NCBI GenBank assembly: GCA_016704275.1
Contig: JADJAK010000005.1
Location: 235,473 to 299,472, forward strand
Reading direction: 5' to 3'
Source: Gemmatimonadota bacterium
GTDB taxonomy: Bacteria > Gemmatimonadota > Gemmatimonadetes > Gemmatimonadales > GWC2-71-9
DNA length: 64,000 nucleotides
The stretch's first letter is position 1, and each line of letters begins with the position of its first letter. Below the pieces are notes generated by a model. It had not been told where the DNA came from. It did no database searches and worked only from the letters and a program-made list of their open reading frames with translations. The position numbers were made by a program, and so were the translations under genes. Shown one piece after another: positions 1 through 64,000 of this stretch.

Positions 1-254
1 CGGGCGAGCCGGTGGTGGAGCGGAACGCGAATCCGCAGGTGCTGCCCTTCTCACCGCGCCGGCAGACGGGTACGACGCCGCCGGCCGCAGCGAGTCAGCC
101 GGCAACGCCGGCCGCCCAGCAGCCCGCGGCCGCCGCGCCGAGGACGCCGCCGGTGCAGCAGCCGTTCGTTCGTCCGGTGCAACCGCCGAAGCCGGCGACA
201 CCCGATGTGTCCGATATGGAAATTCCGACCTTTATCAGGCGGCAAATGGATTGA
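1..254 (+). CDS. ftsZ: Cell-division GTPase FtsZ, C-terminal end only (gene enters from upstream of window)
   Basis: Frame is open from the window edge. A Pro/Ala/Gln-rich linker is followed by the conserved FtsZ C-terminal peptide (..DMEIPTFIRRQMD*). Confidence 0.7.
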   Translation, partial: GEPVVERNANPQVLPFSPRRQTGTTPPAAASQPATPAAQQPAAAAPRTPPVQQPFVRPVQPPKPATPDVSDMEIPTFIRRQMD

Positions 255-1519
255 TGCGTTTTCAGATTCCCCGATTTCCCCTGGCGGCGGCCGTGCTCGC
301 TGCGGCCGCGCTGATCGTGTCGCGTGGCGAGTATCCGTGGCAGCGGCTCTCCGACGTGCCGACGGCGGGCCCGATCGTCGTGTCCGATCCGTACCATACG
401 GTGAGCGACACGCTGCAGCGTGGGGAAACCGTCGGGGCGCTGCTCGCGCGCCATGGCGTGACCGGGCTGGATCTGTCGGCGCTGGCCAGCGCGCTCCGTT
501 TCGACCCGCGCCGCTTCCGTGCCGGGCAAGTCTTCTCGGTGCGCCGCGGTGGTGCCGCCGACGAGGCGACGCAGGTGGAATTCCGCGCCTCGCCGGAGCA
601 GCGGGTGCAGTTCATCCGGACCGCCAACGGCGAGTGGCGCGGCAACGCGGTCGCAGTCTACTGGAGCACTGACACCATTCGCCTCGCGGCGACGATCACC
701 TCGAATCTGTTCAACGCCATCGATGACGAAGTCAGCGATGCGACGCTCGATCGACAGGAGCGGGCCAACGTCGTGTACGCGCTGGCCGAGGTCTTCTCGT
801 ACTCCGTCGACTTCTCGCGGGACATCCAGGTGGGCGATCGCTTCACGGCGGTGGTCGAGCGGCGGACCTCCGAAGACGGCGAGACGCGCTTCGGGCGGAT
901 CCTCGCCGGCGAGCTGAGCGTCGGGGGCAAGGCGATCGCCGCGTTCAACTACCGCAATGGCGGCCAGAACGCGTTCTACGATGGCGAGGGCAATGCGCTC
1001 AAGCGCGCCTTCCTCGCCGCACCGGTCGATTTCCGCTACGTCTCCAGCGGACTCTCCCGCGGGCGCTTCCACCCCGTGCTTGGGGTCTTCCGCCGGCACG
1101 AGGGGATCGACTACGCGGCCAACAGCGGCACCCCGGTGCGCGCGGCCTCCGAAGGTCAGATCGTTCGCGCGGGCTGGGCGGGCGGCTACGGTCGCCTGGT
1201 CGAGATTCGCCACCGCAACGGCATCACCACCCGCTACGCCCACCTCTCCTCGATCAGCGTCAAGGCGCGGCCGGGGGCTCGGGTGGGCCAGGGCGACATC
1301 ATCGGGAACGTTGGCTCGTCCGGCCTCTCGAGCGGCCCGCACCTGCACTACGAGTTCCGCGTCAACGGGACGGCGCGTGACCCGCGCAGCGTCAAGATGG
1401 AAACAGGTGCACCGCTGCCGAAGGGCGATCTCGTGGCGTTCCGTCAGGAGCGCGATCGCCTGCGCCTGCTCCTCGGCCCGTCGCTCGCCTCGCCGCCCGC
1501 TCGCGGCCTCGCCGAGTAG
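254..1519 (+). CDS. M23/LytM-family metallopeptidase (putative peptidoglycan endopeptidase)
   Basis: Hydrophobic N-terminus. C-terminal M23 motifs HEGIDYAA (HxxxD) and GPHLHYEF (HxH). ATG at 254 overlaps the ftsZ stop (TGATG); an alternative TTG lies at 251. Confidence 0.85.
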   Translation: MRFQIPRFPLAAAVLAAAALIVSRGEYPWQRLSDVPTAGPIVVSDPYHTVSDTLQRGETVGALLARHGVTGLDLSALASALRFDPRRFRAGQVFSVRRGGAADEATQVEFRASPEQRVQFIRTANGEWRGNAVAVYWSTDTIRLAATITSNLFNAIDDEVSDATLDRQERANVVYALAEVFSYSVDFSRDIQVGDRFTAVVERRTSEDGETRFGRILAGELSVGGKAIAAFNYRNGGQNAFYDGEGNALKRAFLAAPVDFRYVSSGLSRGRFHPVLGVFRRHEGIDYAANSGTPVRAASEGQIVRAGWAGGYGRLVEIRHRNGITTRYAHLSSISVKARPGARVGQGDIIGNVGSSGLSSGPHLHYEFRVNGTARDPRSVKMETGAPLPKGDLVAFRQERDRLRLLLGPSLASPPARGLAE

Positions 1520-1535
1520 TCTCTCCCACCGTTTG

Positions 1536-2255
1536 ATGGACCTCTATCCCGCCATTGACCTGCGCGGCGGACAAGTCGTTCGCCTCGCGCAGGGGGAAGC
1601 CGCTCGCGAAACCGTCTATGGTCACGACCCCGTGGCCCAGGCGGAACAGTTCGTCCTGGCCGGCGCCCGTTGGCTCCACATCGTCGACCTCAATCGTGCC
1701 TTCGGTGACGGCGACAACGATGCCGCCATCGCGGAGATCGTGCGCCGTTTCGGCGACCAGCTCCAGGTCCAGCTCGGCGGTGGCATTCGCGAGGTCGCGC
1801 GTGCGGAGGCCGTCGTGCAGCTCGGCGTCTCGCGCGTCGTGATTGGCACGGCGGCCGTCGATCAGCCAGCGCTCGTCGATGCCGTGGTCCGCGCAATCGG
1901 TGGCGACCGCGTGGCGGTCGGGATCGATGCGCGCGATGGCCGCGTGGCGGTGCGCGGCTGGGTCGAGACATCCGCAGTCCGCGCGACCGAGCTCGCCGAG
2001 CGCGTTGCCGGGCAGGGCGTGCGCACCGTGATCCACACCGACATTGCCCGCGACGGCATGCTGAGCGGGCCGAATCTCGACGAAGCGCTCGCGCTGCAGG
2101 CCAAGGGCCCGCGGGTGATCGTGAGCGGCGGCGTGGCCTCGATCGCCGATCTGCAGGCCGTGGCACGCGCGGGACTCGCGGGGGCCATCACCGGTCGCGC
2201 GATCTACGAGGGACGCTTCACCCTCGCCGAGGCGCTCGCCGCCCTGGCGAGCTGA
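1536..2255 (+). CDS. hisA: ProFAR isomerase HisA (1-(5-phosphoribosyl)-5-[(5-phosphoribosylamino)methylideneamino]imidazole-4-carboxamide isomerase)
   Basis: Internal ATG of ORF 957-2255. MDLYPAIDLRGGQVVRL.. N-terminus and ..SGGVASIADL..GAITGRAIYEG C-terminal phosphate-binding motifs. The upstream part of the ORF is off-frame-like Arg/Ser/Pro noise. Confidence 0.85.
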   Translation: MDLYPAIDLRGGQVVRLAQGEAARETVYGHDPVAQAEQFVLAGARWLHIVDLNRAFGDGDNDAAIAEIVRRFGDQLQVQLGGGIREVARAEAVVQLGVSRVVIGTAAVDQPALVDAVVRAIGGDRVAVGIDARDGRVAVRGWVETSAVRATELAERVAGQGVRTVIHTDIARDGMLSGPNLDEALALQAKGPRVIVSGGVASIADLQAVARAGLAGAITGRAIYEGRFTLAEALAALAS

Positions 2256-2260
2256 TCGCG

Positions 2261-4038
2261 GTGGCCACGCTCCCCGCCATCGTCGTGGCCCTGGTGGCCG
2301 GTGGCGCACTGGCCTGGTGGAGCTATCGCGGTCGCACGGCGCAGCCGCTCGCCATGGCGGCGGCGGGCTGCCGGACACTCGGCGCCGCCCTGCTGGTGCT
2401 TCTCCTCCTCAATCCGACACTTGCCGCCCGGCTGCTCACCCAGCGGCCGCTGATCCTGCTCGACCATTCGATCTCGATGCTCGCGCAACGCGGCCAGGCG
2501 TCGGCGGCTCGCGTGGCGGCAGCCGCGCTAGGCGACACAGTCGCCTTCGGTGAACTCGCGCCTGGCGAGGCCGGTGGGCGGAGCGTCCTTGGTGCGGCGC
2601 TGCCCGCGGCCCTCGCGAGCGGCCGGCCGGTGACGGTTGTGACCGATGGCGAAATCGGTGACGCCGAGGCGCTGCCGACGGAGTTGCTCGCCGCAACCAC
2701 GGTGCAGCTCTTCCCGCGCGCCTCGGGGGACGATGTGGCCCTGGTCGAGGTCCGTGGCCCCGAGCGGCTGGCCGCCGGCGATTCCCTGCATCTGCGCATC
2801 GAAGCCCGCCGAGTGGGTGCGGCACCCGACAGCACGCGCATCGAGATCCGCGACGGCGCGCAATTGCTGCAAGCCGCAACGATCCGACTTGGCACCACCG
2901 GGCGCGGCGTCGTTGACCTCGCGATGGCCATGCCTTCGTCGAGCGTGGGCTGCGGTGGCTGGAGATCCGTCGCGTCGGTGCCGCCGATGCGGAAGCCGGC
3001 GATGATCTCCGTTGGTGGGCTGTCCGCGTCACCCCATCACCGGGGGTGGTGGTGCTGGCGAGTGTGCCGGACTGGGATGCGCGCTTCCTGTATCGTGCGC
3101 TGCGCGATGTCACCGAGTCTCCCGTTCGGGGCTACGCCCAGTTGCAGCCTGGGCAGTGGCGCCGAATGGATGATCTTCGCCGCGTTCCGGCCGCCGAGGT
3201 TCAGGCGGCTGCCCGCGCCGCGGATCTGCTCGCCGTGCGCGGGGATGTCGAACCCTGGCGCCGCGGCGGACGCGCACGGCTGCTCTGGCCCGTCGCCGCG
3301 ATGGCGGGAGATTGGTACCTCGCGCCGAGCGCCTCCTCACCGGTCGCCGGCGGCTTTGCCGGAGGCGATGCCGATTCCCTGCCGCCTGCCGTCGCCGTGA
3401 CGCCCCTCAACGCCGAGGCCACGTCGGCATGGGTCGGCGCCACGGCGCGACTCGCGCGGCGCGGCAGCGAAGTTCCCGTGATCGGGGGGCGGCACGGGAC
3501 CGATGGCCGCACCGTCACCTTCGGCGCCGATGGCCTCTTCCGGTGGGGCTTTCGTGGCGGCGTGTCGGAACAGGTCTGGCGTGCCCTGGTGGCCGATGCG
3601 GCGGCATGGTTGCTGGCGACGCCCGATTCAGTGAGTGCCGCCATTCGGCCGATCGCCCTGGTGACCCAACGCGGGAGGCCGGTGCGCTTCCGATGGGTCG
3701 GAGGAGGAGCGCCCGCCCCCGTCGCGATCACGCTCACCGATTCGGCGCGGAGCAGGACGGATACCTTGCGCTTCGATGCCAGCGGCGAGGCGTCATTGCC
3801 GTTGCCGGTCGGTCGCTATCGCTATCTCGTGGCCGATGGCGGTGGCAGCGGCGATTTCGGCGTGGAACCGTACGCGGACGAACTCGTCCCGGCGCCAGTG
3901 ACCCTCACGGAGCGGCAGGCGACGGTCGCGGTGGCCTCGACCGGACGCGGTGCCCGTGAGTGGCCCGGGCTCTTCCTGCTGATCGTCATCGCCTTCGGAG
4001 CGGAGTGGCTCCTCCGCCGCCGACTCGGCATGCGCTAG
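2261..4038 (+). pseudogene. Membrane protein with N-terminal double-TM and vWA-like DxSxS motif (BatA-like), apparently split by a frameshift near 2917-2935
   Basis: Frame 2 (from 2261) reads MATLPAIVVALVAGGALAWW..LLLLNP..LILLDHSISM and looks coding up to about 2930, then turns into Arg/Pro/Cys/Trp-rich noise. Frame 1 is open from 2917 (stop at 2914-2916) and reads coding-like ..HAFVERGLRWLEIRRVGAADAEAGDDLRWWAVRV..VVVLASVPDWDARFLYRAL.. through 4038, ending in a C-terminal TM segment. There is no ATG/GTG/TTG start in frame 1 before 3046. Confidence 0.55.
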
Positions 4039-4065
4039 GATTCGGCATCACATGTTCAGGATGGG

Positions 4066-4977
4066 ATGATGGCACGACTCGGGGAAAAGCTCGGACTTTG
4101 GCAACGGATCAAGCGGCTCGCCCTTACCGATGTGGGGGCGCTCGCGCGCGGGCTGAATGCCGACGATCTCGAGCAGATGGAACGCGTGCTGATCGAGGCC
4201 GACTTCGGCGTTCCCGCCACCCTCGAACTCGTCGCCTTCCTCGAGGGTGAGGTTCGCAAGGGGAAGTTGAAGACCGACGTGCAGTTGCGCGAGGCGGTCG
4301 TGACGCAGCTGGGCGCGATGCTCGCCGGTCCCTCCGACCCCGCGCGACTTGACGCGCCCGCCAGCGGACCGACCGTCGTGCTGGTGGTCGGCGTGAATGG
4401 CGTCGGGAAGACCACCTCGGTGGCGAAGCTCGCGCGTCGGCTCCAGCGCGAGGGAAAGAAGGTGCTCCTCGGGGCGGCAGATACCTACCGTGCCGGTGCG
4501 GTCGCACAGCTCGAGACGTGGGCCGCGCGGCTCGGCATCGAGTGCGTCTCGGGCGCATCGGGTGGTGACCCGGCCGCGGTGGCGTATGACGCCGTCGAGG
4601 CCGCGATCGCCCGGAATGTCGACGTGGTGGTGATCGACACCGCGGGTCGCCTGCATACGCAGGACGGCCTGATGGCCGAGCTTGGCAAGGTGGTGCGCGT
4701 CGTGGCGAAGAAGCTCCCGGGCGCACCGCATGAGGTCTTCCTCGTGCTCGATGGCACCGTGGGGCAGAACGCCGTGCAGCAGGGGAAGCTCTTCGGGAAG
4801 GTCGTGTCGCCGACCGGGCTCGTCATCACCAAGCTCGACGGGACCGCGCGCGGTGGTGCGATCGTGGCGCTCCGCCGAGAGCTGAATGTGCCGATCCGCT
4901 TCGTGGGGACCGGCGAGACGGTGGATGACTTCGCTCCGTTCGATCCACGGGCCTGGGCGGAGACGCTCTTTGACTGA
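4066..4977 (+). CDS. ftsY: Signal recognition particle receptor FtsY
   Basis: SRP GTPase NG-domain motifs: VVGVNGVGKTTSVAKLA, DTAGRLH, TKLDGTARGG. Confidence 0.9.
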   Translation: MMARLGEKLGLWQRIKRLALTDVGALARGLNADDLEQMERVLIEADFGVPATLELVAFLEGEVRKGKLKTDVQLREAVVTQLGAMLAGPSDPARLDAPASGPTVVLVVGVNGVGKTTSVAKLARRLQREGKKVLLGAADTYRAGAVAQLETWAARLGIECVSGASGGDPAAVAYDAVEAAIARNVDVVVIDTAGRLHTQDGLMAELGKVVRVVAKKLPGAPHEVFLVLDGTVGQNAVQQGKLFGKVVSPTGLVITKLDGTARGGAIVALRRELNVPIRFVGTGETVDDFAPFDPRAWAETLFD

Positions 4978-5020
4978 GCGGCGCCCGACGCCGTGGCGCA
5001 CCCCTCCGGCCGTCCTCGCC

Positions 5021-5458
5021 ATGCTCGTGGCGGGGACGGCCGCGGTCTTGGTCGCCTATGGTGCCGCGTGGCTGCCAGGCGGCGCGCCACGCTGGGCCAG
5101 TTGGGCGATGGTGATGGGCGTGGTCCTGCTGGTGCCAGGGACCTTGCTCCTCGGCACGCTGCGACGCGGTCGCAACAGCACGCGTTTGGTCGTGGTGGCG
5201 ACGGCACTCGGTCTCCTGCTGCTCGTCGCGTTCGGTTCGGCCTTGTTGCTGCCGGCCACTGGTGCCGAGGAGGCGTTGCTGCTCGGACTGCCGCGCCGTG
5301 CGGCGATCATCATCTACGGGGTCGGGCTCGTGCCGATCCTCTTCCTGCCGTGGGCGTTCGCCCGTGACTTCCGCGATGTCGGACTCGATGCCGCGCGCCT
5401 CGAGGCGCTCCGGCGCGAGTGCGCGCGAGTCGCCCCGGGCCGGGTGCCACCGCCGTGA
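5021..5458 (+). CDS. Small hydrophobic membrane protein, translationally coupled to the downstream symporter (start uncertain; TTG at 4970 also possible)
   Basis: Several predicted TM stretches (LVAGTAAVLVAYGAAWL, MVMGVVLLVPGTLLLG, LVVVATALGLLLLVAFGSALLL, IIIYGVGLVPILFL). Its stop overlaps the GTG start of the symporter (GTGA at 5455-5458). Confidence 0.5.
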   Translation: MLVAGTAAVLVAYGAAWLPGGAPRWASWAMVMGVVLLVPGTLLLGTLRRGRNSTRLVVVATALGLLLLVAFGSALLLPATGAEEALLLGLPRRAAIIIYGVGLVPILFLPWAFARDFRDVGLDAARLEALRRECARVAPGRVPPP

Positions 5459-6912
5459 TCATCCCCGTCGCGATCGGGTACCTCGGGATCTGCCTGTTGA
5501 TCGGGGTGTGGGCCGCACGGCGCACCCGCACGGCGACCGACTTCTTCATCGCCGGAAAAGGGATCGGCCTCTGGCCGTTGGCGATTGCGTCGATGGCCGC
5601 CACGCTGTCGGGATTCGCCTTCATTGGCGGCCCGGGGCTGATCTACAGCGTCGGCAACGGCGCGCTTTTCATTGTCCTCCCGGCCGCCATCACCGGCGCG
5701 CTCAGTGCCTGGATGCTCGGCAGCCGGATGCGATTGCTCGGGGAGGTGCGCGGCCTGATGACGGTGCCCGACGCCATCGGCGCGCGCTATCGCTCGAGGG
5801 CGGCGCAGGGGCTGTCGGCCGTGGCCATCCTGGTCGCGACGGTCGGCTATCTCGCGACCAATCTGCTCGCGCTCGGGCTCATCGTCGACGCCATCTTCCA
5901 CACGGGCCTTCCGGCGGGGATCGTGATCGGCGCGGCGGTCGTGGTCGCATACTCGGCGGCGGGCGGCATCCTGGCGGGCATCTATACCGATCTTTTTCAA
6001 GGCGCGATCATGGCGCTGGCCTCGACGCTCGTCTTTGCTGCGGCAATGGCGAGTGGCGGCGGGCTGGGGGAGATCTCGCGCACCATCCTGGCGCACGAGC
6101 CGATCCTGCTGGGGCCGTGGGGGAAGTTCACCCCGCTGGCGGCGCTCTCCTTCTTCTTCGTCTTCGCCCTTGGCACGCTGGGTCAACCCCACGTGATCCA
6201 CAAGTACTACATGCTGCGCGATCCGCGCCGGTTGCGCTGGTTCCCGCTGCTGATGACCGGGGCGATGGTCGTGACGCTGCTCCTCTACTTTGGCGTCGGG
6301 GTGGCGATCAAGGCCGCGGTCCTCCGTGGTGATGTCCCACCCTTGGCGAAGGGCGACGACGCGACGCCGACCTTTCTGCTTCGGTACACGGCGCCGTGGC
6401 TTGCCGGGCTCGTCTTCAGCGGCGTCGCCGCTGCGATCATGAGTACCGTCAATTCCTTCTTCAGTGTCGGCGCGGCCGCGATCACCCACGATCTTCCCGT
6501 GGCATTCGGGCGTCGCACCACCAACGAACTGCGGGGTGGCCGCATCGCGACACTCGCGCTGGCCCTCCTCGCCACGCTGCTTGCCCTCGGCAGTGGCCAG
6601 GCCGTCGCGCTCCTCGGCGTCTTCGGCTGGGGACTCTTTGCCTCGACCCTCGTCCCGGCACTCGCGATCGGACTCAATTGGCCAGGGGCCACCCGAAAGG
6701 GGGCACTCGCCTCGATTGGCGTCGGCCTGGTGACCACCCTCCTCTTCGAGACCCTCGCCTGGGCCAAGGCCTACACCTTTCCCGCCGGCGTCACGGTCTC
6801 GGGACTCTCCCTGATCCTGGCGATGGCCACCTTCTTTGCGGTGTCGTGGCTGACGCGCGACGAGGCTGAAGGAGATCTGGATGCGGACGTGCGGGTGATC
6901 ATCGAGAGCTGA
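5455..6912 (+). CDS. Sodium:solute symporter (SSS) family transporter
   Basis: Polytopic membrane protein. SSS-type N-terminal region ..TATDFFIAGKGIGLWPLAIASMAATLSGFAFIGGPGLIY.. About 485 aa. Confidence 0.85.
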   Translation: MIIPVAIGYLGICLLIGVWAARRTRTATDFFIAGKGIGLWPLAIASMAATLSGFAFIGGPGLIYSVGNGALFIVLPAAITGALSAWMLGSRMRLLGEVRGLMTVPDAIGARYRSRAAQGLSAVAILVATVGYLATNLLALGLIVDAIFHTGLPAGIVIGAAVVVAYSAAGGILAGIYTDLFQGAIMALASTLVFAAAMASGGGLGEISRTILAHEPILLGPWGKFTPLAALSFFFVFALGTLGQPHVIHKYYMLRDPRRLRWFPLLMTGAMVVTLLLYFGVGVAIKAAVLRGDVPPLAKGDDATPTFLLRYTAPWLAGLVFSGVAAAIMSTVNSFFSVGAAAITHDLPVAFGRRTTNELRGGRIATLALALLATLLALGSGQAVALLGVFGWGLFASTLVPALAIGLNWPGATRKGALASIGVGLVTTLLFETLAWAKAYTFPAGVTVSGLSLILAMATFFAVSWLTRDEAEGDLDADVRVIIES

Positions 6913-6920
6913 CACTGTGC

Positions 6921-7008
6921 CCAGTGACCAGTGACCAGTGACCAGTGACCAGTGACCAGTGCCAGTGACCAGTGCCCCTGGTTACCGGTCACTGGTTACC
7001 GGTCACGG
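6921..7008. repeat. Heptamer tandem repeat (CCAGTGA)x5 perfect plus 2-3 degenerate copies, followed by a partly complementary GGTTACCGGTCACT x2 tract
   Basis: Read directly: ccagtga ccagtga ccagtga ccagtga ccagtga ccagtg ccagtga ccagtgc ccctggttaccggtcactggttaccggtcacgg. Lies in the symporter-recG spacer. Confidence 0.9.
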
Positions 7009-7043
7009 ATCACCGGATTCCACCATCCCTCTTATCTTCGCAG

Positions 7044-9107
7044 ATGGCCCAACTCCGCCTCGACACACCCATCCAGTTCCTCAAGGGCATCGGCGAGAAG
7101 CGCGCCGACGCCTTTGCACGGCTGGGCGTGGTGTCGGTGCACGACCTGCTCCATCACTTGCCCCATCGCTACATCGACGCCTCGACCACCACCCCGCTGG
7201 CACAGGCGCGGGTGGGTGATGACGTGGCCTGCATCGGCACGGTGGTGAGCAAGGGAGTCCTGCCAACTCGGAAGGGGCTGCGCGTCTTCCACGCGGTGCT
7301 GAAGGACGCCAGCGGACTGCTGGAGTGTGCCTGGCCGGGACAGGCCTTTCTCGACCGGACGCTGGCGGTGGGGCAGCTGATCCTCGTGGCCGGGCCGATC
7401 CGCTTCTATCACGGCCGGCAGATGGCGCCGCGCGAGCTGGTGATCCTCGGCGACGCCGACGATCCAGCGGCAGCCGGGCGGATCCTCCCCGTCTACCCGG
7501 CCACCGAAGGGCTCTCGCACAAGCAGATCCGCGCGCTGATGGAGACGCACCTCGACACGCTGTCGCCGTTGGTGCCGGACGTCCTCGACCCGACGCTCAG
7601 GGACCGCTTTGCATTGCCGTCATTGGCCGATGCGTTGCGGGCAGTGCATCGGCCGACGACGATGGCGGAGGCGGAGTCGGGACGGCGGCGGCTGGCGCTC
7701 GACGAGCTGCTCGACTTGCAGCTGATGCTGGCACGTGCCCGGCACGTGGCGCGCCATGGCCAGCGTGGCCAGACCTTCACGCTGCACAAGACCTTCACGT
7801 CGCAGCTGCGGGAGGCGCTCCCCTGGCCGCTCACCGGCGACCAGAAGAAGGCGATCCGCGAGATCTTCGAGGACATGACCCACGAGGAGCGGATGCACCG
7901 CCTCGTGATGGGCGATGTCGGCACCGGCAAGACGGTCGTCGCGCTCTTCGCCATGCTGCTGGCGCTGGAGAACGACTGTCAGGCGGCGCTGATGGCGCCG
8001 ACGGAGCTCCTCGCGGAGCAGCACTACCGCACGCTCACCACACTCCTCGCGCCGCTCGGCCTCGTGCCGGAGCTGCTGCTGGGGCGCCTGAGCGCGGCAG
8101 AGAAGAAGGCGGCCCACACGCGCCTCCGGACCGGCGCCACCAAGTTGGTGGTCGGCACCCACGCGCTGGTGCAGGAGTCGGTGGCCTTCCAGCGCCTCGG
8201 CCTGGTGGTGATCGACGAGCAGCACCGCTTCGGGGTGGAGCAGCGCGCGGCGCTGATGGGGAAGGGGGAGGCGCCGGACGTCCTGCTGCTCACCGCCACC
8301 CCGATCCCGCGCTCACTCGCGCTGACGCGCTATGGCGACCTCGACGCCTCGTTGCTCAAGGAGCGGCCGCCCGGGCGCGGCACCATCCGCACGGCCGTCC
8401 GCACGCCGTCGCAGCGGCGGCGGGTCTTCGAGTTCCTGCGCGAGACGGCACTCAAGGGCGGGCAGGTCTACATCGTCCTCCCGGTGATCGAGGAGTCGGA
8501 GAAGGCCGACCTCCGCGCGGCGCAGACGATGGCGACGTCGCTCACGGCGCAGTGGCCCGACGTGACCGTCGGCCTGGTGCACGGCCGGCTCAAGGCGCCG
8601 GAGCGCGACCAGGTGATGCGCGACTTCCGCGACGGGAAGATCGGCGTGCTGGTGGCCACGACGGTGATCGAGGTCGGCATCGACGTCGCGAATGCGACGG
8701 TGATGGTCATTGAGCATCCGGAGCGCTTCGGCCTGGCGCAGCTGCACCAGCTCCGCGGTCGCGTGGGGCGGGGTACCGGCGACTCGCACTGCATCCTGCT
8801 GACGGTCGGCGAGGATGTGCCGGAGCGGCTGCGCGCCTTCTCGAAGACCGACGACGGCTTCGCGATCGCCGAGCTGGACCTTCTGGAGCGCCGCCAGGGC
8901 GACCTGCTCGGCGCGCGCCAGTCGGGCGGCGTCGATTTCAAGGTGGCGCGCTTCCCGGACGACACTGATCTCCTGACCGAGGCACGCGCGCTCGCGCGCA
9001 CGATCCTCGACGCCGACCCGACGCTCGACCGCCGCGAGCATCAGGCGCTCAAGGATCGGGTGGTGACCAGGTATCCGAGGGGGGAGACGTTGTTTAGGGT
9101 GGGATGA
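7044..9107 (+). CDS. recG: ATP-dependent DNA helicase RecG
   Basis: Internal ATG of ORF 6972-9107 (the upstream residues are repeat-encoded). Wedge domain plus SF2 helicase motifs: MGDVGTGKT, VIDEQHRFG, LLLTATPIPRS, QLHQLRGRVGRG. Confidence 0.9.
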   Translation: MAQLRLDTPIQFLKGIGEKRADAFARLGVVSVHDLLHHLPHRYIDASTTTPLAQARVGDDVACIGTVVSKGVLPTRKGLRVFHAVLKDASGLLECAWPGQAFLDRTLAVGQLILVAGPIRFYHGRQMAPRELVILGDADDPAAAGRILPVYPATEGLSHKQIRALMETHLDTLSPLVPDVLDPTLRDRFALPSLADALRAVHRPTTMAEAESGRRRLALDELLDLQLMLARARHVARHGQRGQTFTLHKTFTSQLREALPWPLTGDQKKAIREIFEDMTHEERMHRLVMGDVGTGKTVVALFAMLLALENDCQAALMAPTELLAEQHYRTLTTLLAPLGLVPELLLGRLSAAEKKAAHTRLRTGATKLVVGTHALVQESVAFQRLGLVVIDEQHRFGVEQRAALMGKGEAPDVLLLTATPIPRSLALTRYGDLDASLLKERPPGRGTIRTAVRTPSQRRRVFEFLRETALKGGQVYIVLPVIEESEKADLRAAQTMATSLTAQWPDVTVGLVHGRLKAPERDQVMRDFRDGKIGVLVATTVIEVGIDVANATVMVIEHPERFGLAQLHQLRGRVGRGTGDSHCILLTVGEDVPERLRAFSKTDDGFAIAELDLLERRQGDLLGARQSGGVDFKVARFPDDTDLLTEARALARTILDADPTLDRREHQALKDRVVTRYPRGETLFRVG

Positions 9108-9121
9108 CGGCGAGAAGTCCT

Positions 9122-9212
9122 CTTCAGCCGCGCATGTCAATGCGCGGCGCCGGCGGAGCCGGCGTGAGGATTCAGTTCATCACGGGCCGCGCATTGACAT
9201 GCGCGGCTGAAG
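9122..9212. repeat. Perfect 27-bp inverted repeat (CTTCAGCCGCGCATGTCAATGCGCGGC / its reverse complement) around a 37-nt spacer; structured element or terminator downstream of recG
   Basis: Arms at 9122-9148 and 9186-9212 are exact reverse complements. Each arm contains its own GCGCAT..ATGCGC palindrome, and the spacer contains a GCCGGC-gga-GCCGGC hairpin. Confidence 0.8.
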
Positions 9213-9215
9213 CGA

Positions 9216-9244
9216 TCGACCTAACGACCAACGACTAACGACTC
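9216..9244. repeat. Heptamer tract (ACGACNN) x3-4 ending 3 nt before the paralogue-1 start codon
   Basis: tcgaccta acgacca acgacta acgactc cc ATG. Confidence 0.75.
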
Positions 9245-9247
9245 TCC

Positions 9248-10276
9248 ATGTACTCCACTTGCCTCTTCTGCACCAAGGACCTCGGCACCAACGAGGTCGT
9301 CGAGACGCTGCCCATCGGGCGGCGGCTCGCCTTTGATGCGGCCCAGGGCAGGCTCTGGGTGGTGTGCCGGCACTGCGCCAAGTGGAACCTGGTGCCCTTT
9401 GAGTCGCGGCTCGAGAGCATCGACGGGTGCGAGCGGCTCTTCCGCGACACGCCGACACGCTACTCGACCGACAACATCGGGCTGGCGCGGGTGAAGGAGG
9501 GTTTGGAGCTCGTCCGGATCGGACCGGCGATGCGGCCCGAGTTCGCGGGGTGGCGGTACGGCGAGGCGATGCGACTCCGCCGCCGGCGGAACTTCCTGCT
9601 TGCTGCCGGAGCGGTGGGTATCGCCGCAGGAGGCTACGTGGCGCTCGGAGCCTTCAGTGGCGTGGGACTACTGGCGGGTACTGGAATCGCCCAGATCATG
9701 GTCGGCGGCGTGCTCCGACAGCGCATGCGTGTGATCGTAGCGGACCCGTCGTCTGGCCGTCGCCGATCAATCGCCTCAGAGTCTCTTGCGACAACGAAGC
9801 TAGTGATGCGCGAGGACGGACCCCTCCTTCGTGCCACATCCCTGTATGGGGTGAAACAGACCGCCCTGGAATGGCGTGGCGATGAAGTGTCACGGGTGGG
9901 ACGGCGGATCATGGCCGGCATCAATGCGCTGAGCGGCGGCCCGCGGTCCCTCACTGGGGCCGCCGAACTGCTTGGTGCCCACCGTGGTGATCTCTCCTCC
10001 TGGCTCGATCCTGCTCGGCGGCGGGAGATGCGCTGGGAAATCAGCAGTGAAGGGAAGGCGCCACTCGCCCGCTCGGGCGGCATGCACTGGTATGGTTATG
10101 GGGATCCAATGTTGCACGTCGCCACCCTGCCTGCGGAACACCGGCTGGCCTTCGAGATGTACTTCGCCGAGTCCGCTGAGCGCACCTACCTGGAAGGGGA
10201 GCTGAATCTCCTCGAGCGCGAGTGGCGTCAGGCGGAGCAACTCGCGAAGATCGCCGATGGGCTAGCGCTGGAGTAG
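9248..10276 (+). CDS. Paralogue 1 of an uncharacterised zinc-ribbon / putative TM-hairpin / conserved C-terminal helix protein family (intact)
   Basis: 342-aa ORF. MYSTCLFC-x31-CRHC zinc-ribbon signature. Conserved WNLVPFESRLESIDxCERLFRDT..YSTDNIGLARV..LELVRIG..RPEFAGWRYG, then RRRRN followed by about 40 Gly/Ala-rich hydrophobic residues. C-terminal ..ERTYLEGELNLLEREWRQAEQLAKIADGLALE*. Confidence 0.8.
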   Translation: MYSTCLFCTKDLGTNEVVETLPIGRRLAFDAAQGRLWVVCRHCAKWNLVPFESRLESIDGCERLFRDTPTRYSTDNIGLARVKEGLELVRIGPAMRPEFAGWRYGEAMRLRRRRNFLLAAGAVGIAAGGYVALGAFSGVGLLAGTGIAQIMVGGVLRQRMRVIVADPSSGRRRSIASESLATTKLVMREDGPLLRATSLYGVKQTALEWRGDEVSRVGRRIMAGINALSGGPRSLTGAAELLGAHRGDLSSWLDPARRREMRWEISSEGKAPLARSGGMHWYGYGDPMLHVATLPAEHRLAFEMYFAESAERTYLEGELNLLEREWRQAEQLAKIADGLALE

Positions 10277-10304
10277 GCGAGAAGCGAGAAGCGAGAAGCG
10301 ATAA
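10277..10304. repeat. Heptamer tandem repeat (GCGAGAA)x3 + GCGATAA immediately after the paralogue-1 stop
   Basis: gagTAG gcgagaa gcgagaa gcgagaa gcgataa. Confidence 0.85.
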
Positions 10305-10384
10305 GGGGTAAGTGCATTCGCGAGCACGCAGGTCCTTCGACTGCGCAGCCCTGCGGGCTGCTTCGCTCAGGATGACATAACTCC

Positions 10385-10454
10385 TACGACCCACGACTTA
10401 CGACCTACGACCTACGACGTACGACCCTAACAACCAACGACCAACGGCTCAACG
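10385..10454. repeat. Heptamer tandem repeat (TACGACC-like) with about 6 good and about 4 degenerate units, ending just upstream of the paralogue-2 start
   Basis: tacgacc cacgact tacgacc tacgacc tacgacg tacgacc ctaacaa ccaacga ccaacgg ctcaacg .. GTG at 10462. Confidence 0.85.
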
Positions 10455-10461
10455 ACTCCCA

Positions 10462-11568
10462 GTGTACTCCACCTGCCTCTTCTGCACCAAGGACCTCGGC
10501 ACCAACGAGGTGATCGAGACGCTGCCCATCGGGCGGCGGCTCGCCTTTGATGCGGCCCAGGGGCGGCTCTGGGTGGTGTGCCGGCACTGCGCCAAGTGGA
10601 ACCTGGTGCCGTTCGAGAGCGGCTCGAGAGCATCGACGCCTGCGAGCGGCTCTTCCGCGACACGCCGACACGCTACTCGACGGACAACATCGGGCTCGCG
10701 CGTGCGAAGGATGGGCTTGAGTTGGTGCGGATCGGCCAAGCGCAGCGGCCGGAATTTGCGGGGTGGCGGTACGGGGAGCAGTACCGGCGGAGGCGACGGA
10801 ACGCCTTTCTGCTCGGGGCCGCGGGGGTGGCGGCCGGCATGGGGGCGATCGCGGCGTTGAGCGCCTTCGGCTTTGCGGCGGCCAGCGGTGGCTATCTCAG
10901 CTATCAGCTCGTGAAGGCAGGCTGGGATGCCGGGCTGAATCGCCAGGCCAGATTCCTGCTCCCCGATCCCGATCCCGCCGCGCGCGAGACGGTGCGACTC
11001 GATCGCAGTCACCTGAAGCACGCCACGATTTCCTGGGAAGACGGCACGCCGTCGCTCGACCTGCCGCATCCGAAGCACCTGAAGAAGGGGGACTTCGTCC
11101 TCTCATACCGGGGCGCTGACTTGCAGTCGGTGGGGCGTCGGGCTGTCGCCGGCCTCAACCTGCTGGTTGGCGGACGGTCCCAGCTGCAGGAAGGGAGTCG
11201 GATCCTCGCGGAGAATCACGGGGACCTCTCGGCGTGGCTGCGCCGGCGTACCTACTCACTCACGGACGTCCCTGGCTTCCGGCGCCCCGAAGCATTGGTC
11301 GAACTACACCGCCCCATACCTCGTGCTCGACAAGCTCAACGCTGGCGACCGCATGGCCCTCGAACTCTGGATGAACGAGGACATCGAGCGCCAGTGGCTC
11401 GAAGGGGAGCTTACTCTTCTGGAGCGCGAATGGCGGCAGGCGGAGGAGCTGGCGAAGATCAGCGATGCGCTGGCGGTGCCGGAGTCGGTGGACACTGATC
11501 TCGCCAGGCGCCAAGCAGCCCATCGATCATCGATGATCGATGATCGATCATCGACCACCGGGGAGTAG
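10462..11568 (+). pseudogene. Paralogue 2 of the zinc-ribbon family, disrupted by two frameshifts (about 10620 and about 11300)
   Basis: Three overlapping ORF pieces. 10462-10860 (frame 1) carries the N-terminal zinc ribbon. 10578-11498 (frame 3) carries RLESIDACERLFRDT..RPEFAGWRYG plus the TM region and centre. 11167-11568 (frame 1) carries the C-terminal ..MALELWMNEDIERQWLEGELTLLEREWRQAEELAKISDALAVPESVD.. Relative to paralogue 1 (gag tcg cgg ctc gag agc), this copy reads gag agc -gg ctc gag agc, which is a 1-nt loss. Confidence 0.75.
11521..11555. repeat. Heptamer tract (SATCGAT)x5 inside the 3' tail of paralogue 2 and upstream of paralogue 3
   Basis: catcgat catcgat gatcgat gatcgat catcgac. 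Built from palindromic ATCGAT cores, so it is self-complementary. Confidence 0.85.
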
Positions 11569-11573
11569 CTCCC

Positions 11574-12593
11574 ATCTATTCCACCTGCCTCTTCTGCACC
11601 AAGGACCTCGGCACCAACGACGTCCTCGAGACCCTGCCGATCGGCCGGCGCATTGCGTTTGATGCGGCGGAGGGGCGGTTGTGGGTCGTGTGCCGACATT
11701 GTGCCAAGTGGAACCTGGTCCCGTTCGACTCGCGGCTCGAGACCATCGACGATTGCGAGCGCCTCTTCCGCAGCACGACGATGCGCTACTCGACCGACAA
11801 CATCGGGCTGGCACGCGTCAAGGAGGGGTTGGAACTGGTGCGGATCGGCGAGGCGCAGCGGCCCGAGTTCGCGGGCTGGCGCTACGGCGACTCGTTCGGT
11901 CGGCGCCGGCGCCGCAACTTCCTGATCGCCGGCGGCGTCGCCGCAGCAGGGATCGCGGTGGTCTCGGGGGGAGTCGCGCTTGGCGTCTCCTTCGGCATGC
12001 TCGGCCAGCTCCCGAACTACTACAACCTCTTTGTGGTGAATCGCCGCGTCACGGTACGCGTGCCGCGCGCCGACGGCCCACCGATCGAGCTCTCCGACAT
12101 GCTCGCGTCGAAGGCGCGCCTCGTCCGCCGTCCAAACAACGAGTGGCTGATCCGCACCAAGGTGATGGAAGAGTCCAGCATGAGTCGCAAGCTCCGGAAG
12201 GCCGGATCGCAGGAGATTGAATTCACGGGCCCGGAAGCGGAACAGTTGCTCGCTGGTGTGCTGGTGCGCCTCAATCACTGGGGCGGCACCCAACGCACCA
12301 TCCGCGACGCCGTGGAGTTGGTGGAGCGACAGGGGGACAGCGCGGGCGTCATCGCCGGGCCCTTCTCGCCAGTCATGGACGGCAGCGGCTCACAGCTGCT
12401 CGCCAAGACCCCGTCCGAATGGCGCCTCGCCGCCGAGATCGCCCTCAACGAGAGCTCGGAGCGCCTCGCCCTCGCCGGCGAACTGCGTCTGCTCGAGTGG
12501 CAGTGGAAGGAGGCGGATCGGCTGGCCAAGATCAGCGACTCGCTGGCGGTGCCGGAGAGCGTGGATGAGGAGCTGGCCCGGCGGAAGGAATGA
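11574..12593 (+). CDS. Paralogue 3 of the zinc-ribbon family; homologous start position is ATC rather than ATG (first canonical in-frame start is TTG at 11679)
   Basis: In-frame translation from 11574 gives IYSTCLFCTKDLGTNDVLETLPIGRRIAFDAAEGRLWVVCRHC.., collinear with paralogues 1, 2 and 4. The frame is open only back to 11544 and has no ATG/GTG/TTG before 11679. C-terminus: ..ERLALAGELRLLEWQWKEADRLAKISDSLAVPESVDEELARRKE*. Confidence 0.65.
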   Translation: MYSTCLFCTKDLGTNDVLETLPIGRRIAFDAAEGRLWVVCRHCAKWNLVPFDSRLETIDDCERLFRSTTMRYSTDNIGLARVKEGLELVRIGEAQRPEFAGWRYGDSFGRRRRRNFLIAGGVAAAGIAVVSGGVALGVSFGMLGQLPNYYNLFVVNRRVTVRVPRADGPPIELSDMLASKARLVRRPNNEWLIRTKVMEESSMSRKLRKAGSQEIEFTGPEAEQLLAGVLVRLNHWGGTQRTIRDAVELVERQGDSAGVIAGPFSPVMDGSGSQLLAKTPSEWRLAAEIALNESSERLALAGELRLLEWQWKEADRLAKISDSLAVPESVDEELARRKE

Positions 12594-12625
12594 TCGATGA
12601 TCGATGATCGATGATCGATCATCGA
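12591..12625. repeat. Heptamer tandem repeat (TGATCGA)x4 + TCATCGA; the first unit supplies the paralogue-3 stop codon
   Basis: gga TGAtcga tgatcga tgatcga tgatcga tcatcga. Confidence 0.9.
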
Positions 12626-12693
12626 CTTCTGTCACCCAACTGTCATCTTCCCGCCATCCGCAGTCCCAATATTCGAAAATCCCCACCCAAGCC

Positions 12694-13731
12694 ATGTACT
12701 CCACCTGCCTCCTCTGTGCCGACTCGTTGGGGACGAACGCCGTCCTCGAGACGCTCCCCGTGGGGCGGCGCCTGGCGTTCGATCCCGCCAAGGGGCGCCT
12801 CTGGGTGGTCTGCCCCGGCTGTGCGCGGTGGAACCTTGTGCCCTTCGACAATCGGCTCGAGGCGATCGATGAGTGCGAGCGCTGCTTTCGCGACACCCGC
12901 GTTCGCTTCTCCACCGGGACGATCGGGATGGCGCGCATGCCCGACGGCACCGAACTGGTGCGGATCGGCGAGGCGCTCCGCCCCGAGTTCGCGGCGTGGC
13001 GGTACGGCCGCGAACTGCTCCGCCGCCGACGGCGTGCGCTCCCGTTCGGCACGCAGCGCGAGCACACCGGCGTGGCGGCGTGGATCTCCGATGTGGCCAC
13101 GATGGTCGGCACGCTGATCGCCATCCCCTTCCTCGAGGGAGCGATCGGCCCGCGCCACGCGGTGAGCGCCGTGCGTCTCGTGCGCGATCCGTGGACCGGC
13201 AACCTCCTGCGCGTCCGCGCGCTGGCGATGGTGCGCTCCGTCTTGACCCGCGAGGACGACCAGTGGCGGCTCGAAGTGCCCTACCGAAGCGAACTGGACG
13301 TCGTGCTCGGCGACGATCCCCTCGCCATCACGTCCATCCGAGATCACCCCGCCGTCGGCTTCTTCCGTGGCGACAAGCTCTACGAGGGGCTCGCGAGGGT
13401 GCTGCCGACAATCGAGAGTCGCCTGCCGTCGGCGGGTGAGGTGCAAGAGGCGACCCGACTGCTCGAGCGGACCTCCGACGATCCGGCGACGCTCATCGGC
13501 TATGTCACCGGACGGCCGTTGCGCCTCGGGACCAGGGGACAGTTTCCGGTGGCGGACGTGCCAGCGGAAATTCGGCTGGCCCTCGAAATGGCCTCGCACG
13601 AGGAGACCGAGCGGCGCGCGCTGGAAGGCGAGCTGAAGCTCCTCGAGCATGAGTGGCGCGAGGCGGAGCGGCTCGCCGCCATCCTCGATGACCTGGCGCT
13701 GCCGAGCGGAGGGCCCGATGTCGCCACGTGA
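12694..13731 (+). CDS. Paralogue 4 of the zinc-ribbon family (intact, most diverged)
   Basis: Internal ATG of ORF 12604-13731 (upstream residues are repeat-encoded). MYSTCLLC-x31-CPGCARWNLVPFDNRLEAIDECERCFRDT..RPEFAAWRYG..RRRRR. C-terminus: ..LALEMASHEETERRALEGELKLLEHEWREAERLAAILDDLALP.. Confidence 0.8.
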   Translation: MYSTCLLCADSLGTNAVLETLPVGRRLAFDPAKGRLWVVCPGCARWNLVPFDNRLEAIDECERCFRDTRVRFSTGTIGMARMPDGTELVRIGEALRPEFAAWRYGRELLRRRRRALPFGTQREHTGVAAWISDVATMVGTLIAIPFLEGAIGPRHAVSAVRLVRDPWTGNLLRVRALAMVRSVLTREDDQWRLEVPYRSELDVVLGDDPLAITSIRDHPAVGFFRGDKLYEGLARVLPTIESRLPSAGEVQEATRLLERTSDDPATLIGYVTGRPLRLGTRGQFPVADVPAEIRLALEMASHEETERRALEGELKLLEHEWREAERLAAILDDLALPSGGPDVAT

Positions 13732-14500
13732 CGTCTATCTCCTGACGGTGTCCGCCACGCCACTCATCGCCGCGCTCGTGGTGCTCTGCTGGGTGGCGTC
13801 GCTCGTGCGCCGAGACAGTTCGCTGGTGGACCGGGTGTGGGGGCTGGGCTTCGTGTTGCTGGTTCACCACCACACGGCGTTTGCCGGGGAAGTCGGTGGC
13901 ACCGTCGACCGACTCTTCGCGGCGCTGGTGGTGATCTGGGGGATCAGGCTGACGTGGCACATCACCCATCGCAACTGGGGGCACGGGGAGGACCCGCGCT
14001 ATGCCGCCATGCGCGCCCGGAACGGCGCCCGGTGGTGGTGGCAGAGCCTGTTCACCGTCTTCGTGCTGCAGGGGGCACTGATGCTCCTGATCGGCCTCCC
14101 GCTCGCGGCGACGGCGATGCCCGGGGCCGCGTGGGGACGGGCCCTCGGCACCCTGCTCTGGGCGGTGGGCTTCGCCTTCGAGGCTGGCGGTGACTGGCAG
14201 CTCGCTCGCTTCAAGGCCGACTCGGCCAACCGGGGCCAGGTGCTCGATACCGGCTTCTGGCGCTATACCCGCCACCCGAACTACTTCGGCGACGCCCTCC
14301 AGTGGTGGGGCTTCTGGTGCTTCGCGGCCTCAGCGGGGCTCTGGTGGACCATCATCTCCCCGATCCTCATGACGCTGCTGCTCCTGAAGGTCTCCGGGGT
14401 GACCCTGCTGGAATCGGCGCTCGTCGACGCCAAGCCCGGGTATCGGGAGTACATCCGCCGAACACCGGCGTTCTTCCCATGGTGGCCACGGGAGCGGTGA
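13718..14500 (+). CDS. DUF1295-family membrane protein (steroid 5-alpha-reductase / isoprenylcysteine carboxyl-methyltransferase-like fold)
   Basis: Polytopic. Characteristic ..GFWRYTRHPNYFGDALQWWGFW.. motif. The ATG at 13718 overlaps the end of paralogue 4 by 14 nt. Confidence 0.75.
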   Translation: MSPRDVYLLTVSATPLIAALVVLCWVASLVRRDSSLVDRVWGLGFVLLVHHHTAFAGEVGGTVDRLFAALVVIWGIRLTWHITHRNWGHGEDPRYAAMRARNGARWWWQSLFTVFVLQGALMLLIGLPLAATAMPGAAWGRALGTLLWAVGFAFEAGGDWQLARFKADSANRGQVLDTGFWRYTRHPNYFGDALQWWGFWCFAASAGLWWTIISPILMTLLLLKVSGVTLLESALVDAKPGYREYIRRTPAFFPWWPRER

Positions 14501-14543
14501 GGGCGAAGAATGCTGTTCCGTTTTACGTTTCACCCAGGAAGCC

Positions 14544-14646
14544 GTGACCAGTAACCCGTGACCTGTGACCCGTGCCCAGTCGGCGGGCCGCGCGTCCGGG
14601 TTACCGGTTACAGGTTACAGGTTACAGGTTACTGGTCACAGGTCAC
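14544..14646. repeat. Two inverted heptamer arrays, (GTRACCN)x5 and (NGGTYAC)x7, separated by about 19 nt; potential long imperfect hairpin/terminator between the DUF1295 gene and asnS
   Basis: gtgacca gtaaccc gtgacct gtgaccc gtgccca ..gtcggcgggccgcgcgtcc.. gggttac cggttac aggttac aggttac aggttac tggtcac aggtcac. Confidence 0.85.
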
Positions 14647-14676
14647 TGACGTCTCTCCCGTTCCCCGGTCCTCCGC

Positions 14677-15972
<1,296 letters not shown>

Positions 15973-15980
15973 GAACAAAA

Positions 15981-16019
15981 GGGATGATCGATCATCGATG
16001 ATCGATCATCGATCATCCC
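15981..16019. terminator. Near-palindromic heptamer tract GGGATGATCGATCATCGATGATCGATCATCGATCATCCC between convergent asnS and mazG (candidate bidirectional terminator)
   Basis: Self-complementary sequence flanked by GGG/CCC. It overlaps the mazG stop codon (16013-16015). No U-tract. Confidence 0.5.
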
Positions 16020-16771
16020 TCGTTTCGCTTCACCTCATCCCAAATCACATCCAGTTCCTCCAGCGTCGCGTCGCCGAGCACCACCTGCCGCTCGGCGGCG
16101 ATCGTCTCGATCGCTTCGAAGCGGCGGCGGAACTTGGCGTTGGCGCGGTCGAGGGCGATCCCCGGTTGGACGCCGGCCTTGCGGGCCAGATTGACGACCG
16201 CGAAGAGGAGATCGCCGATCTCGTCGGTCAGCGACGTCGGGTCGTCGGCACCGATCACCAACTCGGCCTCCACTTCGGCAAGCTCCTCGGCGACCTTCTG
16301 CAGCGGGCCGCGGGTGTCGGGCCAATCGAAGCCGACCCCGGCGGCGCGCTCCTGCAGCCGGTAGGCCATCAGCAGTTCGGGGAGCGTGGTCGGGAGGCCG
16401 CCGAGGGTGCCGCGGCTGGTCGGCCGCTCCCGGGCCTTGAGCGTTTCCCAGCGCTCCCGCTCCCCGAGGTCGAAGAGGTGGGGGTGGCGACGCTGCATCT
16501 TGGCGACCAGATCGTCGGCGATGTCGTCCGGGCTAAATTCCCCGGTCTCCGCGCCGAGCACGAGTTGCCAGGCGAGATGGAGCATCAGGTCGGCGACTTC
16601 CTCGCGGATGGCGGCGGGCTGGTCGCTGCTGAGGGCGGCCGCGAGTTCGTGCGCTTCCTCGATCAGGTAGGGGCGCAGCGTCTGCCGGGTCTGGACCCGG
16701 TCCCAGGGACACCGCTCGCGCAGGTCCGCCACCATCGCCACCGCCCTGCCGAGGGCCGATTCGTCTTGCAT
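16013..16771 (-). CDS. mazG: Nucleoside triphosphate pyrophosphohydrolase MazG
   Basis: ..LRERCPWDRVQTRQTLRPYLIEEAHELAAAL.. and a second EExGDLLF-type repeat (EIGDLLFAVVNLARKAG). The only convincing minus-strand gene in the window. Confidence 0.85.
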   Translation of the reverse strand: MQDESALGRAVAMVADLRERCPWDRVQTRQTLRPYLIEEAHELAAALSSDQPAAIREEVADLMLHLAWQLVLGAETGEFSPDDIADDLVAKMQRRHPHLFDLGERERWETLKARERPTSRGTLGGLPTTLPELLMAYRLQERAAGVGFDWPDTRGPLQKVAEELAEVEAELVIGADDPTSLTDEIGDLLFAVVNLARKAGVQPGIALDRANAKFRRRFEAIETIAAERQVVLGDATLEELDVIWDEVKRNEG

Positions 16772-16797
16772 CCGTTCTCCGGGAGTCCTAGTCTCCG

Positions 16798-17883
16798 ATG
16801 GTGCATAATCCCGTGACCCCCGATACCGCCCGGGCCTGGGTGGACGTCGATCTCGATGCCGTGGTCCGGAACGCCCGCTCGTTTGCGGCGCGCACCGGCG
16901 TCCCGATGCTGCCGATGGTCAAGGCCGATGGCTACGGCCTCGGCGCCGTGGCCGTGGCCCGTGCCCTCGCCGAGGTGGAGCCCTGGGGCTACGGCGTGGC
17001 GACCATCGACGAGGCGCGCGAACTCCATGTCAACGGGGTTCTCCGGCCGATCCTGATCTGCTCGCCGATGCTACCTGACCTGGCCGAGGCGACTGCCTCG
17101 GTGGCCGCGCGTCCGACGATCGGCAACCTCGAGGGGCTCCGCGCCTGGCTCGCGCTCGGCGATCGTCCCTTTCATCTCGAGGTCGATACCGGAATGTCGC
17201 GGTCCGGCCTGCGGTGGGACGATGTCACGCAGCTCATGGAAGCGCGTAATCTGCTTGCCTCAGCTGCTGGATGGGAGGGAGTCTATACCCACTTCCACTC
17301 GGCCGAGCGGGATGACCTGGCGACCGCCGACCAGTGGCGCCGCTTGCAGCAGGCGATCACCACCCTCGGCCGCCGCCCGCCGCTGGTGCATGCCGCCAAC
17401 TCGGCCGCCGGGGGTGCCGGTCCGTCCTACGCCGCCGATCTGACCCGGCCAGGCATCCATCTCTATGGCGGGCGCCTCTCCGGGCTCGATGCCGTGCCGG
17501 TTGCGGCGGTCCGCGCCCGCGTTGTCGGTGTTCGGCGATTGCCCGCTGGCGGCACCGTCTCCTACGAGGCGACCTGGCGCGCCGCCAATCCGACGACGGT
17601 CGCGACGATCGCCATCGGGTACGCGGACGGGATGCATCGCCGCCTCTCGAACGGCGGCGCGGTGGAGTTGTTGGGACAACGGCTTCGGATCGTCGGGCGA
17701 GTCACGATGGATCACCTGATGGTCGATGCCGGCGACTTGCCAGTGTCGCTGGGGGATGTGGCGACCCTCTTTGGCGGTCTGGTCTCGCTCGACGAGCAAG
17801 CCGCCCTGGGTGGAACGATCGCGTACGAACTACTCACCGGGCTCGGGGCACGCCTCCCGCGCCGCTACCACAGGTCGTCATGA
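16798..17883 (+). CDS. alr: Alanine racemase
   Basis: PLP-lysine motif MVKADGYGLGAV. C-terminal beta-domain ..VSYEATW..IGYADG.. About 360 aa. Confidence 0.85.
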   Translation: MVHNPVTPDTARAWVDVDLDAVVRNARSFAARTGVPMLPMVKADGYGLGAVAVARALAEVEPWGYGVATIDEARELHVNGVLRPILICSPMLPDLAEATASVAARPTIGNLEGLRAWLALGDRPFHLEVDTGMSRSGLRWDDVTQLMEARNLLASAAGWEGVYTHFHSAERDDLATADQWRRLQQAITTLGRRPPLVHAANSAAGGAGPSYAADLTRPGIHLYGGRLSGLDAVPVAAVRARVVGVRRLPAGGTVSYEATWRAANPTTVATIAIGYADGMHRRLSNGGAVELLGQRLRIVGRVTMDHLMVDAGDLPVSLGDVATLFGGLVSLDEQAALGGTIAYELLTGLGARLPRRYHRSS

Positions 17884-18128
17884 ACCAGCACTTCGCCTCT
17901 CTCATCCTCGGCCTCGCCGGTCAGGCCAACGCGGCGATGGACGGTCAGCTTCCTCCCGGCGCCGCCGACGCTGGTGCCAACGATGCGCGCCAGTTCGCCA
18001 AGGCGTTGATCGACACGCTCGGTGCCCTTGAGGAGCGGACGCGCGGCAATCTCGACGCCGACGAAGCGAAGCTGATGGAACAGGCGCTGACCGCGCTGCG
18101 CTTTCGCTTCGCGACGGCCAAGACGTGA
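17880..18128 (+). CDS. DUF1844-like small protein
   Basis: Internal ATG (ATGA overlap with the alr stop). MNQHFASLILGLAGQANAAMDG.. 82 aa. Confidence 0.55.
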   Translation: MNQHFASLILGLAGQANAAMDGQLPPGAADAGANDARQFAKALIDTLGALEERTRGNLDADEAKLMEQALTALRFRFATAKT

Positions 18129-19288
18129 GTCGCCGTGCCGCCCTGATCGTACTCGATGGCCTCGGCGTCGGGACCGCGCACGACACCGAGGCGTATGGCG
18201 ATCTCGGGAGTGCCACGCTCGGCAACGTGATGCGCGCGGCCGGCAATCTCCGGTTGCCGAATCTCGAGGCGCTCGGCTTCGGCGACTGCGGCGACAGCGG
18301 CATCGCGAAGGTGGCCACGCCGACGGCCGCGCGCGGCGTGGCGCAACCGAACAGTGCCGGGAAGGACAGCACCACCGGCCACTGGGAACTGTGTGGCGTG
18401 CAGCTGCCCGTGCCGTTCCCAACCTATCCGCACGGCTTTCCGGCGGAGTTGCTCGCCGAGTTTTCCGCGCAGACGGGCCGTGGCGTCCTCGGCAACCGCC
18501 CAGCCTCCGGGACGGTCATCCTCGATGAGCTCGGCGCGGAGCACGTCGCCTCGGGCCATTGGATCGTGTACACCTCGGCGGACTCGGTCTTCCAGGTCGC
18601 GGCCCACGAAGAGGTGGTGCCGCTCACCGAACTCTATGCCGCCTGCCAGATCGCCCGGGAGCTCTTGGTCGACCCCCATGGCGTCTCCCGGGTCATCGCC
18701 CGGCCGTTCCGGGGGACCCCGGGGGCATGGCAGCGGACCGCGAATCGGAAGGACTTCTCGCGGCAGCCAACCGGGCCCACCCTCCTCGACCGCCTGGCTG
18801 AGGCGCACCTGCCGGTGGTCGGGGTGGGGAAGGTGGACGATCTCTTCGCAGGGCGGGGGATCACCTCGATCCACACCCCCACAAACGCGGACGCCTATGC
18901 CCTGATCGAAGGGGGCCTCCTGGCCATGCGCCGGGGGCTGCTCTTCGCCAACGTGATCGAGTTCGACCAGAGCTGGGGTCATCGGAACGACGTGGCAGGG
19001 TTTCAAAAGGGCCTGATCGAGCTGGATCGGTGGATTCCCCGGCTCCTGAAGCAGGTTCGGGAGGAGGATCTGATTATCTTCACCGCCGACCACGGGAACG
19101 ACCCCACCACCCCGTCGACCGACCATGCGCGGGAGTGCGTGCCGGTGCTGGCGCTGGGTCCGCGGGTGCGTCCGGTGGCGCTGGGTGAGCTGGGGACCTT
19201 CGCCGATGTGGGGCAGACCATCGCGGAGTTTCTGGGGGTGCGCCCCCTCGAGGCCGGCACGTCCTTCCTGGAGCGTGTGTGGAGCTGA
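18125..19288 (+). CDS. deoB: Phosphopentomutase
   Basis: ..GKDSTTGHWELCG.., ..IIFTADHGNDPT.. metal-binding motifs. About 387 aa. Confidence 0.85.
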   Translation: MSRRAALIVLDGLGVGTAHDTEAYGDLGSATLGNVMRAAGNLRLPNLEALGFGDCGDSGIAKVATPTAARGVAQPNSAGKDSTTGHWELCGVQLPVPFPTYPHGFPAELLAEFSAQTGRGVLGNRPASGTVILDELGAEHVASGHWIVYTSADSVFQVAAHEEVVPLTELYAACQIARELLVDPHGVSRVIARPFRGTPGAWQRTANRKDFSRQPTGPTLLDRLAEAHLPVVGVGKVDDLFAGRGITSIHTPTNADAYALIEGGLLAMRRGLLFANVIEFDQSWGHRNDVAGFQKGLIELDRWIPRLLKQVREEDLIIFTADHGNDPTTPSTDHARECVPVLALGPRVRPVALGELGTFADVGQTIAEFLGVRPLEAGTSFLERVWS

Positions 19289-19668
19289 CGGAGCTGCGGG
19301 CAGCGGCCGAGGGAGGGCGGGAGCGGGCGTACGCGCCATACTCCGGCTTCCATGTCGGGGCAGCGCTCGAAACCGCCGACGGGGCAATCTTCGTCGGGGC
19401 GAATGTCGAAAACGCATCGTACGGGCTGACCATCTGCGCCGAACGCAGCGCGATGGCGGCGGCGGTCTCGTCGGGAGCACGGAAGTTCGTGCGGTTGCTG
19501 CTGGTGAGCGACGCCCCGCACCCGATCGCCCCCTGCGGGGCCTGTCGTCAGGTGCTGGCCGAGTTCGGGCCGGCCCTATCCGTCATCAGTTGTGCTGGAG
19601 CCGAGACCAAGGAGTGGACCATTCGCGACCTGTTGCCTGCCGCCTTCACCGGGGACGTGCTCGAGTGA
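19279..19668 (+). CDS. cdd: Cytidine deaminase
   Basis: Zinc motifs CAERSA and PCGACRQVLAEF. 129 aa. Confidence 0.85.
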   Translation: MELTELRAAAEGGRERAYAPYSGFHVGAALETADGAIFVGANVENASYGLTICAERSAMAAAVSSGARKFVRLLLVSDAPHPIAPCGACRQVLAEFGPALSVISCAGAETKEWTIRDLLPAAFTGDVLE

Positions 19669-20858
19669 CCTCACGCCTCCTCTCCCTGGCGGCGGTGGCC
19701 CTGCTGGCCACGGCCTGCACCGAGAAGCTCACCACGCCAGTGAACTGCCCCAATCTCTGTCCCGGTGGCATCGCGGATTTCCGCGACACCATTCTGACGG
19801 CCACGGTCGGGCTGGATACCTCCTACTCCGGCTATGTGGGCGAATCGTCGTTGCTCTCGTTGCTGGTGGCGAACGGCGGCGCCTACGGCGTCTCGCGCGG
19901 CCTCATCGCCTTCCAGTCGCGCGGGGACTCGGTGTTCGTCAAGGACACCGCTCGCGCCTTCACGGTCGATTCCGCCGCCGTCTCGCTCTACCTGCAGGCG
20001 AGTGACAGCACGGTCGTGAGCGGAGCGGTCGAGTTGTATCGCCTCCCGCTCTCCATCGATTCCTCGACGTCGATCGGTGCGATCGATGCCGCGATGACCC
20101 CCGACAAGCTCCTGGCTGAGTTCGAGTTGAACTCCGCGCTCCGGACGGGGGCGATGCGCGTTGTCCTTTCCGGCGCGACGCTCGCCAAGGTGGACTTCAC
20201 ACCCGCCGACAGCGGCCGGCTGCAGGTTGGTGTGCGCGTGCGCTCGACCAACGCCACCGGCATTCGCGTCGGTACGTCGGCGTCCGGCAATCAGGGCCCG
20301 GTGGTGACCTGGTACACTCGGGTCGATGTCGCCGACACCACGCTCCGGAGTCAGATCTTCACCCGCTTGCCGTCGACCAACTTCACCGTGCGGAGCGGTA
20401 TCTCGGCCCCGACCCCGGGGTTGCTGGCCGTCGGCGGCTACCCGGTGGCACGGAGCTTCATCCGCTTTGCGCTGCCTCCGGCATTGCGCGACTCGGTCAC
20501 CATCATCCGGGCGACGCTGCAGCTCACGGCGGATCAACCGATGTTCGGCATCCCGGCCGACACGGCCACGATCCTGGCGCGCCCGGTGCTCGCGTTGCTT
20601 GGGCCGAAGTCCCCGGTCGCCGCGGATCTCTTCATTGGGCAATTCCTGCTGACGGGCCAGACGGAGGTGACCCTCGAGGTCGCGTCGTTGGTGCGGCTCT
20701 GGCAGGGAACCGACGCGTTGCCGTCGGTGTTGCGCCTCGAGATCGGTGAGGAGGGCGCGACCTTTCTCGCGCCGGCGTTCCGTTCGTCGCGGTCGGTCAG
20801 TGGCGCACCGACGCTTCGCATCACCTATCGGCGCAGCTTCGCCTTCGAGGGCTTCTGA
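19665..20858 (+). CDS. Hypothetical lipoprotein
   Basis: GTG at 19665 (GTGA overlap with the cdd stop) inside ORF 19125-20858. Signal peptide plus lipobox LLATAC. Ser/Thr-rich and beta-rich. Confidence 0.6.
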   Translation: MTSRLLSLAAVALLATACTEKLTTPVNCPNLCPGGIADFRDTILTATVGLDTSYSGYVGESSLLSLLVANGGAYGVSRGLIAFQSRGDSVFVKDTARAFTVDSAAVSLYLQASDSTVVSGAVELYRLPLSIDSSTSIGAIDAAMTPDKLLAEFELNSALRTGAMRVVLSGATLAKVDFTPADSGRLQVGVRVRSTNATGIRVGTSASGNQGPVVTWYTRVDVADTTLRSQIFTRLPSTNFTVRSGISAPTPGLLAVGGYPVARSFIRFALPPALRDSVTIIRATLQLTADQPMFGIPADTATILARPVLALLGPKSPVAADLFIGQFLLTGQTEVTLEVASLVRLWQGTDALPSVLRLEIGEEGATFLAPAFRSSRSVSGAPTLRITYRRSFAFEGF

Positions 20859-20860
20859 CG

Positions 20861-22012
20861 ATGCGTGGTCATTCGCTGCTGCTCGTCGCTTCCGTGGCCC
20901 TCGTCGCCACGCCGCTGGCGGCCCAGTCGTCGGAGTTCGGCGTTCGCGGGCTCGGTCTGCCCGGACGGTCGTCGTCCGCGCGCGTCCTCGGCGGCGGTGG
21001 GGCGCTCGGGCTCTTTGATGGTGAGTCAAGCCTCAACCCGGCCTCGCTCTCGACCCTCTCGTTGACGACCGCCGTCTTCACGATGTCGAACAGTGCGCGG
21101 ACCTCGGTCAATCCGGCGGGCACGGCGAGCGGGCGCGACACGCGCTTCCCGCAGGTGCTCATCGGCGGACCGATTCCGAAGACACGGTTCGTCGTGGGCG
21201 TCTCCTATTCGATGTTCACCGACCGCGACTTCACCTTGGTGTCGGTCGGTCAGGCGTCGCCGCGCGGAATCCCGGTCGGCGTGACCGACACGCTGACGTC
21301 GCGGGGCGGCATCGCGGATCTCCGGATTGCCGTAGGGTATGCCCTGTCACCGAAGCTCAGTGTCGGTGGTGGGCTGCATTTCCTGACCGGCTCGAACCGG
21401 ATGTCGGCGCGTCGGGTCTGGGATGATCCCGACTACGCGGCACTCGAAGAGAAGGCCGAGCTCTCCTATCAGGCGATCGGGCTGTCGGCCGGCTTCCTCC
21501 TGCAGCCGACGTCACGGATCGCCGTGGCCGGTTCGATTCGTCGGGACGGTCGGATGACCATCCACCGGGACTCCACGCCGAGTGGCGAAGTCTCGATGCC
21601 GATGCAGCTCACGGGGGGCGTGCGCCTGCAACTGTCGCGACGCCTCGTGGTGGCCGGTCAGGCGATGGTGCGCGACTGGTCCCGCGCCGACAGCGGCCTC
21701 GTGGCGGCCGGCGCGATCGGCGCCCGGGACACCCGCGAATTTTCCGGCGGCGTGGAGCTCTACTCGAACCTGCGCCGTCCGACGAACAAGCCGCTCCGGC
21801 TTGGCGTGCGCTATGCCGACCTCCCCTTCCTCACCAGCGCGAACGGGACGCCGAGTGAGTTCGGCGTCTCGATCGGCAGCGGGGTCCGCTTCGCGCGGGA
21901 CCTGGGCGGCATCGACCTCGCGCTGGAGCGGGTCCGTCGGAAGCAGGGCGCGAACTACACCGAGACCGGGTGGCAGTTCACCCTTGGCATTTCCGTCCGG
22001 CCGGGCACCTGA
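20861..22012 (+). CDS. Putative outer-membrane beta-barrel protein
   Basis: Signal peptide MRGHSLLLVASVALVATPLAAQ. Alternating hydrophobic beta-strand pattern with Gly/Ser/Arg-rich loops. No family assigned. Confidence 0.5.
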   Translation: MRGHSLLLVASVALVATPLAAQSSEFGVRGLGLPGRSSSARVLGGGGALGLFDGESSLNPASLSTLSLTTAVFTMSNSARTSVNPAGTASGRDTRFPQVLIGGPIPKTRFVVGVSYSMFTDRDFTLVSVGQASPRGIPVGVTDTLTSRGGIADLRIAVGYALSPKLSVGGGLHFLTGSNRMSARRVWDDPDYAALEEKAELSYQAIGLSAGFLLQPTSRIAVAGSIRRDGRMTIHRDSTPSGEVSMPMQLTGGVRLQLSRRLVVAGQAMVRDWSRADSGLVAAGAIGARDTREFSGGVELYSNLRRPTNKPLRLGVRYADLPFLTSANGTPSEFGVSIGSGVRFARDLGGIDLALERVRRKQGANYTETGWQFTLGISVRPGT

Positions 22013-22028
22013 GCCGGACGCCGCGCCC

Positions 22029-23335
<1,307 letters not shown>

Positions 23336-23339
<4 letters not shown>

Positions 23340-23620
23340 TCCTGAACGTGATGGAACACCACGTGCACGAAGCCTACGATCGCCTCAAGGGGCTGGTCCC
23401 CGGCTTCCTCGATACCCCGAATCACCGGGAGGACGTGGTCGTCTTTGCGCTCAACCGGCTGCAGCCGAAGTACGTCGTGACCTCCGCTGGCAAGGCGGTG
23501 ACTGAGGTCGCGCTCGACACGGCGCAGCATCGGACGACGATCGAGGTGCAGGTCATCGAGGCGCTGCGTCAGGTGGCCCGCGTCCCGCGCGAACGACCGG
23601 TGACCGCCAGCCCGGGATGA
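23336..23620 (+). CDS. ComFB-like (late competence development protein ComFB family) small protein
   Basis: ILNVMEHHVHEAYDRL....EDVVVFALNRLQPKYV pattern typical of the ComFB fold. 94 aa with no Cys. ATGA overlaps with both miaB and comEC. Confidence 0.55.
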
Positions 23621-25932
23621 GCCCGCCGCGCGGTGCCCTCCTCCTGCTGTTCGCCTTCGGGGCCGGTCTGGTGACCGGCCTCGCTCGTTTTTCCGACCCT
23701 CGTCTCGTTGTCATGGTCCTCGCGGTGGCGGCGTACATCCTCCGCCGCGGGCAGGGGGCGGTCGTTGCGCTCGCGGTACTGGGGGGTGTCCTCGCGGCAC
23801 AGGGCGAGCTGGCGGCCCGACCGGCTCGCTGCGTGGCGCAACTGCCCTTGGGTGAATCGCGGTTGGTCCTCCGACTGATCGATCCGGGGAAGGGGAGCGG
23901 CCGCGTGGAGCTCCCTGGACGCTGCCGTGGCGAGGTGATGGCTCGATGGCCGCGGAACAGCGCGCCTCGCGCGGGAGAGTTCGTCGCGGTCACCGCGCGG
24001 TGGTTGCCGCGTCAGCAGCCGCTCGGCTTCGGCGGTGGCCTGTTGGTGGTTCGGCGCATCGAGCGTCGCTGGGGCCAACCCGGCGTGCTGGCAGCCGCGC
24101 GCAACTGGATTGCCGCGACGACCGAGGCGCTGTATGGCTCGAGGGCGCCGATGGTGGAGGCACTGCTCGTGGGCTGGCGCGGCGAGATCGATCAGGAAGT
24201 CCAGCAGGCGTTCACCGCCGCCGGGCTGGTGCACATCCTCGCCATCTCCGGATTCCACGTCGGATTGCTCGCGGGCTGGGTGCTGTTGGCGCTCCACCTC
24301 CTCGGCGTTCGGCGACACCCGGCCGAGTTCGTGGCCGCCGCCGTGGCCGTGGGCTATGCCGCGTTCCTGGGTTGGCCGGCACCGGCCGCGCGCGCCGCGC
24401 TCCTTGGCGTCATGCTGGCGTGGTGCCGATGGCGTCAGCGGCAGGTGGCGCCAAGTGCCCTCTTGGCGCTCAGTGCCTTCCTCGTCCTGGTGCTCGACCC
24501 TGCCGCCCTCATCTCGGTCGGGGCGTGGCTCTCGGTAACGGCGCTGCTCGGCGTGACGGTCGCGACCCGGTGGAGCGATCGCGCCATCTCGGAGCATCCC
24601 CTGGTGCGCTCGCTGGTCGGATCGATCGGGGCGATGCTCACCACCGCGCCGCTCACCGCCATGGTCTTCGGCCAGGTCGCGCCGATCAGCATTCTCTTGA
24701 ATCTCGTGGCGGTGCCGCTGGCGGCCCTCCTGGTTCCGGCGCTGCTTGCGTCGCTGGTCCTGCAGCCGTTCCTGCCCGCGATGGCCGCCGCGTTCGCCGC
24801 CTCGGGTGGGGTGCTGCTCGCGGCACTGCAATGGGTTGCCGCGGTGGGCTCGAATGCCCCCGGCGCGGGCGTGGCGGGCGCTGCGGGCGTCAGGGCCGCG
24901 CTGCCGTGGCTCGTGGCGATGGGCTTGGCGGCGTGGGCGGTGGCGGGGCGGGCGACGGCACGGGAGGCCGGGCGCCGTCTCGCGTGGGGAGGGGTTGCCG
25001 CGATGTGGATAACGCTCCTCTCGGGGATCGGCGGTCCACGGGCCATCGGAGACGGCCATCTCGCGTTAGTTTTCGTGGATGTGGGGCAGGGCGATGCCGC
25101 GCTGATTCGCACCCCGGCGGGGCACTGGATCCTGGTCGACGCGGGCCCCGCCGACGCTCGCTGGAATGCCGGGACGAAGGTGCTGGTGCCGCTGCTCCGC
25201 CGTCTCCGCATCACGCGACTCGAGGCAATCCTTCTCTCCCACGCCCATCGGGATCACGTCGGCGGGGCGGCCGCAGTCACCGACGCGGTGCCGGTCGGGG
25301 TCGCACTGGATCCGGGAGAGTCATTCGAGGAAGCGGCCTATTTCGGCTGGCTCGAAACGATCGCTCGCCGCGGTGTTCGCTGGCATCCGGTGGTCGCGGG
25401 GGAGCAGTTCCAGCTGGACGGGGTCACCTTCCGGCTGGTGCATCCGCCGCGAGTCTGGGCCAGCGCCGGCGAGGACCTCAATGAGGATTCCGCCGTCCTC
25501 GAGGTCCGTTGGCGCGACTTTCGGGCGCTGCTGATGGGGGACGCCGGCATCGTCGCCGAGCGCGCCTTCGCCGGGACCGTCGACGCGGTGGACGTCCTGA
25601 AAGTGGGGCATCACGGCTCCCGGACCGCCTCGTCGGCCGACTTTCTTGCCGAGGCTCGTCCGCAGGTCGCCGTGGTGAGCGTGGGCCAGAACCGCTATGG
25701 CCACCCCACCCCCGAGGCGATGAGCCGGCTGCAGCACGCCGGGGCACGGATCTGGCGGACCGACCGGGAAGGCCACATCACCGTCGAGACCGACGGCCAT
25801 GAATTCACCGTGCGGGGTGCTTCGGCTCCCGCGACGTACACCGCCGGCCGTCGCGCCGGCCCCAGGAGACGCCGTGCTCCCAAATACCCAGGTCACCACC
25901 CTCGAGCGCTTCATCCTCGATCAGGAGCGTGA
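23617..25932 (+). CDS. comEC: DNA internalisation-related competence protein ComEC/Rec2 (with C-terminal metallo-beta-lactamase domain)
   Basis: Polytopic competence domain (..[17 protein letters not shown]..) plus MBL motifs ([12 protein letters not shown], ..VGHHGS..). Confidence 0.85.
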
Positions 25933-26889
25933 GCACCCCGATGCCACCGGGGAACTCACCAATCTCCTCTACGACGTTGCCCTGGCGGCCAAGCTGATCG
26001 GCGCGCAAATCCGCCGTGCCGGACTGGTGAACATCCTCGGTGCCGCCGGCTCGATCAATGTGCAGGACGAGGAGCAGCAGAAGCTCGACGTCTATGCCAA
26101 CGAGACGATGAAGAATGCGCTCAACCATACCGGGCGCGTCTGCGCGATGGCCTCGGAGGAAGACGAGGAGTTGATCGCCATTCCGGATGGCGTTCCCGCC
26201 GGCAAGTATGCGGTGCTCTTCGATCCGCTCGACGGCTCCGCCAACATCGACGTCAACGCCGCCGTGGGAACGATCTTCTCGATCTATCGCCGGGTGACCA
26301 CCTCCGGGCCGGGGCAACTCTGCGACGTGCTGCAGCCGGGCAACAAGATCGTGGCTGCCGGCTACGTCATGTATGGCTCAAGCGTGATGATGGTCTACTC
26401 GGCGGGGCATGGCGTGCACGGCTTCACCTACGACCCGACGATCGGCGAGTTCCTGCTCTCGCATGCCGACATCACCACCCCGCGGACGGGCAAGTACTAC
26501 AGCGTCAACGAGTCGAACTTTCCCCGGTGGTCGAAGGGTGTGCAGCGCGCGGTGCGTGGCTTCAAGGGCGACGATCCGGCCCGGCTCAAAGGGAAGAACT
26601 CCCGCTACATCGGCGCCCTCGTCGCCGACTTCCATCGCAACCTGATCGCCGGCGGCATCTTCCTCTATCCGGGCGACACCAAGAATCCCAACGGCAAGCT
26701 GCGGCTGCTGTACGAGTGCGCGCCGATGGCGTTCCTCGCCGAGGCGGCCGGTGGCGCTGCGAGCGATGGTCGGCGGCGGATCCTCGACATCGTGCCGACG
26801 GCGCTGCATGAACGCATCCCGCTCGTGATTGGGGGCGCCGCGGACGTCGAGTATGTCAACATGGTCGTCGCCGAGGCCGAGGGCATCGC

Positions 26890-26893
<4 letters not shown>
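25874..26893 (+). CDS. fbp: Fructose-1,6-bisphosphatase class 1
   Basis: GTG at 25874 within ORF 25799-26893. ..[17 protein letters not shown].., [24 protein letters not shown]. Overlaps the comEC 3' end. Confidence 0.85.
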
Positions 26894-28454
<1,561 letters not shown>

Positions 28455-28455
<1 letters not shown>

Positions 28456-30317
28456 TGGCCGACCTGGCCACCGAGCTGCAGCAGGCGCTCGGCGACGACT
28501 ACGTTCTCGATCGGGAGCTGGGGCGCGGCGGGATGGGCGCCGTCTGGCTCGCGCGCGACGCGCACCTGCATCGGTCGGTGGCGATCAAGGTGCTGCCGCC
28601 CGAGCTCGCGGCGCATCACGACCTCCGCGAGCGCTTCCTCCGCGAGACGCGGATGGCGGCGTCGTTCTCGCACCCGCACATCGTCCCGGTGCACGCCGTC
28701 GAAGAACGCGGCGGGATGCTCGCCTTCGTCATGGGCTTCGTCGACGGCGAGTCGCTCGGTGCGCGTGTCCGGCGCGCCGGCCCTGTTCCGGTGCAGGAGG
28801 CGGTGCGGCTGCTGCAGGAAGTGGCGTGGGCCCTGTCGTATGCGCACGGACGCGGGGTGGTCCATCGCGACGTCAAGCCCGACAACATCCTGATCGAGCG
28901 TGCCACGCAGCGCGCGCTGGTCACCGACTTCGGCATCGCGCGTAGCACCACCGCGGCCCCAGCCGATGGGCTCACGCGCGTCGGCGAAGTCGTCGGCACG
29001 CCGCACTTCATGAGCCCGGAGCAGGCAGCCGGTGACGTCCTCGATGGCCGCAGCGACCTCTACTCCCTCGGCATCGTCGGCTTCTTTGCCCTGACTGGGC
29101 GGCTGCCGTTCGAGGGATCGACACCGACCTCGTTGCTCGCGATGCACCTGACGCAGGCGCCGCCCTCCGTGGGTGCCTTCCGCCCCGATGCGCCGGCCGA
29201 GCTGGTCGAGGCGATCGATCGCTGCCTCGCCAAGGCTCCGGAGGATCGCTGGCCCGACGGCGAGTCGCTTGCCGCGGCCCTCGACGGGATGCGCCGCACC
29301 GCACCGGAAGTCGCGCCGCAGGTCCGCGTCTTCCTGCAGCGCTTCGGCGCCTCGGTCTTTGCCATCGGTGCGCTGACCATGGTGACGGTTCTCGTCGTGG
29401 ACCGCGCCAGCAACGCCCGCAACGACGGCGACATCTTCCTCGTCGGCGTGGTCACCCTCGCGGCAGTCTGGGGCCTCGTCGTGCAGGCGGGGGGCCGCGT
29501 CCGGATGCTGCTCCGCCAGGGCTTCCGCTATCGCGACGTCTACGCCGCCTCCGGGGCGCTGATCGCCGAGGAGACGCTCACCCGCGACGCCATCCGCTCG
29601 ATGCCCGACGAAATGCAGCGCCGAAAGCGCCGCATCCAGATCGCGATCTTCTCGCTGGCGTGGGCTCCGGTGGCGACCTGGCTGGTCCGCACGTATATGC
29701 GATTCCGTCCGGTCGACCGGCCATTGATGTGGCAGGTCACCATGCCTGGCCTCGTGATCGCTCTGTCGGCCGCGATCGCCTTCGGCCTCGGCGTCACCAT
29801 GCTCGCCTCCGATCCGCTGAAGCCGAATCCGTTCCTGAAGCTGCAGGGGCTCTTCTGGCGCGGCCCGCTTGGTCGCCTCGTCTTCCGGATCGCCGGCTAT
29901 CGGATGCCCGGTGGCGGCGACGTCACCCTCGGCTCGACCGGGGCGGCAGGCTCGGCCCGCGTGACCGGTGCCGGACATGCCACCGCTCTCGCGGCGCTGC
30001 CCAAGGCGCTCCGGCAGGGGCTCGGTGACGCTGCGCCGCGAATGGCGAAGCTCGCCGAGGAACTCCCGGCGCTGCGGCAGCGGGAGAATGACCTGGTGGC
30101 GGCGATCGCCGAGGCCGGTGAGGGTGCTGGCAAGGCGGAGGGCGCCGTGGCGGCGCGCCGTGAGGAGCTCCGTCAGGAACTCGCCACCCACCTCGAGGCG
30201 ACCCGCCAGCGGCAGGTGCAGATCAGCGACGCCCTCGAGCTCGCCCGCCTCGAGCTGGTCCGCCTCCGGACCGGCCTCGGTTCGGCCGACGCCGTTCGCC
30301 GCGCGCTGGAGCTCTAG
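28455..30317 (+). CDS. Ser/Thr protein kinase with TM segments and a C-terminal coiled-coil region
   Basis: Hanks kinase motifs: GRGGMGAVW, VAIK, HRDVKPDNILI, DFGIA, GTPHFMSPEQ. Hydrophobic segments from residue about 290. Its ATG overlaps the mutase stop. Confidence 0.85.
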
Positions 30318-30973
30318 TGCCCCCCGAATACCGCTCGCTCGTTGTCCCCAGGCACGCGCGTATTGGCGTGGTGGGCGACCCGGCCACCGCCACCGAGGCG
30401 TGGCTGATCCTCCACGGCTACGGGATGATGGCGCAGGGCATCCTGCACTGGTTCGAGGCCGCCGAGCGGCCCGGACGCGTCCTGGTGGCGCCTGAGGGGC
30501 TCTCTCGCTTCTACCAGGAGCGGAATGGTATCCGGACAGTGGGCGCGTCGTGGATGACACGGGAGGACCGCGACCACGAGTTGGAGGATCAGCAGGGGTA
30601 CCTGGACCGGGTGGTCGAGGAGGTCATCGGCCAGATTCCTCGGCTCGAGGTCCACGGCTTCTCGCAGGGCGTGGCGGCGGCGAGTCGGTGGGTGGCCCGA
30701 GGCGTTCGGCCCGTGGCTCGGCTGGTCTGCTGGGGCGGGACAGTCGCCCCCGAGGTCGATCCGCTGGCGCTCAGCCGAGCGGTGCAGGGGGCCCCGATCG
30801 AGATGATTGTGGGAAACCGCGACAAGTGGGTGGCACCTGAAGCGGTCGCCGCGGATGTGGATAAGCTGGTTGCTGCGGGGTGTCCGGCGCGGCTGCATGG
30901 CTTCGATGGAGGGCACCGTGTGGACAACGGAGTGCTTGCTCATCTGGAGCTGCTGGCCGTGCCGCGACTGTGA
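30317..30973 (+). CDS. Alpha/beta hydrolase (phospholipase/carboxylesterase-like)
   Basis: LILHGYG.. and nucleophile elbow GFSQG. 218 aa. Confidence 0.65.
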   Translation: MPPEYRSLVVPRHARIGVVGDPATATEAWLILHGYGMMAQGILHWFEAAERPGRVLVAPEGLSRFYQERNGIRTVGASWMTREDRDHELEDQQGYLDRVVEEVIGQIPRLEVHGFSQGVAAASRWVARGVRPVARLVCWGGTVAPEVDPLALSRAVQGAPIEMIVGNRDKWVAPEAVAADVDKLVAAGCPARLHGFDGGHRVDNGVLAHLELLAVPRL

Positions 30974-31300
30974 GATGACTTGATATCTGTTCAGCAACGA
31001 GATCAGGAATAGTGAGTTATACCGTTTGTCCACAGACGTCCTGATTTGTTTTCCCACACGATGACCACCGACTGCCCGGTGGTCATTGCCATTCATGGCC
31101 GATGCGCTGGACGGAACCTGCGGAGGGGGTCACCCGCAGCCGCACACTAGTCGGGCCGCCCGGGTCAGGACGGATTCGAGCCTCTGGGCGGTAACCAAGA
31201 GGGTATCGACGGCACGATGACCAGGCCACTCAACTTGAGACCGGCCCGCCCGCCGTCTATCTTTCGAGGTTGCATTGGTTTAGCCCACAGCTGGAGTACC

Positions 31301-31633
31301 ATGCCGACCTACGAATACCGCTGCGACGAGGGCCATGCCTTCGAACGCATCCAGAAGATGTCCGACAAGCCGCTCACCAAGTGTCCTGAATGCGGGGCCA
31401 AGGCGAGCCGGCAGATTTCTGGTGGCTCGGGCCTGATCTTCAAGGGCAGTGGTTTCTACATCACCGATTACGGCAAGGACGGGAAGGGCGCGCGGAAGGA
31501 TCCGCCGGCCGAGGGTGCCGCGCCGAAGGCCGAGAAGAGCGAGAAGTCCGAGAGCGCACCGGCCAAGGAAGCGGCCGCCCCGAAGGTCGAGGCGCCGAAG
31601 CCGGCGGCCAAGACCACGCCGAGCGCGTCGTGA
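31301..31633 (+). CDS. FmdB-family zinc-ribbon protein (CxxC_CxxC_SSSS)
   Basis: MPTYEYRCDEGHAFE..KCPECGAKASRQISGGSGLIFKGSGFY.. with a Lys/Ala/Pro-rich tail. GGAG lies 7 nt upstream of the ATG. Confidence 0.8.
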   Translation: MPTYEYRCDEGHAFERIQKMSDKPLTKCPECGAKASRQISGGSGLIFKGSGFYITDYGKDGKGARKDPPAEGAAPKAEKSEKSESAPAKEAAAPKVEAPKPAAKTTPSAS

Positions 31634-33264
31634 GCGACCTGCTGCGGGAAGCGCTTGCGCGCGTCGCGGCGGAGTTCGGCGCGCCCGACCTCGAGTACTC
31701 GCTGGAACGGCCGCGCGATCCGTCGCACGGCGACCTCTCGACCAACCTCGCGATGCAACTCGCCAAGCGCGAGCGGAGCAATCCGCGGGCGATGGCCGAC
31801 CGCGTCGTCGCGGCGCTCGCCCTGCCGACGTCCGCCGTGCAGGCCGTCGAGATCGCCGGCCCCGGCTTCATCAACTTCCGCCTCGCCGCCGACACCCTCT
31901 CGGCCGATCACGCCCGCATCCTCTCGGAAGTCGCCGGCTACGGCCGCTCGAACACCGGCGCCGGCCGCCGCGTGAATGTGGAATTCGTCTCCGCGAACCC
32001 GACCGGCCCGCTGCACGTGGGGCATGGTCGCGGCGCGGCGCTGGGCGACGGCATCGCCGCGCTGCTCGAGTGGACCGGTCACGAGGTGACCCGCGAGTTC
32101 TACATCAACGACGCCGGCGTGCAGATCGGCCGACTCGCCGAATCGCTCTGGGCGCGGGTGCAGCAGGCGGTCGGTCGCGAGGCGACCATCCCCGAGGGTG
32201 GCTACCACGGCGAGTACCTCTCGGAGAATGCCGCCACGCTGCTCGAGAAGGAGGGGCGCGCCTTTGCGGACCTCCCGACCGAGGAAGGGGTCGCCCGCTG
32301 CCGTGCCGCCGCGCTCCAGATGCAGCGCGCCGAGCAGGACGACACCCTGGCGACCTTCGGCGTCCGCTTCGACGTGACCGCCTCGGAGCAGGCGCTCTAC
32401 GATGCCGGTGCGGTCGAGGCCGGGCTGAAGCGCATTGCCGAAGCGGGGCTGTCATACGAGCAGGACGGGGCACTCTGGTTCCGCACCTCGTCGTTCGGCG
32501 ACGAGAAGGATCGCGTCCTCCGGAAGCAGGATGGGTCGTACACCTACTTCGTTCCCGACATCGCCTACCACCTCGACAAGGTCGCGCGCGGCTTCGACGC
32601 GGCGATCGACGTCTGGGGCGCCGACCACCACGGCTACATCCCGCGGATGCAGGGCGCCCTCACGGCGCTCGGCGTGCCCGCCGGCTGGCTGAGTGTGGAA
32701 GTGGTGCAGTTGGTGAAGGTCGTGCGCGGCGAGGAAGAGGTGAAGATGTCGAAGCGCTCGGGGGAGTTCGTCACCCTGCGCGACCTCTACGAGGAAGTCG
32801 GTGTCGACGCCGCGCGCTACTGGTTCCTGATGCGCCGCGGCGACTCGCACCTGGTCTTCGACATCGAGCTCGCCAAGGCGCGCACCGACGAGAACCCGGT
32901 CTTCTACGTCCAGATGGCGCACGCCCGGATGAGCGGCATCCTCCGGAACGCCGGCTTCGCCCCCGAGGCGGTGCAGGGGTCGCTGGATGTCGCGGTGCTC
33001 GAAGACGGCGACCGCGAACTCCTCAAGAAGCTCACGGCCTTCCCCGAGGCGGTCAGCCGCGCGGCGCGCGATGCGCAGCCGCACCGGGTCACGACCTATC
33101 TCGACGAGCTGGCCCGCACCACCCATGGCTGGTATCACGGCTGCCGCGTGATCGGCGAACCCGAGCCGATCATGCAGGCCCGCCTCCTCCTTGCCCGTGC
33201 CGCGCGCCAGGTGCTCGCGAACGGCCTCTCTCTCCTCGGGATCTCGGCTCCCGACCGGATGTAA
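31630..33264 (+). CDS. argS: Arginyl-tRNA synthetase
   Basis: GTG (GTGA overlap with the fmdB-like stop) within ORF 31390-33264. ..SANPTGPLHVGHGRGAALGD.. (HIGH region), ..MSKRSG.. (KMSKS), DALR anticodon-binding C-terminus. Confidence 0.9.
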   Translation: MSDLLREALARVAAEFGAPDLEYSLERPRDPSHGDLSTNLAMQLAKRERSNPRAMADRVVAALALPTSAVQAVEIAGPGFINFRLAADTLSADHARILSEVAGYGRSNTGAGRRVNVEFVSANPTGPLHVGHGRGAALGDGIAALLEWTGHEVTREFYINDAGVQIGRLAESLWARVQQAVGREATIPEGGYHGEYLSENAATLLEKEGRAFADLPTEEGVARCRAAALQMQRAEQDDTLATFGVRFDVTASEQALYDAGAVEAGLKRIAEAGLSYEQDGALWFRTSSFGDEKDRVLRKQDGSYTYFVPDIAYHLDKVARGFDAAIDVWGADHHGYIPRMQGALTALGVPAGWLSVEVVQLVKVVRGEEEVKMSKRSGEFVTLRDLYEEVGVDAARYWFLMRRGDSHLVFDIELAKARTDENPVFYVQMAHARMSGILRNAGFAPEAVQGSLDVAVLEDGDRELLKKLTAFPEAVSRAARDAQPHRVTTYLDELARTTHGWYHGCRVIGEPEPIMQARLLLARAARQVLANGLSLLGISAPDRM

Positions 33265-33268
33265 TCGG

Positions 33269-34189
33269 ATGACGCTTCTCGTCGTTGGCAGCGTGGCACT
33301 CGACTCCGTCTTCACCCCGTTCGGGGAGACGGCCGATGCCCTCGGTGGCAGTGCGGTCCACTTCGCGGTGGCCGCGTCGCTCCTCCATCCGGTGCGCGTG
33401 GTCGGCATCGTCGGCGAGGATTACCCGGTCGCCGAGCTGGAGCGCCTCGCACCGCGCGGCATCGACTGGTCGGGCGTCGAGCAGGTGCCGGGCGAGTCGT
33501 TCCGCTGGAAGGGGAAGTACTCCTACGACCTGCAGAGCCGCGAGACGCTCGAGACGCGCCTCGGCGTCTTTGCCGACTTCCGGCCGAAGCTCCCCGCCGG
33601 TGCCGAAGCCGCGAAGTACGTCTTCCTCGGCAACATCGACCCCGAGCTGCAGCTCTCCGTGCTCGACCAGGTCACCGCGCCGAAGCTCGTCGCCTGCGAC
33701 ACGATGAACTACTGGATCCAGTCGAAGCGCGACACGCTGATGCAGCTGCTGAAGCGCGTCGACATGCTGATGGTCAACGACTCCGAGGCGCGCGAGCTCT
33801 CCGGTGACTGGAACATCCACCGCGCCGGCCGCTGGATCCTCGATCGCGGTCCGAAGCGCGTGGTCATCAAGCAGGGCGAGTTCGGCGCGCTGCTGATCGA
33901 GCCGGGCCGCACCTTCCACATTCCGGCCTATCCGCTCGAGGAAGTCTTCGATCCGACCGGCGCGGGCGACGCCTTCGCGGGCGGCTTCATGGGCTACCTC
34001 GCGCGCGAGGATGCGACCGACACCGATCACCTCCGCCGCGCGATGGTGTACGGCGCGGCGATGGGGTCGTACTCGGTCTCCGGCTTCGACGTGAAGGGCT
34101 TCGAGGGCGTGTCGCCCGCGCAGCTTGAGGAGCGCGTGCGCCACTTCGTCGACCTGACCAACATCCCGCGCGCGGAGCGGGTCGGATGA
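33269..34189 (+). CDS. PfkB-family carbohydrate/nucleoside kinase
   Basis: MTLLVVGSVALD.. and C-terminal DPTGAGDAFAGGF motif. Confidence 0.75.
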   Translation: MTLLVVGSVALDSVFTPFGETADALGGSAVHFAVAASLLHPVRVVGIVGEDYPVAELERLAPRGIDWSGVEQVPGESFRWKGKYSYDLQSRETLETRLGVFADFRPKLPAGAEAAKYVFLGNIDPELQLSVLDQVTAPKLVACDTMNYWIQSKRDTLMQLLKRVDMLMVNDSEARELSGDWNIHRAGRWILDRGPKRVVIKQGEFGALLIEPGRTFHIPAYPLEEVFDPTGAGDAFAGGFMGYLAREDATDTDHLRRAMVYGAAMGSYSVSGFDVKGFEGVSPAQLEERVRHFVDLTNIPRAERVG

Positions 34190-35217
34190 CCACGCCGCAG
34201 TCGCAGTACGCCGCGGCCGGCGTCGACCTGTCGCAGGCCGAGATCGCCAAGGCGCGCATCGGCGAGCTCGTCGCCGCGACGCGCACGCCGCTCTCGGTGG
34301 GTGCGGTCGGCGCCTTCGGGGGCATGGTGCGGATCCCCGTCGGGATGCGCTCGCCCGTGCTGGTGATGAGCACCGACGGCGTCGGCACCAAGGTGCTGGT
34401 GGCGATGCAGGCCGGCCGCTTCGACACCGTCGGCGAGGATCTTGTCAACCATTCGGTGAACGACATCCTCGTGCACGGCGCGCAGCCGATCGCCTTCATG
34501 GACTACATCGCCGGGCACCGGCTGCCGGTCGAGATGATCGCCGGCGTGGTCGAGGGGATCGCCCGCGGCTGCCAGGCCCACGGGATGGCGCTCGCCGGCG
34601 GCGAGACCGCAGCGATGCCCGGCCTCTACGCCGAGAAGACCTTCGACCTCGCCGGGACGATCATCGGCGTCGTCGAGGAGGACCAGGCGATGCACGGCGC
34701 GGCGATCGTGCCGGGCGACGTGCTGATTGCCTACGAGGCGAGCGGCCTGCACACCAACGGCTACACCCTCGCACGGCGCGTGCTCCTCGACGTGATGGGG
34801 CTCGCGCTCGACGCAACGCTCCCCGGTGGCGACGTGACGGTGGCCGATGCGCTGCTGGCGGTGCATCGCAGCTACGTCGCAGCGATCAAGCCGGCGCTGC
34901 CGCAGATCCACGGACTGGCCCACATCACTGGTGGCGGCATCGCGGGCAATCTCGTCCGCGTCCTCCCCGAGGGATGCGAGGCCGTGGTCGATCCGCGGTC
35001 GTGGGAGTGGCCGCTGCTCTGCCGCGTGATCGCGAAAGGCGGCCGGGTGGATCTCGCCGAGATGCGCGACGTCTTCAATTTGGGCGTCGGGATGATCGCG
35101 GCGGTGCCTGCCGCGTCGGTCGATGCAGTGCGTCAGACGGCGACCGCCGCCGGCGTGCCGACGTGGGTGTGCGGCAGCGTCCGCGCCGGCCCGACCCGCG
35201 TCGTCTTCGCCGACTGA
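34186..35217 (+). CDS. purM: Phosphoribosylformylglycinamidine cyclo-ligase (AIR synthetase)
   Basis: ..YAAAGVDL..GAFGG..STDGVGTK..VNDILVHGAQP.. Confidence 0.9.
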   Translation: MTTPQSQYAAAGVDLSQAEIAKARIGELVAATRTPLSVGAVGAFGGMVRIPVGMRSPVLVMSTDGVGTKVLVAMQAGRFDTVGEDLVNHSVNDILVHGAQPIAFMDYIAGHRLPVEMIAGVVEGIARGCQAHGMALAGGETAAMPGLYAEKTFDLAGTIIGVVEEDQAMHGAAIVPGDVLIAYEASGLHTNGYTLARRVLLDVMGLALDATLPGGDVTVADALLAVHRSYVAAIKPALPQIHGLAHITGGGIAGNLVRVLPEGCEAVVDPRSWEWPLLCRVIAKGGRVDLAEMRDVFNLGVGMIAAVPAASVDAVRQTATAAGVPTWVCGSVRAGPTRVVFAD

Positions 35218-35230
35218 ACGGACCGTACTC

Positions 35231-36340
35231 ATGACCGCCGACGCCGTCGTGCGTCCCGCCTCGAGCCCGGATGATCGCCACTGGATGCGCCAGGCGATCG
35301 AGCTGGCCGAGCGCGGCTGGGGGCGGGTGCACCCAAACCCGCTGGTCGGCGCGCTGGTGGTGCAGGGTGATGCCGTCGTCGGCGAAGGATGGCACGCGGA
35401 GTACGGCGCGGCGCACGCCGAGGCGGTGGCGCTCGCCGAGGCAGGGGAGCGGGCACGCGGCGCCACGCTGTACGTCTCGTTGGAGCCGTGCAACCACCAC
35501 GGCAAGCAGCCGCCCTGCGTTGAGGGCATCCTCGCGGCGGGGATCGCGCGGGTCGTCATCGCCTCGCGCGATCCGAATCCGGTGGCGTCTGGTGGCCTCG
35601 AGCGGTTGCAGGCCGCCGGTGTGCGAGTCGACGTGGGCATCGAGGAAGCCGAAGAGCGCTTCCTCAATGCTCGCTTCCATCATTCGCACTCGAGCAGCGA
35701 CCGAGCGTGGGTGGCGGTGAAGCTCGCCGTCTCCATGGATGGCTGCATTGCCGATGCGGCGGGTTCGTCACGCTGGCTCTCCGGCGACGCGGCCCGTGGC
35801 TGGGTCCACCACCTGCGGGCTGGCTTCGGCGGCATCGCCGTGGGCGCGCACACCGCCATCCGCGACGATGCGCTCCTCACCGTCCGCGGGGACGTCACGC
35901 CGCGCGTGGCGCCGATGCGAGTCCTCTTCGACCGGAGCGGCACGCTGACCGGCACCGAGCGGATCTTTCACGATGCCGCCAGCGTACCCGTGTTGGTGGT
36001 CGTCGGCGCCGAGGCGGCTCCGGAACGGACGACGCGGCTGGTCGACGCCGGGGCGATGTTGCTGGCCGCGGAGACCCTCGGCGAGGCGCTCACGGCGATG
36101 CGGCTGGTGGGTGTCGATTCACTGCTGGTCGAGGGTGGGGGCCGGCTCGCTGGCGCGCTGCTTGAGGCCGACCTCGTCGACCGGATCTATCAGGTGCAGT
36201 GTCCGCTCTGGCTGGGCGATGGCATCCGCGCCTGGCAGGGGCTGGGGCAGCCGGCCATCACGACCGCCCGGCGGTGGCGCGTCAACCGTTACTCGATGTT
36301 GTCGAGCGAGGGCGATGCCCTCCTCGTGCTGGAGCCATAG
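35231..36340 (+). CDS. ribD: Bifunctional riboflavin biosynthesis protein RibD (deaminase/reductase)
   Basis: Internal ATG of ORF 35123-36340. CMP/dCMP deaminase motifs HAEAVAL and PCNHHGKQPPC. C-terminal reductase domain. Confidence 0.9.
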   Translation: MTADAVVRPASSPDDRHWMRQAIELAERGWGRVHPNPLVGALVVQGDAVVGEGWHAEYGAAHAEAVALAEAGERARGATLYVSLEPCNHHGKQPPCVEGILAAGIARVVIASRDPNPVASGGLERLQAAGVRVDVGIEEAEERFLNARFHHSHSSSDRAWVAVKLAVSMDGCIADAAGSSRWLSGDAARGWVHHLRAGFGGIAVGAHTAIRDDALLTVRGDVTPRVAPMRVLFDRSGTLTGTERIFHDAASVPVLVVVGAEAAPERTTRLVDAGAMLLAAETLGEALTAMRLVGVDSLLVEGGGRLAGALLEADLVDRIYQVQCPLWLGDGIRAWQGLGQPAITTARRWRVNRYSMLSSEGDALLVLEP

Positions 36341-36946
36341 ATGTTCACCGGATTGATCACGGCGGTGGGAGTGGTGGAGGCGGTGACCGCGCAGGACGGC
36401 GGTCGCGACCTCGTCATTCGCGCGCCGTGGGATGACGTCGTCCTCGGCGAGAGCATCGCTGTCGACGGCGCCTGCCTCACCGTGACCCGAGCTGAGCCCG
36501 GCCACTTTGCCGTACATGTCGTGGTGACCTCGCTCGACCGGACCGCAATCGGCGATTACGTCGCCGGGCGTCGTGTGAACCTCGAACGCGCCCTGCGCGT
36601 CGGCGACCGCCTCGGTGGCCATCTGGTGCAGGGGCACGTCGATGGCGTCGGCACCATCACCGCGGTGGTCCAGCGCGAGGATGCCTGGCTGATCGACGTC
36701 GCCGTCCCGCCCGTGGTCGCGAACGTGTCGATTCCACTCGGCTCGATCACGGTGGATGGCGTCTCGCTGACGGTCAACGCGATCCCCGCACCCGGCACGA
36801 TCCAGCTCTCGATCATTCCGTTTACCTTGGAGCACACCACGCTCGGCGACCGCCGACCCGGTGATCGCGTTCAGTTGGAAGGAGATACGGTGGGGAAGTA
36901 CGTCCGTGAGCTGGGTGGCGCATGGCGCAGTGGGGAGGCTGGATGA
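36341..36946 (+). CDS. ribE: Riboflavin synthase (alpha chain)
   Basis: MFTGLITAVG.. and a duplicated lumazine-binding repeat (..GESIAVDGACLTV.. / ..GSITVDGVSLTV..). Confidence 0.9.
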   Translation: MFTGLITAVGVVEAVTAQDGGRDLVIRAPWDDVVLGESIAVDGACLTVTRAEPGHFAVHVVVTSLDRTAIGDYVAGRRVNLERALRVGDRLGGHLVQGHVDGVGTITAVVQREDAWLIDVAVPPVVANVSIPLGSITVDGVSLTVNAIPAPGTIQLSIIPFTLEHTTLGDRRPGDRVQLEGDTVGKYVRELGGAWRSGEAG

Positions 36947-38154
36947 GCCCCTTTGCGCCGATCGAGCAGGCCATTGCCGACCTCAAGGCCGGCAAGCTGA
37001 TCGTGGTGGTCGACGACGAGGATCGCGAGAACGAAGGCGACTTCGTCTGCGCGGCGGAGACCATCACCCCCGAGCATATCAACTTCATGCTGCAGTACGG
37101 CCGCGGGTGGATCTGCCTGGCGCTCGATCCGGCCGACTGCGACCGACTGGCATTGACGCAGATGGTCGAGAACAACACCGAGTCGATGTCGACGGCCTTC
37201 ACGGTGACGATCGACGCGGCGCGGCGCTTCGGCGTGACCACCGGCATCTCGGCCGCCGACCGGGCCACCACGATCCGCGTGGCGATCGATCCGGCCACGC
37301 AGCCGGGTGATCTCCGCCGTCCGGGCCACATTCCGCCGCTCCGGGCTCGGCCCGGCGGCGTGCTCCAGCGTGTCGGGCACACCGAGGCGAGTGTGGACCT
37401 CGCGCGGCTCGCCGGCTTCCGTCCGGCTGGCGTGATCTGCGAGATCCTCAGCGACGACGGCACGATGTCGCGGCTGCCACAGCTGCGCGAGCTCTGCGAC
37501 GCGCATGGGCTCACGCTGGTCTCGGTCGCCGAACTGGTGGCGTACCGCCTGCGGACTGAGCAGCTCGTCGAGCGGCTTGCCGAGGCGCGGTTGCCGACGG
37601 AATCGGGGGAGTGGCGGGTCATCGGCTACCGCAATGCGGTGGATGACGCCGAGCACGTCGCGCTGGTGCATGGCGATGTCGAGGGGAAGGAGAATGTCCT
37701 GGTGCGGATGCACTCCAAGTGCCTGACCGGCGACGTCTTCCATTCGCTCCGCTGCGACTGCGGCGTGCAGCTGCACCGCGCGATGGCGAAGATCGTCGCC
37801 GAGGGGGCGGGGGTGATCGTCTACCTCGATCAGGAAGGGCGGGGAATCGGGCTGTTGAACAAGATCCGCGCCTATGCCCTGCAGGACGAGGGCGACGACA
37901 CGGTGCAGGCCAACGAACGCCTCGGCTTCAAGCCGGACCAGCGCGACTTCGGCATTGGCGCGCAGATCCTCCGCGACCTGGGCCTCTCGACGTTGCGGAT
38001 CATGACCAACAATCCCCGGAAGCTGGTCGCGCTCGACGGTTACGGGCTGGAGATCGTGGGGCGGGTTCCGCTGGTGGCGGACACGACCGACGAGAACCGC
38101 GCCTATCTCGAGACCAAGCGCGACAAGCTGGGCCATTATCTGGGAGAGAGCTGA
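36943..38154 (+). CDS. ribBA: Bifunctional 3,4-dihydroxy-2-butanone-4-phosphate synthase / GTP cyclohydrolase II
   Basis: ..VVVDDEDRENEGDF.. (DHBP synthase) and ..HSKCLTGDVFHSLRCDCG.. (GCHII zinc site). ATGA overlap with ribE. Confidence 0.9.
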   Translation: MSPFAPIEQAIADLKAGKLIVVVDDEDRENEGDFVCAAETITPEHINFMLQYGRGWICLALDPADCDRLALTQMVENNTESMSTAFTVTIDAARRFGVTTGISAADRATTIRVAIDPATQPGDLRRPGHIPPLRARPGGVLQRVGHTEASVDLARLAGFRPAGVICEILSDDGTMSRLPQLRELCDAHGLTLVSVAELVAYRLRTEQLVERLAEARLPTESGEWRVIGYRNAVDDAEHVALVHGDVEGKENVLVRMHSKCLTGDVFHSLRCDCGVQLHRAMAKIVAEGAGVIVYLDQEGRGIGLLNKIRAYALQDEGDDTVQANERLGFKPDQRDFGIGAQILRDLGLSTLRIMTNNPRKLVALDGYGLEIVGRVPLVADTTDENRAYLETKRDKLGHYLGES

Positions 38155-38633
38155 TGCCCGAATACACTGGACGCCTGCACGCGATCGGGCGGGTGGCGAT
38201 CATCGTCTCTCGCTATCACGAGCGGGTGACTTCCCGCCTGCTTGACGGGGCGCGCACGACCTGCCTCGAAGCCGGCATCGCCGACGAGGACGTCGACACC
38301 CTCTGGGTCAGTGGGGCATTCGAACTCGGGGTCACCGCGATGGCGGCGGCGCACAGTGGACGGTACTCGGCGGTCGTTGCGCTGGGCGCGGTCGTCCGGG
38401 GCGAGACGCCGCACTTCGACTTCGTCGCCGGCGAGACGGCCGCGGCGTTGTCGCGGGCGGCGACGGAGACCCTCGTGCCCGTCGGCTTCGGGCTGCTGAC
38501 CTGCGACACGATGGACGAGGCGGTTGCGCGCGCGGGTGGCGCGGCCGGCAACAAGGGGCAGGAAGCGGCCGAAGCAGCACTGCGCGCGGCAGATCTGTTG
38601 ATGCAGCTCGAACTCGAACCGGATAGCGAGTGA
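38154..38633 (+). CDS. ribH: 6,7-dimethyl-8-ribityllumazine synthase
   Basis: Internal ATG of ORF 37719-38633. ..IIVSRYHERVTSRLLDGA..VSGAFELG..GAVVRGETPHFDFV.. Confidence 0.9.
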   Translation: MPEYTGRLHAIGRVAIIVSRYHERVTSRLLDGARTTCLEAGIADEDVDTLWVSGAFELGVTAMAAAHSGRYSAVVALGAVVRGETPHFDFVAGETAAALSRAATETLVPVGFGLLTCDTMDEAVARAGGAAGNKGQEAAEAALRAADLLMQLELEPDSE

Positions 38634-39046
38634 TGCTGCGACCAGAAACGAAGCGCCGTGCCCGTGCCCTGCAACTCCTCTATGTCCTCGAGACCGTGGG
38701 CGACGGCGACCAGAACGCCGCGTCGAGCGGGCTGGCACGACTGACCGGCCCCGAGCCCGCACTGCACGAGGAAGCGGTGGCAATCGTCGAGGGCGTGATG
38801 CTGCAGCGCGACGCGATCGACAAGGTCGCCGCGCGCGCGACGGAGCATTGGCGCTTCGACCGCATCGCCTCGGTCGAGCGCAACATCCTGCGGCTGGGGA
38901 TTCATGAATTGATGCTCGGCGTGGTGCCGCCGAAGGTGGTGCTGGACGAGTCGATCTGGCTGGCCCACCGCTTCGCTGGCCCGAAGGCGCCCTCGTTCAT
39001 CAACGGGGTGCTGGACCGGGTGGCTCGCGACTTGGGTCGGTTGTAG
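38630..39046 (+). CDS. nusB: Transcription antitermination factor NusB
   Basis: ..RARALQLLY.., ..RNILRLGIHELM.., ..FINGVLDRVAR.. Canonical position downstream of ribH. Confidence 0.85.
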   Translation: MMLRPETKRRARALQLLYVLETVGDGDQNAASSGLARLTGPEPALHEEAVAIVEGVMLQRDAIDKVAARATEHWRFDRIASVERNILRLGIHELMLGVVPPKVVLDESIWLAHRFAGPKAPSFINGVLDRVARDLGRL

Positions 39047-39057
39047 GGCCATCGGCC

Positions 39058-40194
39058 GTGAACATCCTCCTCGTGAACTGGCAGGACCTGCGGAATCCGC
39101 ACGCGGGCGGGGCGGAGATCCATCTCTTCGAGCTCTTCTCGCGGTTGGCGGCGCGGGGGCATCGGGTCCGGTTGGTCTGCTCCGGCTTCGATGGCGCCGC
39201 AGCCGTGGAGACGGTGGATGGCATCGAAGTGCACCGGCATGGCGACCGGCACAGCTTCGCGCTCGTCGGCCGCGGGGCGGTGAAGCAGGCGCTGCGCACG
39301 GAACCGGCCGATGTCGTGGTCGATGATGTCAACAAGCTGCCGCTCTTCACGGCGACCCTGACCGATCTCCCCATCTACACCCTTGTCCCGCATCTCTTCG
39401 GCACCACGGCATTCCAGGAAGTGAGTTGGCCGATGGCGGCCATGGTGTGGTTGGCGGAGCGTCCGATCCCCCGGCTCTATCGTCGCGCGTGGTTCCACGC
39501 CATTTCGGACTCCACCAGGGACGACCTCGTCGCTCGCGGGGTCCCGCGCGAACGGATTGCGGTGGTCTACCCGGGCGTCGATTCGGTGCGCTTCACCCCC
39601 GCACCGTCTGGGGAACGAACTGCGCCACCGCGCTTCGTCTATGTGGGGCGGATCAAGCGCTACAAGGGGGTCGAGCTGCTGCTGCGGGCGCTGGTCGAAG
39701 CCCGGCGCCATCGGCCCGACCTCTCGCTCGATATCGCGGGGAGTGGCGACGATCGTCCGCGGCTCGAGGCCCTCGCCCAAACCCTCGGACTCGGCGACGC
39801 CGTCCGCTTCCGCGGCTTTGTCGACGAGGCCACCAAGCTGTCGCTCTTGCGGGGGGCTGTGGCGAACGTGTTTCCTTCCCCCAAGGAGGGATGGGGCATC
39901 ACCGTGATGGAGGCGGCTGCCTGCGGCACTCCATCGCTGGCCTCCGACTCGCCGGGACTCCGCGATTCGGTGCGCGATGGCATCACCGGCCTCCTGGTCC
40001 CGCACGGTGATGTGTCGGCGATGGCCACGGCGATGTGCCGACTCGCCGACGATCCGGCGTTGGTCGCCACCCTCGGCGCCGCCGCGCGTCGACACGCCGA
40101 GCAGCTGACCTGGGAGTCGGCCGCCGACCAGGTGGAGCAACACTTGCTGGATCTCGTGGCAGGGCGGGTGCCGCCGCCGTCATTCGTGGCCTGA
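39058..40194 (+). CDS. Glycosyltransferase family 4 (GT-B, GT1-like)
   Basis: N-terminal ..GGAEIH.. and C-terminal ..PSPKEGWGITVMEAAACGTPSLASD.. (EX7E-type region). Confidence 0.8.
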   Translation: MNILLVNWQDLRNPHAGGAEIHLFELFSRLAARGHRVRLVCSGFDGAAAVETVDGIEVHRHGDRHSFALVGRGAVKQALRTEPADVVVDDVNKLPLFTATLTDLPIYTLVPHLFGTTAFQEVSWPMAAMVWLAERPIPRLYRRAWFHAISDSTRDDLVARGVPRERIAVVYPGVDSVRFTPAPSGERTAPPRFVYVGRIKRYKGVELLLRALVEARRHRPDLSLDIAGSGDDRPRLEALAQTLGLGDAVRFRGFVDEATKLSLLRGAVANVFPSPKEGWGITVMEAAACGTPSLASDSPGLRDSVRDGITGLLVPHGDVSAMATAMCRLADDPALVATLGAAARRHAEQLTWESAADQVEQHLLDLVAGRVPPPSFVA

Positions 40195-40203
40195 GGGGGA
40201 ACG

Positions 40204-41160
40204 ATGCGCTTCCGTGATTTCCTGGCCGCCGGCGACACGCTCCAACTGGAGCCGCTGACGGGCGAGCTCGGCCTGGACCGCCTGGTGCCGGATGCCGAGA
40301 TCGCCTCGCCCGGCCTGGCGCTGGCAGGCTACCACGGCCGCTTCATGCCGGACCGGCTGCACGTGCTCGGCGAGACCGAGATCAGCTATCTCGCCTCCCT
40401 CACGGCCGAGGTCAGGACATCGGCGCTTGAAGGGTTCTTTCAGTACGACCTCCCGTGTGTCTTCATCACCAAGGGAATGGACCCGCCGGAGCCGATGCTC
40501 GACCTGGCCCGCGGTCGCCACGTGCCGGTCCTCCGCACGCGTCTCAAGACCGCCGAGTTCTACAAGCGCATCAAGCCGATGCTCGAAGATGCGTTTGCGC
40601 CGCGCACCACGTTGCACGGCTCGCTCTCGGACGTCTACGGGGTCGGCCTCCTCTTCGTCGGTCGGTCCGGCATCGGCAAGAGCGAATGCGTGCTCGACCT
40701 CGTCGAGCGCGGCCATCGTCTCGTCGCGGACGATGTGGTGAAGGTCACCCGGCGGGGTACCGACGTTCTCCTCGGGCAGGGCCACGAGTTGGCGGCGCAC
40801 CACATGGAGATCCGCGGCGTCGGGTTGATCGACATCCCCGCACTCTTCGGCGCGCGCTCGGTCCGGCAGCAGAAGCGGATCGAAGTGATCGTGCAGCTGG
40901 AAGACTGGGAGACGGCGCAGGGCGCCGACCGGACCGGCCTGCAGCGCGACACGCAAGTCGTGCTCGATGTGCCGATCCCGAAGGTGATCGTGCCGTTGAA
41001 CCCGGGAAAGAACATCACGGTGATCGCCGAGGTCGTGGCGATGATGCATTTGCTGCGCTACAGCGGGGTGGACGTTGCCGCCGCCTTCAATGAGCGCCTC
41101 ATCAAGAAGATGCGGGAAAAGCGCGGAGTGCGCGAATACCTGCGGGACGACTTCGAATGA
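40204..41160 (+). CDS. hprK: HPr kinase/phosphorylase (full length)
   Basis: P-loop GRSGIGKSE, ..GHRLVADD.., ..HHMEIRGVGLIDI.. 318 aa, including the N-terminal domain. Confidence 0.85.
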   Translation: MRFRDFLAAGDTLQLEPLTGELGLDRLVPDAEIASPGLALAGYHGRFMPDRLHVLGETEISYLASLTAEVRTSALEGFFQYDLPCVFITKGMDPPEPMLDLARGRHVPVLRTRLKTAEFYKRIKPMLEDAFAPRTTLHGSLSDVYGVGLLFVGRSGIGKSECVLDLVERGHRLVADDVVKVTRRGTDVLLGQGHELAAHHMEIRGVGLIDIPALFGARSVRQQKRIEVIVQLEDWETAQGADRTGLQRDTQVVLDVPIPKVIVPLNPGKNITVIAEVVAMMHLLRYSGVDVAAAFNERLIKKMREKRGVREYLRDDFE

Positions 41161-41528
41161 CCATGCTGCGGGGAGTCATCGTCGGTCACGGGCAACTCGC
41201 CCAGGCCATGTTGGGCGCGGTGGAGCAGATCGCCGGCGTCGAGACGGGGCTGGTGGCCGTGTCGAACACCGACTGCGACCGCGGCGCGCTCGAGGCACGC
41301 ATCGTCGCGGCGGTGGACGGCGGCCCGGCACTGGTCTTCATCGACATGCCGAGCGGCTCCTGCCTCTTTGCCGCGATGCGGCAGTTGCAGACGATGTCGG
41401 GGGTTCGCGTGGTCACCGGGGTCAACCTGGCGATGCTGCTGGAGTTTGTCTTCCATCGCGAAGGTGCGGTCGATGACGTGGCGGCCCATGTGGCCGAAGT
41501 CGGAGCCCGTGCGGTGGCCGCTCGCTGA
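41157..41528 (+). CDS. PTS mannose-family EIIA component
   Basis: ..GVIVGHGQLAQAML.. (active-site His region). 123 aa. Confidence 0.75.
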   Translation: MTMLRGVIVGHGQLAQAMLGAVEQIAGVETGLVAVSNTDCDRGALEARIVAAVDGGPALVFIDMPSGSCLFAAMRQLQTMSGVRVVTGVNLAMLLEFVFHREGAVDDVAAHVAEVGARAVAAR

Positions 41529-42004
41529 TGGCGCTGGTCCTGCTCCGCGTCGATGACCGCCTGGTGCATGGGCAGGTCGTGATCGGCTGGGGCCGACCGC
41601 TCGCCGCGCGCTTCATCGTGCTGGTCGACAACGGCGTCCGGGCCAGCACCTGGGAGCAGGACCTCTACCGCATGGCCGTCCCGGAAGGGGTCGAGATCAT
41701 CTTTGCGAGCACCGCCGAGGCCACCGCCTCCCTCGCGGGTTGGGCCGCGGACCCGCGCGCCGGCATCCTGCTGACGGGCGACCTCACGACGATGGCGGCG
41801 CTGCACGACGCCGAACCGGTCGTCGCCCATCGCATCAACCTCGGCGGCATTCATCATCGCGCCGATCGCGCCGAGCGGCTGCGTTACCTCTATCTCGACG
41901 ACGCCGACACGGCGATCCTCAAACGGCTCGCCAGCGATGGCGCGGCCATCACGGCGCAGGATCTGCCGACCTCGCCACCGGTCCCGTTGGCGGACTTCCT
42001 GTGA
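41528..42004 (+). CDS. PTS mannose/sorbose-family EIIB component
   Basis: LLRVDDRLVHGQVV (phospho-His motif). 158 aa. Confidence 0.8.
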   Translation: MALVLLRVDDRLVHGQVVIGWGRPLAARFIVLVDNGVRASTWEQDLYRMAVPEGVEIIFASTAEATASLAGWAADPRAGILLTGDLTTMAALHDAEPVVAHRINLGGIHHRADRAERLRYLYLDDADTAILKRLASDGAAITAQDLPTSPPVPLADFL

Positions 42005-42672
42005 GCTGGACCCTCGCCCTCGTCCTCTCGCTCTGGAGCATCCTCGTCACTGTGGATCTCGTCTCCATGCCGCAGGGGCTGCTGGCCCGACCGCTGGTGG
42101 CGGGCACGGTCGCCGGGATGCTGGCAGGGGACACCACGGCCGGACTGCTGGTTGGGGCGGTGCTGGAGTTGTATGCGTTGGACGTGCTGCCGATCGGCGC
42201 CGCGCGCTATCCCGACTATGGAGCCGCCGCCGTCACCGCCGCCGCCGCCGCCGCGTTGACCCCCGCCGCCCCGACGCTGGCGGTGGCCGGGCTGCTCGGG
42301 TTGCCGTTGGCGATTCTCGGTGGCTGGACCCTCCACGTGCATCGTCGGCGCACGGCGAAGTCGATCCACCGTCGCCTGGAACGGGTGGCCGCAGGCGATG
42401 CGCGCGCGATCTGGGAATTGCAGCGCAACGGGCTCGCGCGCGACGGCCTTCGCGGCGTCTTCCTCGGGGCCGTCGGCCTCGGCGTGATCTCCCTCGCCTT
42501 GGCCTTCCCCTGGGATGCGTTCCCGCGGATGGGGCTCGTCGGCATGGCGACGGTCGCGGGCGGGATTGCCGCGTCGCTTGGCGGCGCATTGCGTAGTGGT
42601 GGCGCCGGCGCGCGTCGCCGCTGGCTTGCGGTCGGCCTGGCGACCGGACTCCTGCTGGTGCTCGGACGATGA
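42001..42672 (+). CDS. PTS mannose-family EIIC component
   Basis: GTG (GTGA overlap) within ORF 41740-42672. Polytopic, about 223 aa. Position between IIB and IID. Confidence 0.7.
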   Translation: MSWTLALVLSLWSILVTVDLVSMPQGLLARPLVAGTVAGMLAGDTTAGLLVGAVLELYALDVLPIGAARYPDYGAAAVTAAAAAALTPAAPTLAVAGLLGLPLAILGGWTLHVHRRRTAKSIHRRLERVAAGDARAIWELQRNGLARDGLRGVFLGAVGLGVISLALAFPWDAFPRMGLVGMATVAGGIAASLGGALRSGGAGARRRWLAVGLATGLLLVLGR

Positions 42673-43409
42673 CCCCGCGTCAGCAGGCCGTCATCCGACT
42701 GCTCGGCGTACAGGCCGCGTGGACCTATGAGCGGATGTCGGGGATCGGCGTCGGTCACGCCGCGACGCCGCTGCTGCGTCACTACCTCGCCGATGAACCA
42801 CCCGAGGTGCGTCGCGCCGCGGTGGCCCGGTCGGCCGAGTTCTTCAACTCGCATCCGTATCTCGCCGGTGTCGCGGTCGGTGCGGTGGTGCGCGCCGAGC
42901 GGGACCACGTCCCCGGCGAGACGATCATCCGACTGCGCACCGCGCTCTCCGGCCCGCTCGGCGCGATGGGCGATCAGCTCATCTGGGCCGGCGAGGTGCC
43001 GGCGTTGATCGGGTTCGCCCTGGCTGCGACGCCATGGCTCGGTGGCTATGCCGTGCTGGTGGCGGTCATCGCCCACAACATCCTGCGGCTCGCCCTGACC
43101 GTCTGGGGCCTCGATCTCGGCATGCGCGAGGGACTCGGCGTCGGCGGGGCGTTGCAGCGCTCGTGGCTGCCTGCCCGCGCCGATGATGCCCAGCGCCTCG
43201 CCGCCTTTGCCGTCGGACTCGGCATTCCGGTGGCCGGCATGTACCTGCTCCGTGAAGTCACCATCTCCCATACGCTGGCCATCGCCTCGATCGGCGTGGT
43301 CGGTGCGCTCCTCGCGATTGCGCCCGGGACTCGGTCCCGCGTCACCGGGCTCCGCCTCGGTCTGGCGCTTGTGGCAGTCGCGCTCCTCGTCGTCGGAGGT
43401 TTCCGGTGA
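42669..43409 (+). CDS. PTS mannose-family EIID component
   Basis: ..LLGVQAAWTYERMSGIGVGHA..FFNSHPYLAG.. 246 aa. Confidence 0.75.
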   Translation: MTPRQQAVIRLLGVQAAWTYERMSGIGVGHAATPLLRHYLADEPPEVRRAAVARSAEFFNSHPYLAGVAVGAVVRAERDHVPGETIIRLRTALSGPLGAMGDQLIWAGEVPALIGFALAATPWLGGYAVLVAVIAHNILRLALTVWGLDLGMREGLGVGGALQRSWLPARADDAQRLAAFAVGLGIPVAGMYLLREVTISHTLAIASIGVVGALLAIAPGTRSRVTGLRLGLALVAVALLVVGGFR

Positions 43410-43672
43410 TTGAACGCGAGGCCGTGATCGTGAATCCGCTGGGGATGCACGCTCGACCTGCTGCCCAGGTCGTGCGTCTCGCCGCGACCTTCGGGGCCGA
43501 AATCGAGCTGTCGTGTCAGGGCCAGTCCGTGAACGGCAAGAGCATCATGGGCGTGATGATGCTGGCCGCCGAGTGTGGCGCGGTGGTGCAGGTGCGCACG
43601 ACCGGCCCCGACGAGGAGGCCGCCATGACGGCCGTGCTCGCCCTCATCGCCGACGGCTTCGGGGAACGATGA
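43406..43672 (+). CDS. ptsH: Phosphocarrier protein HPr
   Basis: GMHARPA (His15) and NGKSIMGVMML (Ser46) are both present. 88 aa. Confidence 0.9.
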   Translation: MIEREAVIVNPLGMHARPAAQVVRLAATFGAEIELSCQGQSVNGKSIMGVMMLAAECGAVVQVRTTGPDEEAAMTAVLALIADGFGER

Positions 43673-45480
43673 GCGAGCGCGTGCTTCGCGGGGTCGGCGT
43701 CTCACCCGGGGTGGCCTTCGCCCCGGTCGTCGCGGTGCGCTGGTCGTTTCCGGAAGTGCCGGATCGCAATGTCCCGCCGGAGCAGCACGACGCGGAGATC
43801 GCGCGGCTGCACGAGGCGGTCGCCGCCGTGCTGGGGCAGCTCGCCCAGTTGCGGGATCGGACCGCCGTGCGCGCCGGCCCCGAAGAGGCGCGCATCTTCG
43901 ATGCACAGATGATGATGGTGCAGGACCCGACCTTCATCGCCAGTGTCGAAACGCTGATTCGCAAGAACAACCTCTCGGCCGAGACGGCCTACGAGTTCAA
44001 GGCGCTCGAACTGCGCAACGCCTGGCAGGGGTCACGCCAGGCGATGCTGCGCGATCGCCTCGCCGACCTCAACGCCATCCAGCTCCGGATGCTGGCCCAT
44101 CTGCTGGGTCGTGCCACCGATGAGGCGTGGCTGGGTGAGATCGACCAGCAGGTCGTGATCCTCGCGCGCGAGCTGTCGCCGGGGCTGACGGTACAGTTCG
44201 ATCGCGAGCACGTCGTCGGCTTCATCTGCGAAGAGGGCACGCGCACCTCGCACGCGGCGATCCTGGCGCACTCGCTGGGGATTCCCGCCGTGATGGGGGT
44301 GCCGCGCGCCCTCGACCGCATCGCCGAGGGGGCGATCGTCCTGCTCGACGGCCAGAGCGGCGTGATCATCATCGATCCCACCCATGACGAACTCGAGGTG
44401 GCCCGGCTGCAGACCTCGCGACGGCACAAGCTCGAGCTGCAACTCGAGGGGATCGCGTCGTCGCCGGCCGAGACACCGGATGGGGTCCGCATCAAGTTGC
44501 AGGGCAACGTTGACCTCCCCGAGGAAGTCGAGCCGGCACTGCGCCATGGTGCCGAAGGGGTCGGGTTGCTGCGCACCGAGTTCCTGGTCTCCGGCCGTGC
44601 CACCCTCCCGACCGAGGATGAGCAGACCGAGTACTACCGCCGGGTTGGTGCCGCCTTTGCCGGGCAGCCCGTCGTGGTGCGGAGCTATGACCTGGGGGGC
44701 GACAAGTTTCCCGCCGCCTTCGCCTCGCCGCAGGAGGCCAACCCCTTCCTCGGCTGGCGCTCGATCCGTGTCTGCCTCGACGAGCCGGGGCTGTTCCGGC
44801 CGCAGTTGCGGGCGATCCTGCGCGCCGCCGCCGATCGCGACCTCTGGCTGATGTTGCCGCTGGTCATCTCGCTCGATGAGGTGCTGGAGACACGGGCCAT
44901 CCTGGCCGAAGAGGCCGAATCGTTGCGTCGGGACGGCATTCGCGCCGCCGCGGATGTGCCGGTCGGTGTGATGATCGAGACGCCGGCCGCCGTCACGTTG
45001 GCGGCGGAGTTCGCCCAGGTCTCGGCGTTCCTCAGCGTCGGCAGCAACGATCTCACCCAGTACACGCTCGCCGTCGACCGGGGCAACGCCCGGCTGGCGG
45101 CCCGCTTCTCGCCGCTCCATCCGGCCGTCGTGCGGGCCCTGCGGCAGGTGCGTCTCGCCGCCGCCGCCGCCGGGATCCCCTCGTCGGTCTGCGGCGAGAT
45201 GGCCTCTGATCCGATCTCGGCCGTCCTGCTCCTCGGCCTCGGCTATGATCGGCTGTCGATTGCCCCGCCCTCGATCCCGCTGGTGAAGTGGGTGGTCCGG
45301 AGCATGCCAATGGCGGCGGCGCGGGAGGCGGCCGAGGCGGCCGCCGCGGCGACGACCACCGCCGCCGTCGAGACGATCCTTCGGGAGGCCGTGGGTCGCC
45401 ATTTGGATCTCCGGCTCGTCGACCCGGCCGGCGCGTTGCCGCACCCGTCGACGGGCACTAGCTTGCCGCGTTCCCCATGA
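43669..45480 (+). CDS. ptsI: Phosphoenolpyruvate-protein phosphotransferase (PTS Enzyme I)
   Basis: Internal ATG (ATGA overlap) of ORF 43513-45480. ..[19 protein letters not shown].. (phospho-His), ..GLLRTEFL.., ..[10 protein letters not shown].. Confidence 0.9.
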
Positions 45481-45506
45481 GGTCTTCACTTCATTCGCGA
45501 GGCCCG

Positions 45507-48100
<2,594 letters not shown>

Positions 48101-48107
48101 GCAGGTG

Positions 48108-49223
48108 ATGTCACTGCTTGCCAGCGCCCTCGTGGCGATGGCCATCGGCGCGGCTGGCCCCGGAGGGATGGTGGCTGGCCGCGTCGTGCGTGTCGCCGCA
48201 CCCGGCGACACCGTCGCCGCCGCCGGTGCGATGGTCGTGCTGCACTACGTCACGCCAAGCAAGCAGGGGCCAGTCGACTCGCTGCGCGTCGGGGCGGACG
48301 GCCGGTTTCGCTTTGCCCAACCGGCAGACACCACCGCCATCCTGCTGATCTCGTCGCGCTGGGATGGTGTGCAGTACTTCTCCACGCCGATCGGCAGCGC
48401 GCATGGCCAGCGAGACTCACTCGTCACGCTGGTGGTGTCCGACAGCGCCTCCTCGGCGCCGATTGCGCTGGCCGCGCGTCATCTCGTGATCAGCGCTCCG
48501 GCCGCCGACGGTACCCGCAGCGCCGTGGACCTGCTCATCCTGGCGAACGACGGCTACCAGACGCGCGTGCCACCGGACCTCTCCGCTGCTTCGTGGCGCT
48601 TCCTGATGCCGAAGACCGCGGTCAACCTCGTGCTGGGCGAGTCCGACTTCGCAGAGGAGGCGGTGCAGTTCCACGGCGACACGCTCGAGCTGCATGCAGC
48701 GGTGCCACCCGGGCAACGACAGCTGCTGGTGCACTATCAGATTCCACCGGCGACGCGCGCGCTCAGCGTGCCGTGGGCCGAGGGGACACCGGTCGTCAAT
48801 GTCCTGCTCGAAGAGGCGGCCGCGACGGCGGGCGCACCGCTCGCGCGCGCCGATACGACCACGGTCGACGGCCGCCACTACACGCGATGGACCGGCGCCA
48901 TGGTGGCTCCCGGGGCGATCCAGCTGCGCTTTGGCGGCGATGGACAGCTGCCAGGCTGGGTAGCCGAGGCCGTGGCGGGGTGTTTCGCCGTGGGGCTCAT
49001 CGTGATGGCACTGCTGAGTGGACGCCGCGCGACCCGGCCACGGCGGCCGTCTGCGGTCACCGCGACGGTTTCGTCACCCGTCGACGAACTCCTCGACGCC
49101 ATTGCCCGGCTTGATGCCGCGCATGCAGGGGGTGAAGCGGCTCACGACGCTGCGGAATGGCACCAGTATCAGTCAGCGCGCGCCGCATTGAAGGAGCAGG
49201 TGCGCACGCTCTTGCCGCCCTGA
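48108..49223 (+). CDS. Hypothetical protein with carboxypeptidase-regulatory-like N-terminal beta domain and a C-terminal TM anchor
   Basis: Internal ATG of ORF 48033-49223. ..VAGRVVRVAAPGDTVAAAGAMVVL..DGRFRF.. and TM segment AVAGCFAVGLIVMALL followed by basic residues. Confidence 0.5.
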   Translation: MSLLASALVAMAIGAAGPGGMVAGRVVRVAAPGDTVAAAGAMVVLHYVTPSKQGPVDSLRVGADGRFRFAQPADTTAILLISSRWDGVQYFSTPIGSAHGQRDSLVTLVVSDSASSAPIALAARHLVISAPAADGTRSAVDLLILANDGYQTRVPPDLSAASWRFLMPKTAVNLVLGESDFAEEAVQFHGDTLELHAAVPPGQRQLLVHYQIPPATRALSVPWAEGTPVVNVLLEEAAATAGAPLARADTTTVDGRHYTRWTGAMVAPGAIQLRFGGDGQLPGWVAEAVAGCFAVGLIVMALLSGRRATRPRRPSAVTATVSSPVDELLDAIARLDAAHAGGEAAHDAAEWHQYQSARAALKEQVRTLLPP

Positions 49224-49231
49224 TTCCGCGA

Positions 49232-49410
49232 CGGTAGTTTGAGGCACAATTGAAGACCAGCGAATGGGGCAGCTCGGAAGTCCGGTGAAATGCCGGCGCG
49301 GCCCCGCCACTGTAACGGGCAGCAGTAAGACGTCGTTCATTGCGCCACTGGGGTAGTACCCCCGGGAAGGCGAACGACGAGCCCGGAGCCAGGAGACCTC
49401 TCCGTTCGCG
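49232..49410 (+). promoter_or_regulatory. Cobalamin (B12) riboswitch
   Basis: Conserved core ..GGAAgtccGGTGAAAtgCCggcgCGGcCCCGCCACTGtaac.. and B12 box ..AGCCAGGAGACCT.. in the 220-nt leader of the FecCD/ABC/TonB operon. Boundaries are approximate. Confidence 0.85.
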
Positions 49411-49516
49411 CCACCAATAAACCCTCGGGGGAGGGGATGGTGGCGTGGTCGTGGAAGTCCGCGGAGCCGTGCGTCCGCGCCCATCTGCGTCTCACGTCCC
49501 GCCCGTCCTCGACCCC

Positions 49517-50533
49517 ATGTCGGAGACGGGCCTTTTCGTGACTCCACGCGCCGCTCACCGTTTGCGCCACGCCCTCCCCGCACTCGCGGTGAGTGCGCTC
49601 GGCGTGATGGTGGCGGCGCTCTTCGTCGGCCCGGTCCTCCTCGCACCAGGCACGGTCCTGGCCGCACTTCGGGACGGGGCGGGGCAGGACGGTGCCATCA
49701 TCCGGTCGCTGCGCTTGCCGCGCATCGTGCTGGCGTTCGGCGTCGGCGGCACGCTCGCGGCCTGTGGCGCCGCACTGCAGGCGATGGTGCGGAATCCCCT
49801 CGCCGAACCGTGGCTCCTCGGCCTCTCGGGTGGCGCGGCGCTCGGCGCGGTGATCGGCGTGGTGGCGGGCCTGCCGGCCGGCTGGAGTGTGTCCGCCAGT
49901 GCCACGATCGGCGCGCTCTCGGCCGTCGCCCTCGTCTATCGCATCACCGCCGTGGCCGGGCGTCGCCTCGATCCGCGAGTCCTCCTCCTTGCCGGTGTGG
50001 TGGTGTCCGCCTTCGCCGGCGCCGTCACCACCGCACTCCTCGCCGTGGCCGATCCCTTCGCCTTCCGCGCGGCGACGGTCTGGCTCTTCGGTGGCTTTGC
50101 CGGCGCGTCGTGGGACGCGGTGCTCCGCTTCGCGGTGATCGCGACCCCTCTGCTCGGCCTGCTCTGGTGGCTTGCTCGTGCGCTCGATCTCCTGGCCCTC
50201 GGCGAGGACACGGCGGCGATGCTGGGCGCCGATGTCGATCGCACGAGGCGCCTGGTCATCCTCACCACTTCGATCCTGACGGCGACCACGGTCAGTGTCG
50301 CCGGGACGATCGGCTTCGTGGGGCTGGTGGTGCCGCACGCCCTCCGCGGCCTGGTCGGCCCGTTGCACCGGCGCTTGTTGCCCGCCGTCTTTCTCGCCGG
50401 CGGCGCCTTCACCGTGCTGGCCGATGCCGTGGCGCGGACCGTCGTGCGGCCGGCGGAACTGCCGGTCGGCGTGATCACGGCGCTGGTCGGCGTGCCGCTC
50501 TTCGCGGTGTTGTTGCGACGGAGTCTGGCATGA
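49517..50533 (+). CDS. FecCD-family ABC permease (BtuC-like). Start uncertain: GTG 49445 or ATG 49517
   Basis: ..LRLPRIVLAFGVGGTLAACGAALQAMVRNPLAEPWLLGLSGGAAL.. typical of BtuC/FecCD. Confidence 0.85.
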   Translation: MSETGLFVTPRAAHRLRHALPALAVSALGVMVAALFVGPVLLAPGTVLAALRDGAGQDGAIIRSLRLPRIVLAFGVGGTLAACGAALQAMVRNPLAEPWLLGLSGGAALGAVIGVVAGLPAGWSVSASATIGALSAVALVYRITAVAGRRLDPRVLLLAGVVVSAFAGAVTTALLAVADPFAFRAATVWLFGGFAGASWDAVLRFAVIATPLLGLLWWLARALDLLALGEDTAAMLGADVDRTRRLVILTTSILTATTVSVAGTIGFVGLVVPHALRGLVGPLHRRLLPAVFLAGGAFTVLADAVARTVVRPAELPVGVITALVGVPLFAVLLRRSLA

Positions 50534-51363
50534 AGCTCCAGGCCGATGCGCTCACCGTCCGATATCCTGGCGTCGCCACGGCGGCACTCGACGCCGTCTC
50601 GCTGACGCTGCAGCCCGGCGAAATCGTCGGCGTGGTCGGTCCCAATGGGAGCGGCAAGTCGACCTTGCTGCGTGCCTTGCTGGGGCTGCTGCCGCTGCAC
50701 GCGGGAACGGTCGACCTCGACGGCCGCGCCATCGCGACCTGGTCGCGACGCGAGCTGGCCGAAGTGGTCGGCGCGTTGCCGCAGCGCGAGGAGTCGACCT
50801 TTCCGCTCACCGTGCTGGAGTCCGTGCTGCTCGGCCGCTGGTCGCGGCTCGGCCCGGTGGCGCCGGTGGCGGACGCCGATCATGCCGCCGTCGCCGCGAC
50901 GCTCCGCCGCTGCGACGTCTCGGGACTCGAAGACCGTCGAGTCGACACGCTGTCCGGCGGCGAATGGCAGCGGGTGCGCGTGGCGCGCGCGCTCGTCGCC
51001 TCGCCGCGGCTGCTCCTGCTCGACGAGCCGACCGCCGCCCTCGACGTCGGGCACGAAATGGAACTGTTCGAATTGCTCCGCCGACTCGCCACCGAAGGGC
51101 TCGGCGTGCTCGTCATCACACACCAACTCAACCTCGCCGCCCGCTTCGCCGATCGCCTGATCCTCCTCGACCGTGGACGCACGGTCGCCGAGGGTCGGCC
51201 GCCCGAGGTCCTGCGCGAGGACGTGGTCTCCGCCGTCTTCGGCTGGCCGGTCGCCGTCACCTCGTGGTGCGACGGTGCCCCGCAAGTCGTCCCATTGCGA
51301 CGCGCCGAAGCCGCCGAGAGCGGCCGGGCGCTTCCCCCTTTGCGAGAGGATCCTGCTCCATGA
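50530..51363 (+). CDS. ABC transporter ATP-binding protein (BtuD/FecE-like)
   Basis: Internal ATG (ATGA overlap) of ORF 49810-51363. Walker A GPNGSGKST, signature LSGGEWQR, Walker B LLLLDEP. Confidence 0.9.
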   Translation: MKLQADALTVRYPGVATAALDAVSLTLQPGEIVGVVGPNGSGKSTLLRALLGLLPLHAGTVDLDGRAIATWSRRELAEVVGALPQREESTFPLTVLESVLLGRWSRLGPVAPVADADHAAVAATLRRCDVSGLEDRRVDTLSGGEWQRVRVARALVASPRLLLLDEPTAALDVGHEMELFELLRRLATEGLGVLVITHQLNLAARFADRLILLDRGRTVAEGRPPEVLREDVVSAVFGWPVAVTSWCDGAPQVVPLRRAEAAESGRALPPLREDPAP

Positions 51364-53330
51364 AGTCTCTGGTGTGCCGGGCGTTCTCCGGCCTGTTCGG
51401 CTGTCTGGTCGCCGTGTCGACGGCGAGTGCCCAGCGCGTGGTGCGTGACACCGCCGCGTTGGCCGATCTGGTCGTCACCGCGACACGGCTGCCGACCGCG
51501 GCGCCCGTCGCGGCGGCGACGACCGTCCTGCGTGGTGACGATCTGCGCGCGCGCGGCGTGCGCCTGGTGCAGGATGCCCTGCGTGAGGTCCCCGGCGTCG
51601 CGATCGTGCAGAACGGCTCGTACGGCGCGGTCACGTCGCTCTTTCTGCGCGGCGGCGAGAGCGACTACGTCAAGGTGCTCCTCGACGGGGTGCCGCTCAA
51701 CGCGCCCGGCGGATCGCTCAACCTCGCCGATCTCACGACCGACGACATCGACCGGATCGAAGTGGTACGCGGGCCCGTCTCGGTGCTCTACGGTGCCGAT
51801 GCGATGAGCGGCGTCATCCAGCTCTTCACGCGCCACGGGTCGGCACGGCGCAGTGGGTCGCTCGGGGTGCGCGGCGGGACGTTCGGCGCGCGCGACTGGA
51901 ACGCGCGCATTGCGGGTGGCGGTGCGCAGACCGGCCTCTCGCTGTCGGGATCACGGTTCGCGAGTGACGGCATCTATCCGTTCAACAGCCGCTATGACAA
52001 TCGGGTCGGGTCGGCGCGGCTCGATTGGCGTGCCAGCAACGGCGGCACCGTGGCGCTGACCGCACGGGGTGGCGATGTCTCGGCCGGGTATCCCACCGAC
52101 TTTGCCGGGGTCCCCGTCGATCGGAATCAGCGCACCACGGAGCGGCGCCTCTCCCTCGGCGCCGAGGCGAGTGCCCCGCTCGGTCAACTCCTCACCGGGA
52201 CGCTGCAAGGATTCGCGTCGCGACTCCGCGCCGGCGCCACCAATCGTTCCGATACCCCGGCGGACACCCTCGGGTATGGCTTCGACAGCGATCGCAGCGC
52301 AGTCACGTGGCGGCGAGGGATCGACGCACGCCTTGATTGGCGTCGGCTGCCGCAGGCGACGCTGTCGATCGGTGGCGGCGTGGAGCGGGAGGAGATCACC
52401 TCCACTGGCCGCACTCGGCAGAACTATGGGAGTGGCGCATTCGACGAGGCGACCGATTTCGCAGCCGACCGGAGCACTCGTCACGCGTATGCCCAGATGC
52501 TGGCAACACCGCACCGAAATGTCTCGATCCAGCTGGGGTCGCGCCTCGACGACAACTCCGCGTTCGGGAGCTTCTCCACGTGGCGCGCTGGTGCCTCCTG
52601 GCAGCTCCGTGCAGGGACTCGCGTGTGGGGCGCAGTGGGCACGGCCTTCAAGGCACCGACCTTTGCCGAACTGTTCGCCACCGATCCCTATGAAGTTGGC
52701 AATCCTGGGCTGGCACCCGAGCGGACCCGGAATGCAGAGGTCGCGGTGGCCCAACAGCTGAGCGGTCGCGCGACGATCGAGGTCACCGCCTTTGACCAGC
52801 GCTTCCGGCAGCTGATCCAGTACGTGGGCGCCGCACCGGGGCAGCCGACGTATGTGAACCTTGGCGCGGCACGGAGTCGAGGCATCGAGGCCTCGATGGT
52901 GGTCCGGGCCGAGGGAGGGCTCACCCTCCGCGGGCACTGGACCCGGCTCGCCACGGAAGTCTCCGACAGTGGCTCGGCATCGTCCCTGACCTTCCAGCAG
53001 GGCGCGCGGCTGCTCCGCCGCCCGCCGACGAGTGGCGGGGTCACCGCGACGCTGCAGCGGGCCGGGGTGACCCTGGGTGGCAGCCTGACCTACGTCGGGG
53101 AGCGGGACGACGTCGATTACCGGGATTTCCCCGCGACCCGGACCGCATTACCCTCCTACACCACCGTGGACCTCTCCCTTGAGCTCCCGGTCCGGCGCGC
53201 AGGGGCAGGTTCTCCCGGCGCCGCACTTACCTTCCGGGGCGAAAACCTGTTCGATGCGGCCTACGATCAGGTGGTCGGTTTCCCCGGTCGCGGGCGCACC
53301 CTCTTTGTGGGGGCCCAGCTCCGCTATTGA
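51360..53330 (+). CDS. TonB-dependent outer-membrane receptor (BtuB-like by context)
   Basis: Internal ATG of ORF 50964-53330. Signal peptide, TonB box DLVVTATR, plug motifs ..VAIVQNGSYGAVTSLFLRGGESDYVKVLLDGVPLN.., C-terminal ..FVGAQLRY*. Confidence 0.9.
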   Translation: MKSLVCRAFSGLFGCLVAVSTASAQRVVRDTAALADLVVTATRLPTAAPVAAATTVLRGDDLRARGVRLVQDALREVPGVAIVQNGSYGAVTSLFLRGGESDYVKVLLDGVPLNAPGGSLNLADLTTDDIDRIEVVRGPVSVLYGADAMSGVIQLFTRHGSARRSGSLGVRGGTFGARDWNARIAGGGAQTGLSLSGSRFASDGIYPFNSRYDNRVGSARLDWRASNGGTVALTARGGDVSAGYPTDFAGVPVDRNQRTTERRLSLGAEASAPLGQLLTGTLQGFASRLRAGATNRSDTPADTLGYGFDSDRSAVTWRRGIDARLDWRRLPQATLSIGGGVEREEITSTGRTRQNYGSGAFDEATDFAADRSTRHAYAQMLATPHRNVSIQLGSRLDDNSAFGSFSTWRAGASWQLRAGTRVWGAVGTAFKAPTFAELFATDPYEVGNPGLAPERTRNAEVAVAQQLSGRATIEVTAFDQRFRQLIQYVGAAPGQPTYVNLGAARSRGIEASMVVRAEGGLTLRGHWTRLATEVSDSGSASSLTFQQGARLLRRPPTSGGVTATLQRAGVTLGGSLTYVGERDDVDYRDFPATRTALPSYTTVDLSLELPVRRAGAGSPGAALTFRGENLFDAAYDQVVGFPGRGRTLFVGAQLRY

Positions 53331-53334
53331 TGTC

Positions 53335-54423
53335 ATGAGGAATGTGACCATGCGCTTTCGGCCTGCCACCCTGTTGCTTGCGAGTTGCCTCGGCGCGTGC
53401 GCGGCGACCACGGGGCCGACGTCGCTCCCCACCGAGGTCCTGGTGGTGCTCGATCAGCAGGAGCGCGCCCTCAGGCTGGTGGCTGTCGATTCGACGGCCA
53501 CCACGGTCACCATTCCGCTGGGCACCACGGTGGGATCCCCGACCACTCTGGCGGTGCGGGGGACCAAGGCCGCCGTCGGCATGAACGCGGGCGGCCTGAT
53601 TCTGATCGTCGATCTCGTCACGCACCAGGTCGTTGCCCAGATCGTCACCTCGCTTGGCGACAACTCGCCGATCGCGTCGATTGCCTTCTCCGAGGAAGGG
53701 GATGGCTACGCCGCCTCGCCGGTCGCCAATCTGGTGACCCGATTCACCACCGCGGGTGCGGCGGAGCAGATCAATGGACTGACGCAGGGGCCGCAGGCCT
53801 TCGGCATGGCACGCGGCCGCGTCTTCTTCGTCAACGGCAACCGACTCGGCTGTTATCCGGTCCAGGTCAGCTGCGCCAACAACGCCAGCTGGCTTGCCCC
53901 GTTCGAGCGCGGGAAGAATCCGCTCGACTCCATCCCGCTCATCGGTCCGGGCAACGCGGTCGCCGCCGTCACGTCCAGCGACGGCCTCCTCTATGTGCTC
54001 AACGCCGGCAACGGTGGCACGGTCGAGGGTCGCCTCTCGGCGGTCGATCCGGTCCGTCAGCGCGAAGTGGCCTCGTATGGAGGTCTCGGTGTGGCACCGA
54101 CCTACATGGTCTCGGATGGTGGCGATCGCCTCCTGATCGCGAGCGCGGCTGAGGGACTGATGGTCTTCAACACGCGGACGCGGGAGCTCGAGCGCGGCGC
54201 AGGATCGGGAATTCCATTGCTGCAGCCGCGCGGCCTCGCCAGCGACGGCCTGGGCCGCAGCTACGTGGTCGAAGCGGGGAGTTGCACTGTCGCCGGCGGC
54301 GCCGGCCGAGTGCGCGTCTTCGGCTCCGACCTGGTCGAACGCCGCACCATCGCCACCGGCGTCTGTCCGGTGGCCGCCGCTATCACCGAGATCCAGGCCG
54401 ACCTCTTCCCACCGCTGAACTGA
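53335..54423 (+). CDS. Lipoprotein of unknown function with repeated beta-strand modules (possible beta-propeller), last gene of the B12-riboswitch operon
   Basis: Internal ATG of ORF 53179-54423. Signal/lipobox ..LLLASCLGAC.. Recurring motifs such as LRLVAVD, LILIVDL, IASIAFSEEGDGYAA, RVFFVNGN, LLYVLNAGNG, RLLIASAAEGLMVFN, SYVVEAGSC. Confidence 0.55.
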   Translation: MRNVTMRFRPATLLLASCLGACAATTGPTSLPTEVLVVLDQQERALRLVAVDSTATTVTIPLGTTVGSPTTLAVRGTKAAVGMNAGGLILIVDLVTHQVVAQIVTSLGDNSPIASIAFSEEGDGYAASPVANLVTRFTTAGAAEQINGLTQGPQAFGMARGRVFFVNGNRLGCYPVQVSCANNASWLAPFERGKNPLDSIPLIGPGNAVAAVTSSDGLLYVLNAGNGGTVEGRLSAVDPVRQREVASYGGLGVAPTYMVSDGGDRLLIASAAEGLMVFNTRTRELERGAGSGIPLLQPRGLASDGLGRSYVVEAGSCTVAGGAGRVRVFGSDLVERRTIATGVCPVAAAITEIQADLFPPLN

Positions 54424-54427
54424 GCCG

Positions 54428-55177
54428 GTGGCGGGCTCCCCCACCATCACCCCAGCGATCGTCCTCGGGTCGATTCGATACGGGGAAACGTCGCGCATCG
54501 TTCGGCTGCTCACGCGCGACCTCGGGATGCTCAGCGCGATCGCGAAAGGGGCGCTGCGCCCCAAGAGCCGATTCGGCGCCTCCCTCCAACTCCTCAGCGA
54601 AGGTCAGGCCCACCTGCTCCAGTCGCGGAGTGGTGACCTCCACACCATGGTCGCCTTCGACCTGACAGGGTGGCATGGCGGCCTGGCGAACGACATGGGT
54701 CGGTTCCACGCGGCGTCCGCCCTGGCCGAGTTGGCAGTGCGCTTCGTGCCGCCGATCGGCAATCCCCCCCTCTTCGATGAAATCCGGCAGGCGGTGGCGC
54801 TCATCGAGCTCGCGCCCCTGGATGCCGTCGAGGTGGTGGGTCTGCGGGCGCTCTGGCGGCTGATCGGGGACCTCGGGCTGGGGCCGGCCCTCGAGCACTG
54901 CGCTCGCGACGGCGCCGACCTTCCCGAGGGGGCCGTCGCCTTCTCGCTCGGTGATGGTGGCTTCCTCTGCGCGGCCTGCGCCCGTGGGGCAGGTGCCGCG
55001 CGGCTGGCCGGGGAGGACCGGGCCGCCGTGGTGGCCCTGCTGACCCCGGGCGCCGACCTTCCGGTCCTGGATGCCCCCCACGCGGCTGCCCATCGACGGC
55101 TGCTGGCCCGCTGGGTCGGGCACCACCTGGCCGATGGGGAGCTTCCCGCCCTGGAGGCGTGGCGGCGCACGGGATAG
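54428..55177 (+). CDS. recO: DNA repair protein RecO
   Basis: ..AIVLGSIRYGETSRIVRLLTRDLGMLSAIAKGA.. OB-fold N-terminus and a Cys-containing region ..CARDG....GGFLCAAC.. Confidence 0.8.
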   Translation: MAGSPTITPAIVLGSIRYGETSRIVRLLTRDLGMLSAIAKGALRPKSRFGASLQLLSEGQAHLLQSRSGDLHTMVAFDLTGWHGGLANDMGRFHAASALAELAVRFVPPIGNPPLFDEIRQAVALIELAPLDAVEVVGLRALWRLIGDLGLGPALEHCARDGADLPEGAVAFSLGDGGFLCAACARGAGAARLAGEDRAAVVALLTPGADLPVLDAPHAAAHRRLLARWVGHHLADGELPALEAWRRTG

Positions 55178-55285
55178 TGGCCCGGGAGGCCCCGAGGTGG
55201 CACTATTCAGCTGTTCCATTCCCGAACCGTCACCCGACGGAGGCCTGTTCGAACCCACCATTGTGTGTTGCCTGAAGGAGTTTCC

Positions 55286-55711
55286 ATGCGCCGACTGCTC
55301 TGGTCGGTGGTCGTGGCGATGCTCCTCGGGGTGGTGACCAGGCCAGCCGTTGCCCAACGGTCGTCCGATCGGCCCGTGATCTCGCTCGAGGAACCGCGCC
55401 CCAACCCCGTCCTTCCGGCGGCGCTCGTTCCGTTTGCCATCGATGCGGAGGTCTGCCGCAAGGATCACATTCCACGCGTCAGCGTGAAGGTCTACAATGT
55501 GCTTGCCAATCCGGTGGCCGCGTTGCGGTTGCGGGGACGGCGAACCACTCCGCTCGACAACAGTCCGTTGCGATGCGGGGCCTACGTGGCGGTGTGGGAC
55601 GGCACCATCGATGGCGGGACGCGCGTTGCGCCGCCCGGGATCTACTACCTCCAGCTTGCCGTGGATGACCGGGCTCCACGCACCAGAAAGCTGATCGTGA
55701 CCCAACCGTGA
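55286..55711 (+). CDS. Small secreted protein with FlgD-Ig-like C-terminal beta-sandwich
   Basis: AAGGAG lies 7 nt upstream of the ATG. Signal peptide MRRLLWSVVVAMLLGVVTRPAVAQ. ..VKVYNVLANPVA..VWDGT..GIYYLQL.. pattern. Confidence 0.55.
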   Translation: MRRLLWSVVVAMLLGVVTRPAVAQRSSDRPVISLEEPRPNPVLPAALVPFAIDAEVCRKDHIPRVSVKVYNVLANPVAALRLRGRRTTPLDNSPLRCGAYVAVWDGTIDGGTRVAPPGIYYLQLAVDDRAPRTRKLIVTQP

Positions 55712-55731
55712 GGGACGCCTGTGCGTCCCTC
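55710..55731 (+). terminator. Stem-loop GAGGGACGC-ctgt-GCGTCCCTC overlapping the stop codon of the preceding gene
   Basis: Perfect 9-bp GC-rich stem with a 4-nt loop, followed by gcggcgTTT. Weak U-tract. Confidence 0.45.
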
Positions 55732-55843
55732 GCGGCGTTTCAGGCATACACCGATACCTAGGGAGTCTCGGTTCGGCCATTCCGGCAGGTGCGGCGCGGC
55801 GCGTCCCTTGCCATCTTCCACGAGAGCCCAGGAGGGATGTCCG

Positions 55844-58456
55844 ATGCTGAGACCAGAACGATTGACCGTGAAGGCGCAGGAAGCGGTGCGGGACGCGATC
55901 GAGCATGCCGGCAAGCGCGGCAACCCGGTCGTGAATGACGCGCACCTGCTCGCCGTGCTGCTGGCCCAGGACGATGGCATCGTGCCGCCGCTCCTCCGCA
56001 AGGCCGGGGTGACGGTGTCCCGCCTCAGCAATCTGGTCGAGGCCGAGGTCGCCACCTTCCCGAAGCAGGAGGGTGGCGACACTCAGCCGACGATCGATCG
56101 TGGCCTGTCGAAGCTCTTCGATCGCGCCGAGAAGCTCAGCAAGGAGTTCGGTGACGACTACGTCTCCACCGAGCATCTGCTGTTGGCGCTGACCGAGGAG
56201 AAGGGCACCACCGCGCGCCGCCTGCTCGAGGACGCCGGGTTGACCGCGAAGCAGTTGCGCGACGCGCTCGCCCAGCTGCGCGGGTCGCATCGCGTGACCG
56301 ACCAGACGCCGGAAGAGAAGTATCAGGCGCTCGAACGCTTCACCCGCAACCTCACCCAATCGGCACGGGACGGAAAACTCGATCCCGTGATCGGTCGCGA
56401 CGAGGAAGTACGGCGCGTGATGCAGGTGCTATCGCGGCGGACCAAGAACAACCCCGTCCTCATCGGCGAGCCCGGCGTCGGCAAGACGGCGATCGTCGAA
56501 GGGCTGGCGCAGCGGATCGTCAATGGCGACGTCCCTGACTCGCTCCGCAATCGCGAGGTCGTGGCGCTCGACATCGGGCTGCTGCTCGCGGGCGCGAAGT
56601 ACCGCGGCGAATTCGAGGAGCGCCTCAAGGCGGTGGTCAAGGAATTGACCGACGCCGAGGGGCGCTACATCGTCTTCATCGACGAACTGCACACCCTGGT
56701 GGGCGCCGGGAAAGCGGAGGGTGCGGTCGACGCCTCCAACCTGCTCAAGCCGGCGCTGGCGCGCGGCGAGTTGCACGTGGTCGGCGCCACGACGCTCGAC
56801 GAGTACCGCCTGCACGTCGAGAAGGACGCCGCGCTCGAGCGGCGCTTCCAGCCGGTCTACGTCGGCGAGCCGAGCGTGGAGGACACCATCGCCATCCTCC
56901 GCGGCCTCAAGGAGAAGTACGAGGTCCACCATGGCGTCCGGATCACCGACAACGCCCTGATCGCGGCGGCCACCCTCTCCAGTCGCTACATCGGCGACCG
57001 CTTCCTGCCGGACAAGGCGATCGACCTGATCGACGAGGCCGCCGCACGGCTCCGCATGGAGATCGACTCGCTGCCGCAGGAGATCGACGAGGTCGAGCGG
57101 CGCGTGCTGCAGCTCGAGATCGAGCGGCAATCGCTCCTGCGCGAGAAGGACAAGGCGTCCATCGAGCGTCGGTCGATCCTCGAGCAGGAGATCGCCGAGC
57201 AGCGGGAGAAGAGTGCCGGCATGAAGGCGCAGTGGCAGTCCGAAAAGTCTGCCATCGAGAAGATCCAGAAGAAGAAGGCCGAAGTGGAGCAGCTGCGCGC
57301 CGAGGTGGACCAGGCCACGCGCAGTGGCGATCTCCAGAAGGCCGGTGAGCTCCGCTACGGGCGCATTCCCGAGCTGGAGCGCGCACTCACCGTTGAGGAG
57401 GCGAAGCTCGGCGATGCCTCGCAGGGGGCGCGCTACCTCCGCGAGGAGGTGGACACCGAGGACATCGCATCGGTCGTCGCCAAGTGGACGGGGATTCCGG
57501 TCACCAAGATGCTGGAATCCGATCGGGCGCGGCTGACCCGCCTCGAGGCCGAGCTGGCCCGACGGGTCGTCGGACAGCCCGAGGCGATTGCCGCGGTATC
57601 GAATGCCGTGCGGAGGGCCCGGGCGGGACTGCAGGACACCGCGCGCCCGACCGGCTCCTTCATCTTCCTCGGCCCGACCGGTGTCGGCAAGACGGAGACG
57701 GCGCGGGCGCTCGCCGAGTTCCTCTTCGACGATGAACGGGCGATGGTGCGGCTCGACATGTCGGAGTACATGGAGAAGCACGCCGTCTCGCGGATGATCG
57801 GGGCACCCCCAGGGTACGTCGGCTACGAAGAGGGCGGCCAGCTGACCGAGGCGGTGCGGCGGCGGCCGTATTCCGTCCTGCTGTTCGATGAAATCGAGAA
57901 GGCGCATCCCGACGTCTTCAATCTGCTGCTGCAGGTGCTGGACGATGGCCGGCTGACCGACTCCCAGGGACGGGTGGTGGATTTCCGGAACACCGTCATC
58001 ATCATGACAAGCAATCTGGGCGGGCGCTTCATCACCGCCGTGCGGGAGCCGGATCCGGTGGAGTGGCTCGAGATCGAGTCCAAGGTGCTCGAGGAGTTGC
58101 GGGCGCACTTCCGTCCCGAATTCCTCAACCGCGTGGATGACGTGATCGTCTTCCATCCGCTGACGCGCGAGGATCTCGATCAGATCGTGGCACTGCAGCT
58201 GGGGAAGTTGCGCGCGCTGATCGCCGGCAAGGGGATGGTGCTCGACGTGACCCCGGAGGCGATGTCGTGGATCGGGGACGCGGGGTACGATCCGCTCTAC
58301 GGCGCGCGTCCGCTCAAGCGGGTCATTCAGCGCGAGCTGCAGAACCCGATCGCGATGGAGTTGCTCGCGGGCTCCTACGAGGAGGGCGACATCATCCGCG
58401 TCACCGTGGTGGGCGAGCAACTCACCTTCGAGCGGGTCTCGGCCGCGAGTGGGTGA
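55844..58456 (+). CDS. clpB: AAA+ disaggregase chaperone ClpB
   Basis: Internal ATG preceded by GGAGGG. Clp-N domain, two AAA+ modules ([15 protein letters not shown]; [15 protein letters not shown]) and a long middle coiled-coil. Confidence 0.92.
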
Positions 58457-58916
58457 AGCGCCACCCTCCGCCCTCGACCTCGCGGGGATGCGGCTGGCGC
58501 TCGCGCAGGCCGCAGCGGCCGCGGCGGCAGGCGAGGTCCCGGTCGGCGCCGTGGTCTGCGTGGGCGATCGGGTGCTCGCCGCCGCGCACAACCGGACCGT
58601 GGCGTCCGGCGATCCGACGGCCCACGCCGAGTGCCTCGCCATTCGCGAGGCACTCGGCGCATTGGGGAGTGATCGACTTCCCGATGCCACCCTGTACGTC
58701 ACCCTTGAGCCGTGTGCTCAGTGTGCCGGTGCGATCATCCTCGCCAAGGTCGGTCGGGTGGTCTTCGGGGCGTGGGACGACAAGGCGGGGATGGCCGGTT
58801 CGGTGCACGACCTGCTGCGCCATCCGCGCCTGAACCACCACCCCGAGGTGCGGGGCGGGGTGCTCGCCGAAGCCTGCGGTGATATTCTTCGGCACTTCTT
58901 CCAGGATCGTCGCTGA
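58449..58916 (+). CDS. tadA: tRNA adenosine(34) deaminase TadA
   Basis: HAECLAI and PCAQCAGAI zinc motifs. About 155 aa. Confidence 0.85.
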
Positions 58917-60023
58917 GTGAAGCGCCTTGCTCTGCTCCTCGCCCTCGGGCTGGCAGCCGCCCCGGTGGCGGCCCAGCGTCCGGCCAATCACGTCATCTTC
59001 ATCACGCTTGATGGCGTGCGACCCGAGGACCTCTTCGGCGGCGCCGACTCCCTCGTCCTCTTCGACAAGAAGGCCTCCGGCATCGTCGATACCACGGCCA
59101 CCCGGGGTCGCTTCTGGCGCGGCTCGGTGGCCGAGCGTCGCCGGGTGCTGATGCCGTTCTTCTGGGATTCGCTGGTGCCCCAAGGTGCCCTCGTCGGCAG
59201 ACTCGATGGGGCGCCGACCACCATCACCAACGGTCTCAAGTTTTCCGCACCTGGCTATCAGGAGCTGTTCACCGGGAAGGCGCAGCCCGACGTCACCTCC
59301 AACGACGATCGCCGCTACGCCCACCGGACCATCTTCGATGTCGTGCGTGACCGGCTGGCGACGAAGCACACCGATGTCGCTGCCTTCACCTCATGGGCCG
59401 TGCAGGGGCGGCTGGTCTCGAACCGACCGGAAGCCGTAGTCGTGAGCGCCTCGTTCGAGCCGCTGCCACCGGAGTCCCGCGTTGGGGCCGGAGCGGTGAT
59501 CGAGCCGCTGCAGCGTCGGATCATTTATCCCGACGTCGCCATGCGCCTCGACGGCTTCACCCATGCCCTCGCCGCCGACTACCTCGTCCGGTACCATCCC
59601 CGACTGCTCCACATCGGGCATGGCGAGACCGACGAGGATGCGCATGCGCGCCGGTATGACCGCTACCTCGCGGCGATGCACGAGGCCGATGCGATGCTGC
59701 GGGAGTTGTGGCATACCATCCAGGCGGATCCGGTGCTTCGCGGGCGGACGGCGCTGGTGCTCACGACCGACCATGGGCGGGGCCGGACGCCGGCCGACTG
59801 GACATCGCACGGCAAGGATGTCGCGGGTGCGGAGCACATCTGGGTCTTCGCCGTCGGGGCAGGGGTGGCGCCGCGCGGCGTCGTGACCACCATCCCCACC
59901 ACGCAATCACAGGTCGGCCCGACGATTCTCGCCTTGCTGGGCCTCGACCCGCGAGACCTCGCGGCGGATGCTGCCCAACCGGCGTGGCATCTGCTCGCGG
60001 CCACGCGCCCAAGTCGCCAGTGA
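58917..60023 (+). CDS. Alkaline-phosphatase-superfamily metalloenzyme (phosphodiesterase/phosphatase-like), secreted
   Basis: Signal peptide. ..VIFITLDGVRPEDL.. and ..LVLTTDHGRG.. metal-site motifs. Confidence 0.65.
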   Translation: MKRLALLLALGLAAAPVAAQRPANHVIFITLDGVRPEDLFGGADSLVLFDKKASGIVDTTATRGRFWRGSVAERRRVLMPFFWDSLVPQGALVGRLDGAPTTITNGLKFSAPGYQELFTGKAQPDVTSNDDRRYAHRTIFDVVRDRLATKHTDVAAFTSWAVQGRLVSNRPEAVVVSASFEPLPPESRVGAGAVIEPLQRRIIYPDVAMRLDGFTHALAADYLVRYHPRLLHIGHGETDEDAHARRYDRYLAAMHEADAMLRELWHTIQADPVLRGRTALVLTTDHGRGRTPADWTSHGKDVAGAEHIWVFAVGAGVAPRGVVTTIPTTQSQVGPTILALLGLDPRDLAADAAQPAWHLLAATRPSRQ

Positions 60024-60092
60024 AGCCCGTGGCCATCGGGCCGATAACCTGAACAGCGGCCGGTGCTGGCCGTCGTTCCCCTCGGAGGCGTC

Positions 60093-61319
60093 GTGAAGGT
60101 TCTGGTCGTTGATGATGATCCCACCATGCGGCGGCTGGTCGTCCGCCTCGCATCGCGTCACCCCCATGTCGAGATCACCGAAGCCGACAATGGCGTCGCC
60201 GCACTGGCAGCCGTCGAGGCAGAACGCCCCGACCTCGTGATCACCGATGTCACCATGCCGTACCTCGACGGGCTCGGCTTGCTCGAAGCGCTTCGCGGCT
60301 CGGCGGCCTACCGGGAATTGCCGGTCGTGGCCGTGTCGGCCATCTCCGACAAGGCGCTGGTGCTCCGCATGGTCGACCTCGGCATCGAGGACTATCTCCT
60401 CAAGCCGCTCGATCCCGCCACCGCCGGCCAACGATTCGATGAGTTGCTCGGCCGCGTCGAGGCACGGCGCGCCGCGCCCACGGCGGCGAGCACGACCCGC
60501 GACTCGCTGATGCTGATTGACCGCGAGCCCGGGTATGGTGCCGTCGTCCGTGCCGCCCTGGGGAGCCGGTTTGCGATCGTCGACGATCTCCCGGCCGCCG
60601 CGGCCTTTGCCTCCGCGATCGCTGCGCCGCCGCTGCTTGTCCTCCTCGGACAGGGCCTCGCCATGCCCTCCGAAGTGGTCATCGCTCGGACGCTCCGCGC
60701 CAGCGGGGCCAGCAAAGTGGTGCTGCTGACCGATCACGCCGTGACCGAAGGTGGCGACGCCTTCGATGCGATCGTCCAACGGACGCACGTGCCGCAGAAG
60801 CTGCTCGCGTCGCTGGAGTCGTTGATCGCCGGGCTGCGCGACGACGGCGGTCAGCTCACCAAGCATCTCGCGGCGGTGGGCGCCGACCTCGGTGTGGCCT
60901 GTCGACAGTCGCTCGGTATCCTGACAGGCCAGGAATCGTCGCTCGTCGAGGCAGGTGACGGCCCCACCGGAGAGCTCGTGAGCGTCCGCGTCTCGCTGAC
61001 CCGCGTGGGCGGGAGCGAATCCGTGGCGCTGGTGTTGCGCATGACGGCCGCGGACGTGACCGCCCTGGCCGCACCCGATGGGGCCGACGAAGGCGCCGCC
61101 GACAAGTTGCTCCATGCCGTGGCCACCCCCGCCGCGGCCCGAGTGGCGCATGCCCTCTCGCAGCGGGGCTGGACCTTCAGCGCCAACGCCTCGACAGAGA
61201 ACGCCGAGCCTGACACGGACGCCGCCGCTCGCGTGCTCGTTCGCACCGAAGGTGGCCAACTGCTCGAAGCCGTGCTCTCGGTCGACGCATCGCCGCCGGC
61301 GGCGGTGGCCGCCGGATGA
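60093..61319 (+). CDS. Response regulator: N-terminal receiver domain plus about 290-aa uncharacterised C-terminal region
   Basis: GGAGG lies upstream of the GTG. VKVLVVDDDP..DLVITDVTMPYLDG..VVAVSA..YLLKP. The following segment looks receiver-like but lacks the acidic pocket. Confidence 0.75.
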   Translation: MKVLVVDDDPTMRRLVVRLASRHPHVEITEADNGVAALAAVEAERPDLVITDVTMPYLDGLGLLEALRGSAAYRELPVVAVSAISDKALVLRMVDLGIEDYLLKPLDPATAGQRFDELLGRVEARRAAPTAASTTRDSLMLIDREPGYGAVVRAALGSRFAIVDDLPAAAAFASAIAAPPLLVLLGQGLAMPSEVVIARTLRASGASKVVLLTDHAVTEGGDAFDAIVQRTHVPQKLLASLESLIAGLRDDGGQLTKHLAAVGADLGVACRQSLGILTGQESSLVEAGDGPTGELVSVRVSLTRVGGSESVALVLRMTAADVTALAAPDGADEGAADKLLHAVATPAAARVAHALSQRGWTFSANASTENAEPDTDAAARVLVRTEGGQLLEAVLSVDASPPAAVAAG

Positions 61320-62944
61320 CGGTGCCACGGGTCGCCTCCACGTCGTCGGTCGCGACCCGACTCGAGATCGCGCTGATCGCCGCCGTCTGCGCGGCGCTCT
61401 GCATCGTGCTCGGATGGACCAGTCGCACGGCGCTCAACCCCGACGGCGTCTCCTATCTCGACATCGCGGCCCGGTTCTCGGCTGGTGATTGGTCCGGCGC
61501 CGTCCAGGGCTACTGGAGTCCACTCTACCCGCTGCTCCTCGCGGTGCTCGGCACCGCGACGGGCGCGACCGGTGCAACGCTCCTGGGGCAGGTGCATTTT
61601 CTGAATGTCGGTATCGCACTTGGCATCGTGGCGCTGCTCTGGCGAATGGCCCGAGTGCACGGCGACCCGATCGTCGCGCGCGCCCTCTTTGCGGCCTTCC
61701 TGCTCGCGTCGGCGCGGACCCCACGACTCGACGCCGTGACACCCGATCTGCTGCTGATTGGGGCGGTCCTCGGATTGGGCGGTGAGTTGCTCCGTGGCGC
61801 GGGCAGCCGATGGTACGCGCTGGGGGCGTGGTTCGGGGTGATCTTCCTGACCAAGACCAGCAGTTGGCCCTGGCTGCTCGTCACCGTGGCGATCCTGGCG
61901 ATCGCCGGGGATCGTGCGATGCGCCGCACCCTTGTCCGCGCAGGTGGTGTGGCGCTTGTGGTGATGGCGCTGTGGGTGGTGCCGCTCTCGCTCAAGTCCG
62001 GTCGGCCGACGCTCGGCAGCGCGGGTGCCTTCAACGCCTGCTGGTATCTCGAACGGTGCGACTCGCGGACACCCGACGAACACTCCGGCGCCCATGCGCG
62101 CTACGGTGGGCTCCGTCTCGCCGACGGCGAACTGGTCACCGTGGCGGACTTCAGCAATACGCAATGGACGTATGCACCGTGGTCCGATCCGACGGCGTGG
62201 CAGGCCGAGGTCGGCAGCATCAACCGCGCACCGCTCGACCTCTTCGACCTGGTCGGCTACTGGAGTCGACAGGGCTGGGCGGTGATCTCGCTCTGGACCC
62301 CGCAACTGCTGCTCTTTGTCTTGTTCCCTGTGGCACTCCTCAGCAGGAGCCGCGGCCTGCTGGGCAGGGGCTGGCGGGAGCAACGGATGGCGGTGCTGCT
62401 GGTGGTGCTCGGCCTCGCTGGCGTGGCGCAGTTCATCGTGGTGCACGCCGAACCGCGACTGATCGCGCCGTTCGTCCTGCTGACGTCGATGGGTTGCCTC
62501 TGGTGGTGGCGCGCGCCGGGGATCGCCACATCAGCCCGGCCGTTTCGGTCGGAGGTCGTCCTGGTGCTGAGCTGGGTTGGACTCGTGTCTGCGGTGCTGC
62601 GCGGGGCGATCTACGTCCCGGAACTGATGAAGCGCGCAACAGAGGACACCGCGCGCTTCGAACGGTTGCGTCGGGCCGGAGACGCCGCGGTGCCCGGCGG
62701 ATTGGCCGGACGCGCCGTCGTGGTGGTGGGTCCGGCCATCCCGGTCGTCTCCGACGCGTGGCTGTTCGGTGCCCGCATCGTGGCGCAGATCCCGCCAGGC
62801 TCGGCGGCGAGAATTCGCAACTGGACCCCGGCGCAGCAGCGGGAGATGCTCGGGCTGCTGGGGCAGGGAGATGGTGACGTGGCATGGATGACGGCAACCA
62901 ACGGGTCGATTCTGATGGCCCCCATTGTTCGGAGCACCCGATGA
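61316..62944 (+). CDS. Polytopic membrane protein, GT39/ArnT-like glycosyltransferase fold suspected
   Basis: About 12 hydrophobic segments. N-terminal ..NPDGVSYLDIA..YWSPLYPLLL.. resembles ArnT/PMT-type lipid-linked glycosyltransferases. No firm motif. Confidence 0.45.
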   Translation: MTVPRVASTSSVATRLEIALIAAVCAALCIVLGWTSRTALNPDGVSYLDIAARFSAGDWSGAVQGYWSPLYPLLLAVLGTATGATGATLLGQVHFLNVGIALGIVALLWRMARVHGDPIVARALFAAFLLASARTPRLDAVTPDLLLIGAVLGLGGELLRGAGSRWYALGAWFGVIFLTKTSSWPWLLVTVAILAIAGDRAMRRTLVRAGGVALVVMALWVVPLSLKSGRPTLGSAGAFNACWYLERCDSRTPDEHSGAHARYGGLRLADGELVTVADFSNTQWTYAPWSDPTAWQAEVGSINRAPLDLFDLVGYWSRQGWAVISLWTPQLLLFVLFPVALLSRSRGLLGRGWREQRMAVLLVVLGLAGVAQFIVVHAEPRLIAPFVLLTSMGCLWWWRAPGIATSARPFRSEVVLVLSWVGLVSAVLRGAIYVPELMKRATEDTARFERLRRAGDAAVPGGLAGRAVVVVGPAIPVVSDAWLFGARIVAQIPPGSAARIRNWTPAQQREMLGLLGQGDGDVAWMTATNGSILMAPIVRSTR

Positions 62945-63399
62945 AGGCTGGATGGACTGTCGTGGCGATGGCCAGTGTGCTCCTGCCCGGCTGTCGGCGG
63001 GCCCCCGAGGTCACCGGGGCGAGTGCCGCGGTGGGGGATGTCACCATCCGTGACGGAGTCGCCTGGGGGCTCGCCTCGAGCCGAAGTTCGACGATTGGGT
63101 TCCGCGCCTCTGCCGCCGTGGCCGACACGCTGATCGCCGTGGAGAGCCCCGACGGCCTCGCCACGCTGCACACGACGCTCGACGGCCGGATGGTGGACCT
63201 GACGGCCCTGCCCGTGGCGGGCGGTGCCACGGAGGTGCTGGGCGGGGGTGGTGCGCACATCATGCTCACGGAGGCGACGCACGGCTATGCGGCCGGCGAT
63301 TCCGTGCGGATCGTGCTCCAGTGGGCACGGAGCGGGCGAGTGGCCTTCTCCGTGCCCCTGCGGAACTACTCCGATGCCTCGGGGCTGCTCGGCCGCTGA
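62941..63399 (+). CDS. Lipoprotein, PCu(A)C/DUF461-like copper chaperone candidate
   Basis: Internal ATG (ATGA overlap). Lipobox VLLPGC. ..GGAHIMLTE..GDSVRIVLQW.. resembles the H(M)..M copper-binding region of PCuAC. Confidence 0.5.
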   Translation: MKAGWTVVAMASVLLPGCRRAPEVTGASAAVGDVTIRDGVAWGLASSRSSTIGFRASAAVADTLIAVESPDGLATLHTTLDGRMVDLTALPVAGGATEVLGGGGAHIMLTEATHGYAAGDSVRIVLQWARSGRVAFSVPLRNYSDASGLLGR

Positions 63400-63408
63400 C
63401 CAGGCCCA

Positions 63409-63434
63409 GGGCCGCCCCTCTTGATCGGCGGCCC
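63409..63434 (+). terminator. Stem-loop GGGCCGCC-(10 nt)-GGCGGCCC downstream of the PCuAC-like gene
   Basis: Perfect 8-bp GC stem. A T-run (cattttgt) lies about 10 nt downstream. Confidence 0.4.
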
Positions 63435-63482
63435 GCTTCCGGCCATTTTGTCGTGCTCCTGTGCCTCCGGCACCGGAATCCA

Positions 63483-63569
63483 GGACAGGTGTCCGAGTGG
63501 TTGAAGGAACCGGTCTCGAAAACCGGCAAACCGGCAACGGTTTCGAGGGTTCGAATCCCTCCCTGTCCG
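63483..63569 (+). tRNA. tRNA-Ser (anticodon CGA)
   Basis: Cloverleaf read by hand. Acceptor GGACAGG/CCTGTCC. Anticodon stem CCGGT/ACCGG with loop CU-CGA-AA. Long variable arm AAACCG-gcaa-CGGTTT. T-arm GAGGG-TTCGAAT-CCCTC. Discriminator G. No encoded CCA. Confidence 0.92.
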
Positions 63570-63580
63570 TCGATTCGCCC

Positions 63581-63612
63581 GAGGGGCGCTCCCAATCCCG
63601 GGGGCGCCCCTC
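63581..63612 (+). terminator. Stem-loop GAGGGGCGC-(14 nt)-GCGCCCCTC downstream of tRNA-Ser
   Basis: Perfect 9-bp stem followed by cggcTTTcc. Confidence 0.4.
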
Positions 63613-63643
63613 CGGCTTTCCCCTCGGGGTGCTATCCTTCGGT

Positions 63644-63817
63644 ATGGTCCTTCCGCTGCTCCTCGCCACGCAGGGCTCGCTTCCCGAGGCGTGCATCCTG
63701 ACCGGCCTCTGCAACATCGTGCAGCCGGCCCCGCCGGTTGCACCCGGGGTCCTCTTCGTCGCGGTCGGCATGGTGTGGGCCGGCGTCTGGGGAATGCGCC
63801 GCCGTCCCGTTCGATGA
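63644..63817 (+). CDS. Small (57 aa) hydrophobic ORF translationally coupled to the downstream ABC ATPase
   Basis: [61 protein letters not shown] overlap with the next gene. It may not be a real gene. Confidence 0.3.
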
Positions 63818-64000
63818 CCAGCGCGGTCCAGCTCGTCGAGCTGCGAAAGACCTACCCCGGTTCCACGACCCCAGCACTCGACGGCATCTCCCTCGACGTC
63901 CCTGCCGGCTCGATCTATGGCATCCTCGGCCCGAATGGCGCGGGGAAGACCACCACGATCGGGATCTGCACCACCCGCGTCCGCCCGAGTGGCGGCACCG
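63814..64000 (+). CDS. ABC transporter ATP-binding protein, N-terminal part (runs off the window)
   Basis: My own translation: [54 protein letters not shown].. Walker A motif present. Confidence 0.8.

Follow-up and report, generated by a model that had tools for sequence, protein, structure and literature searches.

A paralogue array between recG and asnS encodes an undescribed family of predicted zinc-ribbon proteins widespread in Gemmatimonadota

Between recG and asnS, the 64,000-nucleotide stretch of DNA analysed here (the window) carries four tandem paralogous genes, c1 to c4, belonging to an undescribed protein family that is widespread in Gemmatimonadota, with every source-identified member coming from this phylum. 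The four genes had been proposed from an earlier reading of the letters alone (the sequence-only reading), and ORF calls with three-frame translation confirm its coordinates and strand for them, all lying on the plus strand within 9248-13731 (Table 1). We propose, with about as much confidence as doubt, that they represent an old Gemmatimonadota paralogue family whose inner-membrane-anchored products join as subunits into an assembly that is specific to the lineage and lies on the cytoplasmic side, serving to organise the cell envelope or membrane rather than to provide immunity.

Table 1. Features of the array and its flanks, in window coordinates
Feature	Coordinates	Strand	Remarks
recG	6972..9107	+	conserved upstream flank; ORF, Pfam RecG domains in orthologous loci
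CGACCAA / CTAACGA heptamers	9217..9243		end 4 nt before c1 start; one more unit in L088
c1	9248..10276	+	intact, 342 aa; ORF, AlphaFold2 model, hydropathy
c1 N-module with C5/C8/C40/C43	9248-9577	+	
c1 Arg cluster and TM hairpin	9578-9727	+	
c1 beta-rich, possibly PH-like domain and three helices	9728-10033	+	predicted
c1 disordered linker	10034-10132	+	
c1 acidic heptad helix	10133-10273	+	
c1-c2 spacer	10277..10446		(GCGAGAA) x4.1 at 10277-10305, unique sequence, (CCTACGA) x8.9 at 10383-10446
c2	10462..11568	+	GTG start, two frameshifts; three-frame translation, DNA alignment, conspecific comparison
(CATCGAT) x4.9	11521..11554		3' end of c2 runs into the repeat array here
c3	11574..12593	+	complete 339-codon frame, ATC at start position; ORF, three-frame translation
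(ATGATCG) x5.1	12590..12625		c3-c4 spacer; unit number differs between conspecific L087 and L088
c4	12694..13731	+	intact, 345 aa; hydrophobic hairpin degenerate or lost
DUF1295-family membrane protein	13718..14500	+	Pfam PF06966, E 2.3e-67
asnS	14677..15972	+	conserved downstream flank; ORF, synteny

At E <= 1e-3 the family comprises 6,717 proteins (2,203 representatives at 50% identity), all the named ones being labelled 'hypothetical' and coming from Gemmatimonadota. At least 596 stretches in species-representative genomes were confirmed to contain it, and the best 80 of these are all from Gemmatimonadales or Longimicrobiales. The inability of the sequence-only reading to place the family was borne out, as we found no match in Pfam, NCBIfam, PADLOC or PDB sequences, nor with Foldseek against PDB and BFVD, where all matches had E of at least 0.3 and probability of at most 0.28. 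No PADLOC model detected c1, c3 or c4 even at E <= 1. Likewise, no curated zinc-ribbon HMM rose above its threshold, with Zn_ribbon_TFIIB reaching 16.5 bits where 22 are required, and zf-CW giving at most 12.7 bits for the window copies where 27.5 are required (in 64 members its best E is 0.015).

The gene order recG, family copies, an optional DUF1295 gene, asnS, mazG and alr is kept across Gemmatimonadales, and the portion from recG to asnS, with one to four copies, recurs in about 25 loci. The array, which had been taken for an insertion between core genes, is a long-standing feature of the recG-asnS interval in this order and not a mobile island; its multi-copy nature with changing copy number (1 to 4 among relatives) is confirmed. 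In a neighbour-joining tree the c4-type and c3-type proteins each form a clade, the c1/c2-type proteins fall into looser groups, and the low-hydrophobicity c4 type occupies the final position in 11 of its clade's 12 arrays; the tree and these positions indicate that the paralogue types are old and that array order has largely been kept. The c4 stop overlaps the start of the DUF1295 gene by 14 nt both here and in L001 (4 nt in L005), and on account of the 14-nt overlap the two are probably co-translated. DUF1295 proteins resemble steroid reductases and phospholipid methyltransferases. It could be supposed that the family acts with this adjacent membrane enzyme in lipid or envelope metabolism, with c4 as a soluble partner. 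The overlaps and the location of the hairpin-less type beside DUF1295 or asnS are consistent with such a partnership, but we regard it as very improbable: the DUF1295 gene follows the array only in some relatives, the last copy abutting asnS in many other arrays, and the family loci in Longimicrobiales and in other Gemmatimonadota lack it. No conserved neighbour or partner gene was found outside the recG-asnS locus, so genomic context gives no functional clue.

Pairwise identity among c1-c4 is 68-92% in the N-terminal module and 51-64% in the C-terminal motif, as against 17-29% in the hairpin and 18-32% in the middle. Conserved ends around a centre of little similarity, as earlier claimed, are a real pattern far beyond chance. 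Of the opposite picture, a single-copy and syntenic family with a conserved centre, only the synteny is found here, the family being multi-copy with a diverged centre. Across 125 members mean column entropy is 0.91 bits in the N-module and 1.18 bits in the C-terminal helix, and reaches 2.7-3.1 bits in the hairpin, middle and linker; in a 64-sequence alignment almost all of the 45 invariant positions fall within the N-module or the C-terminal helix. The two CxxC knuckles read from the window copies extend family-wide: in the 64-sequence alignment C40 and C43 never vary and C5 and C8 reach at least 90% conservation, and all four are also conserved in the 125 members. The N-domain is rich in Arg and aromatic residues and has a predicted four-cysteine zinc site. 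In the AlphaFold2 models of both c1 (pLDDT 81, pTM 0.74) and c4 (pLDDT 77, pTM 0.69), strands 26-30, 35-39 and 46-48 surround the second CxxC knuckle, which points to a zinc ribbon with its knuckles on beta-hairpins and predicted zinc binding.

Beyond the N-domain, the c1 model displays helices at 101-134 and 140-159, strands within 162-210 and a helix at 296-339. The c4 model has the same order of secondary-structure elements, with the hairpin being confidently helical in c1 only. The claim that all copies possess an Arg cluster followed by a hydrophobic hairpin holds for c1, c2 and c3, where hydropathy reveals a Gly/Ala-rich stretch of ~42 residues with Arg residues on both flanks, but not for c4, in which the stretch is degenerate and residues 116-158 are mostly non-helical at a pLDDT of about 45-56. 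Taking hydropathy, the positive-inside rule and AlphaFold2 together, we predict a cytoplasmic location for both large domains, which makes an extracellular sensing role unlikely. Among the conserved charges of the 125 members, 13 basic and 6 acidic ones lie in the N-domain, and 2 basic and 7 acidic ones in the C-terminal helix; the whole basis for a putative contact between the two is the high pTM together with this complementarity.

A basic zinc-ribbon N-domain might also bind DNA, RNA or a sigma factor, in which case the proteins would be membrane-tethered regulators, comparable to anti-sigma factors or membrane-bound transcription factors, with the variable domain as signal input. In keeping with this are the Arg- and aromatic-rich character of the N-domain, its four-cysteine site and the weak sub-threshold similarity of some members to Zn_ribbon_TFIIB and zf-CW; furthermore, many paralogues per genome are typical of regulator families. 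However, we think it improbable, given that no Pfam DNA-binding family reaches threshold and that the predicted topology lacks a periplasmic domain that could pick up signals from outside. Zinc-binding anti-sigma factors combine an HxxxCxxC motif with an adjacent ECF sigma gene, whereas this family has CxxC-x31-CxxC and, in the gene tables examined, neither a sigma-factor gene nor a sigma-factor Pfam beside any copy.

Same-genome copies in relatives share 95-100% DNA identity over ~360 nt including the leader, and then drop to ~45%. Synonymous divergence of the N-module between such copies is 0.05 (c1/c2 of L004) or 0.17-0.27 (L005), as compared with 0.2-0.5 between orthologues. Thus, within-genome paralogues are closer at synonymous sites than orthologues and the tracts have sharp boundaries, a pattern that marks segmental gene conversion, which repeatedly makes the copies alike in their 5' leader and N-module. 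The central parts display a different behaviour: close genomes with a backbone DNA identity of ~0.9 fall to 0.47-0.65 across 9600-10050, and among six close backbones with 96-100% RecG amino acid identity the allele groupings of c1, c2, c3 and c4 disagree. In these comparisons c1 and c2 have had their hairpin-plus-middle cassettes swapped between near-identical backbones. The cassettes have a pS of 0.59-0.76, against 0.30-0.47 for recG and asnS; their saturated synonymous sites and pN/pS of 0.24-0.47 speak for old alleles moved by recombination, not for positive selection in place. In c3, comparison with L004 gives a dS of 0.26-0.44 and a dN/dS of 0.01-0.14, and both c3 and c4 show ordinary purifying selection. 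Neither this nor the variable cassettes, whose pN/pS stays below 0.5, supports the diversifying kind of locus that the sequence-only reading had favoured.

The description of the spacers as repeat-filled is correct, in that they contain heptamer arrays, and these differ in unit number within the species. Conspecific assemblies differ by one unit (7 nt) at 9229, at 10398 and in the c3-c4 spacer, and the c1-c2 spacer has one extra unit in L087 and L089 and 12.1 units in L004. The tract-length polymorphism between close strains that characterises contingency loci is hence present; however, similar heptamer arrays also flank recG, asnS and mazG, so the repeats are not specific to the family. Decay of some copies is apparent in this genome. 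Alignment of c2 with the intact orthologues of L004 and L001 uncovers a 1-nt deletion at 10618 and one extra base near 11274, both outside long homopolymers; the middle is still open in the shifted frame (10578-11498). Where relatives have an ATG, c3 has an ATC with GGGAG 9 nt upstream of this start position, and no in-frame ATG, GTG or TTG precedes it; the first canonical in-frame start is a TTG at 11679, use of which would lose the first CxxC. Yet five assemblies with an identical c1 protein have an intact c2 of 352 aa and a GTG four codons upstream in c3, and the decay is consequently strain-specific or an assembly artefact, not a lineage trait. The deletion at 10618 is also found in one other close assembly, L092.

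The sequence-only reading had leaned towards a locus for diversifying sensing, defence or contingency. In such a locus the middles would recognise changing targets, for example phage or competitor molecules, the two-helix membrane hairpin would be a pore-type effector and the upstream repeats would switch expression. The variability that this reading observed stands, and several findings fit such a role: replacement of c1/c2 cassettes among backbones with 96-100% RecG identity, one to four copies across relatives, differences of exactly one heptamer unit upstream of c1 and c2 between conspecific assemblies, the disruption of c2 in this strain, and a sub-threshold SLATT_2 match (E 0.061) in 1 of 64 members. 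The role itself is weakly supported, and we consider it unlikely, since the family occurs throughout the phylum and keeps its place between housekeeping genes, its paralogue types are ancient, c3 and c4 evolve under purifying selection, the cassettes combine low pN/pS with saturated synonymous sites, the heptamers also occur beside unrelated genes, and there is neither a PADLOC match, nor a copy on viral contigs, nor a conserved partner gene. In a related proposal, to which we give little credence, the c1/c2 cassettes are old alleles under balancing selection and the family is a Gemmatimonadota-specific intracellular recognition system. If this were true, variable invaders or kin signals would be sensed through the exchangeable hairpin-plus-middle modules; the zinc-ribbon head and acidic tail common to the copies would link this sensing, via the Gly/Ala-rich hairpin, to a response at the membrane, and the heptamer repeats would tune expression of each copy. 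The fast turnover of c1/c2 cassettes and the within-species heptamer variation upstream of them fit a conflict-driven role better than plain housekeeping, and count against the envelope-organising assembly that we prefer.

In that preferred assembly, each subunit is predicted to begin with the basic four-cysteine zinc-ribbon domain of about 105 aa and a poly-Arg collar, followed by the Gly/Ala-rich helical hairpin in the inner membrane, which the c1, c2 and c3 types have kept and the c4 type has lost. Next in the predicted layout come the variable cytoplasmic domain, beta-rich and possibly PH-like, with three helices, then a disordered linker and finally the conserved acidic helix, which is about 44 residues long and heptad-patterned. 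The N-domain and C-terminal helix may do a common job in all copies, either forming homo- or hetero-oligomers at the cytoplasmic membrane face or binding one shared partner, a proposal that their opposite conserved charges fit, and the specificity of each paralogue would come from its middle domain. Homogenisation of the leader and N-module leaves direct repeats of 240-360 nt able to drive copy-number change, and recombination in the conserved ends exchanges the hairpin-plus-middle of c1 and c2 between lineages.

Among known systems, the membrane-anchored bacterial PH proteins (bPH_2/DUF304, DUF1200, DUF2244; YdbS/YdbT), whose function is also mostly unknown and which tend to oligomerise, share with this family a layout in which a pair of TM helices precedes an intracellular beta-rich domain with a helix as its cap. 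Bacterial PH families have been described that carry two TM helices at the N-terminus and an intracellular domain and that form rings (PMC2817789). By prediction c1 has the two TM helices before the intracellular domain and c4 does not. The family might be a relative of these ring-forming proteins that has added a zinc-ribbon head and a coiled-coil tail, and its only recurring local Foldseek matches are indeed to domains of the PH superfold, the bacterial PH protein 3b77 among them. We nevertheless judge this quite unlikely: these matches are not significant (E 0.7-2.7, probability <=0.28), a threshold as loose as E <= 1 detects no bPH Pfam family in 64 members, and only five strands are predicted in the middle domain as opposed to the seven-stranded sandwich with C-terminal helix of the PH fold. 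Moreover, known bPH families are not confined to one phylum and have neither the zinc-ribbon N-domain nor the conserved acidic C-terminal helix.

The N-domain shares with zinc ribbons and treble clefs (Zn_ribbon_TFIIB, the first zf-CW knuckle) two CxxC knuckles beside beta-hairpins and a local WVxCxxCxKW motif, with matches below the Pfam threshold (best E 0.0055-0.015), but unlike them it runs on into a conserved helix and a three-stranded sheet that match nothing known. With the SLATT two-TM conflict effectors the family has in common a TM helix pair joined to cytoplasmic domains; it differs in its stable synteny, in having the single sub-threshold match and in that no associated nucleotide-signalling genes were found. 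Defence systems of the PADLOC type have a patchy distribution on islands or mobile elements, as opposed to the conserved recG-asnS position and the phylum-wide occurrence seen here. Pilin and surface-protein cassette systems have conserved ends and variable cores and evolve by segmental gene conversion. Their variable parts are surface-exposed, whereas that of this family is predicted to be cytoplasmic or membrane-embedded, and here all copies are full genes with no silent cassettes and without dN > dS. What the two share is ends that act as recombination arms, exchange of cores, concerted evolution of a conserved block and variable copy number.

Direct reading, the ORF listing and three-frame translation agree in confirming four consecutive forward-strand paralogues, c1 to c4, between recG and asnS (table). 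They represent an undescribed protein family that we have seen in Gemmatimonadota only. When the four copies were aligned with MAFFT together with their positional counterparts from four related loci, identity among the window copies was 68-92% over the N-module bearing the CxxC-x31-CxxC signature (residues 1-110), 17-29% over the hydrophobic segment, 18-32% over the middle and 51-64% over the C-terminal motif. These values support the four-part layout proposed in the sequence-only reading, with conserved ends around a hydrophobic hairpin and a variable middle, except that the hydrophobic stretch of c4 is degenerate. Few sequences at the locus are as conserved as the N-domain, and across 64 sequences the invariant features include C40, C43, the GRRxAFD and GRLWVxC blocks, WNLxP, RPEFxxWRYG and the E, L, W and D positions of the C-terminal helix. 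Conserved charged residues, as counted over 125 members, amount to 13 basic and 6 acidic in the N-domain and to 2 basic and 7 acidic in the C-helix, whose conserved hydrophobic positions are seen by direct reading of the alignment to be spaced 4-3-4-3.

Features of the array region and of related or neighbouring loci (window coordinates unless a locus handle is given)
Feature	Position	Strand	Remarks
Inverted repeat, perfect, 27 nt	9122-9148 and 9186-9212		37-nt loop; between recG and c1
c1	9248-10276	+	intact, 342 aa
c2	10462-11568	+	GTG start, two frameshifts
c3	11574-12593	+	full 339-codon frame, canonical start absent
c4	12694-13731	+	intact, 345 aa
Heptamer array	6917-7016		TRF
Heptamer array	9217-9243		TRF
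Heptamer array	10277-10305		TRF
Heptamer array	10383-10446		TRF
Heptamer array	11521-11554		TRF
Heptamer array	12590-12625		TRF
Heptamer array	14534-14643		TRF
Imperfect 57-nt palindrome	14535-14648		opposite-orientation heptamer arrays upstream of asnS
Heptamer array, palindromic, GATGATCGATCATC	15983-16017		TRF; between convergent asnS and mazG; scores as terminator-like hairpin
Cobalamin riboswitch	49236-49418	+	74.4 bits; unrelated to array
tRNA-Ser(CGA) gene	63483-63569	+	unrelated to array
DUF819 gene/family member pair	L038, 5631-7913	-	DUF819 E 1.6e-81; also in L036, L047, L052, L059 and L080

The AlphaFold2 model of c1 (pLDDT 81, pTM 0.74) comprises an N-domain, made up of strands flanking the second CxxC, a helix at 54-67 and a sheet of three strands, followed by a hairpin of two helices (101-134 and 140-159) and a five-stranded beta domain (162-210) capped by a helix at 212-225. 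Two further helices come next; beyond them lie a disordered loop (265-282) and a helix of 44 residues (296-339). In the c4 model (pLDDT 77, pTM 0.69) the elements follow in the same order, with residues 116-158 mostly non-helical at a pLDDT of about 45-56. A Gly/Ala-rich stretch of about 42 residues is flanked on either side by Arg clusters in c1 to c3; by the positive-inside rule this stretch would form a membrane hairpin with both ends cytoplasmic and only a turn of about 5 residues outside. The N-domain is predicted to bind zinc. We see in the family known building blocks newly combined, namely a zinc ribbon, a TM hairpin, possibly a PH-like domain and a coiled coil, with no named relative.

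Searches with the c1 protein recovered 6,717 proteins at E <= 1e-3, most of them aligning over the full length at 43-79% identity; the named ones are all 'hypothetical protein' from Gemmatimonadota, and none of these carries a precomputed Pfam domain. An exhaustive search with c4 gave 2,203 representatives at 50% identity, of which 741 fell below E 1e-30, and a scan of one genome per species yielded at least 596 confirmed stretches, the best 80 of which all come from Gemmatimonadales, Gemmatimonadaceae or Longimicrobiales. No relative was found in viral contigs. Only sub-threshold zinc-finger matches came back when each copy was scanned against Pfam, NCBIfam and PADLOC, and all 64 alignment members against Pfam; in PDB sequences a profile search had no match below E 0.75; and Foldseek found no match at E <= 1e-3 for the c1 model in PDB and BFVD or for the c4 model in PDB. 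The only recurring signals were these zinc-finger motifs and weak local alignments to the PH superfold (E 0.7-2.7). The family thus indeed resists placement in any named domain, as had been stated from the sequence, and literature searches found no description of it.

Gene order in relatives is ftsZ ... ftsY, (SSF transporter), recG, family copies, (DUF1295), asnS, mazG, alr. The recG-asnS slot holds four copies in L001-L005, L087-L092 and L097 (related loci, with L087-L089 among the conspecific assemblies), and one, two or three in other Gemmatimonadales. Positional orthologues could be defined by middle-segment identity: window c3 shares 98% with L004 c3, and window c4 shares 93% with L004 c4, 63% with the third copy of L005 and 49% with the third copy of L006. 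In a neighbour-joining tree of 125 members the copies of the recG-asnS arrays form one clade of c4 type, one of c3 type and looser groups of c1/c2 type. The ten members of lowest hydrophobicity all fall within the c4-type clade, and the c4 type is the last gene in 11 of the 12 arrays of its clade. The array is therefore an old, syntenic set of paralogue types, one of them having lost its hairpin. Recent local amplification is rejected on the strength of the positional orthologues and the old paralogue clades.

The last 14 nt of c4 (13718-13731), stop codon included, overlap the start of a DUF1295 membrane protein gene; the overlap is likewise 14 nt in L001 and is 4 nt in L005, which suggests translational coupling. 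The DUF1295 gene is missing from many arrays. Longimicrobiales and other lineages have further copies at other loci, with at least 4 in two complete chromosomes. A DUF819 membrane protein gene lies upstream of a family member in six loci (table), and in Longimicrobiales the family member just downstream of it forms with it a pair divergent from a second family member. Neither DUF819 nor DUF1295 neighbours extend beyond a subset of loci. Clustering of neighbour ORFs from about 60 loci revealed no conserved partner gene outside the recG-asnS context, the largest cluster covering 10 loci with inconsistent position and orientation relative to the family gene.

Two of the window copies appear damaged. 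In c2 the frame is lost past codon 53, where AGCGG at 10618 stands against AGCCGG or TCGCGG in relatives, and is restored by an extra base near 11274; the 306 codons in between are open in the shifted frame. At the c3 start position (11574-11576) the window has ATC, L004 has ATT (about 12390) and L001 has ATG (12405). ATG, GTG and TTG are all absent upstream in frame in the window, which has GTA at the place, four codons upstream, where L004 and the conspecific assemblies have GTG. GGGAG lies 9 nt upstream of the start position. Near-cognate initiation of c3 is possible, and c3 has been under strong purifying selection since the window and L004 lineages split. The five assemblies that encode an identical c1 protein have an intact 352-aa c2 and a c3 with the upstream GTG, and L092, which differs from the window in sequence yet encodes an identical c4 protein, has the deletion at 10618 without the second shift. 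Hence the defects are strain-specific or assembly errors, and the copy decay noted earlier, though visible in the window, is not a property of the family. In L006/L015 (contig_20234, 1.07 Mb) many housekeeping genes of the flanks (recG, asnS, mazG and alr) are fragmented, which looks like long-read indel error and counsels caution on frameshifts in similar assemblies, possibly including the window.

The copies themselves have a mosaic history. Among six compared backbones whose RecG proteins are 96-100% identical, all four copies diverge far more than RecG (protein identities of 61-85% for c1, 73-93% for c2, 85-98% for c3 and 86-94% for c4), and the backbone groupings disagree from gene to gene, which demonstrates this mosaicism. 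In sliding-window comparison, a backbone DNA identity of about 0.9 falls to 0.47-0.65 over the c1 hairpin and middle (9600-10050) against both L001 and L004, and to 0.59-0.71 over the c2 middle (10800-11400) against L001 only, with breakpoints that coincide with the borders of the conserved N and C modules. Synonymous difference in these hairpin-plus-middle cassettes is near saturation (0.59-0.76, with 0.30-0.47 in recG and asnS) at a pN/pS of 0.24-0.47; the cassettes are therefore old alleles exchanged by recombination. The same values rule out positive selection on them. For c3 and c4, dS is backbone-like and dN/dS is 0.01-0.34.

The N-module evolves in concert: its dS is 0.05 between c1 and c2 of L004 and 0.17-0.27 among c1, c2 and c4 of L005, versus 0.2-0.5 between orthologues. 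Between-copy DNA tracts of 95-100% identity extend over about 300-360 nt, including 60 nt of leader, and then drop to about 45%. In the c3-type copy of L005 the N-module has been converted to the c1 type and the C-helix has not; N-module types are thus interchangeable, and this suggests that all copies share a partner or a role. We envisage that the N-domain and C-helix might serve such a common function, either oligomerisation or binding of one shared partner, with the middle domain conferring the specificity of each copy.

The sequence-only reading had favoured a diversifying defence or contingency locus. Turnover of the c1 and c2 cassettes gives this some support, as does within-species variation in heptamer length, but it is opposed by synteny, by conservation across the phylum, by purifying selection and by heptamer repeats whose distribution is not specific to the family; nor could the family be linked to any known defence family or mobile element. 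Were the variable copies nonetheless conflict-related, they would constitute an immune or recognition module of a new kind. Abundant in soils and wastewater, Gemmatimonadota are poorly studied, with few members in culture. Uncharacterised families are common; what marks this one is its size, its restriction, as far as seen, to a single phylum and the unusual structure of its evolution. With thousands of members and several copies per genome, it is one of the large unnamed protein families of the phylum, and despite this size neither Pfam nor NCBIfam has a model for it, and it lacks a structural relative. Its definition offers a candidate for a new domain family that may also serve as a phylum marker, a clear example from nature of evolution by modules within a single gene, in which one end evolves in concert and allelic cassettes are exchanged in the middle, and a tractable target for learning what sets the membrane or cell organisation of Gemmatimonadota apart.

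The spacers around these genes are, as had been noticed, filled with repeats: tandem heptanucleotide arrays of differing unit sequence occupy every intergenic spacer of the 9-kb stretch 6917-16017, and TRF found no period-7 arrays elsewhere in the window. The 27-nt inverted repeat is kept in conspecific assemblies and replaced in L004 by heptamer repeats and other sequence. Promoter and terminator scans of 6800-16200 gave counts no higher than shuffled sequence, folding of the c1-c2 spacer gave a z-score of 0.36, and a search for the spacer motif returned no copy beyond the one. Rfam and tRNA scans detected nothing in the array region; a cobalamin riboswitch and a tRNA-Ser gene lie elsewhere in the window. 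Across 87 loci including the window, TRF reports period 7 more often than any other (125 arrays in 25 loci). Close relatives vary in the sequence and number of units, and between conspecific assemblies the difference is exactly one unit. Our literature searches found no description of heptamer repeats in Gemmatimonadota; the arrays resemble the heptamer repeats known from cyanobacteria and Beggiatoaceae.
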